Below, piece by piece: positions 1 to 64,000 of a stretch of DNA of 64,000 nucleotides. Under the pieces are notes generated by a model, which worked only from the letters and a program-made list of their open reading frames with translations, did not search any database and had not been told where the DNA came from. This DNA comes from a virus, in the IMG/VR virus record IMGVR_UViG_3300045988_010345; one strand, 5' to 3'. Numbering within the stretch: position 1 is the stretch's first letter; each line of letters starts with the position of its first letter. A program made the position numbers and the translations under genes.

Positions 1-633
1 AGAATTGTCATGCTTGTTACTCCATTTATAACCAGCTTTATTGAAAGGCTGATATATCTTTAGAGTAACTTTACCTTCCTTGTGTTCTACATAAGCATAG
101 GCATATTTGTCAGCTCCGAACACATATCTATGACCATTTTTTATGACAATCTTATGAGATATAGGGTAAACCTCTGCATACTTGAGCCATTCTAAAGTTA
201 TACCATAGGATGCCCAATATTCAATATCATAATCTCTCCAATCTCTGACTTTGCACTGCAAGTCTGTGTCCTTATTGTAACTACTTGTACTTCTTACAGC
301 ACAGGGAGTGTATGAATGAATACTGGCACCACCACAGAACTTTGAAATGTCCTCATTAACCCTTGTTAGAACTTCCTTATAACTACAGTTCCACATATGA
401 CCAAGAAGGTCAAATAGACCTCCTCTATCTCTCGTGGATAAGTCTGTATAAAATATTCTTCTACCATTAGTAGAATAAAGACCAAAAGAGGGTCTTCTAT
501 CCTGTCTAAGGGGACTATTTATAATACAAGGAACCTCTGTGACTCCTAAGTAATATGACAGAATGTCTGCCTCTGTCACTTTACTTAGAATATCATCAAG
601 GCTCACAGAAGATTTACCTTTGCTGATTGCCAT
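1..633 (-). CDS. DNA primase, DnaG-like N-terminal part (gene continues past the left edge)
   Basis: Minus-strand frame is open from the ATG at 633-631 down to position 1; it is missing from the ORF track because it is open-ended. My translation MAISKGKSS...ILSYYLG...NSPLRQDRRPSFGLY...GGLFDLLGHMW keeps the spacing of the primase CHC2 zinc-finger region (xPSF, GGxxDxL), but the Cys/His ligands look degenerate. Confidence 0.5.
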   Translation of the reverse strand, partial: MAISKGKSSVSLDDILSKVTEADILSYYLGVTEVPCIINSPLRQDRRPSFGLYSTNGRRIFYTDLSTRDRGGLFDLLGHMWNCSYKEVLTRVNEDISKFCGGASIHSYTPCAVRSTSSYNKDTDLQCKVRDWRDYDIEYWASYGITLEWLKYAEVYPISHKIVIKNGHRYVFGADKYAYAYVEHKEGKVTLKIYQPFNKAGYKWSNKHDNS

Positions 634-654
634 TTTTTTTGCTTTTTTTAATTA

Positions 655-1602
655 CTACTTACCAAAATCCCAAGGTGTACCACCATCATTGCTGGGAGGG
701 AAGGGCATATCACCTGCTGCACCAGAGTTACTGAGGTCTGTAGATTCTACATTATACTCCTTCAAATCACATACAGTAAACTCAGTAGTAGGATATGCAC
801 CAGCAGCCTTTCTTTCCTGCAAGTTTTCATCCAACTTACTGTAATCAGTGGTGATGTTCCTCAAGAACATCTGATTATAAACAGCCTGATACTGCTTGTT
901 ATCATCGGTGGTTTTTACACCAAACAATACCTTAACCCTGTTATTAGGCTGCAATGCAATAACATCTCTCAGCTCCTTGAAATTGCCATTGAAGTACTCA
1001 GCAATGTTCTCAAGTCTTGCTTCACAATCCTCAGGATTGTCTACCATAACCCAGGTATTATTGACATACTTCATTACATTAGGAATGTTGAGGTATGCCT
1101 TGATGAATTTAGTAAGTTCTTCCTCACCAGAATAAGCAGGTCTATAGTCCTTATCAATGTTGGCAGGACCATTCTTATATACAGGAATTTCATGTGCCTT
1201 AGCCTGCTCTACAGTAACCCAAGCAGTTCTACCATACTTATCAATTACCTGTACCTTAGTCTTATCTCTATTGTATCTGTATTCCTTTCTGATGAAGAAA
1301 GGTACCTTAGTAGTAAATTCAATACCACTACACTTCTCAGCATCAGTCTTAACAATGAAGTCAAGTCTGACATTCTGTACCTTGTGCTTATCCTCACCTA
1401 CCTCAACTTCACTCAAATACTCAGGGTCATTTTCAAGCTGGGTATTATACAGCTTCTCCAACTCTGCCTTGTTAGGATTTACAGCCAATACAAATACAGG
1501 AGCCACACCTATATATCTCTTTACTGCATTACCTTCCTTACTCTCTGTTCCTTTACTGAATGCCATGAAAGCATATCCAACTTTTTTATTATTCTTGTTC
1601 AT
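655..1602 (-). CDS. putative ssDNA-binding protein (phage gp2.5-like); function tentative
   Basis: 315-aa ORF next to primase and helicase genes, with an aromatic/acidic C-terminal tail (DGGTPWDFGK). The call rests on position and general resemblance only. Confidence 0.4.
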   Translation of the reverse strand: MNKNNKKVGYAFMAFSKGTESKEGNAVKRYIGVAPVFVLAVNPNKAELEKLYNTQLENDPEYLSEVEVGEDKHKVQNVRLDFIVKTDAEKCSGIEFTTKVPFFIRKEYRYNRDKTKVQVIDKYGRTAWVTVEQAKAHEIPVYKNGPANIDKDYRPAYSGEEELTKFIKAYLNIPNVMKYVNNTWVMVDNPEDCEARLENIAEYFNGNFKELRDVIALQPNNRVKVLFGVKTTDDNKQYQAVYNQMFLRNITTDYSKLDENLQERKAAGAYPTTEFTVCDLKEYNVESTDLSNSGAAGDMPFPPSNDGGTPWDFGK

Positions 1603-1670
1603 ATTCTTATTTTTTTTGTTTCTAAACTAATTACTCTTCAAAAAAAAAGCAGTCTGTCACCAGCTTCTGA

Positions 1671-2114
1671 TTAAAGGTTAGTAGGGTCAAAAGGAGCCTC
1701 TTCACCAGCTTTTACTTCTGTCTCAGGTGCCTTCTCAGTGTCATCTACTGTCTCAGGAGCAACATCTTCAACCTCAGGCTCCTCTGTATGAATCTCATAC
1801 ACATTAGCCTCTTCATTGAATACTACTGTACCAGCCTTAGGCTCATACTTAGTAACCTTTATAGGCTTGCCATCCTTATCAACCTTACCAGTATCTTCTA
1901 CCTTCTTGACAACCAAGTCTTCACTTGTAAGACCACCTGTCAAAGCCTTAACACCCATCTCATGTCCTTCAATCTCCTCAGTCAGAGCATTATACTCTGC
2001 ATTGAGTTCATTAATCTTGGCAGCAATCTTATTCTTCTTTACTACCAAAGGATTAACATTCTGTGCAATTCTTTTTACACCTGCAAACTGTCTTACTGTT
2101 AATGTCTTATTCAT
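1671..2114 (-). CDS. hypothetical protein with acidic C-terminal tail
   Basis: 147-aa ORF packed in the minus-strand gene train. C-terminus is rich in E/D/P (EEPEVEDVAPETVDDTEKAPETE). Confidence 0.6.
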   Translation of the reverse strand: MNKTLTVRQFAGVKRIAQNVNPLVVKKNKIAAKINELNAEYNALTEEIEGHEMGVKALTGGLTSEDLVVKKVEDTGKVDKDGKPIKVTKYEPKAGTVVFNEEANVYEIHTEEPEVEDVAPETVDDTEKAPETEVKAGEEAPFDPTNL

Positions 2115-2126
2115 AATAATTGAACT

Positions 2127-2390
2127 TTAATATAATAAAATACCTCTATTGTTAATACTTAATTTAAACACGTTAAACTTGATAATATAGTAACCAATTG
2201 CAGTTACTATGCAATTAAGAATTATATACATTGGTGATTGAGGTAGTGTTTTAATAAACAAATCAATCTTACTTTTCTCTTTACCTCTTTCCAATAAGAA
2301 CTCTTCTAACATCTGTAACTGACTATTCATATCAAATGGTGTAATACCATATACTTGATTACCAAGTTCTACTGTCTTCTCTCTATCCAT
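2127..2390 (-). CDS. hypothetical small protein with C-terminal hydrophobic segment
   Basis: 87-aa ORF that overlaps the upstream gene by 8 nt. Contains the hydrophobic stretch MYIILNCIVTAIGYYII. Confidence 0.5.
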   Translation of the reverse strand: MDREKTVELGNQVYGITPFDMNSQLQMLEEFLLERGKEKSKIDLFIKTLPQSPMYIILNCIVTAIGYYIIKFNVFKLSINNRGILLY

Positions 2391-3153
2391 AAATCTCTCT
2401 CAATTTATCTACTACTATAGATAAATCATTAGGAATCTCATCAGGAAGGTCATCCAATGCACCAAGGCTGTCTTTAGCAGGATATTCTCCATCAAACTCC
2501 TTGACAAAGTGCTTGACAGGTCTCTTGTTTTCTGCATCATATCCTACCTTGCCAAAGAGGATAATATCAAATTTTCCTTCTGGTGTAATGTAATCATCAA
2601 CCATCTTACCAGTGGTCTTGAACTTATAGGAAATGGAGTCACCATTCTTATCCTTGTACTCCTCATAGTGAGCACAGCAGATGATATTCTTATCCTCAGG
2701 AAGTCCCTTAAAGGCATCAAAGATAAGACCCATTCCATAGCCAATTTGCTTAGGAGTGTCCCATCCACCCTTCATAGCATTAGCCATATAGAAATCCTGT
2801 GCAAGATAATTGAAATCATCAATTACAATGTTCTTGAAAGGAGACTTCTTCAGCATATTTATGAGTTCTGCTATCACTGCAAACCTATCAAGACCTGTAA
2901 GACTATCTACCTGTACTCTGTTACCTGTACCAAGGGCATTTACATTTGTAAGTTTCTGTGTAGGCTTACCTACATTCTCTACTCCAATGCTACCTTCAAT
3001 CAGCTTAAAGTTAGGGTTAGGAACACCCCTACCAATACACTGAATAACATAAGTTTCCTTTGGGTCAAGACCTTTAATGCCTAACTTCTCCCTACCACAG
3101 TAGGAAGTAGTCTTTCCAAAACCACTTTTTGCCAAAACTAAAATTTTTGCCAT
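2383..3153 (-). CDS. P-loop NTPase (RecA/Sak4-like ATPase)
   Basis: Walker A AKSGFGKTT at the N-terminus and Walker B-like NIVIDDF; sits in the replication module. Confidence 0.6.
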   Translation of the reverse strand: MAKILVLAKSGFGKTTSYCGREKLGIKGLDPKETYVIQCIGRGVPNPNFKLIEGSIGVENVGKPTQKLTNVNALGTGNRVQVDSLTGLDRFAVIAELINMLKKSPFKNIVIDDFNYLAQDFYMANAMKGGWDTPKQIGYGMGLIFDAFKGLPEDKNIICCAHYEEYKDKNGDSISYKFKTTGKMVDDYITPEGKFDIILFGKVGYDAENKRPVKHFVKEFDGEYPAKDSLGALDDLPDEIPNDLSIVVDKLREIYG

Positions 3154-3177
3154 TGTTTTTGTTTTATAATGTTACTT

Positions 3178-4383
3178 TTACTTGAAAAGGGCTGCAAATT
3201 TACTAAATAGTTTAGTTATCCACAACTCTTTATCTATTTTACTTATTCCATAGCTAAAAAATGACTTAGCTATCTTTGCTCTCATGTCTTGGAGAGATTT
3301 ATATACGTTCTGTATCTTAGGGTCATCAGCTTTTGGGAGTTCACTGAAATAGTTGGCAGCTCCATCAAAATATAAAGCTATTATACCTCCTGGACTTCCA
3401 CCTCTATTGATAAGCACCTCTAAGAATCTACAGTTATCCCTTAGCTTTGAAATGTCATAACCAAAGTATTCTTTAAGTTCATACTTGAAAGGGCTAAATA
3501 TACCTAAGGCTACATTACAATCTCTCATAGTATACTTTGAATCAGCAGCTCCTGCAACTGTAGGTCTTACTCTATTGAGTTTTATGTTTTCAATACCTTC
3601 ATTTTCAAAGGCTTGCTGTTGTACAATTACAGGACTAAAATTATATCTGTTTCTAAGTATAACACAATACTCACTTAATTTGTCAATACTTTGTTTCAAG
3701 GACATTCCTCTCTCAGTATTAGTCAATGATATATGGTCATAGAATATAATTCTATACTCATCTGGGTCATTAGACTCATACCAATCAAAGGCATCCACAG
3801 TGGTAATTTCTCCTAATTCTCCTTTTATAGTTTGCTTCTTAGTATGTACAATACCATTACTCTCTGCATACTTTCTACATTCATTATATACTCCTGTAGG
3901 ATTTGTAGATGCACTAAATATAACATTACTTTCAAAGAATTTAAGAATATCCAAATACTCGTCCTTTTTGAGTAAGTCTATTATAGTTTCATCTAACACT
4001 TTATTATTCCTGACAGACCTCAAGTCAGTTGGGCTAATTCTTATCTTGTAGCCACTCAATGTGTAGAGCAGATAAGACATGAATCTTGTCATAATATCTT
4101 CAGGAGTTTCCTCCAAAGGATAATAGAATATCTTAACTCTCAGCTTGTCAGGATTATTATAGGCATAAAGTAGAGTATTATATATGAATAAATAAGATGC
4201 TATCTGAGTCTTAGCTGACTTTGTTGAGCCAGTTACAACATAATACTTACCCTGCTCTACTCCCAAGAAATCCTCACTAAATCTAATAAAGGGAGAAGGA
4301 ATAGAGTTTATACCACTATTGATGACTTTCTTTCTTCTCTCTTCAAGACCATTTAATACTCTATTTATAAGACTTTTATCCAT
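3178..4383 (-). CDS. DnaB-like replicative helicase (RecA-fold)
   Basis: 401 aa with a deviant Walker A (VVTGSTKSAKT) and Walker B-like IIFYDHISL. Size and position fit phage DnaB-family helicases. Confidence 0.5.
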   Translation of the reverse strand: MDKSLINRVLNGLEERRKKVINSGINSIPSPFIRFSEDFLGVEQGKYYVVTGSTKSAKTQIASYLFIYNTLLYAYNNPDKLRVKIFYYPLEETPEDIMTRFMSYLLYTLSGYKIRISPTDLRSVRNNKVLDETIIDLLKKDEYLDILKFFESNVIFSASTNPTGVYNECRKYAESNGIVHTKKQTIKGELGEITTVDAFDWYESNDPDEYRIIFYDHISLTNTERGMSLKQSIDKLSEYCVILRNRYNFSPVIVQQQAFENEGIENIKLNRVRPTVAGAADSKYTMRDCNVALGIFSPFKYELKEYFGYDISKLRDNCRFLEVLINRGGSPGGIIALYFDGAANYFSELPKADDPKIQNVYKSLQDMRAKIAKSFFSYGISKIDKELWITKLFSKFAALFK

Positions 4384-4384
4384 A

Positions 4385-4984
4385 CTATCTTAACTCTGTA
4401 TTCCAATCCTTACTTAGAGTATCTTCTTGTCCAGAGTTCTCAATATAACTAATCAATTCTGAGTCTCCTTCAACCTCACCAGCAGCACCAACTTTCTCTT
4501 TGAATATGAAATACTTCAGTAACCTCATATATGTATAGTTCCCATTGAAACCCTCCACATACTTACTGGTTGCCTGTATGATTTGCTCATCAGTATAAGT
4601 ATTTCCATACTTCTTAAAGAATAGCTTCAATCTTCGTACAATTAAAGCTACTCCATCTGCCCAATAATAGTTAGTGCCATCTTTCTTACCTTTAGGGAAT
4701 ATCTCCTTTAGCCTTGTAGCCAACTGAACTAACCTATCATTAGGTTCTTGTTTTTTATCAGAGTCTACAATTACAGAATCTATTACCTCAGTGCCCTTAT
4801 TAGTAAGCCTCCATCCAATCTGCTGAAACAGGTCATTCCTGTTAGCAGTTATATAGCCTTTCTTGATTAGCTCCTTTTGAGCTACATCAAGGTCAGCATT
4901 ATTATGGATAGCAAGCATCAAGAGAGCCTCAGCAAGACTAATATTGTTCTTCTGACACCCTTCTTTACTTAAACATATTGTCAT
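4385..4984 (-). CDS. hypothetical protein between two helicases (possible loader or replication accessory)
   Basis: 199-aa ORF translationally coupled to both neighbours (1-4 nt junctions). No motif recognised. Confidence 0.6.
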   Translation of the reverse strand: MTICLSKEGCQKNNISLAEALLMLAIHNNADLDVAQKELIKKGYITANRNDLFQQIGWRLTNKGTEVIDSVIVDSDKKQEPNDRLVQLATRLKEIFPKGKKDGTNYYWADGVALIVRRLKLFFKKYGNTYTDEQIIQATSKYVEGFNGNYTYMRLLKYFIFKEKVGAAGEVEGDSELISYIENSGQEDTLSKDWNTELR

Positions 4985-6120
4985 AACTTAATGTCATTAA
5001 TACTATCAACACTAATGATAGAATCCTCAGAGTACTCCTCTATCATCTTCTGCACAAGTTCTTCTTCCCTTGTATCCTTGAAATAAGGTATGATGATAAT
5101 AGGGGATTTATGTCTAAGTATTCTACCAACTCTTTGCTTTACTACAATCTCTGAACTATTCAAGTTGCAGAATATACCTATCCTACAATTAGTCAAGTTC
5201 ACACCTTCATTGAGTATGTTACAGGCAGTAATATGCTTAATCTTGTTGAGATTAAACATTTCAAGGTTCTTCACTGAAGCCTTATTCTTTGAGGTGATAT
5301 TATATTTACCCAACCTCTCTGACTGTTCAATACTACTACAAAAAGTCAAAGTCTTGTAATTTCTGAATTTGTCAAGAAGAGATGATACAAGGGCTTCCTT
5401 CTGTTCAGCACACCACTTCAACCTTTTACCTGCTGTTGAAAGCCATAAGTTCTTTATCCTCTCATTTCTTGAGTTAAAGTACTTATTCTTGTACCACTCT
5501 ATAAGTGAAGAGACACTATCATAGTAACCTTTCTGAGTAGTAGTAACCTCCTTACCAAATCTTTTGGTTCTGTATTTACATATAGAATTATCCAAGGTTA
5601 AGGGCAACAGATACACTGTAGGCTCAGGCAATACTTCATCTTCTACAGCCTCTTTAAGACCACATTTAATGACCTCAGCCTTATGGTTGTAGATGAAATA
5701 ATCCCTCATATCTCTCTTGATAGTGGCAGACAATCCAATGAAAGATTCATTAATATTGATAGTCTCCAATACATCAATTCTTGCTTCTGACAAATGCTGC
5801 ATCTCATCTGCCACTACTACATCAAAGCATGAGTTCTCATAATTCTTCAGTGACTCATAGCATTCAATAGTAATATAGTCAGACTTGATACCTCCCCATT
5901 TCTCAATCTCATCCTTCCAAGTCTGTTTATGCACAGTCTTAGCCACAAGGATGAGTATAGTAGTAGGACATCCATCATTTCTGAATACCCTATCACATAT
6001 ATGATTAATAAGGTCTATTGCTACCTTAGTCTTACCCATTCCAGTTATCAACTCAAGTATCAAGTACTTAGCCTTATCTATCTTAGATAAAGCCAAGCTA
6101 TTCACTTCTTCTCTTGTCAT
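4981..6120 (-). CDS. superfamily 2 DNA/RNA helicase (DEAD/DEAH-like)
   Basis: Motif I GMGKTKV, motif II VVADEMQHL, motif III-like GLSAT and motif VI-like QRVGRILR, all in canonical order. Confidence 0.7.
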   Translation of the reverse strand: MTREEVNSLALSKIDKAKYLILELITGMGKTKVAIDLINHICDRVFRNDGCPTTILILVAKTVHKQTWKDEIEKWGGIKSDYITIECYESLKNYENSCFDVVVADEMQHLSEARIDVLETININESFIGLSATIKRDMRDYFIYNHKAEVIKCGLKEAVEDEVLPEPTVYLLPLTLDNSICKYRTKRFGKEVTTTQKGYYDSVSSLIEWYKNKYFNSRNERIKNLWLSTAGKRLKWCAEQKEALVSSLLDKFRNYKTLTFCSSIEQSERLGKYNITSKNKASVKNLEMFNLNKIKHITACNILNEGVNLTNCRIGIFCNLNSSEIVVKQRVGRILRHKSPIIIIPYFKDTREEELVQKMIEEYSEDSIISVDSINDIKL

Positions 6121-6595
6121 TTCTGTTTACAATTCCTTTTAATTTGCTAATGTAGTTAGGGTCTTTTGCATACCCTATGTCTAATAAAAACTTATAGTAA
6201 TCATTCGGAGGTTTATATCTATGTTGCACATAGTCAAGATATGCAACCACGCTCTCAGTCCAATGGTCAAATGTGTGATACCTGTGTTTCTTGCTGTTAT
6301 ACAAGCCAAACAAGTTATTATCATTCAGACATAAGTCTGACTTAAAATGACCAGTTTCAAGTACAGCTTGTGCATAGACTATCTGAGGATGCTCAACCCC
6401 GTAATATTCTAATGCTTCCATCAAACCTTCTTGAGGTGACTTACTAAAGAAGTCTGGCTGCTTCTCTATATTATCTATGTGCAATATCACCTTTATCTCA
6501 GGTGGCTTATTCCCCTTTGAGCAGGAATGCACTTGAATTGCTCCAAGTGCTCCCACTACTAAGGAAATAAGTACATTGAATACTTTCTGCTTCAT
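6098..6595 (-). CDS. secreted lipoprotein with GH73 glucosaminidase/muramidase-like domain
   Basis: N-terminal signal peptide ending in a lipobox-like AIQVHSC. Motif AQAVLETGHFKS...NNLFG matches the GH73 (FlgJ/AcmA-type) catalytic region, including the LE(T/S)G glutamate. Confidence 0.6.
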   Translation of the reverse strand: MKQKVFNVLISLVVGALGAIQVHSCSKGNKPPEIKVILHIDNIEKQPDFFSKSPQEGLMEALEYYGVEHPQIVYAQAVLETGHFKSDLCLNDNNLFGLYNSKKHRYHTFDHWTESVVAYLDYVQHRYKPPNDYYKFLLDIGYAKDPNYISKLKGIVNRNDKRRSE

Positions 6596-6930
6596 ATCTT
6601 CTTACATAATAGATTTTTAACTTTTAGTAATCCTTTTGTGACAATATTGTCTCCTCCCAATGAGAACACATGAGTATAACCTCCACACGCATCTGGGTCC
6701 CACGCTGCATGGATTGCATAATATATGATGAATACAGCAAATAGGATAATGTTAGCTATGGGCAGTAAACCCAGTACAACTATAATAAGTGCCATCCATA
6801 ATGAGACTATAACATTATACTCCTTCTGTAACTTAGCAGGACCATACAATGTATAATACACCTTAACATGAGTATCTTTCAAGATACTCAATGTCAAGAT
6901 GATTATTAATATATCAATAATCCACATCAT
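6592..6930 (-). CDS. integral membrane protein (about 3 TM segments)
   Basis: 112 aa with three long hydrophobic stretches; has 4-nt overlaps with both neighbours. Confidence 0.65.
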   Translation of the reverse strand: MMWIIDILIIILTLSILKDTHVKVYYTLYGPAKLQKEYNVIVSLWMALIIVVLGLLPIANIILFAVFIIYYAIHAAWDPDACGGYTHVFSLGGDNIVTKGLLKVKNLLCKKI

Positions 6931-7712
6931 TTGCTAATATCCTTAAAAATTGTAGGAACCTGTCCATACACAGGCAATTTACCATCCCATTTTTCAATCC
7001 ACATCTTCTCAAGAATTGCAGGAGTAAGAGCCTGTTGTCTCAACTCATTGGCTTTCTTTTCTGCCTCAGCAGCTACAATAAGTTTCTTAGCCTGAGCTTC
7101 TGCCACTTTGACCTCATTCTCTACCTGCATAGCCTGTTGAATAGCCTTGTTCTTGGCATTCACAGACTCTACAATAGTCTGAGGATATTTGAGACCAGAG
7201 GTTAGCTGCTCCAATTGAAAGTTTTCTTTGGCAAGAGCCTGAGTCAAATACTTTTCAATAGCATTCTCAATACTATCCCTCTTACTTACAATATCATCTG
7301 TGGTAAACTTATTAAGTTGGATTCTAAAGGCATCCTTCACATAGTTATATAGAGTACCCTTGATTACCTCACTCAATTCCTTCCTATACTTCCTGAAGAC
7401 AGCAGGTGATTTACCGTCAATAATCTTCAATGATACAGTAGGGTCTACAGTAAACTCAGAACCATCCTTTGCATTGATTGTAAATGGCTCATAGTCAATA
7501 GTCTGTACATAAGTAGGATACTCATATACTGTGGTAGTCCAAGGATTGTACCATACAATACCAGTTACCAAAGAAGCATCATCTACTCCTTTATCATTGC
7601 CATACAGATTTACCTTGATGCCTTCACAACCTGCATCCACCTTCTCCATACATGATGTCATTGAGAACACCATAAACAGGGACAGAAGTCCCAAAATCAA
7701 TTTACTTTTCAT
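6927..7712 (-). CDS. SPFH/band-7 (prohibitin/stomatin-like) lipoprotein
   Basis: The internal ATG at 7712 gives MKSKLILGLLSLFMVFSMTSC (signal peptide plus lipobox); the track ORF extends to 7781. The C-terminal Ala/Glu-rich helix (VKVAEAQAKKLIVAAEAEKKANELRQQAL) and the preceding fold pattern are typical of SPFH domains. Confidence 0.6.
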   Translation of the reverse strand: MKSKLILGLLSLFMVFSMTSCMEKVDAGCEGIKVNLYGNDKGVDDASLVTGIVWYNPWTTTVYEYPTYVQTIDYEPFTINAKDGSEFTVDPTVSLKIIDGKSPAVFRKYRKELSEVIKGTLYNYVKDAFRIQLNKFTTDDIVSKRDSIENAIEKYLTQALAKENFQLEQLTSGLKYPQTIVESVNAKNKAIQQAMQVENEVKVAEAQAKKLIVAAEAEKKANELRQQALTPAILEKMWIEKWDGKLPVYGQVPTIFKDISK

Positions 7713-7746
7713 GTTTTCTTCTTTTAATTTAGTTAAATACTTTGTT

Positions 7747-8013
7747 TTACAACTCATCAAATTCTCTCTGAACCTCATCAATTCTTTTATTAATCTTTGC
7801 TATAGCAAGAAGTTTCACTTCATTAAAATTAATGAAGGAGTCATCTATACTTATAACATCTCTACCATAGTTTGTTGTAGTGTAGACTTCTAAACGAAAG
7901 ATTTTCTCTCCCTTCTCCCATCTTTGCCTTTGGTCTTTAAGATAGGATAATTTCTTGAGCAATTCCTCACCTTTCTTCACTTTTTCCTCAGTCATTCTCT
8001 TTGAATTTTTCAA
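7747..8013 (-). CDS. hypothetical protein (coiled-coil-like)
   Basis: 88-aa charged ORF in the gene train. Confidence 0.55.
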   Translation of the reverse strand: MKNSKRMTEEKVKKGEELLKKLSYLKDQRQRWEKGEKIFRLEVYTTTNYGRDVISIDDSFINFNEVKLLAIAKINKRIDEVQREFDEL

Positions 8014-8182
8014 TAGCTGTTAAACACTTTGTCTTGATTGAAATAAGTATTGTAGCCACAAACATTAAAAATCCAATCACATTTTCAATGCTATTGGATG
8101 CACTAATCATACTAAGACTCAGGTTGAGTATCAATATAAATAGGACAAACCAAAGTGCTATTACAAGAATCTTTCTTTCCAT
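7988..8182 (-). CDS. small membrane protein
   Basis: 64 aa with two hydrophobic segments. Confidence 0.5.
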   Translation of the reverse strand: MERKILVIALWFVLFILILNLSLSMISASNSIENVIGFLMFVATILISIKTKCLTAIEKFKEND

Positions 8183-8315
8183 AGATAATGATTATAACCA
8201 ATCTTTCTTGTTTACAAACAACCTAATCCACTCCACAGGTGGATAGTTGGCTGATGGGCAAATTACCTCATTCATGCTTTTTTTTGTTAAACTTATATGC
8301 TTAGTCAGTGAGACT

Positions 8316-9065
8316 TTAGTCTCCTTCTTTAGTCAGAAATACATAGTTAGGCAATTCCCGACCTCCCCACTTGTATTCAGAGTAGGTGATAAAGATTGGG
8401 TCAATATATTCTTTTCCATCTTGACTTCCATATATACGGAACTCAACACCCATACCTACCTCTGCTATTTTGGTAATCCCCACATAAGAATAAGATGCCA
8501 TATAGTCTGACTTTGCAACTACATATACTGTAGCCTTCCTTGTCTTATATAAACCAGTTGAGATGTAGAATGTACCAAGAAGTTGCTTCTCATGTGTCTC
8601 CTTAGCTCTCTTACATATATCATACAACCTTCTCTTGCTTGGAAGACTCTGAGTATTAAATTGCTGTAACATAAGAGGTGATGGAGCACAAGAACTTTCA
8701 GGCTTCTTGCCCCTCTTCTTGTAGTTAATGATGCCATTAGATAAGTAGAATCCCCCTCTATAACCTATGTTCTCTTTCTCTTTGAACATATCATAGAACC
8801 ACTCTTTAAGATTATACTTCTCAGTGCCTCTTCTGCACCTCTGCAAGAACTCAGAAAATACTTTATCTACTGGTCTGCCTACATTCTTTAACAGGAATTT
8901 ATGCAAATCTCCGTGGAAATAATGATAACTATCATCATACCAATTATGGAAATACCATCCAGCAGCTTTCTCACTGCCTCTCTTTAATATTCTCTTTCTT
9001 GGGTACTTCTTAGCCCATCTTGATTTCTTTCCATTACTATTTCTATTAAGAGTAAATTCTATCAT
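8316..9065 (-). CDS. hypothetical protein (basic, aromatic-rich)
   Basis: 249-aa ORF; no family recognised. Confidence 0.65.
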   Translation of the reverse strand: MIEFTLNRNSNGKKSRWAKKYPRKRILKRGSEKAAGWYFHNWYDDSYHYFHGDLHKFLLKNVGRPVDKVFSEFLQRCRRGTEKYNLKEWFYDMFKEKENIGYRGGFYLSNGIINYKKRGKKPESSCAPSPLMLQQFNTQSLPSKRRLYDICKRAKETHEKQLLGTFYISTGLYKTRKATVYVVAKSDYMASYSYVGITKIAEVGMGVEFRIYGSQDGKEYIDPIFITYSEYKWGGRELPNYVFLTKEGD

Positions 9066-9247
9066 ACTTCAAACAGTTTTATGTAAGCTCTCTCACACTC
9101 CCCACTCCAATACCATTTGTTATACCATAATAGCACAATGTATTTATTCCTTGATGTGATTATATCAATCTTAGGAGAATACTTATTATACATTACAGTA
9201 ATCCAAATACATAGCATAATGAGGAGTAACACATTAAATGCTATCAT
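9062..9247 (-). CDS. small membrane protein
   Basis: 61 aa with an N-terminal TM segment; 4-nt overlap with the downstream gene. Confidence 0.5.
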   Translation of the reverse strand: MIAFNVLLLIMLCIWITVMYNKYSPKIDIITSRNKYIVLLWYNKWYWSGECERAYIKLFEV

Positions 9248-9248
9248 A

Positions 9249-9806
9249 CTATTCTGGTTTAGGACGACATACTACATACTTAAATCTTGAACAAATTCCT
9301 TTCCATTTCCTGTAATCATCACATGAGTTCTTCTTTAATGCTTCTGCATTAATGGGGTTACTTACACAAAGCATATCATACTTATTAATAGGAGTATATG
9401 CTGCACTAATAAAGTACATATCTAATTCCTGTATAATTCCCCTAATGGTTTCACCTGATGCTATAAAGTCATCCACAACTATAAACCTTGTAGTACCAAT
9501 TTCATCAATTCCCTTTAATGAACAACAATGAGCACTTACATCTTCCTCCTTCCTGACAATCAGGATATAAGTCTTAGTAGTTGGATTAATGTTGTTTAAC
9601 TGATTGAGTATAGCACCTGCAATCATGGCTCCTGATGTGCCCCTTGCTACAAAAGTAATGCTTGTACCTTCTTCAATATCTTCTTTATATGTATTGAAGA
9701 TTGCTTCTGCACATTGTTGTATGTAGCTATGCTTCCAATGAATACCAAATGGATATACTACATTAATGAAATGGTCAAGATGTATAAATTTAGGAACATA
9801 TCCCAT
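9249..9806 (-). CDS. phosphoribosyltransferase (type I PRTase) domain protein
   Basis: RFIVVDDFIASGETI is a near match to the PRPP-binding signature of type I PRTases. An upstream GTSG loop is present; 185 aa. Confidence 0.6.
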   Translation of the reverse strand: MGYVPKFIHLDHFINVVYPFGIHWKHSYIQQCAEAIFNTYKEDIEEGTSITFVARGTSGAMIAGAILNQLNNINPTTKTYILIVRKEEDVSAHCCSLKGIDEIGTTRFIVVDDFIASGETIRGIIQELDMYFISAAYTPINKYDMLCVSNPINAEALKKNSCDDYRKWKGICSRFKYVVCRPKPE

Positions 9807-9840
9807 AGTTTCTTAGTTTTATCCCACTTAACAACAGATT

Positions 9841-9882
9841 ATAAAAAAGAAGGACAAGGGTATTATTAGTACCCCTGCCCTT
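9841..9882 (-). terminator. intrinsic terminator after gene 9902..10336
   Basis: On the minus strand, an imperfect 13-nt stem (AAGGGCAGGGGTA / TACCCTTGTCCTT, 11 of 13 positions complementary) with a 7-nt loop is followed by CTTTTTTAT. Confidence 0.6.
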
Positions 9883-9901
9883 ACTACGAGAATACTCCCA
9901 T

Positions 9902-10336
9902 TTAGTCCTCAAACACCTGATAGGTATATGATATACCTCCAAGATGTTCTACTGTCCTCTGCAAATGAGCTTCAAGTCTTTCCTTTTCACTCATTGCAGC
10001 CCACTTGCCAGGCTTAGACCATGAAGGACAAGAATTCTTGTCAATCATGTACTCATAAGCCTCCTTGTTCATGTTCAAGGACTGTGTAGCTGATTTACAC
10101 TTTCTTGTATGGAAAGTGATAATTTCTGGATTGGTACCATCCTTGCTAGTCACTCTCATAGTGTGCTTCTCCATCTTGTCCCAATCCTCTACTTTTGCCT
10201 CAATGGTTTTCTTGTAGATTTTACCAGCTTTGGTCTTCTTCTCAATCACTTTGTGAGTTGTTTTAAGGCACTCCTCCTTGCTGAACATTGTGCTTCCTCG
10301 AAGCTCAATACTCAGACTTAACTTGATTTCATTCAT
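9902..10336 (-). CDS. hypothetical protein
   Basis: 144-aa ORF followed by a terminator. Confidence 0.65.
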   Translation of the reverse strand: MNEIKLSLSIELRGSTMFSKEECLKTTHKVIEKKTKAGKIYKKTIEAKVEDWDKMEKHTMRVTSKDGTNPEIITFHTRKCKSATQSLNMNKEAYEYMIDKNSCPSWSKPGKWAAMSEKERLEAHLQRTVEHLGGISYTYQVFED

Positions 10337-10341
10337 GTTTA

Positions 10342-10704
10342 TTAATCCTCTTTAGATTCTTTCTCCATAATTGCAGCAAGCATAAGGGCAGCTGCTGCAT
10401 CTCTTGCTGTAGCGTCTCCTTTATCTGCTTTTTCTTTCAACTCTTCCATCATTTTAATGCGAAGAGTATACTTTAGGGCTTCAATAGTACCCACCAACTC
10501 TCTTGCATTGAGGAATATTGCACTTGTTACAATCACCTCAATAGGTGCTTGCGCTGTCTTGCCTTTGTAGCTTTCTACCAAGTTTTCAACAAGTTCAACA
10601 TTGGTTAAACTACCATCTCTGCCACCTTTAATGGCTTCCGCAGCATTTTTAAAATGCTTCTGTTCCAGATTTCTTTCCAGAACCTTTTCTTCATTCTTTT
10701 CCAT
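10342..10704 (-). CDS. hypothetical helical protein
   Basis: 120-aa Ala/Glu/Lys-rich ORF. Confidence 0.6.
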   Translation of the reverse strand: MEKNEEKVLERNLEQKHFKNAAEAIKGGRDGSLTNVELVENLVESYKGKTAQAPIEVIVTSAIFLNARELVGTIEALKYTLRIKMMEELKEKADKGDATARDAAAALMLAAIMEKESKED

Positions 10705-10719
10705 CTTTAATTATTTTAG

Positions 10720-10995
10720 TTATTCATGTAAATGTTCTAAGTAATCCTTATCTAAGTCAGGATGTTTGTGTATTAGGAATCTGCAACTTATACACACTGC
10801 CAAATGAGCTACACCTTCTGCTGCTATAATTCCTATTACAATATCCTGCCATTTAGGAAGGGAATCTCGGCTTGTCAAGAAGAGTATAAGGATAAGCATG
10901 GTTATCCAAAAAGTACTACAATAGATGCAGAATCCCAATGGATATGCTATAAAATGTAAGAACCTATTGCCACTTTTAACCATAGGTACAAACAC
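10720..10995 (-). CDS. membrane protein (about 3 TM)
   Basis: 91 aa with multiple hydrophobic segments. Confidence 0.55.
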   Translation of the reverse strand: MFVPMVKSGNRFLHFIAYPLGFCIYCSTFWITMLILILFLTSRDSLPKWQDIVIGIIAAEGVAHLAVCISCRFLIHKHPDLDKDYLEHLHE

Positions 10996-11276
10996 TACTG
11001 TATATTAAGTAACTTAGCAATTCTTTGAAAAGCCCTTTCTTCATACTTTCTGTCCTCAGGGTAATTTATTGCATCTTTGTACCATTCTTCATAGCACTCC
11101 TTATCCATAGTATCATTTAATACTACAGGGTAGTAGATGTCTCCTAATATAGGATTATTACATTGCATACAGATACAATCTCCAGAGCCTGATATACCCC
11201 AACCCAGTTTACCTGCTTCATCTACTGACAATTTGATTACCTTGAACCCTTTGTCATTCTTAACTAACTTTGCCAT
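10995..11276 (-). CDS. hypothetical protein with Cys cluster
   Basis: 93 aa with GDCICMQCNNP; stop/start overlap with the downstream gene. Confidence 0.6.
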   Translation of the reverse strand: MAKLVKNDKGFKVIKLSVDEAGKLGWGISGSGDCICMQCNNPILGDIYYPVVLNDTMDKECYEEWYKDAINYPEDRKYEERAFQRIAKLLNIQ

Positions 11277-11306
11277 AAAAAGAAATTATTATTAAAATAC
11301 TTATTG

Positions 11307-11349
11307 TGGAGCATAGGGGGCTCGAACCCCTATAAACCAAAAATGCCCC
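11307..11349 (-). ncRNA. tRNA-Ala-like minihelix (acceptor stem plus T-arm only, no D or anticodon arm)
   Basis: Minus-strand RNA is GGGGCAU-UUUUGGUUUAU-AGGGG-UUCGAGC-CCCCU-AUGCUCC-A. It has a 7-bp acceptor stem with G3:U70 and discriminator A73, and a canonical T-arm. The 5' acceptor strand lies only 11 nt from the T-arm. Confidence 0.55.
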
Positions 11350-11561
11350 TTATTTGGATTCATTTCTTATTGAAAGAATGTCCTAACAAAGTCAAATATT
11401 GTTTTCTCTTGAAACATCATTATTAAAGTCACGTAGCTTCCTCTTTATATCCCCACATTGAAGCAGTTGCATTTATTAAGTGGTAATAGCTTACCTATTA
11501 GCATCCTTTCTATACACATTTTGGAAGTCTTTATGAAAGAAAAACAGTAGTTGACTTATAG

Positions 11562-11633
11562 TATCTCCACTGAGACTCGAACTCAGATATATAGTTTAGG
11601 AAACTATTGTTCTATCCCTTGAACTATGGAGAC
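11562..11633 (-). tRNA. tRNA-Arg (anticodon CCT)
   Basis: Manual cloverleaf: acceptor GTCTCCA/TGGAGAT, anticodon stem ATAGT/ACTAT, loop TTCCTAA, T-arm CTGAG-TTCGAGT-CTCAG. Confidence 0.85.
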
Positions 11634-11674
11634 ATTACAAAAGAAGACCTATATTCACATACCAGTCTCTTGTA

Positions 11675-11689
11675 GTGACAATATGTCAC
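11675..11689. promoter_or_regulatory. perfect palindrome GTGACAATATGTCAC (possible operator)
   Basis: 15-nt perfect palindrome between two tRNAs. Its core TGACAATATGTCA recurs at 18509-18521. Confidence 0.3.
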
Positions 11690-11749
11690 TCGAATTAAAA
11701 ATCCTTTACCTAAAACAATCAAATTACCTTATATGAGTAAATACCTTAG

Positions 11750-11822
11750 TACCCCCTATGGAACTTGAATCCATGACCCACAGATTAAAAATCTGTTGCT
11801 CTACCAACTGAGCTAAGGGAGC
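11750..11822 (-). tRNA. tRNA-Lys (anticodon TTT)
   Basis: Acceptor GCTCCCT/AGGGGGT, D-arm GCTC-AGTTGGTA-GAGC, anticodon stem ACAGA/TCTGT, loop TTTTTAA, T-arm ATGGA-TTCAAGT-TCCAT. Confidence 0.85.
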
Positions 11823-11873
11823 AACTACTTCTACCATAGACAGTAGAAATAAACTACCATACTTATGCCATAA

Positions 11874-12296
11874 CTACTCCTCCACCTTTACACCGAAAGG
11901 AGTACCATCAGCGAATGTAAATCCATTGAATATATTATCAAACTTACCACCTGGACGAATTACCACACCACTGTCTGCTGAGCCATAACTTGCAAAACAT
12001 GCGAGAGCTTCATTGTTTTCAGAGATACAAGCCAAAAGTTCATAGGACGGCTTATTACCTTTTCTTTTTACCCAACCAAACGGTTGATGTTTTTGCATTT
12101 CTTGCCAACATTCATCTGCATCCTTAAAGGGGCGATACTCAGGACCTGGTTTTATGCGAAAGTCTTCATGAAACCCAGGAGTTAATACATTTCCACAATT
12201 AACCCAATTTCCATAACGATTTTTAAATTCTACTGTTTTACCTTCTGCAAATGCCTGTATTATAGGCAGCAAGTCTTTAGCTTCAGTTCTATTCAT
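11874..12296 (-). CDS. hypothetical protein
   Basis: Track ORF runs to 12389, but the ATG at 12296 (MNRTEAKDLLPI...) avoids overlapping the upstream gene; 140 aa. Confidence 0.6.
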   Translation of the reverse strand: MNRTEAKDLLPIIQAFAEGKTVEFKNRYGNWVNCGNVLTPGFHEDFRIKPGPEYRPFKDADECWQEMQKHQPFGWVKRKGNKPSYELLACISENNEALACFASYGSADSGVVIRPGGKFDNIFNGFTFADGTPFGVKVEE

Positions 12297-12357
12297 AATT
12301 ATAATTATTTTAATTGTATTTAAGGGAAATACCTGTAAAGGTATCTCCCTAAGTTTT

Positions 12358-12552
12358 TTAATCATTCCACATGTAAGCTTCATACTCACATGTTAATTCT
12401 CTTTCAGTCAGTTTTGCATCTTCAAGGTATGTCTTTAGAAATAAAGAACAATCATCAAAGCTATTGATATTATCTTCAAATTCTATACATAACCATTGTT
12501 CACAATATCTTACTGCTGCTTGCTGTCTTGCAGTTGATTTTCTTATTCTCAT
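12358..12552 (-). CDS. hypothetical small protein
   Basis: 64 aa; 4-nt overlap with the upstream gene. Confidence 0.5.
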   Translation of the reverse strand: MRIRKSTARQQAAVRYCEQWLCIEFEDNINSFDDCSLFLKTYLEDAKLTERELTCEYEAYMWND

Positions 12553-12857
12553 AGTCCCAAGAATTTCTTTATTCTAGTCCATAGTGTACTCTTTTCAGGC
12601 TTTAATAAAGCATTACCACTATTCTTTCTGTTTTTATATGTAGATTTTGAACCTATTGATATAAAGGAAATACCTACTTTAGTAGGATTATTCTTAGGTG
12701 ATAGTACTAAATACCAATGTTGTGAACAAGCTTTATAAGTTCTGTTTAAGTTCTTACTGGCTTCTTTAATAGCATCTGAAATATTATGAGGATTAGCTGC
12801 AATAGCCTGAACTAGAATTTTATTCTCCTCATCAGTCCATTTTACTCCTTTTGCCAT
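12549..12857 (-). CDS. Myb/SANT-like DNA-binding protein
   Basis: The ATG at 12857 gives MAKGVKWTDEENKILVQAI...CSQHWYLVL, with Trp spacing and a W-[ST]-x-EE-D/N start typical of Myb/SANT repeats. The track start at 12881 is a TTG. Confidence 0.45.
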   Translation of the reverse strand: MAKGVKWTDEENKILVQAIAANPHNISDAIKEASKNLNRTYKACSQHWYLVLSPKNNPTKVGISFISIGSKSTYKNRKNSGNALLKPEKSTLWTRIKKFLGL

Positions 12858-12868
12858 TTTTTTTTGTG

Positions 12869-12898
12869 TTATGAATACCAAATCTCAGGAATTTCCAT
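12869..12898 (-). CDS. conserved 9-codon mini-ORF MEIPEIWYS (copy 1)
   Basis: ATGGAAATTCCTGAGATTTGGTATTCATAA on the minus strand. It sits 9 nt after the stop of gene 12908..13396 and 11 nt before the ATG of the Myb-like gene. The identical peptide is encoded at 14736..14765 with synonymous codons. Confidence 0.55.
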   Translation of the reverse strand: MEIPEIWYS

Positions 12899-12907
12899 AT
12901 CTTATTT

Positions 12908-13396
12908 TTATTTACAAAGTGTATCAAGAATGTCTCTAAAGTTAGGATTATCAATTACTGCTTGAGCATCTTTAGCATACATAAACATAGCAGCCATCCC
13001 TGCTGGTTCAAAAGGAGAATTATCCAAGTCTTCTACAAAATATACATCTTTTAATTTATCATAGCCGATATAATAACCTACCCTCATATATTGTTTACCA
13101 TTATAATAATAAGCAATATTCATAAGCTTATTCAATGCAAGAAGTCTTTCTAGCTGTTTTCTATTTGGGGCGTTGTTTGGTTCTTCAAGAACTTCACCAA
13201 TATAATTATTTATAATATCTCCATCGGTATTTGTGTAATAACCTTCATTATTTGGAAATAAGCTCTTGCAAACATTTTTGTAAGTAAGATTACTAATATC
13301 TTTCTTAGACTTAAACTTGATACACTCAAATGTAGAATTTTCCTTATCTATTTCATAGCCTTTAGGGACATTTATTTTTATTTCTTTTGTTCTCAT
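12908..13396 (-). CDS. hypothetical protein
   Basis: 162-aa ORF. Confidence 0.65.
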   Translation of the reverse strand: MRTKEIKINVPKGYEIDKENSTFECIKFKSKKDISNLTYKNVCKSLFPNNEGYYTNTDGDIINNYIGEVLEEPNNAPNRKQLERLLALNKLMNIAYYYNGKQYMRVGYYIGYDKLKDVYFVEDLDNSPFEPAGMAAMFMYAKDAQAVIDNPNFRDILDTLCK

Positions 13397-13405
13397 ATTT
13401 TATAT

Positions 13406-13486
13406 TTATTTAAGAAGATAATCAAAAAGCATATAAAATAGTATGAATACTATAATGATTAGAATGAAAAAAGTTAATAATATCAT
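13406..13486 (-). CDS. possible 26-aa hydrophobic peptide
   Basis: MILLTFFILIIIVFILFYMLFDYLLK fills the otherwise empty gap between two genes. It is below the ORF-track size cutoff. Confidence 0.3.
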   Translation of the reverse strand: MILLTFFILIIIVFILFYMLFDYLLK

Positions 13487-13530
13487 ATGAATTTACTTTA
13501 GATATAAAGTAGGACAAAAGTCCTACTTTA

Positions 13531-14208
13531 TCATGGATTATTTGTAGTATTTACAAGATGTTCATTTCCTTCAAAAGGAATACACGTGGCATAGGCACAA
13601 TTAGTAGTAACATGACAGTATGCACTACGAGGTTCAAAATGAGAGTAGAAAGCGCATCTCCATTTTTGGGTCTCATTATCTCGTACAAGTACTTTCTCAA
13701 AAGGTTTAAATTGATATTCTTTCTTTTTTAAAGTTTCACCATCCCATGTATAACCTGCTTCATTTATGGCATTGAAAAGTTTCTTTTTCATGTCTTCTGA
13801 AGCTGGAATATAATCAATATTATATACATGTGTATTAAGTTTAAAGTTAGAATTTCTATCAACATATGTTATAGTACGTACATAACCATTTTCCATAGTA
13901 TCTACTATAAATACTCCAGATTTATCATCAAACATCATAATATCACCTCTTTTGGCAGGTATTTGGAATGCATCCCAATTTCTTTGGTCTTTTGATGGAA
14001 AAAGCATACATTCTGAATTTGGAAACTCACAATAGAATCTTCCAAAACAAGTAAAGGCTGCTGTTGTAATGTTCCCATTATCCTTTGTGACTCTACAAAA
14101 TATGTCATTGCTACTTGATATTTTTTTGAATGTTACCTCTCCAAATATAGGAGAATAAAGCTTTGTTCCTTCTGGACAATACTTTAAAATGTTTGCTAAA
14201 TTTGTCAT
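13531..14208 (-). CDS. hypothetical protein
   Basis: 225-aa ORF followed by the hairpin AAAGTAGGAC-AAAA-GTCCTACTTT (13506-13529). Confidence 0.65.
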   Translation of the reverse strand: MTNLANILKYCPEGTKLYSPIFGEVTFKKISSSNDIFCRVTKDNGNITTAAFTCFGRFYCEFPNSECMLFPSKDQRNWDAFQIPAKRGDIMMFDDKSGVFIVDTMENGYVRTITYVDRNSNFKLNTHVYNIDYIPASEDMKKKLFNAINEAGYTWDGETLKKKEYQFKPFEKVLVRDNETQKWRCAFYSHFEPRSAYCHVTTNCAYATCIPFEGNEHLVNTTNNP

Positions 14209-14302
14209 AATAATTTATTTATAGTCCTCCTACAGAATACTCTATAGGAGGAATTGTTAGTTACTTGTATATAATCTCTGTTTTACCTTCATACAAAGGT
14301 AA

Positions 14303-14581
14303 TTAAACACACCAACCACATCTGCCTACATGTAGTTTATTTTCTAGTTCATCGCAGATGCTATAATATTCTTCCTCTGTGATATTGTATTTGCGTAATA
14401 CTATCTCTGTTGGAGGCTCTGGCTCAAAGTGCATATTACTACAGCCATAAGCGTCTTCTTCTTCTCCTTCTTTATTGTCAAGAGTATCACCAAAATCAAT
14501 ACTACTAGCCTCTTTACCATTGATAGTAAATGTTTCTAATTCACAAGGTAAAGCATCATAAGGTTCAATAACTAGTTCCAT
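14303..14581 (-). CDS. small highly acidic protein
   Basis: 92 aa, rich in D/E (EGEEEDAY, EPEPPTE), with a C-terminal CGWC. Confidence 0.6.
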   Translation of the reverse strand: MELVIEPYDALPCELETFTINGKEASSIDFGDTLDNKEGEEEDAYGCSNMHFEPEPPTEIVLRKYNITEEEYYSICDELENKLHVGRCGWCV

Positions 14582-14607
14582 ATTTTTATTTTATTTAAAT
14601 ATTATAA

Positions 14608-14701
14608 ATGACCTTCATGACCAGTATTGTGCTGGGGCTAAGAAGGTATATGGGCATTAAGCCTTGACTTACTTTCGCTCATTCTGTGTCATGAAGGTCA
14701 T
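14608..14701. repeat. 14-bp perfect inverted repeat enclosing a 66-nt GC-richer loop (structured RNA candidate)
   Basis: ATGACCTTCATGAC (14608-14621) pairs with GTCATGAAGGTCAT (14688-14701) inside a 200-nt intergenic gap on the minus-strand transcript. Confidence 0.5.
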
Positions 14702-14735
14702 ATTATTCAAGTACTAGGTTAAACGCTTGGCTTTT

Positions 14736-14765
14736 CTAACTATACCAAATTTCTGGGATTTCCAT
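14736..14765 (-). CDS. conserved 9-codon mini-ORF MEIPEIWYS (copy 2)
   Basis: ATGGAAATCCCAGAAATTTGGTATAGTTAG on the minus strand. The peptide is the same as copy 1, with ATC/ATT, CCA/CCT, GAA/GAG and AGT/TCA codon differences and a different stop codon. Confidence 0.55.
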   Translation of the reverse strand: MEIPEIWYS

Positions 14766-14784
14766 AATTATACAATTTAGTATC

Positions 14785-15543
14785 TTAATCAAACAAGTTT
14801 TTTACTCTATTACCAAGAATCTCAACTGCTTTTATCGCATCTTTTTTATCCTTAAAGTATATAACTCCTGCATGTTGTACACTGCAATGCTGATATATAT
14901 CTACACCATTGCAAGTACAAACTACATTATTGCATCTACTACAATTACTAATGAAATATCCTGTATTGCTTATGGTTTTCTTCCAAGAGCCATTGAAGAA
15001 CTTAGCAATGACTGCCAAGTCTACAAGTGTATTATACTTCTCTGCTTCATCAACAGGGACATTGGCACAGAAGCATGTATTGCATACTTTACTGTTGATG
15101 TATTTGAAGTCGAGCTTCAATTCATCCTCAGTATATGCACTCAGTGCTAATGTACGCAATGTACTATCACCACTATTATACCACTTCATTGCCTGTTCAA
15201 GTGTTACCTTAATGTTTCTTTCCTCTTCCATGTTATCTGTTCTTTGTTTGTCAATGTCAAAATCACTTCCTGCTAAGCTGCCATTAACTAATCCAGCAGG
15301 CTGCTTGATAACTTGTCCATTTACCTTGGTAATATAGATGTCTACTAATGTCATTCCTTGTTGAACTCTATCAGTATCACAAGTAACCTCTACTACCATC
15401 ATCTTACCAGTGTATCTTGGGTCTTCTATTATATCATAGAGATGTATAGTATTATAGTTACACAAGAATTTATACTTCTTGTAAGAAGACATCTCATTGA
15501 GAAATACAGTTTTTTCTGTGAAAATTACAGTTATTGTTCGCAT
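14785..15543 (-). CDS. hypothetical Cys-rich protein
   Basis: 252 aa; the C-terminal half carries many Cys (CNTCFC..., CSRCNNVVCTCNG...HC). Confidence 0.65.
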   Translation of the reverse strand: MRTITVIFTEKTVFLNEMSSYKKYKFLCNYNTIHLYDIIEDPRYTGKMMVVEVTCDTDRVQQGMTLVDIYITKVNGQVIKQPAGLVNGSLAGSDFDIDKQRTDNMEEERNIKVTLEQAMKWYNSGDSTLRTLALSAYTEDELKLDFKYINSKVCNTCFCANVPVDEAEKYNTLVDLAVIAKFFNGSWKKTISNTGYFISNCSRCNNVVCTCNGVDIYQHCSVQHAGVIYFKDKKDAIKAVEILGNRVKNLFD

Positions 15544-15577
15544 GGCTTTTCTCCTATTATTTTTTTTTGTTTAATAG

Positions 15578-15679
15578 TTATTTGTTTAATTGTTCATTAG
15601 TACTTTTGGCATATTCTATCAATAAATATATGAATAGAATGCCAAGAATTTGTGCAAGGATGAATAGTATTATTTCCAT
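15578..15679 (-). CDS. possible 33-aa single-TM peptide
   Basis: MEIILFILAQILGILFIYLLIEYAKSTNEQLNK. Its ATG overlaps the stop of the upstream gene (ATGGAAATAA), and it fills the 15544-15669 gap. Confidence 0.35.
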   Translation of the reverse strand: MEIILFILAQILGILFIYLLIEYAKSTNEQLNK

Positions 15680-15903
15680 ATTATAGTTATTTCCTTTTCA
15701 AATCTTGCTACTTCACTTGAAGTAATAGCCATCAAGTTGCCAAACACTTTAACATATGCCTGTTTCTTAATGACTATTTCTTTCTTTGTTACCATCTTCA
15801 TGAATACTTCATGATTCTCCTCCAACATATTCATGTGTAGTTTCTTTGAGAGTATATAGTTATCTGAACTACATACTCTTGTTGTCTTGAATCTTCCTCT
15901 CAT
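15670..15903 (-). CDS. hypothetical protein
   Basis: 77-aa ORF. Confidence 0.55.
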   Translation of the reverse strand: MRGRFKTTRVCSSDNYILSKKLHMNMLEENHEVFMKMVTKKEIVIKKQAYVKVFGNLMAITSSEVARFEKEITIIWK

Positions 15904-15917
15904 ATTCTTGTATTTTG

Positions 15918-16094
15918 TTATGTGAATAGTGCAATTAAATCATCAAAAGTATATTCAACCTTATTTAAATCCAACGACTTAACAGGTTGAATAACTTTTG
16001 ATTCTTCTTCATGGTATTTACTTACAACTATACTAACTTCTTCATCTAATAAAGAGTTATTTATGGCAAATATATATAGTTCTTTTATAGTCAT
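15918..16094 (-). CDS. hypothetical small acidic protein
   Basis: 58-aa ORF (MTIKELYIFAINNSLLDEE...), below the track cutoff; it fills the 15904-16126 gap. Confidence 0.45.
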   Translation of the reverse strand: MTIKELYIFAINNSLLDEEVSIVVSKYHEEESKVIQPVKSLDLNKVEYTFDDLIALFT

Positions 16095-16126
16095 AATTTA
16101 TACCTAGGTTGTGGGTATATTAATTA

Positions 16127-16417
16127 TCAAACTAAGTTTTTGTAATTAATACCATCAAAAGAAAATACATGAGTTTCTTTAGTACTCACTGTGTAATCTT
16201 CTAGATATTTTAATTCTGTCTTTTGTTGATACTCTTTAGGTGTAATAGTATTAAAGACATCCTTAATACTATTTTCATCAAGATAACCTTTAAAAGTAAA
16301 ACAAACTCCTCCTGCATCATCCATATAAATATCATCTAAAGGATATTTATTAGATACTTTAGTCGCCACTTCTCTTAGAAATGGAAACTTAATTTTTTGA
16401 ACATTGCGAAATATCAT
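16127..16417 (-). CDS. hypothetical protein
   Basis: 96-aa ORF. Confidence 0.6.
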   Translation of the reverse strand: MIFRNVQKIKFPFLREVATKVSNKYPLDDIYMDDAGGVCFTFKGYLDENSIKDVFNTITPKEYQQKTELKYLEDYTVSTKETHVFSFDGINYKNLV

Positions 16418-16444
16418 ATTTTTATTTTAATATTATATTATTAG

Positions 16445-16517
16445 TGCATCCAGTGAGACTCGAACTCACAACACTTGGTTTAGAAGACCAATGCTCTGTC
16501 CATTGAGCTATGGATGC
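16445..16517 (-). tRNA. tRNA-Arg (anticodon TCT)
   Basis: Acceptor GCATCCA/TGGATGC, anticodon stem TTGGT/ACCAA, loop CTTCTAA, T-arm GTGAG-TTCGAGT-CTCAC. Confidence 0.85.
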
Positions 16518-16524
16518 TTTGTTG

Positions 16525-16698
16525 TTACATATCTTGTAAATGTATACTAGACCAACTAATGGCTTTACCATTTATATAAACTCCACAGTCAGTTAGTTCT
16601 AGAATATCTATGTCATCTTTAGAGATGTTTGTTTTATTCTCTTTGTTATAGCCTTCTATGATAGCTTCTAACAGGGTTTCACTTAAAAATACTTTCAT
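16525..16698 (-). CDS. hypothetical small protein
   Basis: The track ORF starts with TTG at 16725, inside the tRNA. The first ATG at 16698 gives 57 aa (MKVFLSETLLEAI...). Confidence 0.5.
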   Translation of the reverse strand: MKVFLSETLLEAIIEGYNKENKTNISKDDIDILELTDCGVYINGKAISWSSIHLQDM

Positions 16699-16717
16699 AA
16701 TCTTGTTAAACTTAAAG

Positions 16718-16791
16718 TGGGTCAATAGGGATTTGAACCCTAAACCTTCACATTATGAGTGTGCTGCTCTAACCACTTGAGCTATAGACCC
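16718..16791 (-). tRNA. tRNA with CAT anticodon (Met, fMet or Ile2 class)
   Basis: Acceptor GGGTCTA/TAGACCC-like (3' TTGACCC), D-arm GCTC-AAGTGGTTA-GAGC, anticodon loop CTCATAA, T-arm TAGGG-TTCAAAT-CCCTA. Confidence 0.8.
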
Positions 16792-16847
16792 TAAATGCTA
16801 CTATACTAAGATAGTAGCACTAAACAAATTTAACTATAACACTAAAA

Positions 16848-17087
16848 CTAATCAATATCTTCAATATTAAGTTTCTTAGTAAACCAGTTGTAACCTGATA
16901 TAACTTTATACTCATCCTCTGTTATATATGTAAGACAAGCAAGTACCAATAGAATATCTACCATTAAAGTAATCAATGGAAGAAAAACATCAATGTTGTA
17001 GATAGAATCTATAGCACTTATAGAGAAAATTACTAAAAATGCAGTAGTCCATAATAATAGACCTTTTGCTATTAATCTTGTTTTCAT
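16848..17087 (-). CDS. membrane protein (2-3 TM)
   Basis: 79 aa, strongly hydrophobic. Confidence 0.55.
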   Translation of the reverse strand: MKTRLIAKGLLLWTTAFLVIFSISAIDSIYNIDVFLPLITLMVDILLVLACLTYITEDEYKVISGYNWFTKKLNIEDID

Positions 17088-17164
17088 TGTTTAAGCGTTT
17101 ATATGTTTATTTTGTTTATAGGGAAAGAAAGGGTAAGAAGACTGATGTCTCCTCACTCTAATCT

Positions 17165-17500
17165 TTAGATGTCTGATGGCATAGAAGGTATCTCACAATA
17201 ATCTACTATTATTCCTTCATATTTTAAGTCTGAATAATAATTAACTATTACTTCCTCTGATGTACCAAGGTCACTATCATAACTATCTTCTATAGACCAG
17301 TTATATTCAAATGAAGCCTTAAAGAGTCTCTTCTGTGCATACATTATGCATTCATAGTGAGCACTATTATAATCTGTAGAATACTCTATTACATCAAGTA
17401 CTACTGCCTTTATAGGATGCTCTACATTAGGGACAGTTATTTCTATTATCTGTCCTTTCTCTATAGATTGTCCATATGTTATCTCTTCCATATCTTCCAT
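17165..17500 (-). CDS. small acidic protein
   Basis: 111 aa, rich in D/E/Y. Confidence 0.6.
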   Translation of the reverse strand: MEDMEEITYGQSIEKGQIIEITVPNVEHPIKAVVLDVIEYSTDYNSAHYECIMYAQKRLFKASFEYNWSIEDSYDSDLGTSEEVIVNYYSDLKYEGIIVDYCEIPSMPSDI

Positions 17501-17556
17501 AATTCTTTTTTTTTATTTAAAGTAGTGTGGAGTCTTACACCACACTACTAGTTAAT

Positions 17557-17883
17557 TTACCATTCACCTTTCAGGGTAGCAATGAGTTCTTCTCTCACAT
17601 AAGCAGGAAGCTCTACACCAAAGGCTTCATCAGTGAACTTACCTAAAGTAAGCACAAAGGTGTTAGTTACCTCATTAATAGTGCCTACTGTGAAATCTAC
17701 ACCATAGCCATCCACAGGGATAACTTCTCCTTCTTTAGGTACACCATAGCCATCAAGCTCTACCATATCACCCTGAAAGCAAGCTGTGCCATTTAATGGG
17801 TCATCAAAATGATACATCATAAAGTCTTTCAACTCATCACAGTTGTTAAGATACTCAAGTGTTGGAATGTTATTTTCACACAT
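17557..17883 (-). CDS. small acidic protein
   Basis: 108 aa, rich in D/E. Confidence 0.6.
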   Translation of the reverse strand: MCENNIPTLEYLNNCDELKDFMMYHFDDPLNGTACFQGDMVELDGYGVPKEGEVIPVDGYGVDFTVGTINEVTNTFVLTLGKFTDEAFGVELPAYVREELIATLKGEW

Positions 17884-18008
17884 AATAAATATAGTTTATC
17901 GGGTTTTACAGTTATGTTAAATAGTTAATCCTCCATGTGTTCTCACTCTGAGTTCTAACCTCAGTACAATAGTTTTATTTCAGTGAGAAAAGTAGCCATA
18001 GTTATTTC

Positions 18009-18434
18009 CTATGCGTACATTGTATGTGTATCTAGCTTTTTTACTTGCTCTCTAAGCCAGTTAGATTTATCTTGATGATTAACTTCTAAAGAGCAATATT
18101 TAAAGAAGTCTTTTATTTCTCTAGCATCTGGACCAAATGTTCTAGCTGTTTCTTGCATCCATTTAATAAGGTTACGAGCACACTTTTTAATACCTCCATA
18201 AGTAATGAAGGATACTTCACTGTGACCATAGCCATTAGGACCTCCTAACTCTGTATATGTAACTTTTATTACAGAGGCTGTGGTTGTGTCTACAATTTCA
18301 AGATTGTGTGAAGAAGAAGCCATTATTTGTTGTATTTCTTCTAAAGAGTCACTATAATCTAGGACACTTCCATTTGTTCTGAGTTGTATTGCGTATTTCA
18401 TAATTGTAGTGTTATAGTAAAAATAGTTATACAT
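18009..18434 (-). CDS. hypothetical protein (first gene of the minus-strand arm)
   Basis: 141-aa ORF. An alternative start at 18401 (MKYAIQL) is possible. Confidence 0.6.
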   Translation of the reverse strand: MYNYFYYNTTIMKYAIQLRTNGSVLDYSDSLEEIQQIMASSSHNLEIVDTTTASVIKVTYTELGGPNGYGHSEVSFITYGGIKKCARNLIKWMQETARTFGPDAREIKDFFKYCSLEVNHQDKSNWLREQVKKLDTHTMYA

Positions 18435-18507
18435 TATTGGATGATTGTTCTACTATTGTGATTGTAATGAGGTGATAATTATGGGGTGATGTCATAATGT
18501 CACATAT

Positions 18508-18522
18508 CTGACAATATGTCAG
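18508..18522. promoter_or_regulatory. perfect palindrome CTGACAATATGTCAG (possible operator)
   Basis: Lies in the 470-nt non-coding control region and shares the 13-nt core TGACAATATGTCA with 11676-11688. Flanked by ATGTCA direct repeats. Confidence 0.3.
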
Positions 18523-18865
18523 TCCATTCTATTAACTCTCAGTAAATCAACAAGTTATATTCAATACAAAACAAGGAAGATAGGATATAAAGTGTATTCC
18601 ACACTCTATTATCCTATCCTTCTTATCCAGTGCATTAAACCTCTAAATACTCTACTTACCTCTCTAATCTTCTTGTCAAGAAGAGATGTAAATAGAGCAC
18701 ATTTCATCTCACTCTATACATTAACAAAGTTAAATCCTATTACATATAATATAATGTGTAACATATCTTAGAGTTATACTAAGAGCATACTAATGCTTAC
18801 TCATATAACTTTTACACACAAATACTATTAATGTTCAAAGGATTAAACACTATTAATGACTAAAG

Positions 18866-18902
18866 GAAATAAAAAGGCAAACAGGCATTCCTGCCTGTTG
18901 CC
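18866..18902 (-). terminator. intrinsic terminator of gene 18910..19206
   Basis: Minus strand shows GGCAACAGGCA-GGAA-TGCCTGTTTGCC (11 bp with one bulge) followed by TTTTTATTTC. Confidence 0.7.
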
Positions 18903-18909
18903 CTCCTGC

Positions 18910-19206
18910 TTAGAAGCTTGCCAATGTAGGTGCTCCACCCTGACCTTCCTCATGCAGAAGCCAGAATGTAGAACAGCCTTTTTGTCCAGCATGTGCAATG
19001 TCCAATGTATCTCCTTCAGGACATACTACACTGAACATAGGTTTTACGGGAATGCCTTTGACTGCAACTGCTCCTGCCTTTGCACCATAGGTGAAGAAGA
19101 GCTTGCCTGTCCTAGGATTTCTCTTTACATCTACTCGTGATACCATCATTTGTGCCTTGAACTGCTCTACTGTCAGAGTGTCTCCGAATGTTAATTTACC
19201 TTCCAT
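18910..19206 (-). CDS. hypothetical 98-aa protein in a GC-richer island (host-like composition)
   Basis: The ORF has its own terminator. Local GC content is visibly higher than in the rest of the window. No family recognised with confidence. Confidence 0.6.
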   Translation of the reverse strand: MEGKLTFGDTLTVEQFKAQMMVSRVDVKRNPRTGKLFFTYGAKAGAVAVKGIPVKPMFSVVCPEGDTLDIAHAGQKGCSTFWLLHEEGQGGAPTLASF

Positions 19207-19378
19207 AAGTCTGAAATGTTAAATGGTTAATAATGTTAATTTTTTGACCTACGGGGTAGGACCCCCATAGGCTGAGTGATGGGGAGGGTGGGGTTGGTGT
19301 AAGTACCACTCCTAAAAATACAATAGAAAAAAAATTAAAAAAAATTATTTTTTATGCAATAAATTTTTTATTTATATA

Positions 19379-19410
19379 TTTGCACATATCAAAACTTTTA
19401 CCTACCTTTG
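19379..19410 (+). promoter_or_regulatory. Bacteroidota-type promoter (TTTG-N20-TACCTTTG)
   Basis: -33 TTTG at 19379-19382 and -7 TACCTTTG at 19403-19410 with exact 20-nt spacing, preceded by phased A/T tracts. Confidence 0.65.
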
Positions 19411-19707
19411 CATCCCAGTAGAGGTTAATGGTGGATTAACCTTTCACCCATGAGGTTAAAAAGTAATGGGTCAGAAGTTGGGTTAGTACTCTCACACTTA
19501 CATAGAGAGGAGGTTGTCCCCAATACTACTAAAATTGCTACTATATAAGTTAGATTGCATGAGCTATCCACCTGAGAAAAGGCACAGGGAATCATGCTAT
19601 AGGGGTATAATCAAGAACTGGTCTAATGAAGTTAGTAGTTAAAAGGAGATTAGAAATAACTCTTATGAAGCCATAACAAAGCTTCAGGGACATTACTATA
19701 TACAAGA

Positions 19708-20109
19708 ATGAAGAAGATTAGTAATTACATTAAGGATTCTATTAAGTGGTTATGGCAGTTTCCACAGAATATGCTTGCTCTATGTATAGAGGGTATATTG
19801 TGTCAAGCTGCATACAGAGTAGGTAAAGCAGATGGCAATATTATTATAATGAATATTGTTCTACCCTCAGCTATGTCATTAGGAGATTATCTCTTTGTGA
19901 GTCCTATGTCATCACAAAAGTCTATTCAACATGAATGTGGTCATAGTAAGCAATCTGATATATTAGGTCCACTATATTTGATAGTAATAGGAATCCCATC
20001 ATTACTACATAATATAATACATTATCTATGTAGTAAGATAGGAATTAAGTGGAACTACTACAGTTTTTATACTGAATCTTGGGCTAACAAGTTAGTAGGA
20101 ATTACTTAA
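19708..20109 (+). CDS. membrane protein with HExxH motif (putative zincin-like membrane peptidase)
   Basis: 133 aa with several hydrophobic segments; HECGH lies between them. Confidence 0.5.
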   Translation: MKKISNYIKDSIKWLWQFPQNMLALCIEGILCQAAYRVGKADGNIIIMNIVLPSAMSLGDYLFVSPMSSQKSIQHECGHSKQSDILGPLYLIVIGIPSLLHNIIHYLCSKIGIKWNYYSFYTESWANKLVGIT

Positions 20110-20199
20110 AAGAATATAGATAAGACCTAAAATCAAATCACAACTTTACTCCTTCAAGACAAGGAAATGATACTTGAATTGAAAATAATTGAGAAAAAG

Positions 20200-20231
20200 T
20201 TTGGTGGTTTCAAATATTTTGCTTACCTTTG
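20200..20231 (+). promoter_or_regulatory. Bacteroidota-type promoter upstream of the tRNA array
   Basis: TTTG at 20200-20203, 20-nt spacer, TACCTTTG at 20224-20231. Confidence 0.65.
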
Positions 20232-20277
20232 CAAAGCAATTAAGAAGAGAGATTGGTTTTAGGAAATTTCCATTGTT

Positions 20278-20322
20278 AGGAATGTTACTTTAACCAGTTG
20301 TTTAGAGTAACATTCCTTTTTT
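20278..20322 (+). terminator. intrinsic terminator/attenuator hairpin 3 nt upstream of the first tRNA
   Basis: 12-bp perfect stem AGGAATGTTACT / AGTAACATTCCT with a 16-nt loop, followed by TTTTTT. Confidence 0.6.
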
Positions 20323-20324
20323 AT

Positions 20325-20397
20325 TGCCCCATAGTATAGTTGGTTATTACACGGGATTTTGGCTCCTGTAACATAAGTTCGAGTCTTATTGGGGTAA
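20325..20397 (+). tRNA. tRNA-Gln (anticodon TTG)
   Basis: Acceptor TGCCCCA/TGGGGTA with U1-A72, anticodon stem CGGGA/TCCTG, loop TTTTGGC, T-arm ATAAG-TTCGAGT-CTTAT. Confidence 0.8.
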
Positions 20398-20412
20398 CGA
20401 TAGTAAGGTAAT

Positions 20413-20484
20413 GCCCTCTTAGTTCAATGGACAGAATAAGAGACTTCTAATCTTTTGATATAGGTTCGATTCCTATAGGGGGTA
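20413..20484 (+). tRNA. tRNA-Arg (anticodon TCT)
   Basis: Acceptor GCCCTCT/AGGGGGT, anticodon stem AGAGA/TCTTT, loop CTTCTAA, T-arm ATAGG-TTCGATT-CCTAT. Confidence 0.8.
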
Positions 20485-20490
20485 CTGAAT

Positions 20491-20564
20491 GTTGGGTTAG
20501 ACGAAGTGGTGAAGTCACCACACTTTCAATGTGGAGATTATGGGTTCAAATCCCATACCCAATA
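20491..20564 (+). tRNA. tRNA-Glu (anticodon TTC)
   Basis: Acceptor GTTGGGT/ACCCAAT, anticodon stem CCACA/TGTGG, loop CTTTCAA, T-arm ATGGG-TTCAAAT-CCCAT. Confidence 0.8.
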
Positions 20565-20570
20565 CAATAT

Positions 20571-20642
20571 AGAGCTATCTACTAATGGATAGGTAACTGC
20601 CTTCTCAAGGCAGAAATTTGGGTTCAATTCCCAATAGCTCTA
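20571..20642 (+). tRNA. tRNA-Glu (anticodon CTC)
   Basis: Acceptor AGAGCTA/TAGCTCT, anticodon stem CTGCC/GGCAG, loop TTCTCAA, T-arm TTGGG-TTCAATT-CCCAA. Confidence 0.75.
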
Positions 20643-20649
20643 CTATTTA

Positions 20650-20720
20650 GGGTGTGTAGCATAGTGGTTAATGTGCCTGACTGTCAATCAGGAGATTGGA
20701 GTTCAATTCTCCCACATCCT
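20650..20720 (+). tRNA. tRNA-Asp (anticodon GTC)
   Basis: Acceptor GGGTGTG/CACATCC, D-arm GCAT-AGTGGTTA-ATGT, anticodon stem CCTGA/TCAGG, loop CTGTCAA. The T-stem has only 4 bp in my fold. Confidence 0.7.
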
Positions 20721-20774
20721 GCTAATCCACTTTTAATCTACTGAAGTCCTATCCTACAGAGGTAGGTAGGCAAT

Positions 20775-20859
20775 GGAGAGGTAACTCAGTGGGACTGGGA
20801 CTTGTCTTGAAAACAATGGGAGCAGTAAAATGCTTGGGGGTCGGGACCTCACCTCTCCA
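20775..20859 (+). tRNA. tRNA-Ser (anticodon TGA), long variable arm
   Basis: Acceptor GGAGAGG/CCTCTCC, anticodon loop CTTGAAA, roughly 20-nt variable arm, T-arm TGGGG-GTCGGGA-CCTCA. Confidence 0.8.
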
Positions 20860-20897
20860 CAATAATAGGTGTTCTTTGACATATGGTGAAGGAAAAT

Positions 20898-20983
20898 GGA
20901 GAGTAAACTATCAAGGTGATAGTCCTATCTGCTAAATAGTGAGTACCCTAATAAGGTATTTGTTTCGAGTACAATGCTCTCCG
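20898..20983 (+). tRNA. tRNA-Ser (anticodon GCT), long variable arm
   Basis: Acceptor GGAGAGT/GCTCTCC, anticodon loop CTGCTAA, long variable arm, T-loop TTCGAGT. Confidence 0.8.
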
Positions 20984-20989
20984 CAATAT

Positions 20990-21062
20990 ATGGGTGTAAT
21001 TCAGTAGGTAGAATGCTGGCTTTGGGAGCCAGTTGTCCTTGGTTCGAGTCCAAGTACCCATA
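20990..21062 (+). tRNA. tRNA-Pro (anticodon TGG)
   Basis: Acceptor ATGGGTG/TACCCAT, D-arm ATTC-AGTAGGTA-GAAT, anticodon stem CTGGC/GCCAG, loop TTTGGGA, T-arm CTTGG-TTCGAGT-CCAAG. Confidence 0.8.
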
Positions 21063-21067
21063 CTAAT

Positions 21068-21141
21068 GGGCTTTGTAGTGTAATCAGGTTAGCACAAGAC
21101 ATTTGCAATGTTTTAGAGGAGTTCAAATCTCACAAGGTCCA
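21068..21141 (+). tRNA. tRNA-Cys (anticodon GCA), weak T-stem
   Basis: Acceptor GGGCTTT/AAGGTCC, anticodon stem AGACA/TGTTT, loop TTTGCAA. T-loop is TTCAAAT, but only 3 clean T-stem pairs. Confidence 0.6.
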
Positions 21142-21227
21142 CACTATGTTTTCATGTTTTCATAATGTTGAGCTTTTGCTTGAACCCTCTTTTGGGCAGT
21201 TAGAGGTTAAAGAAACTGCCCTATCAA

Positions 21228-21301
21228 TGCTCCTTAGTTCAGTGGTTTAGAACAGCTCTCTTACAAAGAGAAGGTCATTAGTTCAATTCTAATAGGAGCA
21301 A
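21228..21301 (+). tRNA. tRNA-Val (anticodon TAC)
   Basis: Acceptor TGCTCCT/AGGAGCA, D-arm GTTC-AGTGGTTTA-GAAC, loop CTTACAA, T-arm ATTAG-TTCAATT-CTAAT. Confidence 0.8.
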
Positions 21302-21308
21302 CATAAAT

Positions 21309-21380
21309 GGGTCTTTAGTTCAAAGGTTAGAACAAAGGGCTGTTAACCCTTAGATGTAAGTTCGAGTCTTACAGGTCCCG
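21309..21380 (+). tRNA. tRNA-Asn (anticodon GTT)
   Basis: Acceptor GGGTCTT/AGGTCCC (one mismatch), anticodon stem AAGGG/CCCTT, loop CTGTTAA, T-arm GTAAG-TTCGAGT-CTTAC. Confidence 0.8.
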
Positions 21381-21489
21381 CAAAAACTTTTGCAAGAAGT
21401 TTAGTTAAGTAGCTTGCAATACTTGATGCCATCATTTCTGAAAAGTCTCTGAGTGCAATAAGGAGAAGTAATCAATGATTTGATGTTTT

Positions 21490-21562
21490 AGCAGGTTAGA
21501 GAAGTAGTAATCTTGCTCCACTCATAATGGAGAGACCAGTGGTGCAAATCCACTACCTGCAA
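21490..21562 (+). tRNA. tRNA with CAT anticodon (Met/fMet/Ile2 class), A1:A72 mismatch
   Basis: Acceptor AGCAGGT/ACCTGCA (position 1:72 unpaired), anticodon stem CTCCA/TGGAG, loop CTCATAA, T-arm AGTGG-TGCAAAT-CCACT. Confidence 0.75.
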
Positions 21563-21570
21563 CTATAAAT

Positions 21571-21642
21571 AGGTAGATAGTTTAATGGTAAAACCCTAGT
21601 CTCCAAAACTAGAAGATGTGAGTTCGAGTCTTACTCTATCTG
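21571..21642 (+). tRNA. tRNA-Trp (anticodon CCA)
   Basis: Acceptor AGGTAGA/TCTATCT, anticodon stem CTAGT/ACTAG, loop CTCCAAA, T-arm GTGAG-TTCGAGT-CTTAC. Confidence 0.8.
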
Positions 21643-21646
21643 CAAT

Positions 21647-21719
21647 GGGAAAGTAGCAAAGATGGTCTATGCAGAGGACTGAAAATCCTTGGATATAAGT
21701 TCGATTCTTATCTTTCCCA
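21647..21719 (+). tRNA. tRNA-Phe (anticodon GAA)
   Basis: Acceptor GGGAAAG/CTTTCCC, anticodon stem GAGGA/TCCTT, loop CTGAAAA, T-arm ATAAG-TTCGATT-CTTAT. Confidence 0.85.
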
Positions 21720-21724
21720 CATAA

Positions 21725-21798
21725 GGGTATATAACTCAATTGGTTAGAGTACTTGACTGATATTCAAGAGGTTATAGGTTCAAATCCTGTTATACCCA
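21725..21798 (+). tRNA. tRNA-Ile (anticodon GAT)
   Basis: Acceptor GGGTATA/TATACCC, anticodon stem CTTGA/TCAAG, loop CTGATAT, T-loop TTCAAAT. Coordinates were cross-checked against the frame of the spurious track ORF 21753. Confidence 0.85.
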
Positions 21799-21800
21799 CT

Positions 21801-21874
21801 GTGTTAGTAGCTCAGTCAGGTAGAGCAGAGGATTGTGGCTCCTTATGGCATGGGTTCAAATCCCATCTAACACC
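21801..21874 (+). tRNA. tRNA-His (anticodon GTG)
   Basis: Acceptor GTGTTAG/CTAACAC with discriminator C, D-arm GCTC-AGTCAGGTA-GAGC, loop TTGTGGC, T-arm ATGGG-TTCAAAT-CCCAT. Confidence 0.85.
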
Positions 21875-21880
21875 CAATAT

Positions 21881-21957
21881 ACTGGCATATCCCCTGACTC
21901 TTATACAGTCTAGAAAGGGTAATTGGTCACATGGGGGTTCAAGTCCCTCTGCCAGTA
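21881..21957 (+). tRNA. non-canonical tRNA-like gene (only anticodon-type hairpin would give TAT, Ile-AUA)
   Basis: Perfect acceptor ACTGGCA/TGCCAGT and T-arm GGGGG-TTCAAGT-CCCTC. No D-arm can be folded: only 7 nt precede the hairpin GACT-CTTATAC-AGTC, and 22 nt follow it. Confidence 0.4.
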
Positions 21958-22000
21958 CTATGACAAGTGAAGATAGAAAAGTTGTATGAAAACTCTTCAT

Positions 22001-22073
22001 TCCCTCAAAGCATTGATGGTGGATGCTCAGGACTTTTAATCCTGAGAGTAAGGTTCGACTCCTTATGGGGGAA
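22001..22073 (+). tRNA. tRNA-Lys (anticodon TTT), second copy
   Basis: Acceptor TCCCTCA/TGGGGGA, D-arm GCAT-TGATGGTGG-ATGC, anticodon stem CAGGA/TCCTG, loop CTTTTAA, T-arm TAAGG-TTCGACT-CCTTA. Confidence 0.8.
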
Positions 22074-22108
22074 CATAACACATTATTAACTCCAAATTTT
22101 TAATTGTT

Positions 22109-22216
22109 ATGAAAAAGGTTATTTCATTAATTAAGAGGGGTGCTAAAGCATACTTTAGACAAGCTGCTAAGTCTTATGCTTGGGCACCTACAGGAACTAT
22201 TCCAGTTGGAATATAG
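22109..22216 (+). CDS. possible 35-aa basic peptide inside the tRNA array
   Basis: ATG..TAG ORF MKKVISLIKRGAKAYFRQAAKSYAWAPTGTIPVGI in an otherwise unexplained 315-nt gap between tRNAs. No further support. Confidence 0.25.
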   Translation: MKKVISLIKRGAKAYFRQAAKSYAWAPTGTIPVGI

Positions 22217-22389
22217 TTCCTTTTATATTGGAGTAGAGAAGATACTAATAAAGCTATGAATTCTAGACTATAAGTAGCAACGTAACTCTTAGGGTTTCTG
22301 GATATTAAATAATATTTATAGAGTAAGACTAGCCCCTAATGAATGTCGTATTATTCACTTTAGTAGCCGAAGGTGGTCAAAGGCTATAT

Positions 22390-22478
22390 ACCCTCTTGGT
22401 GGAATTTGGTAGACACATCTGCCTTAGAAGCAGACATGAAGTAATAGTAGTGTAAGAGTTCGAGTCTCTTAGAGGGTA
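22390..22478 (+). tRNA. tRNA-Leu (anticodon TAG), long variable arm
   Basis: Acceptor ACCCTCT/AGAGGGT, D-arm GTG-GAATTTGGTAGA-CAC, anticodon stem TCTGC/GCAGA, loop CTTAGAA, T-arm AAGAG-TTCGAGT-CTCTT. Confidence 0.85.
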
Positions 22479-22511
22479 CTAAAAATAATTTGAAAAATAA
22501 TTAGGAAAATA

Positions 22512-22543
22512 TTTGGTTAATTGAAATATTTTACTTAACTTTG
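22512..22543 (+). promoter_or_regulatory. Bacteroidota-type promoter for the Dps-like gene and downstream tRNAs
   Basis: TTTG at 22512-22515, 20-nt spacer, TAACTTTG at 22536-22543, about 20 nt upstream of the ATG. Confidence 0.65.
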
Positions 22544-22563
22544 CACCATCAAAATAAGAGAAT

Positions 22564-23010
22564 ATGTTTGAAGAAGATAGCCTATTTACTCCAATGGAGT
22601 CAAGCAGAAGTACAGAAGTATCTGGTTCTCAGTTCTTTATCAACTTCTTAAATCAGCTTGAAGGTTGGAAGACCAAGTGTAAGAACTTGCACTGGGCAGC
22701 ACCTAAGAAGAACATTCATGTATATCTTGATGAGTTCCTTGATATATTGTCAGATTATCAAGATGGTCTTGCAGAAGGATACATGGGAATACTTGGTAAG
22801 ATGCAACCTAATGTAATCAAAGGAACTGCAAGTGATGCACTGAATGCTTTTGACTTTATAAGTGAAGTTAAGTCTGCTACTACTGCATTCTATGATAAGA
22901 TTCCTCAAGAGACTATATATAAAGGTATAACATCTGAATGTGAGACCTTTATTCAGAATATCAATAAGTATGCCTACTTATTTCACTTATGTGATACAAG
23001 ACCTTATTGA
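22564..23010 (+). CDS. Dps/ferritin-like four-helix-bundle protein
   Basis: 148 aa. KNLHWAAPKKNIHVYLDEFLD...DGLAEGY follows the Dps pattern (HW..G..F..lH..f.e...D.iAE), with candidate ferroxidase His, His, Asp and Glu in register. Confidence 0.55.
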   Translation: MFEEDSLFTPMESSRSTEVSGSQFFINFLNQLEGWKTKCKNLHWAAPKKNIHVYLDEFLDILSDYQDGLAEGYMGILGKMQPNVIKGTASDALNAFDFISEVKSATTAFYDKIPQETIYKGITSECETFIQNINKYAYLFHLCDTRPY

Positions 23011-23018
23011 CAAGAGAT

Positions 23019-23104
23019 GCTCTCATGGTGGAATTGGTAGACACGAGGGACTTAAAATCCCTTGACCAGTAATGGTTGTCTGGGTTCAACTCCCAGTGGG
23101 AGCA
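23019..23104 (+). tRNA. tRNA-Leu (anticodon TAA), long variable arm
   Basis: Acceptor GCTCTCA/TGGGAGC, D-arm GTG-GAATTGGTAGA-CAC, anticodon stem AGGGA/TCCCT, loop CTTAAAA, T-arm CTGGG-TTCAACT-CCCAG. Confidence 0.85.
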
Positions 23105-23110
23105 CCATTT

Positions 23111-23184
23111 GCCTCCTTAGTGTTAATGGTTTAGCAAGCCTGTCTTGTAAACAGGAAGAGAGGGTTCAAATCCTTCAGGAGGCT
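23111..23184 (+). tRNA. tRNA-Thr (anticodon TGT)
   Basis: Acceptor GCCTCCT/AGGAGGC, anticodon stem CCTGT/ACAGG, loop CTTGTAA, T-arm GAGGG-TTCAAAT-CCTTC. Confidence 0.8.
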
Positions 23185-23191
23185 CAAAGTT

Positions 23192-23260
23192 GTAGGTATG
23201 GTGTTGGTGGTTAGCATATGACATTGGCAATGTCAAGGGGTCAGTTCAAATTTATCTACT
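23192..23260 (+). pseudogene. degenerate tRNA-like gene (anticodon loop reads GGC; T-arm collapsed)
   Basis: Acceptor GTAGGTA/TATCTAC (paralogous to the neighbouring tRNA-Gly), D-arm and anticodon arm TGACA-TTGGCAA-TGTCA are intact. Only 17 nt (AGGGGTCAGTTCAAATT) stand where the variable region plus T-arm should be, and no T-stem can be formed. Confidence 0.4.
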
Positions 23261-23265
23261 CAAAT

Positions 23266-23337
23266 GCAGGTATAGTATAAAGGTTAGTATGTAACACTTC
23301 CAATGTTAATGTGTGGGTTCGATTCCCACTATCTGCT
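23266..23337 (+). tRNA. tRNA-Gly (anticodon TCC)
   Basis: Acceptor GCAGGTA/TATCTGC, anticodon stem TAACA/TGTTA, loop CTTCCAA, T-arm GTGGG-TTCGATT-CCCAC. Confidence 0.85.
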
Positions 23338-23346
23338 CAAATATAT

Positions 23347-23419
23347 CATGGGGTGATAGCAATGGTAGCTAGCAAGACTCATAATCTTGAGGTTGGAGGT
23401 TCGAGTCCTCCCCCCGTAA
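23347..23419 (+). tRNA. tRNA with CAT anticodon (third copy), possible C1:A72 mismatch
   Basis: D-arm TAGC-AATGGTA-GCTA, anticodon stem CAAGA/TCTTG, loop CTCATAA, T-arm GGAGG-TTCGAGT-CCTCC. The acceptor pairs as CATGGGG/CCCCGTA with 1:72 unpaired, and its register is ambiguous by 1 nt. Confidence 0.7.
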
Positions 23420-23433
23420 CTAAATTACTTTAT

Positions 23434-23631
23434 ATGGAAGAGATAGAAAAGGCAAAGATGACAAGAACCAAAAAGACCAATAGTTCAGAGGTTCATCAAA
23501 TTATGACTGCATTAACTGATACTACAATTAGAGGTATTGTAAGGTCAGTCAATGAGGAAGGAATTAAGAGAGAGGATATAGTTTCTCTACTTAAAGAAAA
23601 TGGTCAATTTGTATTAATCTACTTTAGATAA
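23434..23631 (+). CDS. hypothetical small protein
   Basis: The track ORF 23311..23631 starts (GTG) inside tRNA genes. The first ATG after the last tRNA, at 23434, gives 65 aa (MEEIEKAKMTRTKK...). Confidence 0.55.
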   Translation: MEEIEKAKMTRTKKTNSSEVHQIMTALTDTTIRGIVRSVNEEGIKREDIVSLLKENGQFVLIYFR

Positions 23632-23643
23632 AACATTATAAAA

Positions 23644-23946
23644 ATGGAAGAGCAGAAGACAATAGAAAGACCCTTGATGAGTGAAGAAGAGTTCAAGGAT
23701 TATATGAAGAATAACAGAGTAGATATTGTGGGAGATTTCTATGAAAGAGGTATTCTTCACTTGAGAACTTATGAAGCAGTGAGCAGGTTTAAGTCTGTAA
23801 GGAGAATAATTAGAAGAGGTCATGTATCTCTTGATGGATTTATTTATCCTAAGAGACCTTTTAACAATGCTAAGCATGGTAAGAACAGTCTGAATGACAG
23901 AAAGAAGATGATTTATGAGCAACTTAAACACAGAAAATCAGCCTAA
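23644..23946 (+). CDS. hypothetical basic protein
   Basis: 100-aa ORF. Confidence 0.6.
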   Translation: MEEQKTIERPLMSEEEFKDYMKNNRVDIVGDFYERGILHLRTYEAVSRFKSVRRIIRRGHVSLDGFIYPKRPFNNAKHGKNSLNDRKKMIYEQLKHRKSA

Positions 23947-24136
23947 TGATTACAATGAAGTGCCAGTGCTATACTGCAAGCATTGTCTATCATTGAAAAT
24001 TAGGAACATTCCAAGAATGGAGGATTCAGATTACTGTGATGAGTGTGGCTCCACTGATATAGGAGAATGTTCAATAGAGGAATGGGAGACCCTCTACAAG
24101 AATAGATATGGGCATAGATACCTTGAAGAGTATTAA
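23915..24136 (+). CDS. small zinc-ribbon protein
   Basis: 73 aa with CxxC...CxxC (CKHC, CDEC). Confidence 0.55.
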   Translation: MSNLNTENQPNDYNEVPVLYCKHCLSLKIRNIPRMEDSDYCDECGSTDIGECSIEEWETLYKNRYGHRYLEEY

Positions 24137-24156
24137 TAACTTAATTATAAAGTAAA

Positions 24157-24489
24157 ATGGAAGAGCAAAAGAAAAAGGTTGTAGAGATGCAGCCAGCAAC
24201 AAAGGAAACAGAGAGACCTGAAAAGATGTCTTATGAGCAGTTAGAGAACATAGCTCATCAGCTTAGTGAGCAAGCTAAACAGTTATATATGAAGCTGCAA
24301 GCTGCTAATATGAGCAATATGTTCAAGAGACTTGACTACTTATTTAAGGTAGTAGAGAATGGACATATGTTTAAGCAGGACTTCCTTGAAAAGTGTATTG
24401 CTGAGATTGAGGAGATTATGACAGTCCCTGAAGAGACTGAGGAGGATAACAAGGAAGAGGAAACACCAGATATTAAAACTGAAGAGTAA
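24157..24489 (+). CDS. hypothetical acidic coiled-coil protein
   Basis: 110-aa ORF. Confidence 0.6.
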   Translation: MEEQKKKVVEMQPATKETERPEKMSYEQLENIAHQLSEQAKQLYMKLQAANMSNMFKRLDYLFKVVENGHMFKQDFLEKCIAEIEEIMTVPEETEEDNKEEETPDIKTEE

Positions 24490-24497
24490 GTTACAAG

Positions 24498-24878
24498 ATG
24501 AAGAAGGCTAACAATATAGTTAGAATCTCCACTTCATTAAATGGTAAATTCTTTAGATATTGGTTTGAATTTTTGGAGCCTTTTCATAAGCTAACTGATA
24601 GAGAGATTGATGTAATTACATCCTTTGTTAAGCAAAGATATGAACTCAGTAAAGTTATCAAGGACAATGAGATACTTGATAAGGTTACAATGAGTGAAGA
24701 TACAAAGAAGAAAGTAAGGGAAGAGTGTAGTATCACTCTCCCACACTTTCAAGTAATTATGGGCAAGCTAAGGAAGAACAAGGTTATCATTGATGGTAAG
24801 ATTAATCCAAGGTTTATTCCCAACATTGATGAAGAGAATGGCACTTTCCAACTATTGTTACTTTTTGAATTGAAATGA
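24498..24878 (+). CDS. hypothetical protein
   Basis: 126-aa ORF; ATGA overlap with the next gene. Confidence 0.6.
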   Translation: MKKANNIVRISTSLNGKFFRYWFEFLEPFHKLTDREIDVITSFVKQRYELSKVIKDNEILDKVTMSEDTKKKVREECSITLPHFQVIMGKLRKNKVIIDGKINPRFIPNIDEENGTFQLLLLFELK

Positions 24879-25147
24879 ATTATCCTGATATAATTGGTAA
24901 GGTTTCTGAAGAGTTGAATTTACCTAAAGAAGTGGTAGATAAAACATATAGGGCATTTTGGTTATTCATTAACCAATCTATACAATCCTTGCCATTAAAG
25001 GAGAATCTTAATGAAGAGGATTTTGCTAAGCTAAGAACAAATTTCAACATTCCATCACTGGGTAAACTGACTTGCACTTATGATAGGATGTTAGGTATGA
25101 AAAAGAGACTCAAGTTTATAAAACAGATAAGGGAGAAGAAATGTTAA
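24875..25147 (+). CDS. possible HU/IHF-like DNA-binding protein
   Basis: 90 aa. The N-terminal helix pattern (DIIGKVSEELNLPKEVVDKTYRAF) and the length resemble the HU/IHF family; weak. Confidence 0.3.
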   Translation: MNYPDIIGKVSEELNLPKEVVDKTYRAFWLFINQSIQSLPLKENLNEEDFAKLRTNFNIPSLGKLTCTYDRMLGMKKRLKFIKQIREKKC

Positions 25148-25566
25148 AAGTAAAAAAGATAAAGCCAATGTTTACCTCGCTCATTACTACAATGGATAAG
25201 TATGAGCATGATATGATGGTAGGAGCAGGACTCATTGATGTAACCAAGAGAGAGGGTAGCTTAAAGGAGTATCAGAGGGTACTTGCAGTGGGCAGCTCTG
25301 TTAGAGACATTAAGGTTGGTGATTTAGTATGGGTTAATCCTACAAGATTTGGTGTGAAGAAGCACCAAGAAGGCTCTCTAAAAGATGGAGTAATCACTGA
25401 TAACCCTATCATAACTTACAACTTTGATGTTGTTGAGATGGATGGAAAGCAGTGCCTATTACTACAGGATAGGGATATTGACTTCATTATTGAAGAGTAT
25501 GAGGAAGTTCCTGACCCAACTCCTTCACCTATTATTCAACCAGAGAAGAAGAAACTAATTGTATAA
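25141..25566 (+). CDS. possible GroES/gp31-like co-chaperonin
   Basis: 141 aa. IKPMFTSLIT...YQRVLAVGSSVRDIKVGDLVWVN...LLLQDRDIDFIIEE parallels the GroES pattern (IrPL..rvlv...G.VvAVG...vkvGD.V.f...li..e.DIla.i). Confidence 0.35.
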   Translation: MLKVKKIKPMFTSLITTMDKYEHDMMVGAGLIDVTKREGSLKEYQRVLAVGSSVRDIKVGDLVWVNPTRFGVKKHQEGSLKDGVITDNPIITYNFDVVEMDGKQCLLLQDRDIDFIIEEYEEVPDPTPSPIIQPEKKKLIV

Positions 25567-25571
25567 CTCAA

Positions 25572-25614
25572 AAGAGTGTATCAGGAAAACCAATCCTAAT
25601 ACACTCTTTTTTTC
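25572..25614 (+). terminator. intrinsic terminator
   Basis: AAGAGTGTAT / ATACACTCTT 10-bp stem followed by TTTTTTTC. Confidence 0.7.
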
Positions 25615-25621
25615 TTAGATT

Positions 25622-26161
25622 ATGATAAAATTATTCAAATATGAGGGCTACAAGATAGTAATATCTGAGGAAGCCTTTGCTCTTAAACCATTCAGACAGA
25701 TATGGCAAAGAGATAAGACTGTTAATAAGGATAAGGCTATTATGGAACTTGGCTTCATATACTTCTTTTGTGACCCAAGAAGTGACTATCAATACCTTGT
25801 AGATGACAAGGAGAGAATGGAAGCTATTAAAGAGGGAGAAGGATTACCTCCTAAATGGGAGCCAGACAGGATAGTAACAGAGGCAATGGAATTTTATAAA
25901 TCATTTAAGCCAATCTCTGCACTACTCCTTGAAGACACTAGGTTTATGGTTAATAAGTTCAGAGCAAAACTAAGAGAGCTGGACTTTGACAGCCTTGAGG
26001 TTAAGGAGTTTAAGGAGATTACAGCCATTGTAAAACAGATTACACCTCTCATTAGAGATTTGGATGAGGCTGAAAGAGCACTTAACTCTGAAATGAGGAG
26101 TTCAGGTAAGATGAGAGGACAGGGAGAAAAGACTATATTTGAAGATGACTTGGCACTATAA
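25622..26161 (+). CDS. hypothetical protein (small terminase candidate by position only)
   Basis: 179-aa ORF upstream of the large terminase. Confidence 0.55.
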   Translation: MIKLFKYEGYKIVISEEAFALKPFRQIWQRDKTVNKDKAIMELGFIYFFCDPRSDYQYLVDDKERMEAIKEGEGLPPKWEPDRIVTEAMEFYKSFKPISALLLEDTRFMVNKFRAKLRELDFDSLEVKEFKEITAIVKQITPLIRDLDEAERALNSEMRSSGKMRGQGEKTIFEDDLAL

Positions 26162-26163
26162 CT

Positions 26164-26517
26164 ATGAAAGCAGAAGATATTATAGAAGGTCTTAATAAAC
26201 ATATTGAGACAAGGAGAAGTGAGAGGGGAATTGAGAATGTAGGGCACATGGTATTACAGAAAGAAATTATACCTCATTCCTCATTCAAGGTTTATAAGAT
26301 TTACAAGTACACTCTTTGGTTTACTAGGAGAGGTAAATCTTATAAAGTAATAACAGCACAACATATTGCTAAGGTTCCTGATGGTCAGGAAGGTACCATG
26401 TTGAGAGAGATGAATATCATGTTGAGTACATTAATCTTCGATTGGATAGGCTCTGATTTTTATGAAGCAATTATAAAGGGAGAATATAATGGAGTTTCAG
26501 AAAATATCGACGAATGA
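26164..26517 (+). CDS. hypothetical protein
   Basis: 117-aa ORF overlapping the terminase start by 29 nt. Confidence 0.55.
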   Translation: MKAEDIIEGLNKHIETRRSERGIENVGHMVLQKEIIPHSSFKVYKIYKYTLWFTRRGKSYKVITAQHIAKVPDGQEGTMLREMNIMLSTLIFDWIGSDFYEAIIKGEYNGVSENIDE

Positions 26518-28789
26518 ATATCAAACTGAGCTAACTGAGGAATTGGTTAATAGCCTCCCTCAGGAAGTTCAGGACCAGTTATTTGATATTATAAATAATG
26601 TAGAGTTTGTCAAGAGATTGATAAGCCCTACAAGAGAATATGCTAAGGATAGACCAAGGGATGATAGGGGTAGAATCATTGTAGACTTGGCTAATCCTCA
26701 TATATTAGAGGATATGGACTATTTCAGACCATCTGCTATACATTATGAGAAGTATGGTACATTTACTAACCTTAGACCTAATGCCAATCCTAATAGTGAG
26801 TATGGCAAATGGGTAAGAGAGGAAAGGAGAAGAATCTGGGATGGCTATGTAAGGGAAAGTGATGGAGAATGGGTTACAGGTTATATGTACTGGTTTCTTA
26901 ATTATTCTCCTATGATGCTTTCTAAGATTAGAGAGTATAAGGATAAGAATGGCAAGAAGAGAAAGTCCAAGAGGGCTGATAGAGTAGAGGCACTACCTGA
27001 ATGTTGGGAAGGCATCTATTGGAGATTTCATTGCTTAGACCAAGCATCAAATGGAGGCTTATATAATAACTTTGAGGGAGGTCAACACATGGCTGAACTT
27101 GCTTCCAGAGGTAAGGGTAAGTCATATAGTCTTGCATCCATACTTAATCATATCTTTGTGGTAGGTGAGAATGAGGAGGCACATGAGAAGGTAAAGGGTA
27201 TAGTAACTGCTTATCAGAAGGAATATCTTACTAAGGATGGTGTTCTTAACAAGTTTGTAGATATGGCTAATTTCTGTGCAACTAATACTCAGTTTCCAAG
27301 GAAGAGATTAAAGAACTCTTTGCAGGAAATGACATGGATAATGGGGTATAAAGATGTAGAGTTGGACATTGAAAGAGGTACTCAGAATACAGTACTTGGA
27401 GTATCATCTAAGGATGATGAGTCTAAGTTGAGAGGTAAGAGAGCTGCTAAGATTCTTATTGAGGAGTTTGGTACATTCCCAAGACTTGTAGACTTGTATA
27501 ATGTACTGTTACCTTCAGTACAAGAAGGTGATATTGTCTTTGGTCAAATCTATATGTTAGGTACTGCTGGTGATAATGAATCAGACTTTGCTGGTGCCCA
27601 GGAAATTATGTATAATCCGAAAGGTTATAATATGTATGCTTTACCTAATGTATTTGATAAGTATAATCAAGGTAAGCCTTACTTTGTATTTTTCTTTCCT
27701 GGCTATATAAATAGAAAGGGATGCTATAATGAGAATGGTGTATCTGATGTAATTAAGGCTTTAATTGAAATTCTTATGAATAGGTATAGGGTAAAGTACA
27801 ATTCCACTGACCCTAATACTATTATTAAGACTATTGCTGAGGTTCCTATTACTCCTGCTGAGGCTATTGTTAAAACAGGTGTAAATATGTTCCCTGTAGC
27901 TGACTTGACTGAGAGAATAGGTCAATTGGATGCTAATCTTACAGAGTATGATGATGTATATGTAGGTGATTTGGTATTCAATAAAGAGGGTCAGGTAGAG
28001 TATAAACCTACCTCTGCTACACCTATCAGGGATTTTCCACATAAGGATAATAAGATAGAAGGTGCTATTGAAATATATCAAATGCCTGAGATTGACAAGA
28101 ATACAGGCAAGCCATATAATGATAGATATATATTAGGTGCTGACCCTTATGATGATGATGAGTCAAATACTATGTCTTTGGGTTCTATATTTGTACTGGA
28201 TTTATGGACAGATAGGATAGTAGCTGAATATACTGGAAGACCTTCTTTTGCTGATGATTACTATGAGATTTGTAGAAAACTTTGCCTATTCTACAATGGC
28301 AGACTGAATTATGAGTATAACAAGAAAGGTCTATTCTCCCACTTCTCGATAAGAAATAGTCTCTATCTTCTTACAGATGTTCTTGATTTCTTAAAGGAGA
28401 AGCAGATGATGAAGGATGGCTATGGTAACAAGTCAAAAGGTACTAATGCCTCTCCTGCCATTAATGCTTTTGCAAGGAGTAGATTGAGAAGCTGGCTATT
28501 AGCCCCAGTTCCTATTATGCAGACTATTGATGGAGAAGAGAAAGAAGTAATGGTTCCAAGACTATTTACTGTAAGAAACAGAGCACTACTAAAGGAGCTT
28601 ATTAACTACAACTCTGAAGGTAACTTCGATAGAATATCTGCTATGGGCATGTTAATGCTTCTGAGAGAAGATAGGATGATAAGATACCAAGGAGATGTTA
28701 GTAAGGAGAAGCAAGAGAGAGCTAATAATAGTTATGATGGTAATGACCCATTCTTCAAGAGAAACTATGACTTTAGGTTTAGGCAGTAA
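26489..28789 (+). CDS. terL: terminase large subunit
   Basis: 766 aa with Walker A-like SRGKGKSY, Walker B-like KILIEEFG and an acidic nuclease-type motif LGADPYDDD; followed by a portal-sized gene. Confidence 0.7.
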   Translation: MEFQKISTNEYQTELTEELVNSLPQEVQDQLFDIINNVEFVKRLISPTREYAKDRPRDDRGRIIVDLANPHILEDMDYFRPSAIHYEKYGTFTNLRPNANPNSEYGKWVREERRRIWDGYVRESDGEWVTGYMYWFLNYSPMMLSKIREYKDKNGKKRKSKRADRVEALPECWEGIYWRFHCLDQASNGGLYNNFEGGQHMAELASRGKGKSYSLASILNHIFVVGENEEAHEKVKGIVTAYQKEYLTKDGVLNKFVDMANFCATNTQFPRKRLKNSLQEMTWIMGYKDVELDIERGTQNTVLGVSSKDDESKLRGKRAAKILIEEFGTFPRLVDLYNVLLPSVQEGDIVFGQIYMLGTAGDNESDFAGAQEIMYNPKGYNMYALPNVFDKYNQGKPYFVFFFPGYINRKGCYNENGVSDVIKALIEILMNRYRVKYNSTDPNTIIKTIAEVPITPAEAIVKTGVNMFPVADLTERIGQLDANLTEYDDVYVGDLVFNKEGQVEYKPTSATPIRDFPHKDNKIEGAIEIYQMPEIDKNTGKPYNDRYILGADPYDDDESNTMSLGSIFVLDLWTDRIVAEYTGRPSFADDYYEICRKLCLFYNGRLNYEYNKKGLFSHFSIRNSLYLLTDVLDFLKEKQMMKDGYGNKSKGTNASPAINAFARSRLRSWLLAPVPIMQTIDGEEKEVMVPRLFTVRNRALLKELINYNSEGNFDRISAMGMLMLLREDRMIRYQGDVSKEKQERANNSYDGNDPFFKRNYDFRFRQ

Positions 28790-28833
28790 ATTTAGTAAAA
28801 ATGAAGACTAATGGTTAATAAATTACTTATATA

Positions 28834-28865
28834 CTTGCATAGGTCAAGGATTTTATTTACCTTTG
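28834..28865 (+). promoter_or_regulatory. Bacteroidota-type promoter upstream of the portal operon
   Basis: CTTG at 28834-28837, 20-nt spacer, TACCTTTG at 28858-28865. TTGCATAG is repeated at both elements. Confidence 0.6.
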
Positions 28866-28887
28866 CATAGTAATTAAATTGAAGTAT

Positions 28888-31302
28888 ATGGGATATGAAA
28901 TGATAAATTTGCCTCCACAGCAACTTCCCTTCAATAAGAAAAATAAAGCTTGGAGGAAGAAGCACTTGGATTGGGCAGACAGTAAGACCTTCTTCAATTA
29001 TAGCTTAGTTAGAAAATCTGTAATACATAAGAAAATTAACTATGACTTGCTCAATGGTAAACTCCACATGAGTGACCTTGAGATGATACTGAATCCTGAA
29101 AAGCTACAGGCAGGTTTTATACCTGACAGGATTCAACACTATCCTATTATGAATAGTAAGTTGAATGTGCTTAGAGGTGAGGAAAGCAAGAGAGTCTTTG
29201 ACTTCAAAGTAGTAGTTACTAATCCTAATGCTATTACAGAGATAGAGAATAACAAGAAGCAAGAATTACTACAGAAGCTACAGGAATGGGTATCTAATAC
29301 TTCTCAATCAGAAGAAGAGGCTAATCAGGAGCTTGAAAAGATAAATGATTATTACAGTTATGAGTGGCAGGACATGAGGGAAATAAGGGCAAATGCCCTA
29401 TTAAACCATTATGTGAAAGAATTGAATGTCCCCCTAATGTTCAACCAAGGCTTCATGGATGCAATGGCAGTTGGTGAAGAGATTTATCAATGTGATATTG
29501 TAGGAGGTGAACCTACTATTGAAAGGCTGAATCCACTCAAGGTGAGAATCTTTAAGTCAGGATATAGCAATAAGATTGAGGATGCAGATATGATAATCCT
29601 CGAAGATTATTGGAGTCCAGGCAAGGTTATTGATACTTACTATGATGTATTGACAAAGAAAGACATGGAGTATATAGAGAAAATGCCTGACCATGTAGGT
29701 CAGGCTGCTACAGACTCTATGGATAATATTGATGAGAGATATGGCTTTGTCAATAATCATATGATAGGAGATGAAATAAGTACAGAAGGATTCTTTTGGG
29801 ACCCATTAGGAGGAGATGATGGAGTTAATAACTCACTTCTTCCTTATGATGTTGCAGGGAACTTGAGAGTACTTAGAGTATATTGGAAGTCAAGGAGAAA
29901 GATTAAAAAAGTAAGAAGTTATGACCCTCAAACAGGTGAAGAAGTATTCAACTTCTACCCAGAGACCTATGTAATAGATAAGGATGCTGGAGAAGAAGAA
30001 CAGATATTCTACATCAATGAAGCATGGGAAGGAACTAAAATTGGTACAGACATTTATGTCAATATGAGACCAAGAGTAGTTCAGTACAACAGGCTAAGTA
30101 ATCCTTCAAGATGTCACTTTGGAATTGTTGGCTCTATTTACAACCTTAATGACAATAGACCATTCAGTTTAGTAGACATGATGAAGCCATACAATTACTT
30201 GTATGATGCAATACATGATAGATTAAATAAGCTGATAGCAAGGAATTGGGGTTCATTAGTTAGGCTTGACTTTGCTAAGAAACCTAAAACATGGGATGTA
30301 GAGAAGTGGTTATACTATGCAAAGACTATGGGTCTTGCAGTAGAGGATAGCTTCAATGAAGGTAATGTAGGTGCAGCTACAGGTAAACTTGCAGGTGCAT
30401 TAAACAATGCTTCTACTGGTGTAATTACAGCTTCTGATGGTAATCAGATACAACAATACATCAATCTTCTTGAGTTTATCAAGATGGAAATGGCAGAAGT
30501 TGCTGGTATTACCAAGCAAAGAGAAGGTCAGGTAAGTAATAGAGAAACAGTAGGTGGAGTAGAGAGAGCTACCCTCCAATCTTCTCACATTACAGAGTGG
30601 CTATTTGTAGTGCATGAGGATGTCAAGAAGAGGGCATTGGAATGTCTACTTGAAACAGCTAAGATAGCATTAAGAGGCAGGAGCAAGAAATTCCAATACA
30701 TTCTATCAGATAATTCAATGAGAATTATGGAGATAGATGGTGATGAATTTGCAGAAGCTGATTATGGTCTTGTAGTGGATAATAGTAATGGTATTCAGGA
30801 ATTAAACTCAAAACTTGATACTTTAGCTCAGGCAGCATTGCAGAACCAGACTCTATCATTCTCAACTATTATGAAGTTATTCAGTTCATCTTCACTCGCT
30901 GAAAAGCAAAGACTTGTTGAAAAGGATGAAAGAAGTATTCAAGAAAGACAAGCCCAAGCTCAGCAACAGCAATTGCAGGTACAGCAACAGGAGATAGAAC
31001 AAAAGGCTCAGATGGAACAGGCTAAGATGCAACAGGAAGATGCTCTTAATCAAAGAGATAATGAGACAAAGATTCTTATTGCACAAATGCAAGCCTATAG
31101 CAAGAATAGTGAAGATGATGGCATAATAGAGCCTGAATATTCACAAGAGGCTAAGGACAAGCTTATGGAATCAATAAGACAATTTGATGAGAGAATTAAG
31201 CTTGATAGGGAAAGATTAGAGTTTGATAAAGATAAAGCAAGGTCTGATGCAAAACTTAAAGAAAAGCAGATAAACAAAACAACTCAAAAATCAAATAAAT
31301 GA
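28888..31302 (+). CDS. portal protein (by size and synteny)
   Basis: About 800-aa ORF directly after terL. The track start at 28879 is a TTG; the first ATG is at 28888. Gln/Glu-rich C-terminal tail (QAQAQQQQLQVQQQEIEQK). Confidence 0.6.
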   Translation: MGYEMINLPPQQLPFNKKNKAWRKKHLDWADSKTFFNYSLVRKSVIHKKINYDLLNGKLHMSDLEMILNPEKLQAGFIPDRIQHYPIMNSKLNVLRGEESKRVFDFKVVVTNPNAITEIENNKKQELLQKLQEWVSNTSQSEEEANQELEKINDYYSYEWQDMREIRANALLNHYVKELNVPLMFNQGFMDAMAVGEEIYQCDIVGGEPTIERLNPLKVRIFKSGYSNKIEDADMIILEDYWSPGKVIDTYYDVLTKKDMEYIEKMPDHVGQAATDSMDNIDERYGFVNNHMIGDEISTEGFFWDPLGGDDGVNNSLLPYDVAGNLRVLRVYWKSRRKIKKVRSYDPQTGEEVFNFYPETYVIDKDAGEEEQIFYINEAWEGTKIGTDIYVNMRPRVVQYNRLSNPSRCHFGIVGSIYNLNDNRPFSLVDMMKPYNYLYDAIHDRLNKLIARNWGSLVRLDFAKKPKTWDVEKWLYYAKTMGLAVEDSFNEGNVGAATGKLAGALNNASTGVITASDGNQIQQYINLLEFIKMEMAEVAGITKQREGQVSNRETVGGVERATLQSSHITEWLFVVHEDVKKRALECLLETAKIALRGRSKKFQYILSDNSMRIMEIDGDEFAEADYGLVVDNSNGIQELNSKLDTLAQAALQNQTLSFSTIMKLFSSSSLAEKQRLVEKDERSIQERQAQAQQQQLQVQQQEIEQKAQMEQAKMQQEDALNQRDNETKILIAQMQAYSKNSEDDGIIEPEYSQEAKDKLMESIRQFDERIKLDRERLEFDKDKARSDAKLKEKQINKTTQKSNK

Positions 31303-32210
31303 GAAGATTTAGAGACATTGTAGAAGATATTAAAGCACCAAGTCCTCAAAGTCTATGGCTTAATAAAGGAAAACTGAAGTTCTTTGGAACTAAGGGATGG
31401 ACCTCAATGGTAGGTGAAGAGAATGGGGATAGACAAGAGCTTGAGGAAAAGGTAGATAATCTTGATAAAGAAGTAGGTGATATACAGAAAGATGTAGCAG
31501 TACTTAATAGTAAAGCTGTAATAGAGCTTGAAATAGGTAATAGTGAAAGTGTTAAGGCTAATAACTTGACTAAACTACAAGCTATACAATCAGTAGACCA
31601 TTTATTCTTTGCTGATATTGATTATGGTTATGGTGCAGCTAAATGGTTGCCTACTACAGGAGGTGAAGCTTTTATAGTTACAAGTAGTGGTAGAGCTGTT
31701 ATTTATAATATAGGTAAGGATGGTTCAGTTGCTAAAGCTAGTACTGACATAGACCTTACTAATCCTAACACAGATTTATTTGAAGTAGTTACTGAATTAC
31801 CTACTGAGAATATTTCTACATCAAAGCTTTATTGTGTACTTTCTTCAAAAGTAGGAGAGGAAAATAAGTACACAGAATATGCCTATATTAAACAAACAAA
31901 TGGTCAATTTGCTTGGGAAAAGATGGGTGAGTTTAATGCAGCTCCTGATTTAAGTGGTTATGCTAAACTTAGTGGTGCTTCTTTTTCAGGCTTTACTACT
32001 TTTGGTGGAGGCTTAGGAACTCAATATTTATCTAAGTACAATGGAGGTTATTTGTTATCTGGTTCACCTACCGATAGAAGTGATTCACGTGTATATGCAA
32101 GCTCAGGAAGGCTTACAGACGTAGGTACTGAAGAATCCTTTGTATTTACTTTAGAAGATGGTTCTAAGGTAACTAAATCAATAAGAGTAGTAAGTACAAC
32201 TAATAGTTAA
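31299..32210 (+). CDS. putative fibre/structural protein
   Basis: 303 aa; short coiled coil followed by a Gly/Ser/Thr-rich beta-type sequence; ATGA overlap with the portal gene. Confidence 0.45.
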   Translation: MRRFRDIVEDIKAPSPQSLWLNKGKLKFFGTKGWTSMVGEENGDRQELEEKVDNLDKEVGDIQKDVAVLNSKAVIELEIGNSESVKANNLTKLQAIQSVDHLFFADIDYGYGAAKWLPTTGGEAFIVTSSGRAVIYNIGKDGSVAKASTDIDLTNPNTDLFEVVTELPTENISTSKLYCVLSSKVGEENKYTEYAYIKQTNGQFAWEKMGEFNAAPDLSGYAKLSGASFSGFTTFGGGLGTQYLSKYNGGYLLSGSPTDRSDSRVYASSGRLTDVGTEESFVFTLEDGSKVTKSIRVVSTTNS

Positions 32211-32214
32211 TAGT

Positions 32215-34284
32215 ATGGATTTTAGTAAAGTTACAGCTATAGAAATACCAGAAGGCAAAGTAGCTAAAATAGAGGATAATGAAGGTAGAGTTCTATGGAA
32301 TGCTTTACCAGACCCTAATAAATATGCCTATGGTATTAGATGGGACCACACAGTTCCTGGTAGTCAAGCTACTACAGCTTGTGAAAGAATAGGTAATCTT
32401 GAGCTACATAAAACATTACCTATACAATCTAAGTTTGCTACCTGTATACATCAAGGTACTGATATTAAATATTGGTGTGACCCTAATGATAGTAGATTTA
32501 GAAAAGATAATACTGGGTATAGAATTGTAAGTGAAAGAATATATTTGAAGAGTCCTAGTGCTGAAAAGAATATAGTACCTTCTGACTATAGTCCAAGCTC
32601 TGCATATAATTATATTTTGGCGTTTGAACCTAATGTTTTAGCTAGGTATAGTGAAGCAATATTAATGGTAACTACTTATAAGTATTTATATGCTTGGATT
32701 AAGATAAATGATAGTGTAATAGCTAGAGTTATTAAAGTAGATACAGTTAATAAGGAAGTTTATATTACTACAGATGGTCCTATAACAGGTGAAACTATAA
32801 CACCAACACTTGAATTTGGTTGTTCTATTAATGGTTATGATGGAGAAATAAGTGTATATACTCCTAAGTTCTATATATGGTCTGTAGATAATGATGGTGC
32901 TGGTAATGAAGTATGGCAATCAGAAAAGAAGTGTGTTAGCTATGCAAGAAAGGTTAAGCCACACCTTATTGGTATAAGTAGATGTCCTTTGTTAAGAACA
33001 CCTATGAATGATGACAAATGGGGATGGCTAAATACTTTATCTGCTAATACAGCAGTCAGTGTTGTTAATTATCAACCTAATCTCAGAGGTGGCAAAAATA
33101 CAACAGCTTACGACCAATATCTAGGTGATAACAACTTTAGAACCATGTTAGGTAAAGCTGCTTTAAATATAACACCCAGTAGAATGAGAACTTATACTCA
33201 GAAAATAAAAGGTAGTCAGATATTATATTATCAGATATGGAATGCTATTGTGTGGTGTTATTTCATAGAATATGCTGACTTTGATGTAAGGAAAGCTTTT
33301 AATAGTAACCTGACCGATGAAGGGTATCATCAAGGTGGTTTAGGTGAAGGTTTAATTTTTGTAGATGAGGCTAGAAAGTATAATGAATTCACATCATGTG
33401 TTCCTGTAGATTACACATTGTTATTTGGTAATAATACTAAAATAATACAGAAGCCTAGTCATTCTTTCTACATAAAAACAAAAGATAATACTTCTTGGGA
33501 AGATTGGCATATTACAGATAGAATTACCTCAACTATTGATAGTAATAACAAAAAAATATTAAATATTACAGCTATCTCCAAGATACTAGATGATATGTTA
33601 TATGCTGTTCAAAACAATGTTGGAGGTACACATAGATATAAGATAGAAGGTCTTACTGGAGGTCAAACTGTTATATTTAAAAGACAGCAAGGTGATTTGA
33701 CTATTACAACAGATGGGGAATATGATGTTAATTGGGGCAGTGATTATAATGAAAGAGCCATCAAATTTAGATTAGTACAAACAAGTTGTAATATAAAAAT
33801 TACAATTTTAAGTTCCCCAGCATTTACATATACATTTACACAAAGACAATTAAATATACCTTGTTATAGAGGATTTAATACATTCTGGTATGGAGATATT
33901 TGGTTGAGTATTGACAACTTTATATCAAAGTGTGATTTTGCAACTAAGAAGAGAAATTTCTATTTTACAGATAATCCTGATAACTTTAGCAATGATATAA
34001 GTAATAAAGAGCGTATAATCAGTATTGATGTTCTAAATTTGAATTGGTCTAAAGACATAGCAGTTGGTAAAACTGCTGATTTGATAACTAATAAAGTATC
34101 TAGTAATCCTAATTATATGAACTCATATAGGCACGACTATATGTCACAGGATATAAGCATTCCTCTTGTCGGAGGAAAGTATCAAGAAACAGGAGATTCA
34201 TATTGTGGTTTGTCTTCTTTAGATTTCACATATTCCAATAATGCTGGAATATATAGTTATGTTAAATGTTATATTTTAAATTAA
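32215..34284 (+). CDS. putative tail fibre/receptor-binding protein
   Basis: 689 aa with Asn/Tyr/Thr-rich composition typical of fibre-like proteins. No motif recognised. Confidence 0.4.
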   Translation: MDFSKVTAIEIPEGKVAKIEDNEGRVLWNALPDPNKYAYGIRWDHTVPGSQATTACERIGNLELHKTLPIQSKFATCIHQGTDIKYWCDPNDSRFRKDNTGYRIVSERIYLKSPSAEKNIVPSDYSPSSAYNYILAFEPNVLARYSEAILMVTTYKYLYAWIKINDSVIARVIKVDTVNKEVYITTDGPITGETITPTLEFGCSINGYDGEISVYTPKFYIWSVDNDGAGNEVWQSEKKCVSYARKVKPHLIGISRCPLLRTPMNDDKWGWLNTLSANTAVSVVNYQPNLRGGKNTTAYDQYLGDNNFRTMLGKAALNITPSRMRTYTQKIKGSQILYYQIWNAIVWCYFIEYADFDVRKAFNSNLTDEGYHQGGLGEGLIFVDEARKYNEFTSCVPVDYTLLFGNNTKIIQKPSHSFYIKTKDNTSWEDWHITDRITSTIDSNNKKILNITAISKILDDMLYAVQNNVGGTHRYKIEGLTGGQTVIFKRQQGDLTITTDGEYDVNWGSDYNERAIKFRLVQTSCNIKITILSSPAFTYTFTQRQLNIPCYRGFNTFWYGDIWLSIDNFISKCDFATKKRNFYFTDNPDNFSNDISNKERIISIDVLNLNWSKDIAVGKTADLITNKVSSNPNYMNSYRHDYMSQDISIPLVGGKYQETGDSYCGLSSLDFTYSNNAGIYSYVKCYILN

Positions 34285-34351
34285 GTAAATTCTAAAAGAA
34301 AAAGATATTAAGTTATACATCCGTATGAAATATTGTCAACAGTGGGGCTAA

Positions 34352-34990
34352 ATGGATAATATTTATTATAACAGAATGATAAGATATGTAAAAGTTGGAA
34401 TAGCCATTATAATAGGAATACTTTTTGCAGGTATATGTGTATTATACAATAAGAATCAGAGCCTAATGGGAGAGTTGTCTGTACTGATGTCTAATCAAAA
34501 AGCATTTATAGCAGAGAACTCTTCATTAAAGAATGAGAATAGAGTATTCAAGTTTACTGTAGAGCAGCTTAACTACTACAATGACTCTATCTTGCAGAAG
34601 ATGAATGATGTTAGAAAAGAGTTAAGTATAAAGGATAAAGATTTGAAACAGATGCAGTATCTTTTATCTGAGGCTACAAAGAAAGATACAATAGTATTTA
34701 GGGATACTCTGTTCAGAGAACCTACATTAAATATAGATACACTTGTAGGAGACAAGTGGTATCAAATGAAGCTTGGGCTTAAATATCCAAGTACAATCAT
34801 TACAGACCCTAAGTTTGTCAGTGAGAAGTACATAGTGATGTATTATAAGAAAGAGACTATAAATCCCCCAAAGAAATGTTGGTTACTCAGACTATTTCAG
34901 AAGAAGCATAAAGTAGTAGAAGTGAATGTTGTGGAGAAGAACCCTTATATTGAGAACAAACAACAAAGATTCATTGAAATTGTAGAATAA
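34352..34990 (+). CDS. N-terminally anchored coiled-coil membrane protein (spanin-like candidate)
   Basis: 212 aa; TM segment VKVGIAIIIGILFAGICVLY followed by a coiled-coil region. Confidence 0.45.
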   Translation: MDNIYYNRMIRYVKVGIAIIIGILFAGICVLYNKNQSLMGELSVLMSNQKAFIAENSSLKNENRVFKFTVEQLNYYNDSILQKMNDVRKELSIKDKDLKQMQYLLSEATKKDTIVFRDTLFREPTLNIDTLVGDKWYQMKLGLKYPSTIITDPKFVSEKYIVMYYKKETINPPKKCWLLRLFQKKHKVVEVNVVEKNPYIENKQQRFIEIVE

Positions 34991-34991
34991 T

Positions 34992-35369
34992 ATGATTGAC
35001 TTAGGAATATTAATCACTGGAGGTATAGGGCTTGTTACCACAATAGTCAGTGGTTGGACATCATGGTTCTTTGCAAGAAAGAAGTATGATAGTGAAGTTG
35101 ATAGTAACCTCATAAATAACATGAAAGAATCATTGGATTTTTATGAGAAGCTCTCTACTGATAATAGAGAGAGGTTGGAAGAGGTACTAAAAAGGAATGC
35201 AGAATTAGAGCAGGAAGTGGGGGAACTTAGGAAACAGATGTTTAACCTTATGAGTTCCATATGTACTGACCTTACCTGCCAGTTAAGGAAAAGAAACTTA
35301 AATCTTTTTAATGAGCATGGAATTAGTAGTGGACAGAAAATGGAAGAAACAGAGCTACACCATAAGTAA
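34992..35369 (+). CDS. N-terminal TM plus coiled-coil protein (holin/spanin-like candidate)
   Basis: 125 aa; TM segment GILITGGIGLVTTIVSGWTSWFF followed by a charged coiled coil. Confidence 0.45.
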   Translation: MIDLGILITGGIGLVTTIVSGWTSWFFARKKYDSEVDSNLINNMKESLDFYEKLSTDNRERLEEVLKRNAELEQEVGELRKQMFNLMSSICTDLTCQLRKRNLNLFNEHGISSGQKMEETELHHK

Positions 35370-35781
35370 TCTTACTATTGATGGGAAGTGGTTCTGTAAT
35401 GTGCTTGAGGACAAAGATAGAAATCTTGACAGCTCTATGAGTGTAGCTAAGATTAGGGAGTTGAAGAAACCTTCAATTACAGCTATACCAAAAGGTACTT
35501 ATGAGATTACCTTGGATGTGATTTCTCCTAAGTATTGTACTAATAGTTTCTATAAACAAGTGTGTAATGGTAAAGTACCAAGACTACTTAATGTAAAGGG
35601 ATTTGAAGGTGTACTTATTCATGCTGGCAATACTGACAAAGATTCAGCAGGATGCCTATTAGTAGGTGTCAATAAAGTTAAGGGTCAGGTGATAAACAGC
35701 AGAGAGACATTCAAAGAGCTATACAGACTCCTTAGAGACAAGCATGATAAAGGTGAAAAAATAACAATTAAAATTTTATAA
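35311..35781 (+). CDS. putative cell-wall-active enzyme (His...SxGC motif, YkuD-like active-site pattern)
   Basis: 156 aa. GVLIHAGNTDKDSAGCLLVG resembles the H-x(n)-S-x-G-C catalytic motif of L,D-transpeptidase-fold enzymes. Flanked by membrane proteins. Confidence 0.35.
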   Translation: MSMELVVDRKWKKQSYTISNLTIDGKWFCNVLEDKDRNLDSSMSVAKIRELKKPSITAIPKGTYEITLDVISPKYCTNSFYKQVCNGKVPRLLNVKGFEGVLIHAGNTDKDSAGCLLVGVNKVKGQVINSRETFKELYRLLRDKHDKGEKITIKIL

Positions 35782-35783
35782 TC

Positions 35784-35882
35784 ATGGCAAGAAGAACAGG
35801 TAGAGCAAAGCCTATGACAGCTAAAGCTGGTGTCACTAAGACTAAGAGAAGATATGCTTGTGGTGGCAAAATGAAAAAGTAA
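35784..35882 (+). CDS. possible 32-aa very basic peptide
   Basis: MARRTGRAKPMTAKAGVTKTKRRYACGGKMKK. It starts 3 nt after the previous stop, and its stop overlaps the next ATG (TAATG). Confidence 0.35.
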   Translation: MARRTGRAKPMTAKAGVTKTKRRYACGGKMKK

Positions 35883-36268
35883 TGAATAAATTATTGTACA
35901 AGATAGAGTTATATTTAGTAAAAGTAATACCTATGATTTACGCATTACTTAGTTTACTAAATACAACTCTATCTTATTTTGATATTAACACAGTAATACT
36001 AAGTTATATTGGTAGTGTATCTTTTATAACATTACTATTCTTGTATATTACATCTTATGTATTTAAGTTTTGTGAATATCACAGGATGTTTATACATTAT
36101 ACTACTATAACTTGGATACTAAATATAATAGATTTGTATATAGGAATACCTGTTAGTGATATTTGGTATTTAGGCATTCAATTAATAATAGCAGGCATTT
36201 CATTATTCATAATACTCTATTTATGTGTTAAAAGTTATAAGAAGCCTACTGTTAAAGATAGTAGATGA
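35882..36268 (+). CDS. polytopic membrane protein (holin candidate)
   Basis: The first ATG at 35882 gives 128 aa with about 4 TM segments. The track start at 35858 is a TTG. Confidence 0.5.
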   Translation: MNKLLYKIELYLVKVIPMIYALLSLLNTTLSYFDINTVILSYIGSVSFITLLFLYITSYVFKFCEYHRMFIHYTTITWILNIIDLYIGIPVSDIWYLGIQLIIAGISLFIILYLCVKSYKKPTVKDSR

Positions 36269-36536
36269 TATTGATGCAGGTAATTCAAATATATCTGAGG
36301 GAGAAGCTATAAAAATAGTAGATAGTTTGAAGAGGTTCACTGATAAGGAGAAGAGATTAAGCAAGTATGCAGCCTGTGAATATTTGAATGTCAGTAGAGC
36401 AACTTTTGATAACTATATCAGAGAAGGAAAGTTACCAAGAGGTAAGCATGAAATAGGTTTCAAAGAATTAAGTTGGTCTGAGAAAGAGCTAGATGAGTTT
36501 GTCAAGAAGTGCAGCAAGAAGCACTCTCTTGCTTAG
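36225..36536 (+). CDS. excisionase/MerR-family helix-turn-helix DNA-binding protein
   Basis: LSKYAACEYLNVSRATFDNYIREGKLPRGK...WSEKELDEFV matches the HTH_17/AlpA-type pattern. Only a GTG start is available. Confidence 0.55.
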   Translation: MLKVIRSLLLKIVDDIDAGNSNISEGEAIKIVDSLKRFTDKEKRLSKYAACEYLNVSRATFDNYIREGKLPRGKHEIGFKELSWSEKELDEFVKKCSKKHSLA

Positions 36537-36584
36537 TAATATGCCTATTGAGAACTTATAATATAATACTTAGGAGGAGAAAAT

Positions 36585-36926
36585 ATGATAACTCAAAAGA
36601 AAATAATAATCCCTATATTCAACTATAAGCTAACAATAGTTATATTTGATAAGTGGAAGGAATTGGACAAGTTTTTGCCTGCTGATGAAATGGAAACAGA
36701 GGCAAATGCAATCACTATACATAATTATGGTGCATCTCTTGTAGCTGTAAATGCTGAAAGAGGAAGTAGTATTGCTCATGAGTCAGAGCATGTCAAGAAT
36801 GCTATATGGAGATTTATAGGATATGAACCACAGAGAGATAATGATGAAGTTGATGCCTATCTCCTTACTTACATATACAATAAGATAACAGATGTTTTCT
36901 ATAAACATGATAAAGCAGCTAAATAA
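36585..36926 (+). CDS. small HExxH protein (putative minimal metallopeptidase)
   Basis: 113 aa with IAHESEHV. Confidence 0.45.
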   Translation: MITQKKIIIPIFNYKLTIVIFDKWKELDKFLPADEMETEANAITIHNYGASLVAVNAERGSSIAHESEHVKNAIWRFIGYEPQRDNDEVDAYLLTYIYNKITDVFYKHDKAAK

Positions 36927-36941
36927 GGCTGCTTTTTTTTG
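36914..36941 (+). terminator. intrinsic terminator
   Basis: AGCAGC-loop-GCTGCT followed by T8. A second 16-bp hairpin lies at 36968-37002. Confidence 0.65.
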
Positions 36942-37005
36942 TTCTTTTAGCAACATATTACTAAGTTAAAGCCCTGTATATCAATGTGATATATGGGGCT
37001 TTAGC

Positions 37006-37041
37006 ATTGATAGGCATCCTGAGAAATATTACTTACCTTTG
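37006..37041 (+). promoter_or_regulatory. Bacteroidota-type promoter (-7 box strong, -33 weak)
   Basis: TACCTTTG at 37034-37041. The nearest TTG is 24 nt upstream rather than 20. Confidence 0.5.
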
Positions 37042-37098
37042 CTCCTGTAAGCTTACAAAAGAGAGATAAAACAATAACTAATTTCAAAAATTGCTACT

Positions 37099-37881
37099 AT
37101 GGAAATAATTGAGAAGCAAGTAGAAAAGGTAAAGGAAGTTCCTACTGATGGCTACTATGGTTATGGTAGAAGAGATGTCAATGGTAAGGCTAATGCAGGT
37201 CTTACTCTTGGTATCATAGGTACTGCACTTGGTGCTTGGGCACTATTTGGTAATAGAAGAAGTAGTGGTCTATTGGGTCTTGCTGGTTCAGGTATGGGTG
37301 GCTCAAACATCAATATCAATGGTCTTGAGACTGGTCTTGGAACAGCTAATGGTGTAACTTCTCCTTCTGCTTTCCAAGCATGGGAAAAGAGCTGTGAGGA
37401 CACTCTTGCTCTGCAAAAGGGTCTTTATGACTGGGCACTTATTCAACAATCACAAAGATTTGCTGATAGACAGACATTGAATAGTGAGCTATTTAGTGTA
37501 TGGAAGGGTCAGGTTGATGCTGACTTTGGTCTATATAAGAGCACAAGAGACAGCTTTGATGTAATAACTGCAAAGCAAAACCAAGATGCTTTCAATCTGT
37601 ATAAGTCTCAAAGAGATGCTGATGATGGTATCAGAAAGGAACTGAGTGACTTGAAGGCTCAGGTAGCTATCAATGCTGCTGTAAGACCTTACCAAGATAA
37701 GCTTATCCAATGTGAGATTGACAAGGCATTTACTGCTGGTATTAACTATACTGACAGAAAGACTTGCAAGGCTATCTATGGTGAAGTATGCCTACCTAAC
37801 ACTCCTACAGTCACAGGCTATGTTGGTGCTAACCAATGTGGTTGTCCAAGAGTAGTTAGTGGTACTACTGCAACTGTCTAA
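37099..37881 (+). CDS. hypothetical protein with Gly-rich TM segment, monocistronic unit
   Basis: 260 aa with GLTLGIIGTALGAWALFG; has its own promoter and terminator. Confidence 0.6.
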   Translation: MEIIEKQVEKVKEVPTDGYYGYGRRDVNGKANAGLTLGIIGTALGAWALFGNRRSSGLLGLAGSGMGGSNININGLETGLGTANGVTSPSAFQAWEKSCEDTLALQKGLYDWALIQQSQRFADRQTLNSELFSVWKGQVDADFGLYKSTRDSFDVITAKQNQDAFNLYKSQRDADDGIRKELSDLKAQVAINAAVRPYQDKLIQCEIDKAFTAGINYTDRKTCKAIYGEVCLPNTPTVTGYVGANQCGCPRVVSGTTATV

Positions 37882-37910
37882 AGTAAGGGGGGTAATTCCC
37901 CTTACTTTTC
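37881..37910 (+). terminator. intrinsic terminator
   Basis: AAGTAAGGGG / CCCCTTACTT 10-bp stem followed by TTC. Confidence 0.6.
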
Positions 37911-37936
37911 AATACTAATCTTAAAAATGTATAGAT

Positions 37937-38440
37937 ATGATTCCAATAAATCAGGTGATATTAGGAGGAGGGGACCCACTATTGGGTAATAGTATGGTAG
38001 GTAATAGTCTGGATGAGCAATTACAGCTTATTGAGAAGTATAAACAAAACCTTGAGGCTGCAAAGCAGCTAAGGCAACAAGCCCAACCTGTTCAACAACC
38101 TGTACCACAAAGGATGATATGGGATGAGATAGATGCTGAAATAAACCCTATGACAGATGAACAGAAGACAAGGATGCTTCAAGATGAGGACTATGTAGAT
38201 ACTTATACTAAGATACAGGATATGGTTCAAGCAGAAATTCTTAACCTTGTTAAAGGTAGAATTGAGGCTACTCCAGAAGGTAAAGAACTGTTGCAAAGAC
38301 AATTGAAGATAGTCAAGAAGTTAAAAGGAAAAATTATTCAAGAGACTAATAGGGAAATGGAAATGTTTAGGAAGTTCAGGGAGTTTAGTAAGACACATCC
38401 TGAAGTGACTTATGAAGAATTTATTAAAGCAAGTATGTAA
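37937..38440 (+). CDS. hypothetical protein (Gln-rich, coiled coil)
   Basis: 167-aa ORF. Confidence 0.6.
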   Translation: MIPINQVILGGGDPLLGNSMVGNSLDEQLQLIEKYKQNLEAAKQLRQQAQPVQQPVPQRMIWDEIDAEINPMTDEQKTRMLQDEDYVDTYTKIQDMVQAEILNLVKGRIEATPEGKELLQRQLKIVKKLKGKIIQETNREMEMFRKFREFSKTHPEVTYEEFIKASM

Positions 38441-38442
38441 TT

Positions 38443-38823
38443 ATGGTGACTATTATGCAATTGACTGATAATCTGAAGTCTTACATCTCACTTCAGTTGG
38501 AATCTATGGCTAAGACTAATCCTATGATTGGTTTTATGAAACCTCTTATTACAAGAGCACTGGATAAGAACTTCAGTAAGGTAAGTAAGGCTTTAGACCT
38601 TATAGCTGACAAGGATGGTAATATAGACATTGAGAATATCCTTGCTGAAATGATGGAGAATCTGATGACTACCAATCCATTCACCTTCAAGACTTCATTT
38701 GTTGGAGACATAGAGATTGGTGGAGGAGAGATTAAATTCAATCTTCCATTAACTAATAAAAGGTTGGTATTGAATATGACAGATTTAGAGACTTTCAAGG
38801 AAATGTTAATCACTAAAGACTAA
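38443..38823 (+). CDS. hypothetical protein
   Basis: 126-aa ORF. Confidence 0.6.
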   Translation: MVTIMQLTDNLKSYISLQLESMAKTNPMIGFMKPLITRALDKNFSKVSKALDLIADKDGNIDIENILAEMMENLMTTNPFTFKTSFVGDIEIGGGEIKFNLPLTNKRLVLNMTDLETFKEMLITKD

Positions 38824-38827
38824 GAAT

Positions 38828-39469
38828 ATGGATGAACTTATGATGTATGAGTACCTAAAAAAGAGAGGTATGGGTGGTATGAATGAGCATGAGTTCATGG
38901 ATAAATTCAAGGATTTTATGAGTAAATATAGGAGAAGTTCAATGAGGCATGACAGAGAAGGAGACTTTATGCCTATGGATGACTTCTACATGAGAAGACA
39001 TAATAGACCTGATGAGTTCATGGATATGTTTGATTCAAGAGGTGATAGATTCTCTGATAGATTCAATGAGTCTGGCATGAGAAGTGGTGATATGGATAGG
39101 ATGATGAGATACATGAGGAACTCAATGGGGGGTTCAGAGAGTAAACACTTTACTGAATCTGAAGCTAAGTATCTTGTAGCTGATATGTATCATACTGAGA
39201 ATGGCAGAAAGTACAGTGGTGAGAAGTTTGATATGCACAAGGCAAAGGAGATTTGTGAGAGATATAGGGGAATACTCCCTACATCTGCTACAGTTGCTGA
39301 TGTATATGTTGCAATCAACTCTCAGTACCATGACTATGCAGAACTGTTTAAGAACTGGTTTGGTGATGGTATAGAACAGAAAATAGTTGAATCTGCTATT
39401 GTATTCTGGTTTAAAGATTCAGACTGCAAAGCTGAAAACAAGGTAGTAGAATATCTTGGAGAATACTAA
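38828..39469 (+). CDS. protein with Met/Asp/Arg/Phe-rich N-terminal half
   Basis: 213 aa; roughly one residue in five of the first 100 or so is Met (by eye). Confidence 0.6.
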   Translation: MDELMMYEYLKKRGMGGMNEHEFMDKFKDFMSKYRRSSMRHDREGDFMPMDDFYMRRHNRPDEFMDMFDSRGDRFSDRFNESGMRSGDMDRMMRYMRNSMGGSESKHFTESEAKYLVADMYHTENGRKYSGEKFDMHKAKEICERYRGILPTSATVADVYVAINSQYHDYAELFKNWFGDGIEQKIVESAIVFWFKDSDCKAENKVVEYLGEY

Positions 39470-39475
39470 TAAGAT

Positions 39476-39507
39476 AAGGGTAAGAGATAATCTTACCCTT
39501 TCTTTTT
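39476..39507 (+). terminator. intrinsic terminator
   Basis: AAGGGTAAGA-GATAA-TCTTACCCTT followed by TCTTTTT. Confidence 0.75.
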
Positions 39508-39559
39508 GCCTATATTGCAAGTATTTTACTTATACAAGTAGAAGCAATTTATTTACTAT

Positions 39560-39591
39560 GTTGTAGATATGCAAAACTTTATTTACCTTTG
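39560..39591 (+). promoter_or_regulatory. Bacteroidota-type promoter of the capsid operon
   Basis: GTTG at 39560-39563, 20-nt spacer, TACCTTTG at 39584-39591. Confidence 0.65.
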
Positions 39592-39621
39592 CACTGTTTA
39601 AGAACAAAAAGGTAGAAGAGT

Positions 39622-40788
39622 ATGGAAGAAGAACTTAGCTTAGATAACATCTTAGGAGCAGAGGAGATTGAGAATCTGTTTGTAGAAGATGGTGAGACAC
39701 AGGATACCCCACCTGCAAATGGGGAACCTCCTAAGAAAGAGGAGGAGCCAAGTAAGGATAAAGAAGAAACTACTGAGGTTGTTGATGTAGATAACTTATT
39801 TACTGATACACCAGAGAGCGTAGGTAGTGGAAAAGAAAATACAGAGGAAAAGGAAGATACCACTCCTAAAGGGGATGGCACTTCTCCCAAAAACTTCTAC
39901 TCTTCCATTGCCAAAGCCTTGAAAGAGGAAGGTATCTTCCCAGACCTTGATGATGAGGGCTTATCTAAGGTTAAAGACCCTGAAGACTTTAGAGATTTGA
40001 TTGACCAACAGATAAAGGCAGGTCTTGATGAAAGACAGAAAAGAATTAATGAAGCCTTGAATGCTGGAGTCGAACCTACAGAGATTAGAAAGTATGAAAA
40101 TACTATAAGCTTCCTTGATTCTATTAAGGAAGAGAATATTTCTGATGAAGGTGATAAGGGAGAAAAACTTAGAAAAGACCTGATTTATCAAGACTTTATC
40201 AATAGAGGTTATAGTAAGGAGAGGGCTGCAAGAGAAGTGCAGAAGTCTTTCAATGCTGGCACTGATATTGATGATGCAAGAGAGGCTTTGAAAAGTAATA
40301 TTGACTACTTCAGAGATAAGTATGATGAGCTTGTCAATGATGTTAAGTCAGAAGCAGAACAGGAAGAGAAGGAAAGAAAGGAACAGGCTGAAAAACTTAA
40401 ATCATCAATCCTTAATGACAAGGATGTATTTGGAGATTTATCAGTAGATAAATCAACAAGACAGAAGATTTATGATAATATAGCCAAGCCTGTGTATAAA
40501 GACCCAGAGACAGGAGAGTACTTTACTGCTATCCAAAAGTATGAGATGGAGAACAGGACAGACTTCCTAAAGAACATTGGGTTACTTTTCACACTAACTG
40601 ACGGCTTTAAGAACCTTGATGGTTTGGTGAAAGGTAAAGTAAAGAAAGAAGTAAAGAAAGGTCTTAGAGAGCTGGAACATACTCTCAACAACACAGCAAG
40701 AACCTCAGATGGTAATCTAAAGTTTGTCAGTGGAGTTGATGAGGACCCTGAATCCTTTATTGGTAAAGGGTGGAACCTTGATGTCTAA
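39622..40788 (+). CDS. acidic/lysine-rich protein upstream of MCP (scaffold candidate)
   Basis: 388 aa with a highly charged, low-complexity N-terminus; lies immediately 5' of the capsid gene. Confidence 0.45.
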   Translation: MEEELSLDNILGAEEIENLFVEDGETQDTPPANGEPPKKEEEPSKDKEETTEVVDVDNLFTDTPESVGSGKENTEEKEDTTPKGDGTSPKNFYSSIAKALKEEGIFPDLDDEGLSKVKDPEDFRDLIDQQIKAGLDERQKRINEALNAGVEPTEIRKYENTISFLDSIKEENISDEGDKGEKLRKDLIYQDFINRGYSKERAAREVQKSFNAGTDIDDAREALKSNIDYFRDKYDELVNDVKSEAEQEEKERKEQAEKLKSSILNDKDVFGDLSVDKSTRQKIYDNIAKPVYKDPETGEYFTAIQKYEMENRTDFLKNIGLLFTLTDGFKNLDGLVKGKVKKEVKKGLRELEHTLNNTARTSDGNLKFVSGVDEDPESFIGKGWNLDV

Positions 40789-40830
40789 GCCCATAATATA
40801 GAGTAAAATAACTGATAAATTTAAGTAAAA

Positions 40831-42342
40831 ATGGCTGGAAAATTAGGTAAGTTTCAAATGGTAGGCTTCCAACACTGGAAGGGTCTTACTAAGGAAAACC
40901 ACCTTGGTTCTATCTTTCAGTTAGCTCCACAGAAGGCTACAAACCTAATGGTGCAACTGTTGGCTTATTACAGAGGAAAGACACTTGACACATTCCTAAA
41001 TCAATTCCCAACAAGAGAGTTTGAGGATGATAATGAATACTATTGGGATGTTATTGGTTCTTCAAGAAGAAACATTCCTCTTGTAGAAGCAAGAGATGAA
41101 AATGGCATTGTTGTTACAGATGCCAGTGGTATGGTTGGAGTAGGCACTGCTCCTTTCTATTTAGTATTCCCTGAAGATTGGTTTGCTGATGGTGAGTACA
41201 TTGTAGGTAATCTGAATGAAATCTATCAGTTCAGAATACTTGGAGACCCAAGAATGGAGGGTACTAATGCAGTGTATAAGGTAGAGCTTGCTGGTGGTAA
41301 TACAGCAGGTGTTCCTGCTGAAAGATTGCTTGCAGGTGAGAGATTCTCAGTTGAGGCTGCATTTGTTGAGAAGGAACTTTCAAGAAAGGTTGGTGATGTA
41401 AGGTTTACAAGCCCTGTTTCTATGAGAAATGAGTGGTCTGTAGTAAGAATCCAACACAAGGTCCCAGGCTCTATGTTGAACAAGAAGCTGGCTGTAGGTA
41501 TTCCTATTGTTAAGGAAACTGAGGGTAGATATACTAAGTCAGTTGCTACAATGTGGATGCACAATGTAGATTGGGAAGTAGAGCAGCAATTCTCTGAGTA
41601 TAAGAACAATGCACTTGCATTTGGTAGAAGCAACAGAAATGCCAATGGTGAGTACATGAACTTTGGTAAGTCTGGTAATGTTATTAAGACAGGTGCTGGT
41701 CTGTTTGAGCAGATGGAAGTTGCTAATACTATGTATTACAACACATTTAGCTTGAAGCTCCTTGAAGATGCTCTATATGAGCTTTCTGCTTCTAAGTTAG
41801 ACTTTGGAGACAGATACTTCTTGATTAAGACTGGTGAAAGAGGTGCTATCCAATTCCATAAGGAAGTACTAAAGACAGTATCAGGTTGGACACAATTTGT
41901 TCTTGACAACAGCTCTATTGGTGTTATTCAAAAGACTCAATCTAAGTTGCATCAAAACTCATTGAGTGCTGGTTTCCAATTTGTTGAGTATAAGGCTCCT
42001 AATGGCGTTAGAGTCAAGATTGATGTAGACCCATTCTATGATGACCCAGTAAGAAACAAGATACTCCACCCAAATGGAGGTGTTGCCTTCTCTTACAGAT
42101 ATGATATTATGTACATTGGTACTATGGACCAACCTAATATCTTTAAGTGTAAGATTAAGGGTGACAATGAATACAGAGGTTATCAGTGGGGATTGAGAAA
42201 CCCATTCACAGGTCAAAAGGGTAATCCTTACATGTCATTTGATGAGGATTCTGCTGTAATTCACAGAATGGCTACTCTTGGTATCTGTGTTCTTGACCCA
42301 ACAAGAACTATGTCACTAATCCCTGCAATCCTACAGGGTTAA
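40831..42342 (+). CDS. major capsid protein (by size, position and expression signals)
   Basis: 503 aa in an operon with a consensus promoter and a strong terminator directly after the stop. Size fits crAss-like HK97-fold capsid proteins. Not verified by search. Confidence 0.55.
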   Translation: MAGKLGKFQMVGFQHWKGLTKENHLGSIFQLAPQKATNLMVQLLAYYRGKTLDTFLNQFPTREFEDDNEYYWDVIGSSRRNIPLVEARDENGIVVTDASGMVGVGTAPFYLVFPEDWFADGEYIVGNLNEIYQFRILGDPRMEGTNAVYKVELAGGNTAGVPAERLLAGERFSVEAAFVEKELSRKVGDVRFTSPVSMRNEWSVVRIQHKVPGSMLNKKLAVGIPIVKETEGRYTKSVATMWMHNVDWEVEQQFSEYKNNALAFGRSNRNANGEYMNFGKSGNVIKTGAGLFEQMEVANTMYYNTFSLKLLEDALYELSASKLDFGDRYFLIKTGERGAIQFHKEVLKTVSGWTQFVLDNSSIGVIQKTQSKLHQNSLSAGFQFVEYKAPNGVRVKIDVDPFYDDPVRNKILHPNGGVAFSYRYDIMYIGTMDQPNIFKCKIKGDNEYRGYQWGLRNPFTGQKGNPYMSFDEDSAVIHRMATLGICVLDPTRTMSLIPAILQG

Positions 42343-42350
42343 TGATAAAA

Positions 42351-42390
42351 AAGGAAAGTAGGATAAACTCCTGCTTTCCTTATTTTATTT
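42351..42390 (+). terminator. intrinsic terminator after the MCP gene
   Basis: AAGGAAAGTAGGA-TAAAC-TCCTGCTTTCCTT followed by ATTTTATTT. Confidence 0.7.
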
Positions 42391-42410
42391 AATATAATTA
42401 AGGAGAAGAT

Positions 42411-43433
42411 ATGGCAGAAAAGAAAATGGAAGAGAAGGTGGATTATACTGTACCTGACTTTGATATAGACAATACAGAGACTCCACTCCAGGAAGTACCA
42501 AAAGAAGAGGCTACTGTAAAAAGCCCTAAGAAAACACAAAAGAAAGTAGAAGTATCTGATGATGCCTTAGTTAGTTGTCTGAAAAATGAGAGAATTATTG
42601 TAAGACATGTACCTAAGCTGACAGGTATGTGGGGTAATAACCCTAAGCATGTATTGTCAGGAGGTATGGCAGAAGGTGCAATTAGAACATTTGTAGTACC
42701 AAGATTATCTTCAGGCATGTTCATTAATGTCCTTACAGACAAGGAAAAGGCATTTCTTGAGGAAATGATGGGTCTTGAATATAATGCACTAAGTATCTAT
42801 AAGAAGGTAGATAACTTCTGGGATGATTCTAATGAGAATGGTATCAATAAGGTAAGATTGACAAAGCAGGATAACTACTTCAATCTATCTGACCCAGAGG
42901 ACTACATCAGATATAAGATACTATTAGCCAACAAGGATTATATTGCTCCTTCACTGCAAGCATTGCAAGATACTCCTAAGGCTACTTACCAGTTTGTTAT
43001 CATTTCTGAGGGTGAAGAGACTAAGGTTGCTAAGAACAACATGAGCACTACAATGATGTGCTATAAAGAGTTTGGTAAGATTGAGAATGACGTTGATACA
43101 TTAAGAGTTATTGTTGAGACCATTGATGGTAGACCTACGTCACAGACTGCTAAACTTGAGTTCTTACAAACTAAGGTTAATAGCTTAATACAGGCTGATA
43201 GCAAGATATTCTTGAAGGTTATTACTGACCCAATGCTTTCTACAAAAGTTCTTATCAGGAGAGCTATAGAGGCAGGGCTAATCTCTAATAGGGGGAATTA
43301 TCTATATTTGAGAAAGGATAATACTCCACTTTGTGAGGCTAATGAAGAGCCTACATTAAATGTAGCAGCTAAATACTTAAACTCTCCTAAGCATCAAGAA
43401 GTTAAATTTGCTTTGGAAGCTAAGCTGAAGTAA
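42411..43433 (+). CDS. putative virion structural protein
   Basis: 340-aa ORF in the structural block. Confidence 0.5.
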   Translation: MAEKKMEEKVDYTVPDFDIDNTETPLQEVPKEEATVKSPKKTQKKVEVSDDALVSCLKNERIIVRHVPKLTGMWGNNPKHVLSGGMAEGAIRTFVVPRLSSGMFINVLTDKEKAFLEEMMGLEYNALSIYKKVDNFWDDSNENGINKVRLTKQDNYFNLSDPEDYIRYKILLANKDYIAPSLQALQDTPKATYQFVIISEGEETKVAKNNMSTTMMCYKEFGKIENDVDTLRVIVETIDGRPTSQTAKLEFLQTKVNSLIQADSKIFLKVITDPMLSTKVLIRRAIEAGLISNRGNYLYLRKDNTPLCEANEEPTLNVAAKYLNSPKHQEVKFALEAKLK

Positions 43434-43442
43434 GAAAAGAGT

Positions 43443-44579
43443 ATGACAACACAGGAATTTTCTAATGAATTTGAGGTTCTGTATAACAATATAATGAGCA
43501 ATCAGGCTCCAGGTCTTGATGAGTATGAGAAAAGTGTATTCTTAACTAAAGCTCAAGAGGAGTTAGTCAGAGATTACTTTAATAGTAGGAATGTAAAGAA
43601 TGCTCAAGGATTTGATGATAGTCAAAAAAGACAATATGACTTTAGTACATTGTTAAGTGGTGCAGAACTGTATGATTGTGCAGATAATATAAGGGCATTA
43701 GCTGCATCTAATTTGATTACATTTAATCCTGTTTTTGATAATAGGTCAAGAGTGTATCTTGCTCCATCAGATTTATTCTTAGCAATAAATGAGAGTATTG
43801 AAGATTCTGCAAAAAGAAGATATTCTGTATTACCTATATCTTATGATGAATATAATAGGCTTATGTCAAAGCCCTATGGCTTTCCATTAAAAAGACAAGC
43901 ATGGAGAATTATCTCTGATAGAATCCCATTTTTAGCAGGATGGGGTGGAAAACTGACTGATTCTGGAATATTTCTTTTTAAGAGTAAGTACTTCAAAGTT
44001 ATTAAAATTAGAATTAGAATCTCTAATTCTAATCTTATAAGTAAACCCTTTATAATTGAAGATGATAATGGCGTAGCGATAAACATGACTTTACCTATTA
44101 ATTTAATAGAGTATTGGCGTACTTATTTAGCAGATGATAGAAGTCTGAAATCAGCAGGATTAGATAAATATCTTTATCCCGTTACTCCAGATACAGGAAA
44201 TTTTCCTACAAAGGGTCCTACAGATACATCCTTATTTACTATAAATATTGCTCCTGCTACTATGGAATCTGGTGCAGCTGTACACACCTCTGCATTTGAA
44301 ATTATAGGCAGATTTACTGGTGATATAACATATAAAATGAGGTATATTAAAACCCCTAAGCCTATTATACTTGTAAATCTTTCTGATATTCAAGAGGGTT
44401 TATCTATTAATGGGTATAATACTGTTACTGAATGTGAACTCCCTCCCAATACTCACCAAGAAATATTACAAAGAGCAGTAGAATTGGCTAAGGCTAGTTA
44501 TCAAGGAGACCTATCTTCTGTTATACAGACAGGTAATGTTAGTGGTACTGATATAGGATATGTAAATAACCAAAGATAA
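43443..44579 (+). CDS. putative structural protein, tandem paralog A
   Basis: 378 aa. N-terminus (MTTQEFSNEF...DEYEKSVFLTKAQEE) and C-terminus (ECELPPNTHQEILQRAVELAK) match the next gene. Confidence 0.55.
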   Translation: MTTQEFSNEFEVLYNNIMSNQAPGLDEYEKSVFLTKAQEELVRDYFNSRNVKNAQGFDDSQKRQYDFSTLLSGAELYDCADNIRALAASNLITFNPVFDNRSRVYLAPSDLFLAINESIEDSAKRRYSVLPISYDEYNRLMSKPYGFPLKRQAWRIISDRIPFLAGWGGKLTDSGIFLFKSKYFKVIKIRIRISNSNLISKPFIIEDDNGVAINMTLPINLIEYWRTYLADDRSLKSAGLDKYLYPVTPDTGNFPTKGPTDTSLFTINIAPATMESGAAVHTSAFEIIGRFTGDITYKMRYIKTPKPIILVNLSDIQEGLSINGYNTVTECELPPNTHQEILQRAVELAKASYQGDLSSVIQTGNVSGTDIGYVNNQR

Positions 44580-45289
44580 TGACAACTGAAGAATTTTCTA
44601 ATGAGTTTGACACCTTACTGAATAGCTATTCTACCATAGAGGCATTTGGAAAGACACCTAGCACTGTTGAACTTGATGAATATGAGAAGTCTGTATTTCT
44701 CACTAAAGCTCAAGAAGAGATAGTGATAGATATGTATAATGGTAAGAATCCATTTGGAGACTCATTTGAGAAGACTGAGGAAATCAGAAGATACTTGAGT
44801 ACCCTAATAAAGACTTACACAACTACTGACAAGAAAGTAGGATATACAGGACTGTCCAAATCCTCAGTATTCTTTGAATTACCTAAAGATGACTTATGGT
44901 TTATAACCTATGAATCAGTTAATTTGAAAGATGATGGATTAGGATGTATGAGTGGTGAAGACATCTCTGTAATACCAATTACTCAAGATGAGTACCATAG
45001 AATAAGGAAAAATCCTTTCAGAGGTACTAATGAAAGAAGGGCTTTAAGACTTGATTTGAGTGATAAGGTAGTAGAGATAGTATCAAAATATAATGTGGAG
45101 AGTTATCTTATCAGATACCTTTCAAGACCTGCTCCCATTATATTAACTGATTTGACAGAAAACCTGTCAATCAATGGCATAAGTGTAAAAACAGAATGTG
45201 AATTGAACCCTGTAATACATAGAGCTATACTTGAGAGAGCAGTAAAACTTGCCATCATAAGTAGGGTTCCAAATGCAGGAAAAGAATAA
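44579..45289 (+). CDS. putative structural protein, tandem paralog B
   Basis: 236 aa with MTTEEFSNEF...DEYEKSVFLTKAQEE and ECELNPVIHRAILERAVKLA; TAATG junction with paralog A. Confidence 0.55.
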   Translation: MTTEEFSNEFDTLLNSYSTIEAFGKTPSTVELDEYEKSVFLTKAQEEIVIDMYNGKNPFGDSFEKTEEIRRYLSTLIKTYTTTDKKVGYTGLSKSSVFFELPKDDLWFITYESVNLKDDGLGCMSGEDISVIPITQDEYHRIRKNPFRGTNERRALRLDLSDKVVEIVSKYNVESYLIRYLSRPAPIILTDLTENLSINGISVKTECELNPVIHRAILERAVKLAIISRVPNAGKE

Positions 45290-45314
45290 ATTTGTAAACT
45301 AAATAATTATAATT

Positions 45315-46334
45315 ATGAGTGTTTTTTCAACAAACCAAGTAAGACAGCTTTATGTGGCAAAGGTACTGAAGACTCCTCGTGTACTTGCATCAGATACTGC
45401 TGGCTCTATTGCAGTAAAGAATGATACTGCAAAGAATCACCTGTATTTTGAATACAAGGGTGCTGACAACTTGATGAGAAGTGACCTGATTGACGTCAAG
45501 AATATCCTTTATGCTAAGGCTACTGATGCTGATGATATGGCACATGAGTTGAAGGCAGTTACAGTAACTCTTGATAGTGAAGTAAATGCAGCTCCTGTAG
45601 CTGGACAGGATTATATCCTAAGAATTGCATTCAAGCAGTATGTAGGTATGTCTGATGAAGACCAGTACTTCAAGTATGGTATGGTACATGCTTATGCAGG
45701 CATGACAGCTTCAGACTTCTACAAGAAGTTAGCTCTATCACTGGCTAAGAACTTTAGTAGAGAGGTAGTTCCTCTTGTTAAATTTATCTTGACAGATTCA
45801 AGTGATGAGGCAGTTCCTGTTGATGCTACTACAAAGGAAAGCTCTTTAACTGGAACTTACAAGGCACTTGTTATTGATGAGGTTGAGCAGCCTTGGAGAC
45901 TTGGTATCATGGAGCAAACTCCTGTATATTTTGAAGTACAGCCTGTCCCAGTTACTGTAAATGGTGATGAGAGAATTTGGGGTAAAGTAGAAGAAACTGA
46001 CCCTGCTGGCACCATTGCTAATGGCAAGAAGATTGCAGACCTTGAGTATTTCTGCATGGGTGAGAGAGGAGACATGTATAGAGGTATTGGTTATCCTAAC
46101 AATATTCCTACTACTTATCTTGTAGACCCAACTGTTAAGTATAATGTGATTGATATACACTATGCTTATGTAGGTAGCAATGAGTCAGTTCAGAAGTCTG
46201 AAAAGACAATTACTCTTGTAGTACCAAAGGTAGGAGCAACTAACTCAGTAAGTAATAAGCTAGCTAATGATATTATTAAGGCAATTAATACTGCTACAGG
46301 TTTGTCTATAGCTACTCTTAGTGTGGCAGGATAA
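45315..46334 (+). CDS. putative abundant structural protein (auxiliary capsid or decoration candidate)
   Basis: 339 aa, followed by a strong terminator. Confidence 0.45.
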   Translation: MSVFSTNQVRQLYVAKVLKTPRVLASDTAGSIAVKNDTAKNHLYFEYKGADNLMRSDLIDVKNILYAKATDADDMAHELKAVTVTLDSEVNAAPVAGQDYILRIAFKQYVGMSDEDQYFKYGMVHAYAGMTASDFYKKLALSLAKNFSREVVPLVKFILTDSSDEAVPVDATTKESSLTGTYKALVIDEVEQPWRLGIMEQTPVYFEVQPVPVTVNGDERIWGKVEETDPAGTIANGKKIADLEYFCMGERGDMYRGIGYPNNIPTTYLVDPTVKYNVIDIHYAYVGSNESVQKSEKTITLVVPKVGATNSVSNKLANDIIKAINTATGLSIATLSVAG

Positions 46335-46345
46335 AATAAACTAAT

Positions 46346-46376
46346 AAGGGAGGCTATTAAGTCTCCCTTTCTTTTT
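46346..46376 (+). terminator. intrinsic terminator
   Basis: AAGGGAG-loop-CTCCCTT followed by TCTTTTT. Confidence 0.7.
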
Positions 46377-46392
46377 ATGTAAGCATTTGATT

Positions 46393-46956
46393 ATGGTAAC
46401 ATTTCAAGAGTTAAGAATAACCCCTGATGGGCAAAAGCTGATTATAGATGTATCTGTCAAGGACTTAGAGTATTACACAAATGTATATCTTGATACTATA
46501 CAGATAGATACTCAAGATACCTTTGTTGAGTCTGGTCCAAGTAGTAAAGTTGTATATACAGAAGCTATAGGAGGAAATACTAAGTCAGCCAGATTAGAAC
46601 TAGGAACAGGACACCTATTACCAACTCTTAATGACAATCTTTTCTTTGTGTATGTTAGAACTAAGGGCACACCTTCTGCATATACTCCTTGTGGGATGGA
46701 TAATATTACTACATTGGGAGTTGTATCTAACCTTTATCCTCTGTACCAACATGCCTTTAGTTACATTAAAGAATTGAGTGATACTTGTTCTATTCCTAAG
46801 AACTTCATCAACTATATACTTCAATATAAAGCATTTGAACTTGCTATAAAGACAGGTCATTATACTGAGGCAATAAAGTATTGGAAGAGATTCTTTATGG
46901 GAATTAAAGACTCAGTGATAACCCCTAATTGTGGATGCTATGGACAAGGTACTTAA
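46393..46956 (+). CDS. hypothetical structural-module protein
   Basis: The track start at 46387 is a TTG; the ATG at 46393 gives MVTFQELRITPDG. Confidence 0.55.
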   Translation: MVTFQELRITPDGQKLIIDVSVKDLEYYTNVYLDTIQIDTQDTFVESGPSSKVVYTEAIGGNTKSARLELGTGHLLPTLNDNLFFVYVRTKGTPSAYTPCGMDNITTLGVVSNLYPLYQHAFSYIKELSDTCSIPKNFINYILQYKAFELAIKTGHYTEAIKYWKRFFMGIKDSVITPNCGCYGQGT

Positions 46957-47206
46957 TGAATCACTTACAAGATATTTCAATGTCCTATCAAAGTTAGGAT
47001 ATATGAGTTATTCAGAGGTAGATAAACTATTGGTGCTAATATTCATATATGATTTGCTTGAGAGTGATTGTAAGTCCTTTATAACAGAAGAAGAGTATAG
47101 AATTTTAGATAATGCCCTATACTGTTTATATGGTTCTACTTGCTTAATACCTTATCCAGAGTATATAGCAAGCACTTCAATCTCCTGTACAGGCAAGTCA
47201 GTATAA
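46940..47206 (+). CDS. hypothetical small protein
   Basis: The track start at 46931 is a GTG; the first ATG is at 46940 (88 aa). Confidence 0.5.
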   Translation: MDKVLNESLTRYFNVLSKLGYMSYSEVDKLLVLIFIYDLLESDCKSFITEEEYRILDNALYCLYGSTCLIPYPEYIASTSISCTGKSV

Positions 47207-47245
47207 TTATTACATTAATACTTCTGACATAAAAATAGTAAAATC

Positions 47246-47277
47246 CTTGTGTAACTGATAATAATTACTTATCTTTG
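47246..47277 (+). promoter_or_regulatory. Bacteroidota-type promoter of the tail operon
   Basis: CTTG at 47246-47249, 20-nt spacer, TATCTTTG at 47270-47277. It is embedded in the 12-bp inverted repeat AAAATCCTTGTG / CACAAGGATTTT. Confidence 0.6.
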
Positions 47278-47312
47278 CACAAGGATTTTTAGTTATAGTA
47301 AATAATGATGTT

Positions 47313-48002
47313 ATGAGCACATATAAAGAATTAACCTATATGGTACTTGATGAGTTGAAACTGTACTCAGATGATGCCCTATATACAGAGGAGCATGTAA
47401 TGTTTCTACTTGGTAAGTATAGGACATTTCTATTGAAACAGAGATACTCAGATGTAAAGAAGCAGATACCTGAGAGTAACTATCAGACTATATGCTTGGA
47501 TTTAATTGAGGTACCTGCTATATCAGGTGAACCTTGTGAAGGTGGTTTTTATCTAAGAAGTAAGGAGAAGATACCTTTCCTAATGAAGATAGGTAATCCC
47601 AAGGTATATCCAGTTGATTATTATCAAGGAGAGATTACCTATGTAAGTAGGGAAAGGATGAGATATGTAGGATATAATAAGTATCTGAAAAATATCATCT
47701 ATGCTTCTATTGGTCCAGATAATTATCTATACTTTAAGTCTTTCAATCCACAGTATTTGTATCTTGAAAAGGCAAGAATGACAGGTATATTTGAAGACCT
47801 ACAGGCTGCATCAGAATTGCAGTGTCCTAATGAGAATGGTGATACAGTATGTGATATATTAGATAGAGAGTTCCCTATAGAATCTGCATTAGTACCTCCA
47901 CTTATCCAGCTTGTAGTCGAAGAATTGACTAAGGCTGAATACAAGCCAGAAGACAAGGAAAATAATTCTGATGATGACTTATCTAATGTAACAACTAAAT
48001 AG
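47313..48002 (+). CDS. putative tail/connector protein
   Basis: 229-aa ORF, first gene of the operon. Confidence 0.45.
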   Translation: MSTYKELTYMVLDELKLYSDDALYTEEHVMFLLGKYRTFLLKQRYSDVKKQIPESNYQTICLDLIEVPAISGEPCEGGFYLRSKEKIPFLMKIGNPKVYPVDYYQGEITYVSRERMRYVGYNKYLKNIIYASIGPDNYLYFKSFNPQYLYLEKARMTGIFEDLQAASELQCPNENGDTVCDILDREFPIESALVPPLIQLVVEELTKAEYKPEDKENNSDDDLSNVTTK

Positions 48003-48008
48003 TGAGTT

Positions 48009-48578
48009 ATGGAATCTTGTCAAGAAGAGAAGGGTAGGGGATTGGTTGATTTCCTAAACTTCATTAAGAAAGTGAATGAGCCAAGGGTTCATAAGGTTAG
48101 AGGTTCTTATGGTGTATATGATGCCTATAAGTGGATAAGAAAGAATAGATGGCTCAATATTGGAAGATGCCTTACAGAACATGAGTTCTACAGCATTATA
48201 AGGAAGGTTAATGATTACTTAGCTGATAGTTTCCTTCATGGTAATGATATTAAGTTACCACATAGAATGGGTAGAATAGAGCTAAGGAAATATGATGTGA
48301 GAGTTAGTTTTGATGGTGAGAAAGTTAAGACTAACCTACCTATAGACTGGGATAAAACTCTTAAATTATGGTATGAAGATGAAGAAGCCTATAAGGAAAA
48401 AACACTTGTTAAAGTGGAGGAAAAAGAAATTTTTAAAGTCTACTATAATAAGCAATTAGCAGACTATAATAATCAGGTCTTCTATGAATTTAATATCAAT
48501 AGAGAACTGAAGAAGAGATTGAAACAAAGAATAAAAGAAGGAAAATTAGATGCTTTTATATTATGTGGGAAGATTTAA
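48009..48578 (+). CDS. putative tail/connector protein
   Basis: 189-aa ORF. Confidence 0.45.
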   Translation: MESCQEEKGRGLVDFLNFIKKVNEPRVHKVRGSYGVYDAYKWIRKNRWLNIGRCLTEHEFYSIIRKVNDYLADSFLHGNDIKLPHRMGRIELRKYDVRVSFDGEKVKTNLPIDWDKTLKLWYEDEEAYKEKTLVKVEEKEIFKVYYNKQLADYNNQVFYEFNINRELKKRLKQRIKEGKLDAFILCGKI

Positions 48579-49582
48579 ATATGAAACAAAGAGCTGCCTT
48601 TATAAAGATAGGAGTAAAAAATGGGTTATATGATTTAAATCATATAAAAAGTATCTATAATAAATATGCTGAAGGTGGACCTTTGGATGATGATGAGATA
48701 CTACTACCAGCAGTTAATTTAGGTGAGGTTAAAATACCTATTGTAGAAGGTACTGATGAAGTAGATACTCCAATAGTAATGCCAAAACCTAAAGATACTT
48801 ATAGCCCTGTGCCTCTTTCTAAGAAAACTCAAATGGAGGTATTTGGATTAAATAAGCCATATAATTCTTTACATAGAGATGAAGCACAGAGAGTTGGAGA
48901 TTTTTATAGAGATGATTATAGATATAGACTACAAAAAGAAGGTATTTCAAATCTTCCAACACAAAATGAAATTAATGAAGCTTTTAATAATGTAGCTATA
49001 AATGTTGGAAGTTCTAAAGATTTTAGAGACCCAAGAGTTGGAGGTACTTATAATTCATTTGAAAATTCTATTATAATGAATGATTATATAGAAAATAATA
49101 ATATGAACAGAGAAGCCAACTTAGCACATGAATTAAGTCATGCTTTAGACTCAACTTTTGGATTATCTTTTAATAATGAATCTAAAGAAAAATTAAGAAA
49201 GGCTTATGGAACTCTTAATATCTCTGGAGATAAAAGAGCTAATCTTAATAAGGAGCGTAGAGCTGTAAATACTTCTCTAAGGGAGACTATATCAAGAAGT
49301 ACTAATAAAACAAAAGAAGCATTAGATGATTATATAAACTCTATGAACTTGGAGGATATGCAAAATCATATAAACTCCCTAAAATCTAATTATATTAGAG
49401 GCTCTAATATAAATGAGCAAAACTTAGATAGTATAAAAGAAGCACTAAAAACAGTTGCATACTCACCAGTAAATAGAAACTCTTATTTTACCAACTATGC
49501 TAAGTTTGGAGGTCTATTAAAGAGTGAAGAGCCTTTTGAGACTTATTACAATTCTGCAAGTATGGGACTTGGATTCCATTAA
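48563..49582 (+). CDS. virion-module protein with HExxH zinc-metallopeptidase motif
   Basis: 339 aa with ANLAHELSHALDS. Confidence 0.45.
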   Translation: MWEDLNMKQRAAFIKIGVKNGLYDLNHIKSIYNKYAEGGPLDDDEILLPAVNLGEVKIPIVEGTDEVDTPIVMPKPKDTYSPVPLSKKTQMEVFGLNKPYNSLHRDEAQRVGDFYRDDYRYRLQKEGISNLPTQNEINEAFNNVAINVGSSKDFRDPRVGGTYNSFENSIIMNDYIENNNMNREANLAHELSHALDSTFGLSFNNESKEKLRKAYGTLNISGDKRANLNKERRAVNTSLRETISRSTNKTKEALDDYINSMNLEDMQNHINSLKSNYIRGSNINEQNLDSIKEALKTVAYSPVNRNSYFTNYAKFGGLLKSEEPFETYYNSASMGLGFH

Positions 49583-49614
49583 ATTTGGATACGATACTTT
49601 AAAGAAAATAAATA

Positions 49615-50319
49615 ATGGTAAAAGAATATAGCTATATAAATATAAGAGAAGTTCTAAGTAGAATACTGAGACATCCTCTTCTTCAAGATATTACTTTGGA
49701 ACAAGCTGTACAATATACTATTGATTTTATTGGTATATTTGGTATGCCTAAGTTATACCAAGATAAGGAAGAAGTATTACATATAGAAGATTATAGATGT
49801 CTATTACCTTGTGATTTAATATCTATCAATCAGATTAAGGAATGTAAGACTGGTGTATGCCTTAGGAGCATGACAGATAATTTCATGCCAAGAGAGCATG
49901 ATAGGAGTGTTGACCACAAGATACCACAAGAGTTATCTTTCAAAACACAAGGACAAGCACTATATGTATCCTTCAAGACAGGGGATGTATCAGTGTCCTA
50001 TGAGGCAATTCCAGTAGATAAGGATGGATTCCCACTACTTATTGATAATCCTGTATTCCTGAAAGCACTTGAGGCATATATAAAGAGAGAGGCATTTACC
50101 ATTCTATTTGATATGGGTAAGATTGCCCCTGCTGTATTACAGAATACTCAGCAACAGTATGCTTGGCTGGCTGGTCAATTACAGAGTGAATTTACTATCC
50201 CTTCCATATCAGAAATGGAAAGTATTAAAAGAAGTTGGTGTACATTATTGCAAAGAACTAGTGAGTTTAATAGTGGTTTTAAAAATAATGGAAGCCAAGA
50301 ATATATAAGACTACAATAA
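49615..50319 (+). CDS. putative tail protein
   Basis: 234-aa ORF. Confidence 0.45.
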   Translation: MVKEYSYINIREVLSRILRHPLLQDITLEQAVQYTIDFIGIFGMPKLYQDKEEVLHIEDYRCLLPCDLISINQIKECKTGVCLRSMTDNFMPREHDRSVDHKIPQELSFKTQGQALYVSFKTGDVSVSYEAIPVDKDGFPLLIDNPVFLKALEAYIKREAFTILFDMGKIAPAVLQNTQQQYAWLAGQLQSEFTIPSISEMESIKRSWCTLLQRTSEFNSGFKNNGSQEYIRLQ

Positions 50320-50320
50320 T

Positions 50321-53300
50321 ATGCAAAAAGGTATAAGTTTCAAAACAAAAGGAATGCAAAGAGATTTAGCAGCCTCTGCCTTTAATTCTGAGTTTGCTTA
50401 TGAAAACAAGAATATTAGAATTATAACAAATGAAGATAATACATTATATAGTCTAGTTAATGAGAAGGGAACAAAACTAGTCAATATTAATGGAATAGAC
50501 TCTATAAATGGTGTAGTAATAGGAGAAGCAACAATAGATGATGAGCTTATTCTATTTACAACAGATATTATATCACTTATAAATGATAAAAGAGATAGGA
50601 TATATAAGATAAAGCTAAATGGGGATAATCTAGATGGACAAGTCCTATTTGAAGGGAATTTGAATTTTAACCCAACATATCCTATTGAAACTTTGATATT
50701 CTATGAAAATGAATATATTAAGAAAGTGTACTGGACTGATGGTTTAAATCAGCCCAGAGTAATTAATATAGCTGCTACACCTGATGTAATAAGTAAATGG
50801 AATAATGACTCATTTAATTTTGTAAGGACTCTTAATCTTAATGAGAAAGTGACTATTGAAAGAAATATTGTAGCCAGTGGTAGTTTTGCTCCTGGAGTAA
50901 TACAATATGCCTTCACATACTTTAATAAGTATGGTCAAGAAAGTAACATATTCTATACTTCTCCACTTTACTACATCTCATATAATAACAGAGGTGCAAG
51001 TCCTGAGGATAGAGTAAGTAACAGTTTCAATATAGAGATGACTAATGTAGATAGTAGATTTGACTACATCAGAATATACTCAATACATAGAACAAGCATA
51101 AATGCAACTCCAGATGTTAAGAGAGTTGTAGATTTAGCTCCTCTCACAAGGTCATATTATGAGCTTAGTGGATATGAAATTAATCTCCCAGCTAATAAGA
51201 TGACTATGTATAGGAGAGATAATGGTGCTGGAAAGACACTTGACCAATATAAGCCTTCTTACTCAGGGGCAAACCATAAGTCTTGGGAATTTAGTACTGA
51301 TGAATATGATAGTATAGACTTTGGAGATGGTGACTATCTGACTTGGGATGGAGGCACAATATTCATTATTACTATTACCGATGGTAATAAGGCAAGTATG
51401 CAATTGGCTAATAATGGTATTATGGCTGGTGAGGTTAGTATAGCTAAAGCTACTTACACTGATAGTGGAACATCTGGAGATTCTATAGACCCTACAGAAT
51501 TATTATATATTGGTGGTGAGGAAGTGGTATTTGGTACTATGGCTCAAAAGGATAACACTTTGTTTCTTGGTGACATACAAATGAAGAGAAAGATTCTTGA
51601 TTCAACTATTAAGAACTACTTCAAGGGTAAAAAAATTATCTTCTCTACTTATAATAAGAGTATAGACTCTCCAGAACCTAAAGGATATTATTCATATTCT
51701 AATCAGCTCAAGATGAACTCTTATCAGTTCAAGACCTTTAAGTACCTTGAATACTATAGATTTGGTATTCAAGCACAACATTATACAGGTAAGTGGTCAG
51801 AGCCAATATGGATTAATGATGTAAGGAATAATGTACCCATAGATACTACTTTTTACAGTTCTAATAACATTGGTTTGCCTGTAGCAGAGTTCACACTGAT
51901 TGATAGTACTATTATTAACAGATTCCTTGACAATGGATATGTTAGAATAAGACCTGTAGTAGTGTATCCTACTATTAATGATAGAGAGGTTATATGTCAA
52001 GGCATCTTATGTCCTACTGTATATAATGTGTCTGATAGGTATGGTAACTCACCATTTGCACAATCATCTTGGTTTACAAGACCTAATGCACCATTTGATG
52101 TACATAAGGCATTTCACTATAGCCAAGATAGTAGTGGCAAATGGACTTCAGATTGGAAGGAGTTTGGTGGTAATAAATCTTCTATATATTCAAGGGCAGG
52201 AGTTATGACAAATAATAGGACTAATGTACATAATGGTTCTACAATAACCCTTATCGCGGATATAGTTAATAAAGGGGCTTGGGCTGAGTTCAGACATAAT
52301 TATCCTATTCCAAGTAATGATAAAAGGAATGCTGAAATACAATGTATTTGGAATCCACCTTCAAATCCTTATGTGAATAACTCAATGGATGATACAGATG
52401 TATCAAGCTGGGTATCTCAGTATGCAGAAAATTATTATATAGACCAGAGCATTGTTACATTACACTCACCTGATATTGAATTTGATAATGAAGTAAGGAG
52501 CATAGACACATCAGAATTAAAATTAAGGATAGTGGGAATAGTCCCTATCACTGCCTTTGTAGCAGACATAGATATTCAAACTTCAACTCCTGTAAATAAC
52601 TTCAAGGGTAGTTCTGAACTTCCCCTTGGATTCTATAAAGAGCCTGTTGGTGCTGAGAATGAATTCTACTCTACTAAGAGTAAAGGTGACTCACACTTTG
52701 GTTGGAGAGGATTAATCTCTGGAGCATTCTGGTTTGATGAATTAGCTGCATACAAGAAAGGTCGAGATAATCCTAATCATCTTACTACAGGATTTGCTGT
52801 ATATCCTTGGCATAGGAGTGGTTCTCTTAACAATACTAAGTTTGCTACTGATGGGTATAGGTCTGCCATGCTTGATAAGAAGAAAATCTCTAATATGAGA
52901 TTCTCTTACAAGACTCAATACATAAGCCTAAGGAAGGTATGGAATGCTTATATAAAGGACAATTATATAAGAACTGGTATATCAGGTGTTGCAATATTTG
53001 ATTCTAATGAAGTTTCACTTGTTAGATTACCTGCGCAAGAAAACTCTGGGTTGTCGGATATAAACTACTATGGTAATGTAGACAAGCTGCTTACAGTATC
53101 AAGAATAGGAGATAAAAAGGATGGCTATCCTATTATGACCTCTGGAGTGCAGAATGCTGATACAGATGCACATAAGTTGTTTAGTGGAAATTTCGTACAG
53201 ATAGATAGTAGATTTACTGACCAGATTACAGGCATTGACCCTGTTAGAATTAAGTACAAGTCTACTCCCCATGCTGTATTAGCTCTGAATTATACTACAT

Positions 53301-54976
53301 CAGGTGCTCAAAGGATATTGCCAACAATACAGGACTATGATGAAGGCTACCCTACTACAACTGATATTTGGAATGTCAATTATGCAGGAGGTAATATCAC
53401 CTCTGGACAGCATCCATTTTGGGATAAAAACAAGAATATTAGTGCAATTTCTCAAGATGTTATTGATAGTATTACTGGAGATGCTCCAAGGATGGGAGGC
53501 ATACAATATGGCTGGCTGTGGTTAGGAGAATTGTATAATGACAATGTACAGAATAGGTTTGGAGGGCAGACAGAAGAAGCCTTTGAGAATAATGTATGGC
53601 TACCTTGTGGAGACCCTATTTCTCTTGTAGGTACTAACAATAAAGTCAAGGAAAGTGTTATTATCAAGTGGGAAGAAGGTGACACCTATTTCCAAAGATA
53701 TGACCACATCAAGACCTATCCATTCACTCTTGAAGACCAAAATGCAGTGACTGATATTGTATCATTCATGTGTGAAACAAGAGTAAACCTTGATGGTAGG
53801 TATGATAGGAATAGGGGTCAGACAAGTAACTTTGCTATTACTCCTGAGAACTTTAACTTGATGAATGATGTATATTCTCAACAGAATAACTTTTTCAACT
53901 ACAGAACTATTAATCCAAACAAACTGAACTTGGATAACTTCCATAATTCAATCACTTGGACTAAGACTAAGACTGTTGGAGAGTTAGTGGACACTTGGAC
54001 TAATATAACCCTTGCATCTACTCTTGACCTTGATGGGGATAAAGGAAAAATAAGAGCTTTGAAAAGGCTCAATAACAGTATTATTGCCATGCAGGATACA
54101 GGCATTAGTCAAATACTTTATAATGAGAATACTCAAATAAGTACTACAGAAGGAGTACCTGTTGAGATAGCAAACTCTGGTAAAGTACAAGGCAAGAGGT
54201 ATATATCTGATAAGATAGGATGCACAAACAAATGGTCTATATGTGAAACTCCTAATGGTATTTATTTTGTAGATGATATAACAAAAGGTATATATTTATT
54301 TAATGGACAACTAAATAATATATCAGACAAATTAGGTTTTCATTCTTGGATTAAGGCAACTTCCAAAGATATAAATATTTGGAATCCTATAAATTTTAAT
54401 AGTTTTGTAACTTATTATGATAAAACAAATAGTGAGGTATTATTTATATCAAAAGATTCTTGCTTAGGATACTCAGAGCTATTAAATCAGTTTACCTCAT
54501 TTTATAATTATGAAAATACTCCTTATTTCTCCAATCTTCTTGATAAGGGAATATGGATAAAAGATAACAAACTTTGGTTACATAATGAAGGAGATTACAA
54601 TATGTTCTTTGGAGTATATCAACCATTCTATACTACTGTAATAGCCAATCCAGATATGCCCGTAGATAAGATATTCAATAATCTTGAGTTCAGGTCAGAT
54701 AGCTGGGATGAGAATGGTAATCTGCTCAATACAACATTTGATACTCTAACTGTATGGAATGAATATCAACAAGGTACTTCTACTCTAAACAACATCTTAG
54801 GAAGACCTTCTGACCTAAAGAAAAAGTTTAGAATCTGGAGAGCTAATATACCAAGAGATAAGGTAAATGGTAGAGACAGAATGAGAAATCCTTGGTTATA
54901 CATCAAGCTATCTATGGAGGAAGAGAATGTAAATAAGACTGTATTGCATGATATGATTGTGCATTACTTTGAGTAA
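50321..54976 (+). CDS. giant tail/virion structural protein (1551 aa)
   Basis: Uninterrupted 4.6-kb ORF with beta-rich Asn/Tyr/Thr composition, followed by a terminator. Confidence 0.55.
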   Translation: MQKGISFKTKGMQRDLAASAFNSEFAYENKNIRIITNEDNTLYSLVNEKGTKLVNINGIDSINGVVIGEATIDDELILFTTDIISLINDKRDRIYKIKLNGDNLDGQVLFEGNLNFNPTYPIETLIFYENEYIKKVYWTDGLNQPRVINIAATPDVISKWNNDSFNFVRTLNLNEKVTIERNIVASGSFAPGVIQYAFTYFNKYGQESNIFYTSPLYYISYNNRGASPEDRVSNSFNIEMTNVDSRFDYIRIYSIHRTSINATPDVKRVVDLAPLTRSYYELSGYEINLPANKMTMYRRDNGAGKTLDQYKPSYSGANHKSWEFSTDEYDSIDFGDGDYLTWDGGTIFIITITDGNKASMQLANNGIMAGEVSIAKATYTDSGTSGDSIDPTELLYIGGEEVVFGTMAQKDNTLFLGDIQMKRKILDSTIKNYFKGKKIIFSTYNKSIDSPEPKGYYSYSNQLKMNSYQFKTFKYLEYYRFGIQAQHYTGKWSEPIWINDVRNNVPIDTTFYSSNNIGLPVAEFTLIDSTIINRFLDNGYVRIRPVVVYPTINDREVICQGILCPTVYNVSDRYGNSPFAQSSWFTRPNAPFDVHKAFHYSQDSSGKWTSDWKEFGGNKSSIYSRAGVMTNNRTNVHNGSTITLIADIVNKGAWAEFRHNYPIPSNDKRNAEIQCIWNPPSNPYVNNSMDDTDVSSWVSQYAENYYIDQSIVTLHSPDIEFDNEVRSIDTSELKLRIVGIVPITAFVADIDIQTSTPVNNFKGSSELPLGFYKEPVGAENEFYSTKSKGDSHFGWRGLISGAFWFDELAAYKKGRDNPNHLTTGFAVYPWHRSGSLNNTKFATDGYRSAMLDKKKISNMRFSYKTQYISLRKVWNAYIKDNYIRTGISGVAIFDSNEVSLVRLPAQENSGLSDINYYGNVDKLLTVSRIGDKKDGYPIMTSGVQNADTDAHKLFSGNFVQIDSRFTDQITGIDPVRIKYKSTPHAVLALNYTTSGAQRILPTIQDYDEGYPTTTDIWNVNYAGGNITSGQHPFWDKNKNISAISQDVIDSITGDAPRMGGIQYGWLWLGELYNDNVQNRFGGQTEEAFENNVWLPCGDPISLVGTNNKVKESVIIKWEEGDTYFQRYDHIKTYPFTLEDQNAVTDIVSFMCETRVNLDGRYDRNRGQTSNFAITPENFNLMNDVYSQQNNFFNYRTINPNKLNLDNFHNSITWTKTKTVGELVDTWTNITLASTLDLDGDKGKIRALKRLNNSIIAMQDTGISQILYNENTQISTTEGVPVEIANSGKVQGKRYISDKIGCTNKWSICETPNGIYFVDDITKGIYLFNGQLNNISDKLGFHSWIKATSKDINIWNPINFNSFVTYYDKTNSEVLFISKDSCLGYSELLNQFTSFYNYENTPYFSNLLDKGIWIKDNKLWLHNEGDYNMFFGVYQPFYTTVIANPDMPVDKIFNNLEFRSDSWDENGNLLNTTFDTLTVWNEYQQGTSTLNNILGRPSDLKKKFRIWRANIPRDKVNGRDRMRNPWLYIKLSMEEENVNKTVLHDMIVHYFE

Positions 54977-54981
54977 TAATA

Positions 54982-55021
54982 GGGGAAGGTAAGTTTATTA
55001 CTTATCTTCCCTTTACTTTTT
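54982..55021 (+). terminator. intrinsic terminator
   Basis: GGGGAAGGTAAGT-TTATT-ACTTATCTTCCC followed by TTTACTTTTT. Confidence 0.7.
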
Positions 55022-55031
55022 GGATAATATC

Positions 55032-55063
55032 CTTGTATAATTCAAATACTTTGTTTATCTTTG
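55032..55063 (+). promoter_or_regulatory. Bacteroidota-type promoter of the giant-protein operon
   Basis: CTTG at 55032-55035, 20-nt spacer, TATCTTTG at 55056-55063. Confidence 0.65.
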
Positions 55064-55081
55064 CAAACAAATTAGTATGAT

Positions 55082-57625
55082 ATGGCTAAAAGAAAAGTTA
55101 TAAGAAAGTCTAACAGACCATTTACATATAACCCTCATTACTATAGTTGGGGTGGTGATTTCAAAAATGCTTTAGGCGGAGTTAAGCCTTTTGACTTGAA
55201 AGGCACTTTCAGTGGTGGCAATGTTGCTAGTATGCTGAAAGGAGGCATGGCAGGCATAGGCAGTACAGTGGGTAACATTGCAGGTGGTGCTATTAGTGGA
55301 GGACTTGAAACATATGCAGGCAGTGCAATCAGTAATATTGGTGGTGCTGTAGGTGGTGCAATAAGTGCAGTTAATCCTATAATTGGAGGCATCGTATCTG
55401 CTGGTACTGGTATTATTGGGGGTCTTGCAAATAGAATGTTTGGCTCCAAGTTAAATAAGGAGAAGATTGCTGAGGTTGAAGGAAGCAACAAAGCTATAAA
55501 TACTGTTATGGTGGATAGTAGCAATGCTGATTCAGTTATGAGCCAATGGGCTAATCAAGATTTTGGAGCAAACTTCTCTAAATCAGATATTGGTAAAGAT
55601 GGTTGGTTTAGCAATAAGGCTAAACACAAATATAAGGAGTTAAGGAAGCAACAAGATGTAGCAAGAAGCAGAGCATTGGCTTCTTATGGGAATGCAGCAG
55701 AAGCAGCAGATACTCAGGCTGACCTTAATGCTATGGCAAATTTTGCTGCCTTTGGTGGTCCTCTTGGTATATGGGGAGGATATGGAAATGGAGCAATAGG
55801 ATATGAGTTATCCAAAGAAGATTTAGATATTAAGGCTCTCAATGCTGCAAATAAAGGAAGGCTAACTTCACTTCCTAACTCATTTGAGTCTCAAAAGTTA
55901 AACACATTTGCTGAGGGTGGTAATATACATATTAAGCCCTCAAAGAGGGGAACTTTCACAGCAGCAGCTAAAAAGCATGGAAAGTCTGTGCAATCATTTG
56001 CTTCCCAAGTATTAGCTAATAAAGAAAATTATTCTCCTACTATGGTAAAGAAGGCTAATTTTGCAAGGAATGCTTCTAAGTGGCATAGCTTTGGTGGAGA
56101 CCTTAATACTAATGGTTCTGACTTTAGTAATGGTCAAACCATTGTAGGTAATGGTGGAACTCATGAGGAGAATCCAATGGAGGGTGTACCTATGGGAATG
56201 GATGCTGAAGGAAACCCAAATCTTGTAGAACAAGGTGAGGTTATATTCAATGACTATGTATTCAGTAATAGGTTGTTTGCTGATGGTGGTCTATTAGAAA
56301 GTTTTAATCTCCCTAAGTCTTATGATGGACATTCTTTTGCTGCAATAGCAGAGAAGTTAGGTGATGAATCAAAGGAAAGACCTAATGACCCAATAAGCAA
56401 GAGAGGACTTCTAAGTTCTATGTCCAGACTACAGCAAGCCCAAGAGACTGTAAGACAACAGACTCAAGAGAGTCAAGAAGGAGTACAGTATGCTCATGGT
56501 GGTAGGATGGGCACATTATTTGATGGACTTGGTGATGACCCTAATATTTTATTCCCTACTGGTGCAGAAGATTGGGCAAAGTTATTGGAAATTAAAACTC
56601 CTAAATATGGAGTAGATTGGGACCTTACAGGAAAAGTAAGTACTATTGTAGGGGAGTCCCCTAAAGGAATGACTACATTTAATACTGTGCCTACTTCTTA
56701 TTGGGAAGCCTTAGGTAAAGGTAATAAAAAGGCAAATACTTATGTAAGTAATAAAAGTAACAGTAACAGTAAAAGTAAAAGTAATAAAAGTGACAGTAAT
56801 AAAAGTGGTGATGATAATAGGGGTAGTAGTGGACCAACTTGGCTAAGATATGCTCCTGTAGTAGGTGCTGCAATAGGATTAGGTCAGAACTTATTTAGTA
56901 AACCAGATTATACAAGTGCAGATGCAATACTTGAAGCAGCTAATCAAGCAGGCAATTATACCCCAATAGGATATACTCCAATAGGTAACTACTTACAATA
57001 CAGACCTTTTGATAGGAATTTCTATCTAAATAAGCTCAATGCACAGGCAGGTGCTACAAGAAGGGCTATTATGAATACTACAAGCCCTTCAAGAAATGCA
57101 GCCTTGCTTGCAGCAGACTATAATGCTCAAGGTAGATTTGGAGACCTTGCAAGACAAGCTGAAGAGTATAACTTGGCACAGAGACAGGCTGTTGAGACCT
57201 TTAATAGAGGTACTAATCAAGCTAATGCTGAGATGGGACTCAAAGCTGCAATGGCAAATCAAGAGGCTGCATTGAAGGCAAGAAGTTCAAGACTAAGTGG
57301 TGTTGCACAGGCTATGGCAGTAAGGGATGCTGTTGATGCAAGAAGAGGTGCAAGTATGAGTGCTAACCTTACTAATTTGTTTGATAGTCTTGGTAATATA
57401 GGTATTGATGCTTACAATAGAGAGGATAGAGATAAACTAATAAGAGCAGGAGTATTTGGCACTTTAAGTGAGAAGCCTCAAGAATGGAGTGATAAAACTT
57501 GGAAAGAATATAAAGATTATATAAATAAGAGTTTAGAGAATAAAACTCCTAAAGTTAAAGGTAAGCAACATAGTAAAGGTGGATACTTAACTATTAAGAA
57601 AGGAAAGCAACATGGCAAATTTTAG
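55082..57625 (+). CDS. large virion protein with Gly-zipper-like N-terminal region (ejected/cargo protein candidate)
   Basis: 847 aa. Residues 25-120 or so carry repeated GGxxxxIGG/GxxxG motifs. Also has a Ser/Asn/Lys linker and an Ala/Gln-rich helical C-terminus. Confidence 0.5.
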   Translation: MAKRKVIRKSNRPFTYNPHYYSWGGDFKNALGGVKPFDLKGTFSGGNVASMLKGGMAGIGSTVGNIAGGAISGGLETYAGSAISNIGGAVGGAISAVNPIIGGIVSAGTGIIGGLANRMFGSKLNKEKIAEVEGSNKAINTVMVDSSNADSVMSQWANQDFGANFSKSDIGKDGWFSNKAKHKYKELRKQQDVARSRALASYGNAAEAADTQADLNAMANFAAFGGPLGIWGGYGNGAIGYELSKEDLDIKALNAANKGRLTSLPNSFESQKLNTFAEGGNIHIKPSKRGTFTAAAKKHGKSVQSFASQVLANKENYSPTMVKKANFARNASKWHSFGGDLNTNGSDFSNGQTIVGNGGTHEENPMEGVPMGMDAEGNPNLVEQGEVIFNDYVFSNRLFADGGLLESFNLPKSYDGHSFAAIAEKLGDESKERPNDPISKRGLLSSMSRLQQAQETVRQQTQESQEGVQYAHGGRMGTLFDGLGDDPNILFPTGAEDWAKLLEIKTPKYGVDWDLTGKVSTIVGESPKGMTTFNTVPTSYWEALGKGNKKANTYVSNKSNSNSKSKSNKSDSNKSGDDNRGSSGPTWLRYAPVVGAAIGLGQNLFSKPDYTSADAILEAANQAGNYTPIGYTPIGNYLQYRPFDRNFYLNKLNAQAGATRRAIMNTTSPSRNAALLAADYNAQGRFGDLARQAEEYNLAQRQAVETFNRGTNQANAEMGLKAAMANQEAALKARSSRLSGVAQAMAVRDAVDARRGASMSANLTNLFDSLGNIGIDAYNREDRDKLIRAGVFGTLSEKPQEWSDKTWKEYKDYINKSLENKTPKVKGKQHSKGGYLTIKKGKQHGKF
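56747..56806 (+). repeat. imperfect hexanucleotide (AGT-AAN) tract encoding SNKSNSNSKSKSNKSDSNKS
   Basis: 20 codons alternating AGT with AAT/AAA/AAC/GAC, in frame inside CDS 55082..57625. Confidence 0.7.
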
Positions 57626-59444
57626 TTTAGTCGTAAATAGCAAATTTAATCCTTTCTCTTTTGAAAGATACATACAGCCATATCAGATATATGGACAGGC
57701 ATATAGAGAGGTAGAAGATACTTTAGGTGAATTAGATACTAAGGCAAGTGTATGGGAAGAAATGGCTAATGAACAGACTGACCCTTATGCTTACAAGATG
57801 TATAAGAACTATGCAAATGACCTTGAAGAGCAAGCAGGTCAGTTGGCAAGAGAAGGACTCAATGCTGCAAGTAGAAGGGATATGCTCAATATGAGAGCAA
57901 GGTATAGTAAGGAGATAACTCCTATTGAACAAGCCTATGCAGCAAGACAGAAGCAAGCAGAACAACAGCAACAAGCATTATTACAAGACCCGACATTATT
58001 ATTAAGTAGAAGAGCTTCAACTACAAGCCTTGATGACTATATAAGGAATCCTCAATTAGCTTATGAAGCATATTCAGGTAAACTAATTACTGCACAGGCT
58101 GCAAGTGCTGCATCTGCATTATCTAAGCAAATGAGAGAAAACCCAAGAGAATGGAGGAGTATCTTGCATAATTCTTACTATGAAACTTTGATGCAGAAAG
58201 GATTTAGAGTAGAAGATGTGTTGAAGGCTATACAGGGTAATCCAGAAGCTGCACAAGAACTTACAAGAATTGTTGAAGATGCTATTAATTCAAGTGGTGT
58301 TAGAGACTGGGGAGACCAAGCTACTATTGCAAGGGCTATTGACTATGCTAAGCAAGGTCTATGGAGTGCAGTTGGTGAGACTCAATACCAGACTCTTGAT
58401 AATTGGAGAGCTAAGATGGCTGAACAAGAAGCTATGCAAAAGAGAGCAGAAAAGAGAGCTGCTGCTGCAAAAGAAGCTGAATCAAATAAATATAAAGTTA
58501 ATCCTTTACCTTTAAGAAGTGAACAGGAAATAGGTGCTAGTAATAAAAAGGTACAAGATTACATCAATAGAGGTTATCTAAAGAGAACTAAAGCTGGTCT
58601 TACTATAACACAAAGAGGACTGTCTGAACTTAGAGGAGCTAATAGAACACCTATAGTACAGAGTTGGGAATCTTATAAGAGGCAACATCCAGGAGCTACA
58701 AAAAGTTCTTATGATACTATGGTAGCAGAGGTTAAGAGTATTGCAAGCAGACCTAGTGAATTTTATCAGTGGTATAATAAGAATATAGGTGGATATAATA
58801 TAAGAACTGGTAAAGTAGCAACACCTACTACTAGATTAAATGCTTATGAACATTCTATAAAACAAGGTTCTTATGATGTATATCACTCTACTGAATATGA
58901 TAGACAATTACCATCAACTTATGGTACAGAATATACTAAGCAAATATGGAGTGCTGCACCTACTAAAGATGGTGAAAAATATTTACAAGGAATAGATTTT
59001 AATGGTAAGAATGGATGGTCTAACACTAAGAAATATACCAAAGAAGACCTTGAAGATTATGAAGTAACTAATATAAGACATTCAAGATGGGGGGATACAG
59101 CTATATTACAGTCTAGTAAGTCAGGTAAGAATGATGTTATTAGAGTTAAAATACCTAAAGGTATTAATATAGGTGCAGAAACTAATGTAAGAAATGCTAT
59201 ATCAAATGCTGATTATTGGGGAAGTATATTACATAAGAACAGAAGACCTATGATAGATAGAAGTGGTAATATTGCTACTGACACCAAAGGTAATATTATA
59301 TATTCTAACTCTCCTTTAACTGAAGCTGATAAGATAGATTTAAAGAGAAAACAAGATGCTGCTTTGCAGGATATTTATGGTTATGGTTCACAAACTGTAG
59401 TACCTTCAGTAACATCTAATGAACAAATAAGTCCTTGGTATTAA
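57612..59444 (+). CDS. large virion protein (610 aa)
   Basis: ORF overlapping the previous gene by 14 nt, with a helical Ala/Gln/Glu-rich N-terminal half. Confidence 0.5.
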   Translation: MANFSLVVNSKFNPFSFERYIQPYQIYGQAYREVEDTLGELDTKASVWEEMANEQTDPYAYKMYKNYANDLEEQAGQLAREGLNAASRRDMLNMRARYSKEITPIEQAYAARQKQAEQQQQALLQDPTLLLSRRASTTSLDDYIRNPQLAYEAYSGKLITAQAASAASALSKQMRENPREWRSILHNSYYETLMQKGFRVEDVLKAIQGNPEAAQELTRIVEDAINSSGVRDWGDQATIARAIDYAKQGLWSAVGETQYQTLDNWRAKMAEQEAMQKRAEKRAAAAKEAESNKYKVNPLPLRSEQEIGASNKKVQDYINRGYLKRTKAGLTITQRGLSELRGANRTPIVQSWESYKRQHPGATKSSYDTMVAEVKSIASRPSEFYQWYNKNIGGYNIRTGKVATPTTRLNAYEHSIKQGSYDVYHSTEYDRQLPSTYGTEYTKQIWSAAPTKDGEKYLQGIDFNGKNGWSNTKKYTKEDLEDYEVTNIRHSRWGDTAILQSSKSGKNDVIRVKIPKGINIGAETNVRNAISNADYWGSILHKNRRPMIDRSGNIATDTKGNIIYSNSPLTEADKIDLKRKQDAALQDIYGYGSQTVVPSVTSNEQISPWY

Positions 59445-59445
59445 T

Positions 59446-62400
59446 ATGGCAAATAATAAATCTAAGATAAAAGAAATTGATGTAACTAAGACTGGTCCTC
59501 AGTCTTATAGAGATTTACAGAAAGCTAATGAGGCAGCATATCAAAGTGCTGCCTCTGAAAGCATGTTTTCTAATATGAAAGCCCCTCATGGTTATGTACA
59601 ACCTAGTGATGTTATATATGAAGGCGGAGAGTATTCTCCTTTATATAAACAGAGTAAGGGAGAAGATACTTACGGTAGTAGTATCTGGGATAAACCCTCA
59701 GTAAATGAAGAAGAATATCAAAATTTAGCAGATATAAGAGCTGAGAATCAACCTTGGTATGCACAGATAGGAGCAGGTCTTGCTAAAGGTGCTATACTTG
59801 CAGGTACTACATTTTTAGATGGTACTTTAGGATTATTATTTGGAGCAAGAACTGCAATAAGTGAAGATAGATGGTCTGGTCTTTGGGATAATGACTTCTC
59901 TAAGGCTATGCAGTCTGTTAATGAATGGTCTGAGCAGGCATTACCTAACTATTATACAAGGGAAGAACAAGAGCAGCCTTGGTATGAAAATATCTTCACT
60001 GCTAACTTCTTAGGTGATAAGTTTATCAAGAACTTAGGTTTCACAGTAGGTGCTTTCTATAGTGGTGGTGTTACTGCTGCTGGATTGAAAGCAACTAAGT
60101 TACCCCAACTTATTGGTGCTATTGCTAAGTCTTCAAAGGCTCCAGCAATAGTTAATTCTGCTGTAGGTGCTACTATCTCAGCAGTAAATGAGGGTAGAGT
60201 TGAAGCACTTAACAACAGTAAGGATTGGTTTGAACTTCATAAAGCACAATTAGATGATGAGTATCACCAGAGATTACAGTATATAAAGAATGCCTATGAA
60301 GGTACTGAGGTATATGACCAATTAATAAGAGCAGAACAAGAAAATTATAATCAAGCATTAGGTAGATTAAGTGAGGATAGATTGAAGATGGGTAATGTAG
60401 ACTTGCTTATGAATATACCTATCCTTACTGCATCTAATATAATTCAGTTTGGTAAGTTATATGCTAATGGATTTAAAACTGCAAGGAAGGCTACTAATAT
60501 AGTAGGTAAGGCAGGAGAATATACTGCTGGCACTACAAGATTAGGTGCTATTACTGCAATAACAAAAGGTGCATTATCTGAAGGTAATGAGGAAATATTA
60601 CAAGGTGCTGCAAGTAGAATAGCAGGTAATTATTACTCTACTGATGTAAATAACTTCTATAAGTCAAAGACTAACCCAGAGGCTGCACAAGAAACTTTAG
60701 ATTGGGTAAAATCATTTGCTGAGGGAATTAATGAGACAGTAAATGATGGCTCTGCATGGGAAGAGTTCTTTATTGGTTCTTTGACAGGTGCATTAGGTAT
60801 GCCAAGATTCAGAGGGGTTAGAAGTGAGTCAGGTTCATTACAATCTCCTATTACTATTGAAGGTGGTGCCATAAATGAGTGGAGAGACTATAATGAGAAG
60901 ATAGCAAGAGAGAATAAGATTGCTAACTATATGAACAACAGGATAAACTCTCCTGAATTTAAGAATTACTATCAAGGTCTTATCAGGCATAATAAGTATC
61001 AGAATGATATGAATAGAGCTGCTGAGGAAGGTGATGAGTTCAACTTCAAGAATGCAGAACATGCTCAATTAGTATCTGATATTGCTATGTTTGATAATGC
61101 AGGTAAGATGGAAGACCTTACTACATTAATTGATGCAGCATTTGATACATCAGATGAGAACCTTGCTTCTATTGTGGAGAACACTACAACTACTCTTGAA
61201 GATGGCTCTAAGGTAGGTCCATTTGTTGATAAGAATGGTAATCCTATGTATGCTACCCCAGAGGGTAAGCAGGAAATGATAAAGAAGTTACAGGAGAACC
61301 ATGATGAAATGACCAATACTATCAACAATTATCTGAAGATAAAAGATGAGCTTGATATTAAGACAGGTCAGCAATTATCAGATGACCAGCTTGAAGAATT
61401 AACATGGATGAAATCTCAGATAGGTAACTGGGCTGAGAGGGCAACATCTATGTCTGGAGAGGTTAAATCAGCTATTGGTAATGTAATAGGCAACTTAGAT
61501 TCACTTCTTAGATTCAATCAACAAGTCAGAGACTTTGAAGGTCAACATCATGCTGATTTAACTGATAGATATAAACAAGCAGATAAGAATGTAAAGACTA
61601 TTGAGGGTGCTATCAATACACTTAATATGGTTAGGGGTCAGGATGATAGTGTATTAGCTCATACATTAGCAACTAATCCTAAGTTTGTAGATGGTCTTAT
61701 CAAGGAACTTAATGAGGTAGATGAAACTGTACTTAGTGCAGATGAGAAAGAGGATATTACAACTAAACTGAATGATATTGTTAAGTTAGGTAATGCCTCA
61801 AAGACATATAATGCAAAGCTGAAAGAGTATCTTGAGAATCCTCAAAAGCAAGCAGAAGACCATGCAAGAGCTGATGAGCAAGCTGCACAACAAGAGACTA
61901 AGAAGAAGTCTGATGACTTGAAGGCATCTTTGAATGCTGCACAGAATTTGCAAGAGTTCAGAAGTACAATAGATGCCCAAGATGATACAGAGAATAGAGA
62001 TAAAGTCCTAAAAGAACTTGAGGATGAAGGTAGTGAAATGGCTAAGAACTACAGAGAAACTTCACAATACAATAATGAAGTGAGAAGAGTTCTTAATGAG
62101 TCAGATGCAGAACCACAAGTTAAGCAAGATGCTATGAAGCTCCTTCAAGACCAGTTCAATAACTCTGATAATTTGGAGTACCTGGCTAATCCCAACTCAA
62201 TCTATATCAATAATGAGAATGCCTTTGATGAAGATTCTGAGGGAGATGTTGAGTTATCTGCAACAAGATTCCAAGAAGCTCAGTATGAGCTACAGAAGGC
62301 TATGTCTCAGGTAAACAATGACAATAGATTTAAGGATAGATTCTCACCTGAATATAAGAAGCCTGTAGAAAAAAGAGAGGGGACTGTAAGAGGAGATGAT

Positions 62401-64000
62401 AGAACTACTACAGGAGATAGTGGTACATCTACTACTCCTACTGTAACAAGTAGTGAGGGTTTACCTACAACAGAATTGCCTGTAGGTAATATAACTGCTG
62501 AAATGGTCAGTGAGGAGAATAAGAAAGCCAATGAGAAGGTAGAAACTCCACAAAGACCAAGTAGAGATACCTCCAATCAATTCTATAGACCTGCTATACC
62601 TGAACTACATATAGAGGCAAGCAAGGAAGGAGATTTCAGACCATTTGATATTGTAGTAGGTGAGAGAGAAAAAGGTGTAGACTTCTCTGGTATTTATGGC
62701 TATCTAAGAGATAGTGGAGCATTTAGATACCTAAATGAAGGTAACTTAAAAGCAGGTGATGAACTTGGCTTTATGATTGACCCTTCATTTAATGACCATA
62801 CTATATTTATTATAGATAAAAGGAATGGTCAGGTAGTAGGTAGTTTAGATGAATCTGACTATAGTGTTTCAAGGTATGAGGGTCTGAAGGGTCTTGAAGA
62901 GAAGATAAGAAAGGAATATGCTAATAGGCAGAATAAGACTGGTAAATTCATTGCCACACCTACTACAAGGGTATCTAAGGTAATGGTAGGTAGGATTCCT
63001 TATGATAATACTGAGAGAAGCCTATCTGAAATACCTAATGTATCTTCAACTGATAGAAAGCCTATCTTTGGTATTATAAAGAATGGTACACTTACTACTA
63101 ATAGTAAGATTGGTGATAGTCTTATTATCAAGCCAGTGGATATGAGCCAAAAGGAAGGTAGATTATATCTGCTTATACCTAATGGAGCTGGTAAATACTC
63201 TCCTACTGCTGTAAGAGTTAAGCACTTTAATAATGAAGAGTTTAATCTAAATGACAGTTCAGTAAGTTCTACTCCTGTTGGAGAAGATATAAAGAATGCT
63301 ATTACTAAGTTATCAACTGCTACATCACAGGATGATGTATCTGCTGCTATGCAAGACTTAGCACAAGACTTATATATGCAGGATATTATGGTTACTTGGT
63401 TTAGCAGTAAGGCAGGTGATGGTATTGTTATCAGTAAGAAGGTAAGAAAGCCTGATGGTACTTATGAGAAAGTAACTATTGAAGGAAAGGAACAAATTAA
63501 GGAGGATAAGTATGATGTATATTTCTCTAATTTTGGTAGAAGTACTATTATTGGTGGTCTAGAATTTGCACTTAGTGAAGATGTTGCCAAGGAAGTAGAT
63601 GATAAAAGACTACAAAGAATTATTAAGAATTCTGAGGATATATACAATGAGATACTTGGACACCTTGTTAAGTTTAATCTTCCTTTGCAAGTCAGTACAA
63701 GGAGAATAAATGAAGGTGCATACAACAATAGATTGATAAACTCTAATATCCTTACATCTAACATAACTGAAGCTTCAGTAAAAAGTACTTGGTTTACAAC
63801 TGACTACTTTGATAATGAAGGTAATCTACATCAAGCTATAAATCCAGCTTCTGTAGCTCCTCAACCTAAGAGGAAAGTAGAAACTCCTGTAGGTGGTACT
63901 GAAGGTGCTATTGCAGGTACAAGAATAGTATCTACATTTTCAAACAAGCCATACTATGTGGACTTAAAGACAAATACTATTAGGGATGACCAAGGCAGGA
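59446..64000 (+). CDS. giant protein, over 1518 aa, open at the right edge (crAss-type virion cargo or RNA-polymerase-module candidate)
   Basis: From the ATG at 59446, 1 nt after the previous stop, I translated about the first 2 kb without meeting a stop. The track shows no plus-strand ORF after 59444, which is the behaviour seen for open-ended frames. No DxDxD-type motif was found by eye. Confidence 0.6.
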   Translation, partial: MANNKSKIKEIDVTKTGPQSYRDLQKANEAAYQSAASESMFSNMKAPHGYVQPSDVIYEGGEYSPLYKQSKGEDTYGSSIWDKPSVNEEEYQNLADIRAENQPWYAQIGAGLAKGAILAGTTFLDGTLGLLFGARTAISEDRWSGLWDNDFSKAMQSVNEWSEQALPNYYTREEQEQPWYENIFTANFLGDKFIKNLGFTVGAFYSGGVTAAGLKATKLPQLIGAIAKSSKAPAIVNSAVGATISAVNEGRVEALNNSKDWFELHKAQLDDEYHQRLQYIKNAYEGTEVYDQLIRAEQENYNQALGRLSEDRLKMGNVDLLMNIPILTASNIIQFGKLYANGFKTARKATNIVGKAGEYTAGTTRLGAITAITKGALSEGNEEILQGAASRIAGNYYSTDVNNFYKSKTNPEAAQETLDWVKSFAEGINETVNDGSAWEEFFIGSLTGALGMPRFRGVRSESGSLQSPITIEGGAINEWRDYNEKIARENKIANYMNNRINSPEFKNYYQGLIRHNKYQNDMNRAAEEGDEFNFKNAEHAQLVSDIAMFDNAGKMEDLTTLIDAAFDTSDENLASIVENTTTTLEDGSKVGPFVDKNGNPMYATPEGKQEMIKKLQENHDEMTNTINNYLKIKDELDIKTGQQLSDDQLEELTWMKSQIGNWAERATSMSGEVKSAIGNVIGNLDSLLRFNQQVRDFEGQHHADLTDRYKQADKNVKTIEGAINTLNMVRGQDDSVLAHTLATNPKFVDGLIKELNEVDETVLSADEKEDITTKLNDIVKLGNASKTYNAKLKEYLENPQKQAEDHARADEQAAQQETKKKSDDLKASLNAAQNLQEFRSTIDAQDDTENRDKVLKELEDEGSEMAKNYRETSQYNNEVRRVLNESDAEPQVKQDAMKLLQDQFNNSDNLEYLANPNSIYINNENAFDEDSEGDVELSATRFQEAQYELQKAMSQVNNDNRFKDRFSPEYKKPVEKREGTVRGDDRTTTGDSGTSTTPTVTSSEGLPTTELPVGNITAEMVSEENKKANEKVETPQRPSRDTSNQFYRPAIPELHIEASKEGDFRPFDIVVGEREKGVDFSGIYGYLRDSGAFRYLNEGNLKAGDELGFMIDPSFNDHTIFIIDKRNGQVVGSLDESDYSVSRYEGLKGLEEKIRKEYANRQNKTGKFIATPTTRVSKVMVGRIPYDNTERSLSEIPNVSSTDRKPIFGIIKNGTLTTNSKIGDSLIIKPVDMSQKEGRLYLLIPNGAGKYSPTAVRVKHFNNEEFNLNDSSVSSTPVGEDIKNAITKLSTATSQDDVSAAMQDLAQDLYMQDIMVTWFSSKAGDGIVISKKVRKPDGTYEKVTIEGKEQIKEDKYDVYFSNFGRSTIIGGLEFALSEDVAKEVDDKRLQRIIKNSEDIYNEILGHLVKFNLPLQVSTRRINEGAYNNRLINSNILTSNITEASVKSTWFTTDYFDNEGNLHQAINPASVAPQPKRKVETPVGGTEGAIAGTRIVSTFSNKPYYVDLKTNTIRDDQGR

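Follow-up and report, generated by a model that had tools for sequence, protein, structure and literature searches.

The coaxial stack of an acceptor stem and a T-arm, when it carries G3:U70 and the discriminator base A73, is the minimal type of substrate for alanyl-tRNA synthetase (AlaRS), RNase P, the CCA-adding enzyme, and EF-Tu, and minihelices of this build are established substrates of the tRNA-processing enzymes and of AlaRS. A synthetic minihelix-Ala was reportedly used in vitro by Francklyn and Schimmel in 1989. Fragments from the transfer-messenger RNA (tmRNA) tRNA-like domain (TLD) have also been used in vitro (Shimizu and Ueda 2006, as referred to in PMC3929946). A "TLD only" tmRNA is known from mycobacteriophage DS6A; PMC4131195 and PMC11915505 describe strong inhibition of tmRNA by a similar molecule, which may act via titration of SmpB. 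By scanning, we located the DS6A element at 28478-28557 of JN698994; it is 80 nt long and corresponds to tmID 11587 of the tmRNA Website. The inhibition of tmRNA by a DS6A-like TLD is said to go back to Mao et al. 2009 (RNA Biol 6:355). tmRNAs without a coding sequence (CDS) are further known from organelles, namely the mitochondrial ssrA of jakobids (Jacob et al. 2004; PMC3590771) and plastid forms of ~65 bp in Mallomonadaceae (PMC11915505).

We compared with these systems a 43-nt element found in the window, by which we mean the whole 64-kb stretch of phage DNA that was analysed. By sequence comparison, the source phage is assigned to the Crassvirales, Steigviridae, Asinivirinae, near Kahnovirus. 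Its large terminase (26489-28789) shares 94.6% identity with the Kahnovirus oralis cr85_1 terminase and 84% with the terminase of IAS virus. The genome of cr85_1, the closest named relative by terminase, has neither the 93-aa ORF that neighbors the element in the window nor a detectable tmRNA homologue. Read on the minus strand from 11349 to 11307, the element is GGGGCAU-UUUUGGUUUAU-AGGGG-UUCGAGC-CCCCU-AUGCUCC-A. The element, its parts (taken directly from the letters unless another source is named), and its neighbors are as follows.

11307..11349, minus strand: the element, a putative phage tmRNA (ssrA) remnant of 43 nt, a tRNA-like domain without helix H2, tag ORF, or pseudoknots; identified from its sequence, a collinear alignment with the 382-nt tmRNA of contig L013, and the shortened (mini) allele of contig L014
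11343..11349, minus strand: 5' acceptor strand GGGGCAU (G1-U7); the first 7 nt are the same in every full-length homologue
11342..11332, minus strand: linker UUUUGGUUUAU, 11 nt
11334..11342, minus strand: UUUUGGUUU, what is left of the single-stranded D-loop analogue, with its GG doublet (Rfam alignment of L013)
11332..11333, minus strand: deletion junction AU, where L013 has a U, the whole H2-enclosed domain, and a C (alignment)
11315..11331, minus strand: T-arm AGGGG / UUCGAGC / CCCCU
11331..11327, minus strand: 5' strand of the T-stem, AGGGG
11326..11320, minus strand: T-loop UUCGAGC
11319..11315, minus strand: 3' strand of the T-stem, CCCCU
11307..11314, minus strand: 3' acceptor strand AUGCUCC (11314..11308) and discriminator A73 (A at 11307)
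10995..11276, minus strand: 93-aa ORF of unknown function (phrog_22392), starting 30 nt downstream of the remnant; the synteny anchor
11350..11560, minus strand: non-coding spacer of 211 nt, conserved in L013, L014, and L001, that separates the remnant from tRNA-Arg(CCU)
11561..11633, minus strand: tRNA-Arg(CCU), upstream of the remnant on the same strand
11749..11822, minus strand: tRNA-Lys(UUU), upstream of the remnant on the same strand
21068..21142, plus strand: canonical tRNA-Ala(UGC), separate from the remnant, with acceptor GGGCUUU/AAGGUCC (G3:U70) and A73 (ARAGORN, Rfam)

All seven pairs of the acceptor stem are formed, G3:U70 among them, the discriminator is A, the T-loop agrees with the UUCRANY consensus, and both the D arm and the anticodon arm are absent. 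This is exactly the sequence, an alanine-type acceptor stem plus T-arm with neither of the other arms, that the first-pass annotation of this DNA had reported. CCA is not encoded at the 3' end, where the bases CAAUAA follow, and the 3' trailer is the same in full-length relatives. The minihelix is the minimum free energy (MFE) fold of the 43-mer and is retained in both the MFE and the centroid folds of a 133-nt context. Against shuffled sequences the folding energies were unremarkable (z = -1.3 for the 43-mer and -0.9 for the 133-nt context), and therefore thermodynamics alone does not validate the element. Scanned for a structure made up of a 7-bp acceptor stem, a linker of 0-20 nt, a 5-bp stem with a TTCRANY loop, and an abutting 3' strand, the 64-kb window contained one site, the element itself, and 300 first-order-Markov random sequences of 64 kb contained none.

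Neither ARAGORN nor Rfam called a tRNA or a tmRNA at 11307-11349, so that a mis-folded full tRNA, which the first-pass annotation had allowed for, was not overlooked at the site. The element had no match at the Rfam gathering threshold (47 bits for RF00023). At E<=10, it had sub-threshold matches to mascRNA-menRNA (18.6 bits), tmRNA_permuted (17.1 bits), and beta_tmRNA (12.4 bits), which are suggestive, not diagnostic. With its G3:U70 acceptor, discriminator A, and TΨC-type T-loop, the element has the features of the tRNA-like domain of a tmRNA, but those of the mRNA-like domain are missing, only 11 nt lying between the stems, with neither a resume codon nor a tag frame. Likewise, the cloverleaf of a tRNA-Ala is lacking, but the G3:U70 and A73 identity set is present, a set common to tmRNA.

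Like the DS6A molecule, the element is phage-borne, has no tag frame, and combines an alanine-type acceptor (G3:U70) with a T-arm; as a tmRNA-derived acceptor and T-arm with no tag ORF, it agrees with the TLD-only type. DS6A, however, keeps a GGUCGAC D-loop motif and a short (5-bp) H2 hairpin, both of which are gone in the window element, and against the 80 nt of DS6A the element has 43 nt with an unstructured linker of 11 nt. The CDS-less organellar tmRNAs share with it a natural reduction to the tRNA-like domain in which G3:U70 and A73 are kept, but these are conserved across species, co-occur with SmpB, and in most mitochondrial cases are permuted two-piece genes, whereas the element is a recent, rare allele. 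The coaxial acceptor/T-arm stack with G3:U70 and A73 is also that of minihelix-Ala and the TLD fragments, from which the element differs in that 11 nt bulge out between its two stems. For a DS6A-like RNA there are experimental results; the window element is known from sequence and has close relatives bearing the intact gene. The element is more extreme than the known CDS-less or TLD-only tmRNA derivatives.

Relatives of the locus were found via the downstream 93-aa ORF (L001, L002, L003) or via a pattern scan of the 3' end and trailer, which added L010 from IMG/VR and L012-L015 from metagenome assemblies, all of them full-length but L014. A full tmRNA (ssrA) gene, 302-382 nt long in these relatives, stands at the same site in L001, L002, L003, L010 (= L012), L013, and L015, giving at least seven related crAss-like contigs. 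In L001-L003, the gene is 302-380 nt long, lies just upstream of the 93-aa ORF, starts GGGGCAU..., and ends ...GGGUUCGAGUCCC..AUGCUCCA. ARAGORN predicted a tmRNA in all full-length relatives, with the tags GNTSYRVAA, GNTSYRIAA, or DNTYRVAA, and Rfam RF00023 scored L001, L002, L003, and L013 at 69-72 bits (L013 at 69.1 bits) compared to the gathering score of 47. Covariation was evident in the T-stem of the full-length homologues (AGGGG/CCCCU, UUGGG/CCCAA, AAGGG/CCCUU), and these compensatory changes speak for a genuine family of phage tmRNAs under structural constraint. tRNA-Arg(CCU) is also found upstream of the tmRNA, 6 to ~1,100 nt away, in L001, L002, L003, L013, L015, and Mahstovirus faecalis cr106_1, whereas in L010 tRNA-Arg(UCU) adjoins the tmRNA instead. 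A search of GenBank phage DNA with the 646-nt region matched the tRNA-Arg only and left the element unmatched, and a search of GenBank phage proteins with the 93-aa ORF returned only distant homologues (<=42% identity) in non-syntenic phages.

Examination of L013 (ERZ1034865), a 96-kb contig, revealed that it is collinear with the window on both flanks of the element. Positions 3510-3846 of L013 are 98.5% identical to window 10996-11331, and positions 4188-4657 are 92% identical to window 11334-11803. Between the collinear blocks are a 382-nt tmRNA in L013 and 43 nt in the window, a net loss of 339 nt, on the strength of which we take the element to be an internally deleted phage ssrA gene and neither a tRNA-Ala nor an attP site. 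It occupies the locus orthologous to the full-length crAss-like tmRNA genes, in synteny with a bona fide tmRNA gene, with the same flanks and the same 3' trailer without an encoded CCA, and its first 16 and last 24 nt match the L013 gene except at one T-loop base; it differs in the absence of 339 nt, which hold H2, every pseudoknot, and both the resume codon and the tag ORF. In a three-way alignment, the window retains the first 16 nt (GGGGCAUUUUUGGUUU), the junction AU, and the last 25 nt (AGGGG...CUCCA), and the junction sequence of the mini allele is GGTTTATAGGGG.

In the Rfam structural alignment, the L013 gene begins with the acceptor strand of 7 nt, which is followed by the D-loop analogue, UUUUGGUUUU, as 10 unpaired nt. 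H2a comes next with its 5' strand (GAUUACUAAUUA...), then the body of mRNA-like sequence and pseudoknots, and then the H2a 3' strand (...AGAUUAGUAAGA); a single unpaired C leads to the T-arm. Missing from the window is the sequence from the last U of the unpaired stretch through the penultimate base of H2a. Both breakpoints lie 1-2 nt or less from the base of H2a in this structure alignment, and the DNA fold of L013 pairs the same regions.

The ancestor would have been a tmRNA gene of ~382 nt located downstream of tRNA-Arg and 30 nt upstream of the 93-aa ORF. A single 339-nt deletion would then have taken out the entire domain that the long-range helix H2 closes off, with pseudoknot 1, the resume codon, the tag frame (GNTSYR[V/I]AA), and the remaining pseudoknots. 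The T-arm with the 3' acceptor strand would thereby have come to follow immediately on the 5' acceptor strand and 9 nt of D-loop analogue. The H2 inverted repeat would juxtapose both breakpoints, and excision by replication slippage across this stem is a plausible mechanism; it would explain the tidy minihelix left behind without invoking selection. The junction itself shows no clean direct repeat, and no simple repeat-mediated mechanism was shown; the junction dinucleotide AU requires one extra change relative to L013. A GATTA repeat near both breakpoints was considered as microhomology and rejected, as recombination there would give a 23-nt linker and not the one observed.

The same deletion junction is found in L014 (ERZ1034691), a 98.9-kb contig from an independent assembly, and the mini allele is present in at least two distinct genomes. 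Inside the element, L014 and the window differ at one base: the T-loop is UUCGAGU in L014, as in all full-length genes, and UUCGAGC in the window (C at 11320). The substituted base is position 60, a variable position outside the stems, and this one substitution is uninformative on selection. Over an 827-nt block that includes the remnant, L014 and the window are 98.5% identical; across the mosaic blocks their identity ranges over 78-98.5%, the blocks other than this one being at 78-97%. Since the shared 827-nt segment is so nearly identical, the mini allele is young. A gapped-pattern scan of IMG/VR (GGGGCAT, 4-34 nt, T-arm plus acceptor) returned no other mini forms. The alleles sampled are the mini form in two genomes versus the full-length form in at least seven contigs, plus those in cr106_1, cr128_1, and Kehishuvirus "tikkala."

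In our judgment, the element is probably a recent loss-of-function remnant of the phage tmRNA, neutral or nearly so, carried by a minority of the related genomes sampled. As found, it would be a product of ordinary gene decay, which accounts for the odd tRNA-like motif. Because the tag template is gone, the 43-nt product can no longer act as a tmRNA. With tRNA-Lys and tRNA-Arg upstream of it and the ORF downstream, all on one strand, the remnant would still sit in the former tRNA/tmRNA transcription unit. It has retained a 12-bp acceptor/T-arm stack, G3:U70, and A73 and, if transcribed, would presumably be cut by RNase P, CCA-tailed, and alanylated by the host AlaRS, as expected from tmRNA biology (PMC3929946); it would be a substrate of the CCA-adding enzyme because CCA is not encoded. 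Such processing and alanylation are likely a by-product and not an evolved function. Scans near the element revealed neither a minus-strand promoter-like site nor a terminator, a result that is uninformative for Bacteroides or phage promoters. No second tmRNA was found in the 64-kb window, the genome being of ~95-99 kb. Nor did a tblastn search of the window with an approximate E. coli SmpB sequence detect an SmpB-like ORF, as nothing better than E = 1.1 was obtained.

It is unlikely that a crAss-like phage lineage has turned its tmRNA into a functional TLD-only RNA, a 43-nt alanine-accepting minihelix that would be expressed in Bacteroides, matured by RNase P and the CCA-adding enzyme, charged by AlaRS, and active on the host. 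By analogy to what has been proposed for DS6A, such an RNA may act as a decoy during infection: by sequestering SmpB, EF-Tu, or AlaRS, it would dampen trans-translation in the host or interfere with the AlaRS/EF-Tu pools. It may alternatively enter stalled ribosomes, alanine being added without a tag. If true, the case would resemble that of mycobacteriophage DS6A with its tmRNA-inhibiting TLD-only RNA, and the minihelix would be, to our knowledge, the smallest natural tmRNA derivative.

Several observations stand against plain decay and favor such a function. The acceptor stem remains intact with G3:U70 and A73, as do the consensus T-loop and the GG in the D-loop analogue. Exactly the requirements of a chargeable alanine minihelix are retained. 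The mini allele persists in two genomes that are substantially different elsewhere, and the sole substitution fell at variable T-loop position 60, with no stem hit. Precedents are the TLD-only tmRNA of DS6A, a similar molecule inhibiting tmRNA (PMC4131195, PMC11915505), and the tag-ORF-less tmRNAs of jakobid mitochondria and some plastids (PMC3590771, PMC11915505); a TLD fragment with SmpB also supports peptidyl transfer in vitro (PMC3929946).

Even so, reduction has gone much further in the element than in the 80-nt TLD of DS6A. In TLD-SmpB structures, the GAC/GAC junction and H2a contribute to SmpB binding. From the SmpB-binding elbow the element keeps UUUUGGUUU only, the GAU/GAC junction and H2a having been deleted. 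Titration of SmpB by the element is doubtful because the GAC/GAC junction and all of H2a are missing. The allele is also rare (two genomes compared to at least seven full-length relatives, with no other mini form in IMG/VR) and young, its sequence bears no sign of selection given that one substitution is uninformative, and its tidy shape is accounted for by breakpoints at the base of a stem.

More doubtful still is a role in RNA processing, in which RNase P and 3'-end processing at the minihelix would separate the tRNA transcript from the mRNA of the 93-aa ORF and set the 5' end of the latter; the intact tmRNA may formerly have filled the same role as a side effect. Acceptor/T-arm minihelices suffice as substrates for RNase P, and no intrinsic terminator is predicted between the tRNAs, the remnant, and the ORF. 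The order on one strand of tRNA-Arg, tmRNA or remnant, a gap of 27-31 nt, and the ORF start is furthermore common to the mini genomes and L001, L002, L003, L013, and L015. The proposal is, however, purely inferential, and in L010 a different gene comes after the tmRNA, so the coupling of tmRNA and ORF is not conserved. A recent deletion that left a fold by chance is the simpler account.

There is very little chance that the element is attP-like, copied for integration from the 3' end of a host tRNA-Ala, or that it derives from a phage tRNA-Ala by loss of the D and anticodon arms, both of which the first-pass annotation had offered as explanations. The comparison with Bacteroidales tRNA-Ala that it had proposed as a check was formally positive. 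With the sequence that L014 and the full-length genes carry, the 25 nt of T-arm and 3' acceptor exactly match the 3' end of tRNA-Ala genes from >120 bacterial genomes, including tRNA-Ala(CGC) of the Bacteroidales metagenome-assembled genomes (MAGs) L018, L058, and L086. By exact scanning of IMG/VR, the C-variant 25-mer of the window was also found in L004-L007, unrelated viral contigs where it belongs to attP sites of the tRNA-Ala(GGC) type next to integrase genes. Each of these sites runs from the anticodon loop to an encoded CCA and adjoins an integrase gene whose C-terminus is next to the site, whereas the element has a 5' acceptor strand, which is not expected of an attP, and lacks the CCA. 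Nor was an integrase-like match found in the two nearest scanned ORFs (10995-11276, 11874-12389) or in 10342-10704 further downstream. Contigs L004-L007 were rejected as a lead to the origin of the element, being unrelated tRNA-Ala(GGC) attP sites next to integrases.

An attP or tRNA-Ala origin is contradicted by the tmRNA synteny: in relatives, the intact syntenic tmRNA has these same 25 nt at its 3' end. On the 5' side, 16 nt match the tmRNA 5' end and not tRNA-Ala (GGGGUAUUAGCUCAG...), and the 5' acceptor and D-loop analogue together fit the tmRNA, not tRNA-Ala (compare GGGGCAUUUUUGG with GGGGUAUUAGCUC). The 25-nt identity would accordingly reflect only the close mimicry of tRNA-Ala by the tRNA-like domain of the phage tmRNA. 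The suggestion of a decayed gene was close, but the gene that decayed is the tmRNA present in full length at the syntenic site of relatives. The phage also has its own intact tRNA-Ala elsewhere, the tRNA-Ala(UGC) at 21068-21142 on the plus strand, although the first-pass annotation had found no canonical tRNA-Ala; its count of 26 canonical tRNAs was likewise not reproduced, as ARAGORN found 23 and Rfam 24 in the 64-kb window.

Collapse of a structured or repeated region by the assembler is equally improbable: mis-assembly can occur at the base of an inverted repeat, where the junction lies, but the independently assembled and distinct L014 has the same junction, with a SNP inside the element and 1.5-22% divergence elsewhere.

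Taken as the remnant of an ssrA gene, the element is of modest value, mainly through a pair of alleles. The window and L014 on one side and L013 and L015 on the other form a natural pair with near-isogenic flanks, without and with the tmRNA interior. This allele pair could be employed to examine the role of a phage tmRNA in a gut phage and the making and charging in vivo of a bare alanine minihelix.

The element also draws attention to the tmRNA family of Steigviridae crAss-like phages, whose unusual tags end in RVAA or RIAA and which is already annotated in at least one GenBank record. A search of the accessible literature found no paper discussing tmRNA in Crassvirales; the texts containing both terms, to judge mainly by their titles, were apparently mostly concerned with annotation or methods. 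GenBank homologues of the tmRNA gene are present in cr106_1, cr128_1, and Kehishuvirus "tikkala." The gene of cr106_1 (MT774378, 29657-29960) is annotated as "transfer-messenger RNA, SsrA." Two hypothetical proteins are annotated on the homologous stretch of "tikkala"; in at least one isolate genome, the tmRNA gene is mis-annotated as protein-coding.

Six related crAss-like phage contigs of the Steigviridae carry full-length tmRNA genes, at the following positions:

L001 2590-2970, tmRNA gene
L002 1508-1812, tmRNA gene
L003 2674-2976, tmRNA gene
L010 7992-8374, tmRNA gene
L013 3821-4203, minus strand, tmRNA gene
L015 203-585, minus strand, tmRNA gene

The phage genes fall into two size classes, of ~302-304 nt and ~380-382 nt, and covariation was found in their T-stems. 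The encoded tag peptides were GNTSYRVAA, GNTSYRIAA and DNTYRVAA, sharing the C-terminal end R-V/I-A-A, unlike the tmRNA tags of the Bacteroides hosts, which end in A-L-A-A. No paper on these phage genes was found in the literature searched. When the tmRNA was used as a BLAST query, it also matched, in two pieces, positions 1501-1792 of Kehishuvirus sp. 'tikkala' (OQ198717.1), with 88% identity and 61% query coverage. The GenBank record annotates a pair of short hypothetical proteins there, one on each strand, and this stretch is probably an RNA gene mis-annotated as protein-coding.

Between the conserved non-coding spacer and the tmRNA gene, L001 carries two extra ORFs (1897-2519), one of 71 aa belonging to phrog_3474 and the other of 136 aa without a PHROG match. 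Both are missing from the window, L013 and L014, the last being a second genome with the window's deletion allele, which indicates that the tmRNA locus is a hotspot with gene-cassette flux.

The exact 25-mer comprising the T-arm and 3' acceptor strand of the window's tmRNA remnant is also common to sites in four unrelated viral contigs:

L004 10368-10392, tRNA-Ala(GGC) 3'-half site
L005 427-451, minus strand, tRNA-Ala(GGC) 3'-half site
L006 134-158, tRNA-Ala(GGC) 3'-half site
L007 8504-8528, tRNA-Ala(GGC) 3'-half site

In each, the 3' half spans the anticodon loop through the encoded CCA, and in L006 and L007 it is preceded by coding sequence that, judged by eye, resembles an integrase C-terminus. 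These sites look like classical attP sites.

An RNA-like element of ~105 nt was found in a Bacteroides sp. MAG (L074, JAVBUC010000011.1):

L074 ~2070..1964, minus strand, RNA-like element

Its acceptor stem and T-arm are the same as those of the window remnant (GGGGCAU...AGGGGUUCGAGUCCCCUAUGCUCCA), with one long hairpin between them and a fold z-score of -2.1. ARAGORN called nothing in the element, and the Rfam tmRNA model matched only its two ends, at 20 bits (below the 47-bit threshold). The element could be another CDS-less tmRNA-like RNA. The adjoining ORFs encode HTH/excisionase-like and S24 (LexA/CI-like) proteins, suggestive of a mobile element at this site.

Among the tRNA calls listed here, the first four, by ARAGORN, have unusual A34 anticodons:

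Window 21228-21302, plus strand, tRNA Cys-ACA
L013 14101-14175, tRNA Cys-ACA
L014 10048-10119, minus strand, tRNA Asn-ATT
L003 997-1085, tRNA His-ATG, 89 nt
Window 23111-23184, plus strand, tRNA found by Rfam (51.9 bits) and missing from the ARAGORN list

The A34 calls, together with two L010 calls having irregular anticodon loops, may stand for tRNAs with an odd decoding or suppressor-type role, or else be mis-calls. The tRNA-Ala(UGC) at 21068-21142 (plus strand), which keeps G3:U70 and A73, had the lowest Rfam score among the window tRNAs (40.4 bits); its anticodon lies at position 37, and its D-region may be unusual.

Follow-up and report, generated by a model that had tools for sequence, protein, structure and literature searches.

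The window analysed here is a stretch of 64,000 nucleotides from a virus (IMG/VR virus record IMGVR_UViG_3300045988_010345). It carries, on its minus strand, two copies of a nine-codon mini-ORF that both encode the peptide MEIPEIWYS. The copies and their neighbours are listed below; related contigs and loci are referred to by L numbers.

12549..12857, minus strand: gene for a 102-aa Myb-like DNA-binding protein, ATG at 12857 (Pfam PF13921, E = 6.7e-6), in synteny with L004, L012, L030 and L032.
12858..12868, minus strand: 11-nt junction, cacaaaaaaaa, remaining where ~132 nt have been deleted in the window only, from alignment with relatives.
12869..12898, minus strand: mini-ORF copy 1, 'type A', read from 12898 to 12869 as ATGGAAATTCCTGAGATTTGGTATTCATAA, MEIPEIWYS then TAA.
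12908..13396, minus strand: 162-aa ORF with no assigned function, its stop codon 9 nt upstream of copy 1.
14608..14701, minus strand: structured RNA 'D3', directly downstream of copy 2, with a 14-bp closing stem around a conserved core.
14702..14735, minus strand: conserved 3' flank of type B, beginning aaaagccaagcgtttaacc, from comparison of type B loci.
14736..14765, minus strand: mini-ORF copy 2, 'type B', read from 14765 to 14736 as ATGGAAATCCCAGAAATTTGGTATAGTTAG, MEIPEIWYS then TAG.
14785..15543, minus strand: 252-aa ORF, a homologue of crAss001 gp100 (41% identity), its stop codon 19 nt upstream of copy 2.

The pair was originally spotted, in an earlier note on this DNA, through the identity of the two peptides. 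Direct reading of the sequence bore this out: the copies differ at 6 of 27 coding nucleotides (ATT/ATC, CCT/CCA, GAG/GAA and TCA/AGT), all six differences are synonymous, and the stop codon is TAA in copy 1 and TAG in copy 2. A degenerate pattern, ATGGARATHCCNGARATHTGGTAY, matched the window twice, against 0.00 matches expected from 100 shuffles. Homology between the two types begins at the ATG and ends at the stop codon, as had been noted, and the flanks of the copies are unrelated, so that a longer duplication does not account for the pair. The spacings given earlier also hold, at 9 nt from the stop of the 162-aa ORF, 19 nt from that of the 252-aa ORF and 11 nt to the Myb-like ATG. The pair of nine-codon ORFs is real and non-random.

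We examined the genomic context of both copies. The 162-aa ORF is the usual left neighbour of type A, and Pfam found no domain in the ORFs neighbouring the mini-ORFs, this one included, except the Myb-like one. In ten related contigs (L004, L006, L009, L011, L012, L014, L024 and L030-L032) the order is mini-ORF, a 10-bp terminator-like hairpin, tRNA-Arg(CCT) and then the Myb-like gene. The hairpin (z from -3.2 to -5.9) has its 10-bp stem, a GAAA loop and a T-run 18 nt past the mini-ORF stop; neither window copy is followed by one, and the crAss001 type is without it. The alignment shows that the Myb-like gene adjoins copy 1 only because of the deletion. The mini-ORF is not dedicated to that gene.

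Around copy 2 the arrangement is different. The 252-aa gene is followed by a mini-ORF in 4 of the 24 homologues examined (the window plus L046, L053 and L054), so that 20 of the 23 fetched relatives have none. The segment corresponding to 14702..14735 forms, in D2-type relatives, the basal stem of the downstream structured RNA. D3 itself folds with z = -3.8, shows six compensatory pairs in its closing stem and has no Rfam match; it is an independent module, because it is also found without an adjacent mini-ORF in L015. Scans of IMG/VR for the D3 and D2 RNAs added little. No Rfam family (gathering threshold over the whole window; E-value mode over 14250-14850) and no ARAGORN prediction fell at the mini-ORFs. 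Megablast of 12300-15600 gave no match to a near-identical public phage, and blastn of the type B module against 50,697 GenBank phages gave no match.

Homologues of crAss001 gp100 and gp97 are both encoded in the window. crAss001 transcribes its right-end module at 0-10 min of infection (PMC8375218), and by homology with this early module we infer that the window mini-ORFs would be expressed early. The enzyme responsible for early transcription is probably the virion RNA polymerase.

We then collected the mini-ORF from related contigs. The copy 1 allele is identical in nine of them (L003, L004, L006, L009, L011, L012, L014, L024 and L031) and the copy 2 allele in two (L012 and L016), with near-identical type B alleles at ~15 other loci. 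Over 38 instances in crAss001-like contigs, the mini-ORF was found behind at least six different upstream sequences and ahead of at least eight different downstream sequences, and gene order differs in L013. Three alleles (L010, L013 and L022) are chimeric, with a type A 5' half and a type B 3' half, which shows crossing-over inside the mini-ORF. It acts like a portable module of 30 nt and recombines at numerous junctions within a mosaic early region. It is also dispensable, because many relatives are without it, including ~40% of the TROVE loci described below and the cultured phage PhiCrAssBcn4.

The first database pattern admitted synonymous variants only, and the test of selection was therefore redone on alleles recovered via flanking genes alone. 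In this flank-recovered set the peptide is less rigid (MKVPEIWYS, MEVPEIWYS and MEIPEIPEIWYG also occur), but ORF, frame and PEIWY core are all retained. One copy, in L046, has a TGG to TAG nonsense change. All indels are in frame: L053 and L054 have 9 nt duplicated, and the cr106_1 type has lost codon 2. The earlier note had named loss or disruption of the ORF in relatives as evidence against it; loss is indeed common and one copy is broken by a nonsense change, but none of the indels disturbs the frame.

For the short family, the flank-recovered alleles gave 7 synonymous against 6 non-synonymous changes (neutral synonymous fraction 0.16, P = 0.002), whereas each of the other two frames gave 2 against 9; for ten N-terminal codons of the longer family forms, which lie outside the search pattern, the values were 6 against 4 (P = 0.003) and, in the other frames, 0 against 8 and 0 against 9, all of these being small counts from related alleles whose changes are not fully independent. 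In the Kolpuevirus members, where the micro-ORF overlaps a 47-50-aa gene, the micro-ORF frame has three synonymous changes and the other frame none. On a 175-kb contig (L093) the member MTYGKDYLPEIWY, followed by a stop, differs at synonymous positions only. The serine codon family switched twice independently, once between window types A and B and once between L133 (AGT TAA) and L156 (TCA TAA). Across four genera the core PE[I/V/L]WY is constant, whereas the DNA beneath it varies (CCTGAGATTTGG, CCAGAGATATGG, CCAGAACTCTGG and CCGGAAGTGTGG). The suggestion in the earlier note that selection acts on the peptide rather than on the DNA is upheld by the excess of synonymous change in the ORF frame only, the in-frame indels, the retained core and the recurrent serine switch. 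This comparison shows that the peptide sequence and its open frame are under purifying selection, and the C-terminal heptapeptide is on the best reading the selected part. We consider it highly probable that these elements form a real, selected and translated micro-ORF family, and not a leader for the Myb-like gene.

This family extends well beyond the nine-codon form. The window mini-ORFs belong to a group of tiny ORFs in crAss001-like phages (Steigviridae, Asinivirinae), which range from 9 to ~28 codons and share the C-terminus [F/Y]-x-P-E-[I/V/L]-W-[Y/F], to which a Ser may be added and which abuts a stop codon (TAA, TAG or TGA). Within the early-gene region each member is the reading frame with which a coding block ends, and its start codon lies at most ~22 nt from the preceding stop or overlaps it. 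On the 3' side there is an untranslated element, which may be a terminator-like hairpin with a tRNA, a structured RNA or the promoter of a TROVE/Ro60 gene. A long form of 13-18 codons, M..TTFEYG.DY[L/I]PE[I/L]WY(S) and stop, with its TTFEYG part conserved across three genera, occurs in the cultured phages crAss001 and Kolpuevirus 'frurule'. The individual members, each followed by a stop, are METTFEYGNDYLPEIWY in crAss001, MKTTFEYGKDYLPEIWY in cr112_1, MTTFEYGNGYLPEIWY in cr106_1 (with the start/stop overlap ATGA), and MTTTFEYGRDYIPELWYS and MKYEYGRDCIPEIWYS in Kolpuevirus.

A pattern search of IMG/VR recovered 21 family loci. When loci were recovered via the TROVE gene only, a form ending in PEIWY and stop was found upstream of TROVE/Ro60 at 24 of 54 IMG/VR loci; these TROVE-anchored loci also include a PPEVWYS sub-family (L133 and L156) and seven forms that end in YW[Y/F] (among them L131, L136, L139, L153, L154 and L155). 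An obligatory link with TROVE/Ro60 was rejected, since neither the window nor any sampled short-family contig carries the gene, and no partner gene that consistently co-occurs with the mini-ORF was found. An exact look-up of three 28-aa family forms, the only members of sufficient length for it, in a collection of 15 billion proteins (minimum 20 aa) found none of them, a full-text literature search for the PEIWY core returned no phage paper, and the GenBank records examined (crAss001, cr112_1, cr106_1, cr126_1, PhiCrAssBcn25 and Kolpuevirus 'frurule') contain no annotation of the micro-ORF.

The nine-codon form, as sequence alignment shows, derives from a 'frurule'-like form of 16-18 codons by an 8-nt deletion. 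This deletion put an internal, out-of-frame ATG (T-ATG-GAA) in frame with the last seven codons, IPEIWYS, so that of the longer peptide only the C-terminal heptapeptide was kept.

Several other readings of the ORF itself were considered and set aside. That it is the N-terminus of a longer gene was rejected after scans of metagenomes and of 185,579 genomes, which gave only chance-level matches outside the phage clade; such out-of-context, chance-level pattern matches are those in L008/L017, L023/L070, L069, L071 and L072. Stop-codon read-through or recoding was rejected because the sequence after the TAG of type B is not conserved in frame (the window and L001 differ there by an indel); as for type A, it shares the frame of the gene upstream in some relatives, which is not the case in L012 and L022. 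A frameshift fusion with gp97 is precluded by a TAG that directly precedes the ATG in the ORF frame. A conserved hairpin after the stop is not universal, being true of type A only. An arbitrium-type communication peptide was dismissed because nine codons leave no room for a signal peptide and the neighbours have no Pfam domain except the Myb-like one.

We propose that the mini-ORF may be an autonomous, translated micro-cistron that closes an early coding block and whose peptide would act in cis on its own ribosome, a statement that as a whole we put at about 40%. The conserved C-terminal residues would slow termination and so leave a ribosome parked where the last cistron ends; what happens to the untranslated RNA next to it, be it read-through, processing or folding, would in this way be coupled to translation. 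Stop-codon arrest peptides would be the model for such an action, among them TnaC (PMC8450073) and PepNL (PMC11890864), both of them short and able to prevent termination at the stop codon of their own ORF. As with TnaC, PepNL and SpeFL, the ORF is very short and conservation of the peptide is concentrated beside the stop, with variable length and N-terminus; PE[I/V/L]W[Y/F](S)-stop is common to sub-families that differ in both. Those peptides act on their ribosome to control downstream RNA, as the mini-ORF peptide would, and each lies in the 5' leader of one defined operon, whereas the mini-ORF closes a coding block ahead of many different elements. By eye, its sequence shows no similarity to theirs. 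Three points weigh against action in cis. Neither RNA structure nor spacing is conserved after the stop, with a strong hairpin in type A only and none beside the copy 2 stop; no antiterminator alternative is predicted; and the extra Ser before the stop in some sub-families would shift the conserved residues by one position relative to the peptidyl-transferase centre.

Ribosome-bound action is slightly favoured over a free effector, which is nearly as likely and which we regard as a tentative but substantial competitor. A released, acidic and aromatic peptide of 9-17 residues would bind a host or phage protein through [F/Y]xPE[I/V]W[Y/F]; the mini-ORF would then be an ordinary, if extremely small, early gene, and the second copy would raise its dose. 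This accounts for the same evidence of coding selection as the ribosome-bound reading does. On this view the layout is simply a gene followed by a terminator (type A), by the next transcription unit (crAss001 type) or by an RNA gene, with no common cis target. Conservation of the N-terminal TTFEYG in the long form, and tolerance of the added C-terminal Ser, also fit a free peptide. A comparison can also be drawn with Drosophila tarsal-less/polished rice, where a tiny ORF is present in multiple copies that have a short conserved motif in common and yield peptides (11 aa) by direct translation, with no processing; this system is eukaryotic and has no homology to the mini-ORF. The mini-ORF peptide may resemble the C-terminal tails of FtsZ or SSB ([D/E]-I-P-x-Phi-Phi), a likeness to which we give no weight. 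Against a free effector, we know of no directly translated, unprocessed 9-residue peptide of bacteria or phages with an established function in trans. There is also no consistent partner gene, given that TROVE is absent with the short family and the neighbours are without Pfam domains, and when a 30-nt unit hops among numerous junctions it is more typically a cis element.

It is improbable that the element works instead at the level of DNA or RNA and that its ORF is incidental, as it would be in a recombination linker at module boundaries (of the kind of T4 PeSL cassettes or lambdoid boundary sequences) or in a Bacteroides-type promoter. The module does sit exactly at mosaic junctions, and the chimeric alleles prove internal crossing-over. 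The 15-mer CCTGAGATTTGGTAT is identical in crAss001 despite only ~41% identity of the neighbouring proteins. Type B has a candidate -7 box, GAAATTTG, with an ATTG at -33 (19 nt apart); its GA[A/G]ATTTG is similar to TAnnTTTG, and transcription would be predicted to begin where the downstream D2 and D3 RNAs have their 5' end. However, the TTTG, which is the best-conserved portion of the -7 box, is lost while the peptide is kept in cr106_1 (ATATGG), Kolpuevirus (CTCTGG), and L133 and L156 (GTGTGG), and type A is without the -33 element. Variation is codon-periodic and synonymous in the ORF frame only, and the conserved block is bounded exactly by the ATG and the stop codon. A role in recombination is compatible with a conserved coding unit and is probably a by-product of it. 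The T4 PeSL cassettes, phage morons and boundary linkers are similar in being short conserved units repeated at the borders of variable small genes, and in T4 recombination between PeSL copies reshuffles cassettes, as the chimeras and the gene order of L013 show here; but PeSL is a non-coding promoter with a stem-loop, whereas the mini-ORF has a coding signature, no supported promoter, and a stem-loop in type A only.

We give a similarly low chance to the ORF being a decaying remnant of the overlap between a long micro-ORF and the start of the 47-50-aa gene, kept by recent spread and not by selection. Its derivation by an 8-nt deletion, its absence from many relatives, the nonsense mutation in L046 and the decayed long form visible in PhiCrAssBcn4, L105 and others all speak for a remnant. 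Types A and B, however, have diverged at 6 of 27 positions and in both flanks while keeping the same peptide and the same stop position, the other alleles are synonymous or conservative, and the 9-nt duplication keeps the frame. A neutral 30-nt leftover would not hold start, frame and stop in at least ten distinct alleles.

The weakest account, which we consider barely credible, is that of the earlier note, in which the mini-ORF is a cat/cmlA/erm- or trpL-type leader peptide that controls the adjacent Myb/SANT-like gene: the end of copy 1 and the Myb-like ATG are indeed 11 nt apart, the size matches that of the cat and cmlA leaders (~9 codons), and type A in relatives precedes a terminator-like hairpin, but the 11-nt spacing is unique to the window and was created by deletion of the hairpin and tRNA-Arg(CCT) that intervene in the ten relatives, no hairpin hides the Myb start (copy 1 stop plus 48 nt has a predicted folding energy of 0.0 kcal/mol), no antiterminator pairing appears in minimum-energy or centroid folds, the single Trp and Tyr codons do not make a run of regulatory codons, and what comes after copy 2, and after most members of the family, is a non-coding RNA or a promoter. 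Synteny contradicts a cat- or cmlA-like leader, which the lack of a linking RNA structure and the varied downstream elements (structured RNAs, tRNAs, a promoter or other genes) do not support either. The mini-ORF is like the cat86, cmlA and ermC leaders in size and intercistronic position, and like them it would have its effect specified by the peptide. In those antibiotic-responsive leaders the ORF overlaps a hairpin in which the ribosome-binding site of a resistance gene is concealed, whereas the mini-ORF has no such hairpin and its downstream gene is variable. Bacteroidetes genes are generally without Shine-Dalgarno-dependent initiation.

Among phage genes of a few codons, the bar minigenes of lambda are comparable in that translation itself, and no folded product, has the effect. 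The lambda bar ORFs have two codons, cause peptidyl-tRNA drop-off and place no constraint on peptide sequence; the mini-ORF peptide, in contrast, is constrained. The mini-ORF product would be of a known kind, the small ORF-encoded peptide, which has been surveyed in microbiomes and phages (bioRxiv 10.1101/494179, PMC11364881, PMC11188072); at least one such survey, of prokaryotes, begins at 15 codons (PMC11188072). Genes of 9-17 codons lie below the thresholds of gene callers, and the nine-codon form also lies under that 15-codon limit. Comparative signals such as synonymous drift, in-frame indels and codon-family switches can rescue such tiny genes. The analysis also corrects a tempting misreading, in that the leader-like position beside the Myb gene is an artefact of a deletion.

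It is possible, if on present evidence doubtful, that crAss001-like phages make directly translated 9-18-residue PE[I/V/L]W[Y/F] peptides that act early in infection, either as a new class of termination-arrest peptide or as free mimics of a short linear motif, with the 30-nt gene serving in both cases also as a recombination linker that reshuffles the early region. If so, they would rank with the smallest protein-coding genes for which purifying selection can be demonstrated. In the arrest version, a parked ribosome would govern how the untranslated RNAs of the phage (tRNAs, tmRNA, Ro60/TROVE-associated RNAs and novel structured RNAs) are expressed or mature; in the mimic version, the free peptide would hijack a host protein. 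Phages with long-form members are in culture, namely crAss001 with B. intestinalis as host and 'frurule' with B. cellulosilyticus, which makes these hypotheses directly testable. The family sits in the early module of crAss-like phages, which is expressed within minutes of infection and also in persistent carriage, and it adjoins tRNA, tmRNA and Ro60/TROVE genes and structured RNAs, a nearly unexplored part of the biology of crAss001-like phages, which are among the most abundant viruses of the human gut.

The minus strand of the window was re-read, and both copies of the mini-ORF described in an earlier note indeed encode the same nonapeptide. They are given here with the features that adjoin them in the window or in relatives.

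Mini-ORF copies and adjoining features
12898..12869, minus strand: mini-ORF copy 1, ATG GAA ATT CCT GAG ATT TGG TAT TCA TAA, encoding MEIPEIWYS
14765..14736, minus strand: mini-ORF copy 2, ATG GAA ATC CCA GAA ATT TGG TAT AGT TAG, encoding MEIPEIWYS
12858-12868, minus strand: deletion junction; terminator-like hairpin and tRNA-Arg(CCT) gone, mini-ORF stop joined to the Myb-like gene's leader
14608-14701, minus strand: D3, a structured RNA of about 94 nt directly past copy 2; 14-bp closing stem, conserved core, z = -3.8
Not in the window (L007 89-200, L002, L018, L019, L020, L053): D2, a structured RNA of about 115 nt that follows type-B mini-ORFs

Six of the 27 coding nucleotides differ between the copies, all six synonymously and with a TCA/AGT serine switch among them, and the stop codons differ as well (TAA in copy 1, TAG in copy 2); the spacings also stood as first described, at 9 and 19 nt past the preceding stops and, for copy 1, 11 nt to the next ATG. 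The two copies have unrelated flanks and therefore do not belong to a longer nucleotide duplication. Scanned with a degenerate pattern covering codons 1-8, the window gave two matches where 0.00 were expected. Its major capsid protein shares 84.7% identity with that of Bacteroides phage crAss001 and 92% with that of cr85_1, and the minus strand at 9-19 kb holds homologues of crAss001 gp100 (the 252-aa ORF preceding copy 2) and gp97 (DUF1360); small ORFs without known function and tRNA genes surround the mini-ORFs. Because the homologous right-end block of crAss001 is an early transcriptional module, on at 0-10 min after infection (PMC8375218), the mini-ORFs presumably lie within an early region.

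Pattern scans of IMG/VR and metagenomes returned 29 loci, and every match on a crAss-like contig was a nine-codon ORF with an identical end point; on unrelated contigs and in bacterial genomes the few matches were at chance level and in different contexts. Two allele types recur, type A ending TCA TAA and type B ending AGT TAG (AGT TAA in L015), in at least six different upstream and at least eight different downstream contexts. The latter include a terminator-like hairpin followed by tRNA-Arg(CCT), the two distinct structured RNAs D2 and D3, a tRNA-like segment, small protein genes and, in the window only, the Myb-like gene. Three loci in rearranged gene order (L010, L013 and L022) carry chimeric alleles whose 5' half is type A and 3' half type B, so homologous recombination occurs within the 30-nt unit. 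For L022, ARAGORN also predicts a tRNA (2060-2132, minus strand) whose anticodon TTA reads UAA in the manner of an ochre suppressor. At L021 (1297-1608, plus strand), as at L001, L005, L007, L025-L027 and L029, the preceding gene, for a 79-aa-type membrane protein, lacks its own stop; it crosses the mini-ORF in another frame and ends at the TAG of GTA TAG, so that the two ORFs overlap completely.

Since the initial pattern was limited to synonymous variants, relatives were re-fetched by way of the two flanking proteins (162 and 252 aa) and the sequence past their stops was read. This recovered MKVPEIWYS (L030), MEVPEIWYS (L032) and MEIPEIWYS (L031), as well as MEIPEIPEIWYS (L054) and MEIPEIPEIWYG (L053), with an in-frame 9-nt duplication. 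After the 252-aa gene the mini-ORF was absent from 20 of 23 fetched relatives and present in L046, L053 and L054 only, with TGG changed to TAG in L046. Conservation in related phages thus held for the frame and the PEIWY core, and failed for the N-terminus and for the presence of the ORF itself. Given these variants and absences, the N-terminal ME(I) is soft, PEIWY is firm and the element is dispensable.

A peptide-level scan across fetched GenBank loci identified longer forms. That of crAss001 is a 17-codon ORF, METTFEYGNDYLPEIWY, with an identical 15-mer (CCTGAGATTTGGTAT) inside. This ORF and the end of gp97 overlap; about 30 nt past the ORF's stop lies the -33 element of the Bacteroides-type promoter (TTTG-N20-TAtcTTTG) that serves the TROVE/Ro60 gene gp96. 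cr112_1 encodes MKTTFEYGKDYLPEIWY; cr106_1 encodes MTTFEYGNGYLPEIWY, with CCAGAGATATGGTAT, and its start overlaps the preceding stop as ATGA. In PhiCrAssBcn4 the ORF has been lost. A pattern confined to the last eight codons retrieved 21 IMG/VR loci, whose N-terminal halves, outside the pattern, are kept at the peptide level; L093, on a 175-kb contig, encodes MTYGKDYLPEIWY with synonymous changes only (TAC, GGA, GAC, CTC, CCA, GAA, TAC). When 54 loci were fetched via the TROVE protein alone, 24 had a form ending in PEIWY and a stop, 87-109 nt upstream of the TROVE ATG. Two TROVE loci, L133 and L156, encode MK[E/D]KEEIDEFPPEVWYS, with AGT TAA in one and TCA TAA in the other, so that the serine codon family switched a second time, independently; seven loci carry ORFs of 26-28 codons that end in YKGSYWY or YEGEYWF, and the remainder have no ORF or a decayed remnant. 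An obligatory tie to TROVE was ruled out, the gene being absent from the window and from every short-family contig sampled. The TROVE/Ro60-like protein is encoded in the early region of crAss001 and of at least 54 IMG/VR relatives (L103-L156). In crAss001 two tRNA-like sequences come after its gene (L074 4392-5810 and 6085-6480 for the whole arrangement); their large internal insertions recall the YrlA-type Y RNAs of bacteria.

Kolpuevirus genomes, among them that of the cultured 'frurule', encode MTTTFEYGRDYIPELWYS, MITTFEYGRDYIPELWY and MKYEYGRDCIPEIWYS, each with stop TGA and overlapping the start of a 47-50-aa gene; across the overlap, cr126_1 and frurule differ by three changes that are synonymous in the frame of the micro-ORF, whereas the other frame has no synonymous change. 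The overlapped protein, in that other frame, is conserved and acidic (MEEIISQNSGTVDIWDD...; L157 720-872, L158, L159 702-845), and its ATG is the one recruited as start of the window's nine-codon form. Aligned with MAFFT, the window copies and the frurule-type sequence are separated by one 8-nt gap, TATGGAA[GAGACTGC]ATCCCAGAAATCTGGTATAGCTGA. The ATG embedded in T-ATG-GAA is out of frame in the long form (TAT GGA) and, after the deletion, in frame with ATC CCA GAA ATT TGG TAT AGT, so the short ORF consists of M-E followed by the final seven residues of the long peptide. The original start was lost and translation of the C-terminal heptapeptide rescued through the embedded ATG, which argues that the heptapeptide is the functional core.

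Synonymous and non-synonymous changes across distinct alleles were tallied by parsimony.

Tally of changes by reading frame
Short family, flank-derived, ORF frame: 7 synonymous, 6 non-synonymous; neutral synonymous fraction 0.16; P 0.002
Short family, flank-derived, two other frames: 2 synonymous, 9 non-synonymous each
Long family, 10 unconstrained codons, ORF frame: 6 synonymous, 4 non-synonymous; neutral fraction 0.18; P 0.003
Long family, 10 unconstrained codons, two other frames: 0 and 0 synonymous; 8 and 9 non-synonymous

The synonymous excess is confined to the ORF frame and all indels are multiples of three, in keeping with the earlier proposal of purifying selection on the peptide rather than the DNA; counts are small and alleles related, so the tallies indicate coding without proving it. 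The two serine switches, the block boundaries at start and stop, and the peptide being kept where the DNA changes all point the same way.

Comparison of these loci shows the element to be an open frame of 9-18 codons with C-terminal residues under purifying selection; it closes a coding block as its last cistron, is usually coupled to the preceding ORF (17-nt overlap to 22-nt gap), is followed by untranslated elements and behaves as a portable, recombinogenic unit; we infer early expression. Our leading reading, at a probability of about 0.4, is that the peptide works as a nascent chain: a ribosome kept at the block end could shield or remodel adjacent RNA, for example the D2 basal stem 7 nt past the type-B stop. 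Like the stop-codon arrest peptides TnaC and PepNL (PMC8450073, PMC11890864), the mini-ORF is conserved beside the stop and free in N-terminus and length; its presence in several local copies, at different junctions, and its close coupling to translation upstream also fit. That the released peptide is a free effector, binding via a short linear motif, seems somewhat less probable, and would be the most economical account of the variable downstream contexts.

D2, with the basal stem CAAGCAUU/GAUGCUUG, has three compensatory pairs, and a pseudoknot is possible (GGGAAU...GUUCCC interleaved with GAGAAGU...ACUUCUC). D3, a candidate new phage non-coding RNA, recurs in L012 (7884-7989), L013, L010, L022 and L015 (2564-2640); in L015 it adjoins tRNA-Arg(TCT), without a mini-ORF, and has the same core with an entirely different yet complementary closing stem (six compensatory pairs). 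Neither RNA matched Rfam.

A DNA-level linker, a functionless remnant and a leader for the Myb-like gene jointly take up the remaining probability. The last, likened earlier to cat/cmlA leaders, has lost its main support, since the adjacency is a deletion artefact and no RNA structure was found between copy 1 and the Myb start in the window. In L004, L006, L009, L011, L012, L014, L024 and L030-L032 the 162-aa gene is followed by the type-A mini-ORF, 18 nt, a hairpin (GGGAGTATA-gaaa-TATACTCCC-TTTT), tRNA-Arg(CCT) and the Myb-like gene (...aacataacacaaaATGGCAAAAGG); compared with L004, L012, L030 and L032 the window lacks 132 nt, with TAA/CATAA microhomology at the junction. Relatives (L012 3821-4203, L021 2929-3306 and others) also carry a phage tmRNA (Rfam RF00023, 69 bits), with tag GNTSYRVAA or GNSYRVVA before the stop, adjoining tRNA-Arg(CCT) and tRNA-Arg(TCT); only its last 26 nt persist in the window (11306-11331, minus strand), so the gene has been deleted here.

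No known RNA lies at the mini-ORFs. A promoter was rejected: GA[A/G]ATTTG lacks its TTTG in cr106_1, Kolpuevirus, L133 and L156 though the peptide stays, and the canonical promoters of the window phage differ, with TTTACCTTTGCA; early promoters of the phi14:2 virion polymerase share no common motif (bioRxiv 10.1101/2020.03.07.982082). A classical attenuator was also dismissed: no alternative antiterminator fold accompanies the strong hairpin of type A, and no consistent structure past the stop was found for type B, the window copies or the crAss001 type. Repeats of TTTG-N~20-TA(c/t)CTTTGCA on the plus strand (19368-19413, 20210-20243, 22501-22546, 28823-28877, 39549-39594, 47239-47279, 55025-55075) match the Bacteroides primary-sigma consensus (-33 TTTG, -7 TAnnTTTG) and precede the tRNA array and structural-gene blocks. 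Among the plus-strand tRNAs at 21228-21302 and 23111-23184, a tRNA-Cys with the unusual anticodon ACA is predicted, and the one at 23111-23184 was found by Rfam (51.9 bits) and missed by ARAGORN.

Full-text searches for the peptide core retrieved no phage paper, the ORF is not annotated in the GenBank records examined (crAss001, cr112_1, cr106_1, cr126_1, PhiCrAssBcn25 and Kolpuevirus 'frurule'), and exact look-up of three forms of the 28-aa relatives found none in a 15-billion-protein collection. Small ORF-encoded peptides and regulatory micro-ORFs are a known kind; what is new is this family, with its C-terminal signature and its position, and the way it behaves as a mobile coding module of 30 nt. 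Cultured crAss-like phages carry the ORF, which makes the family directly testable.
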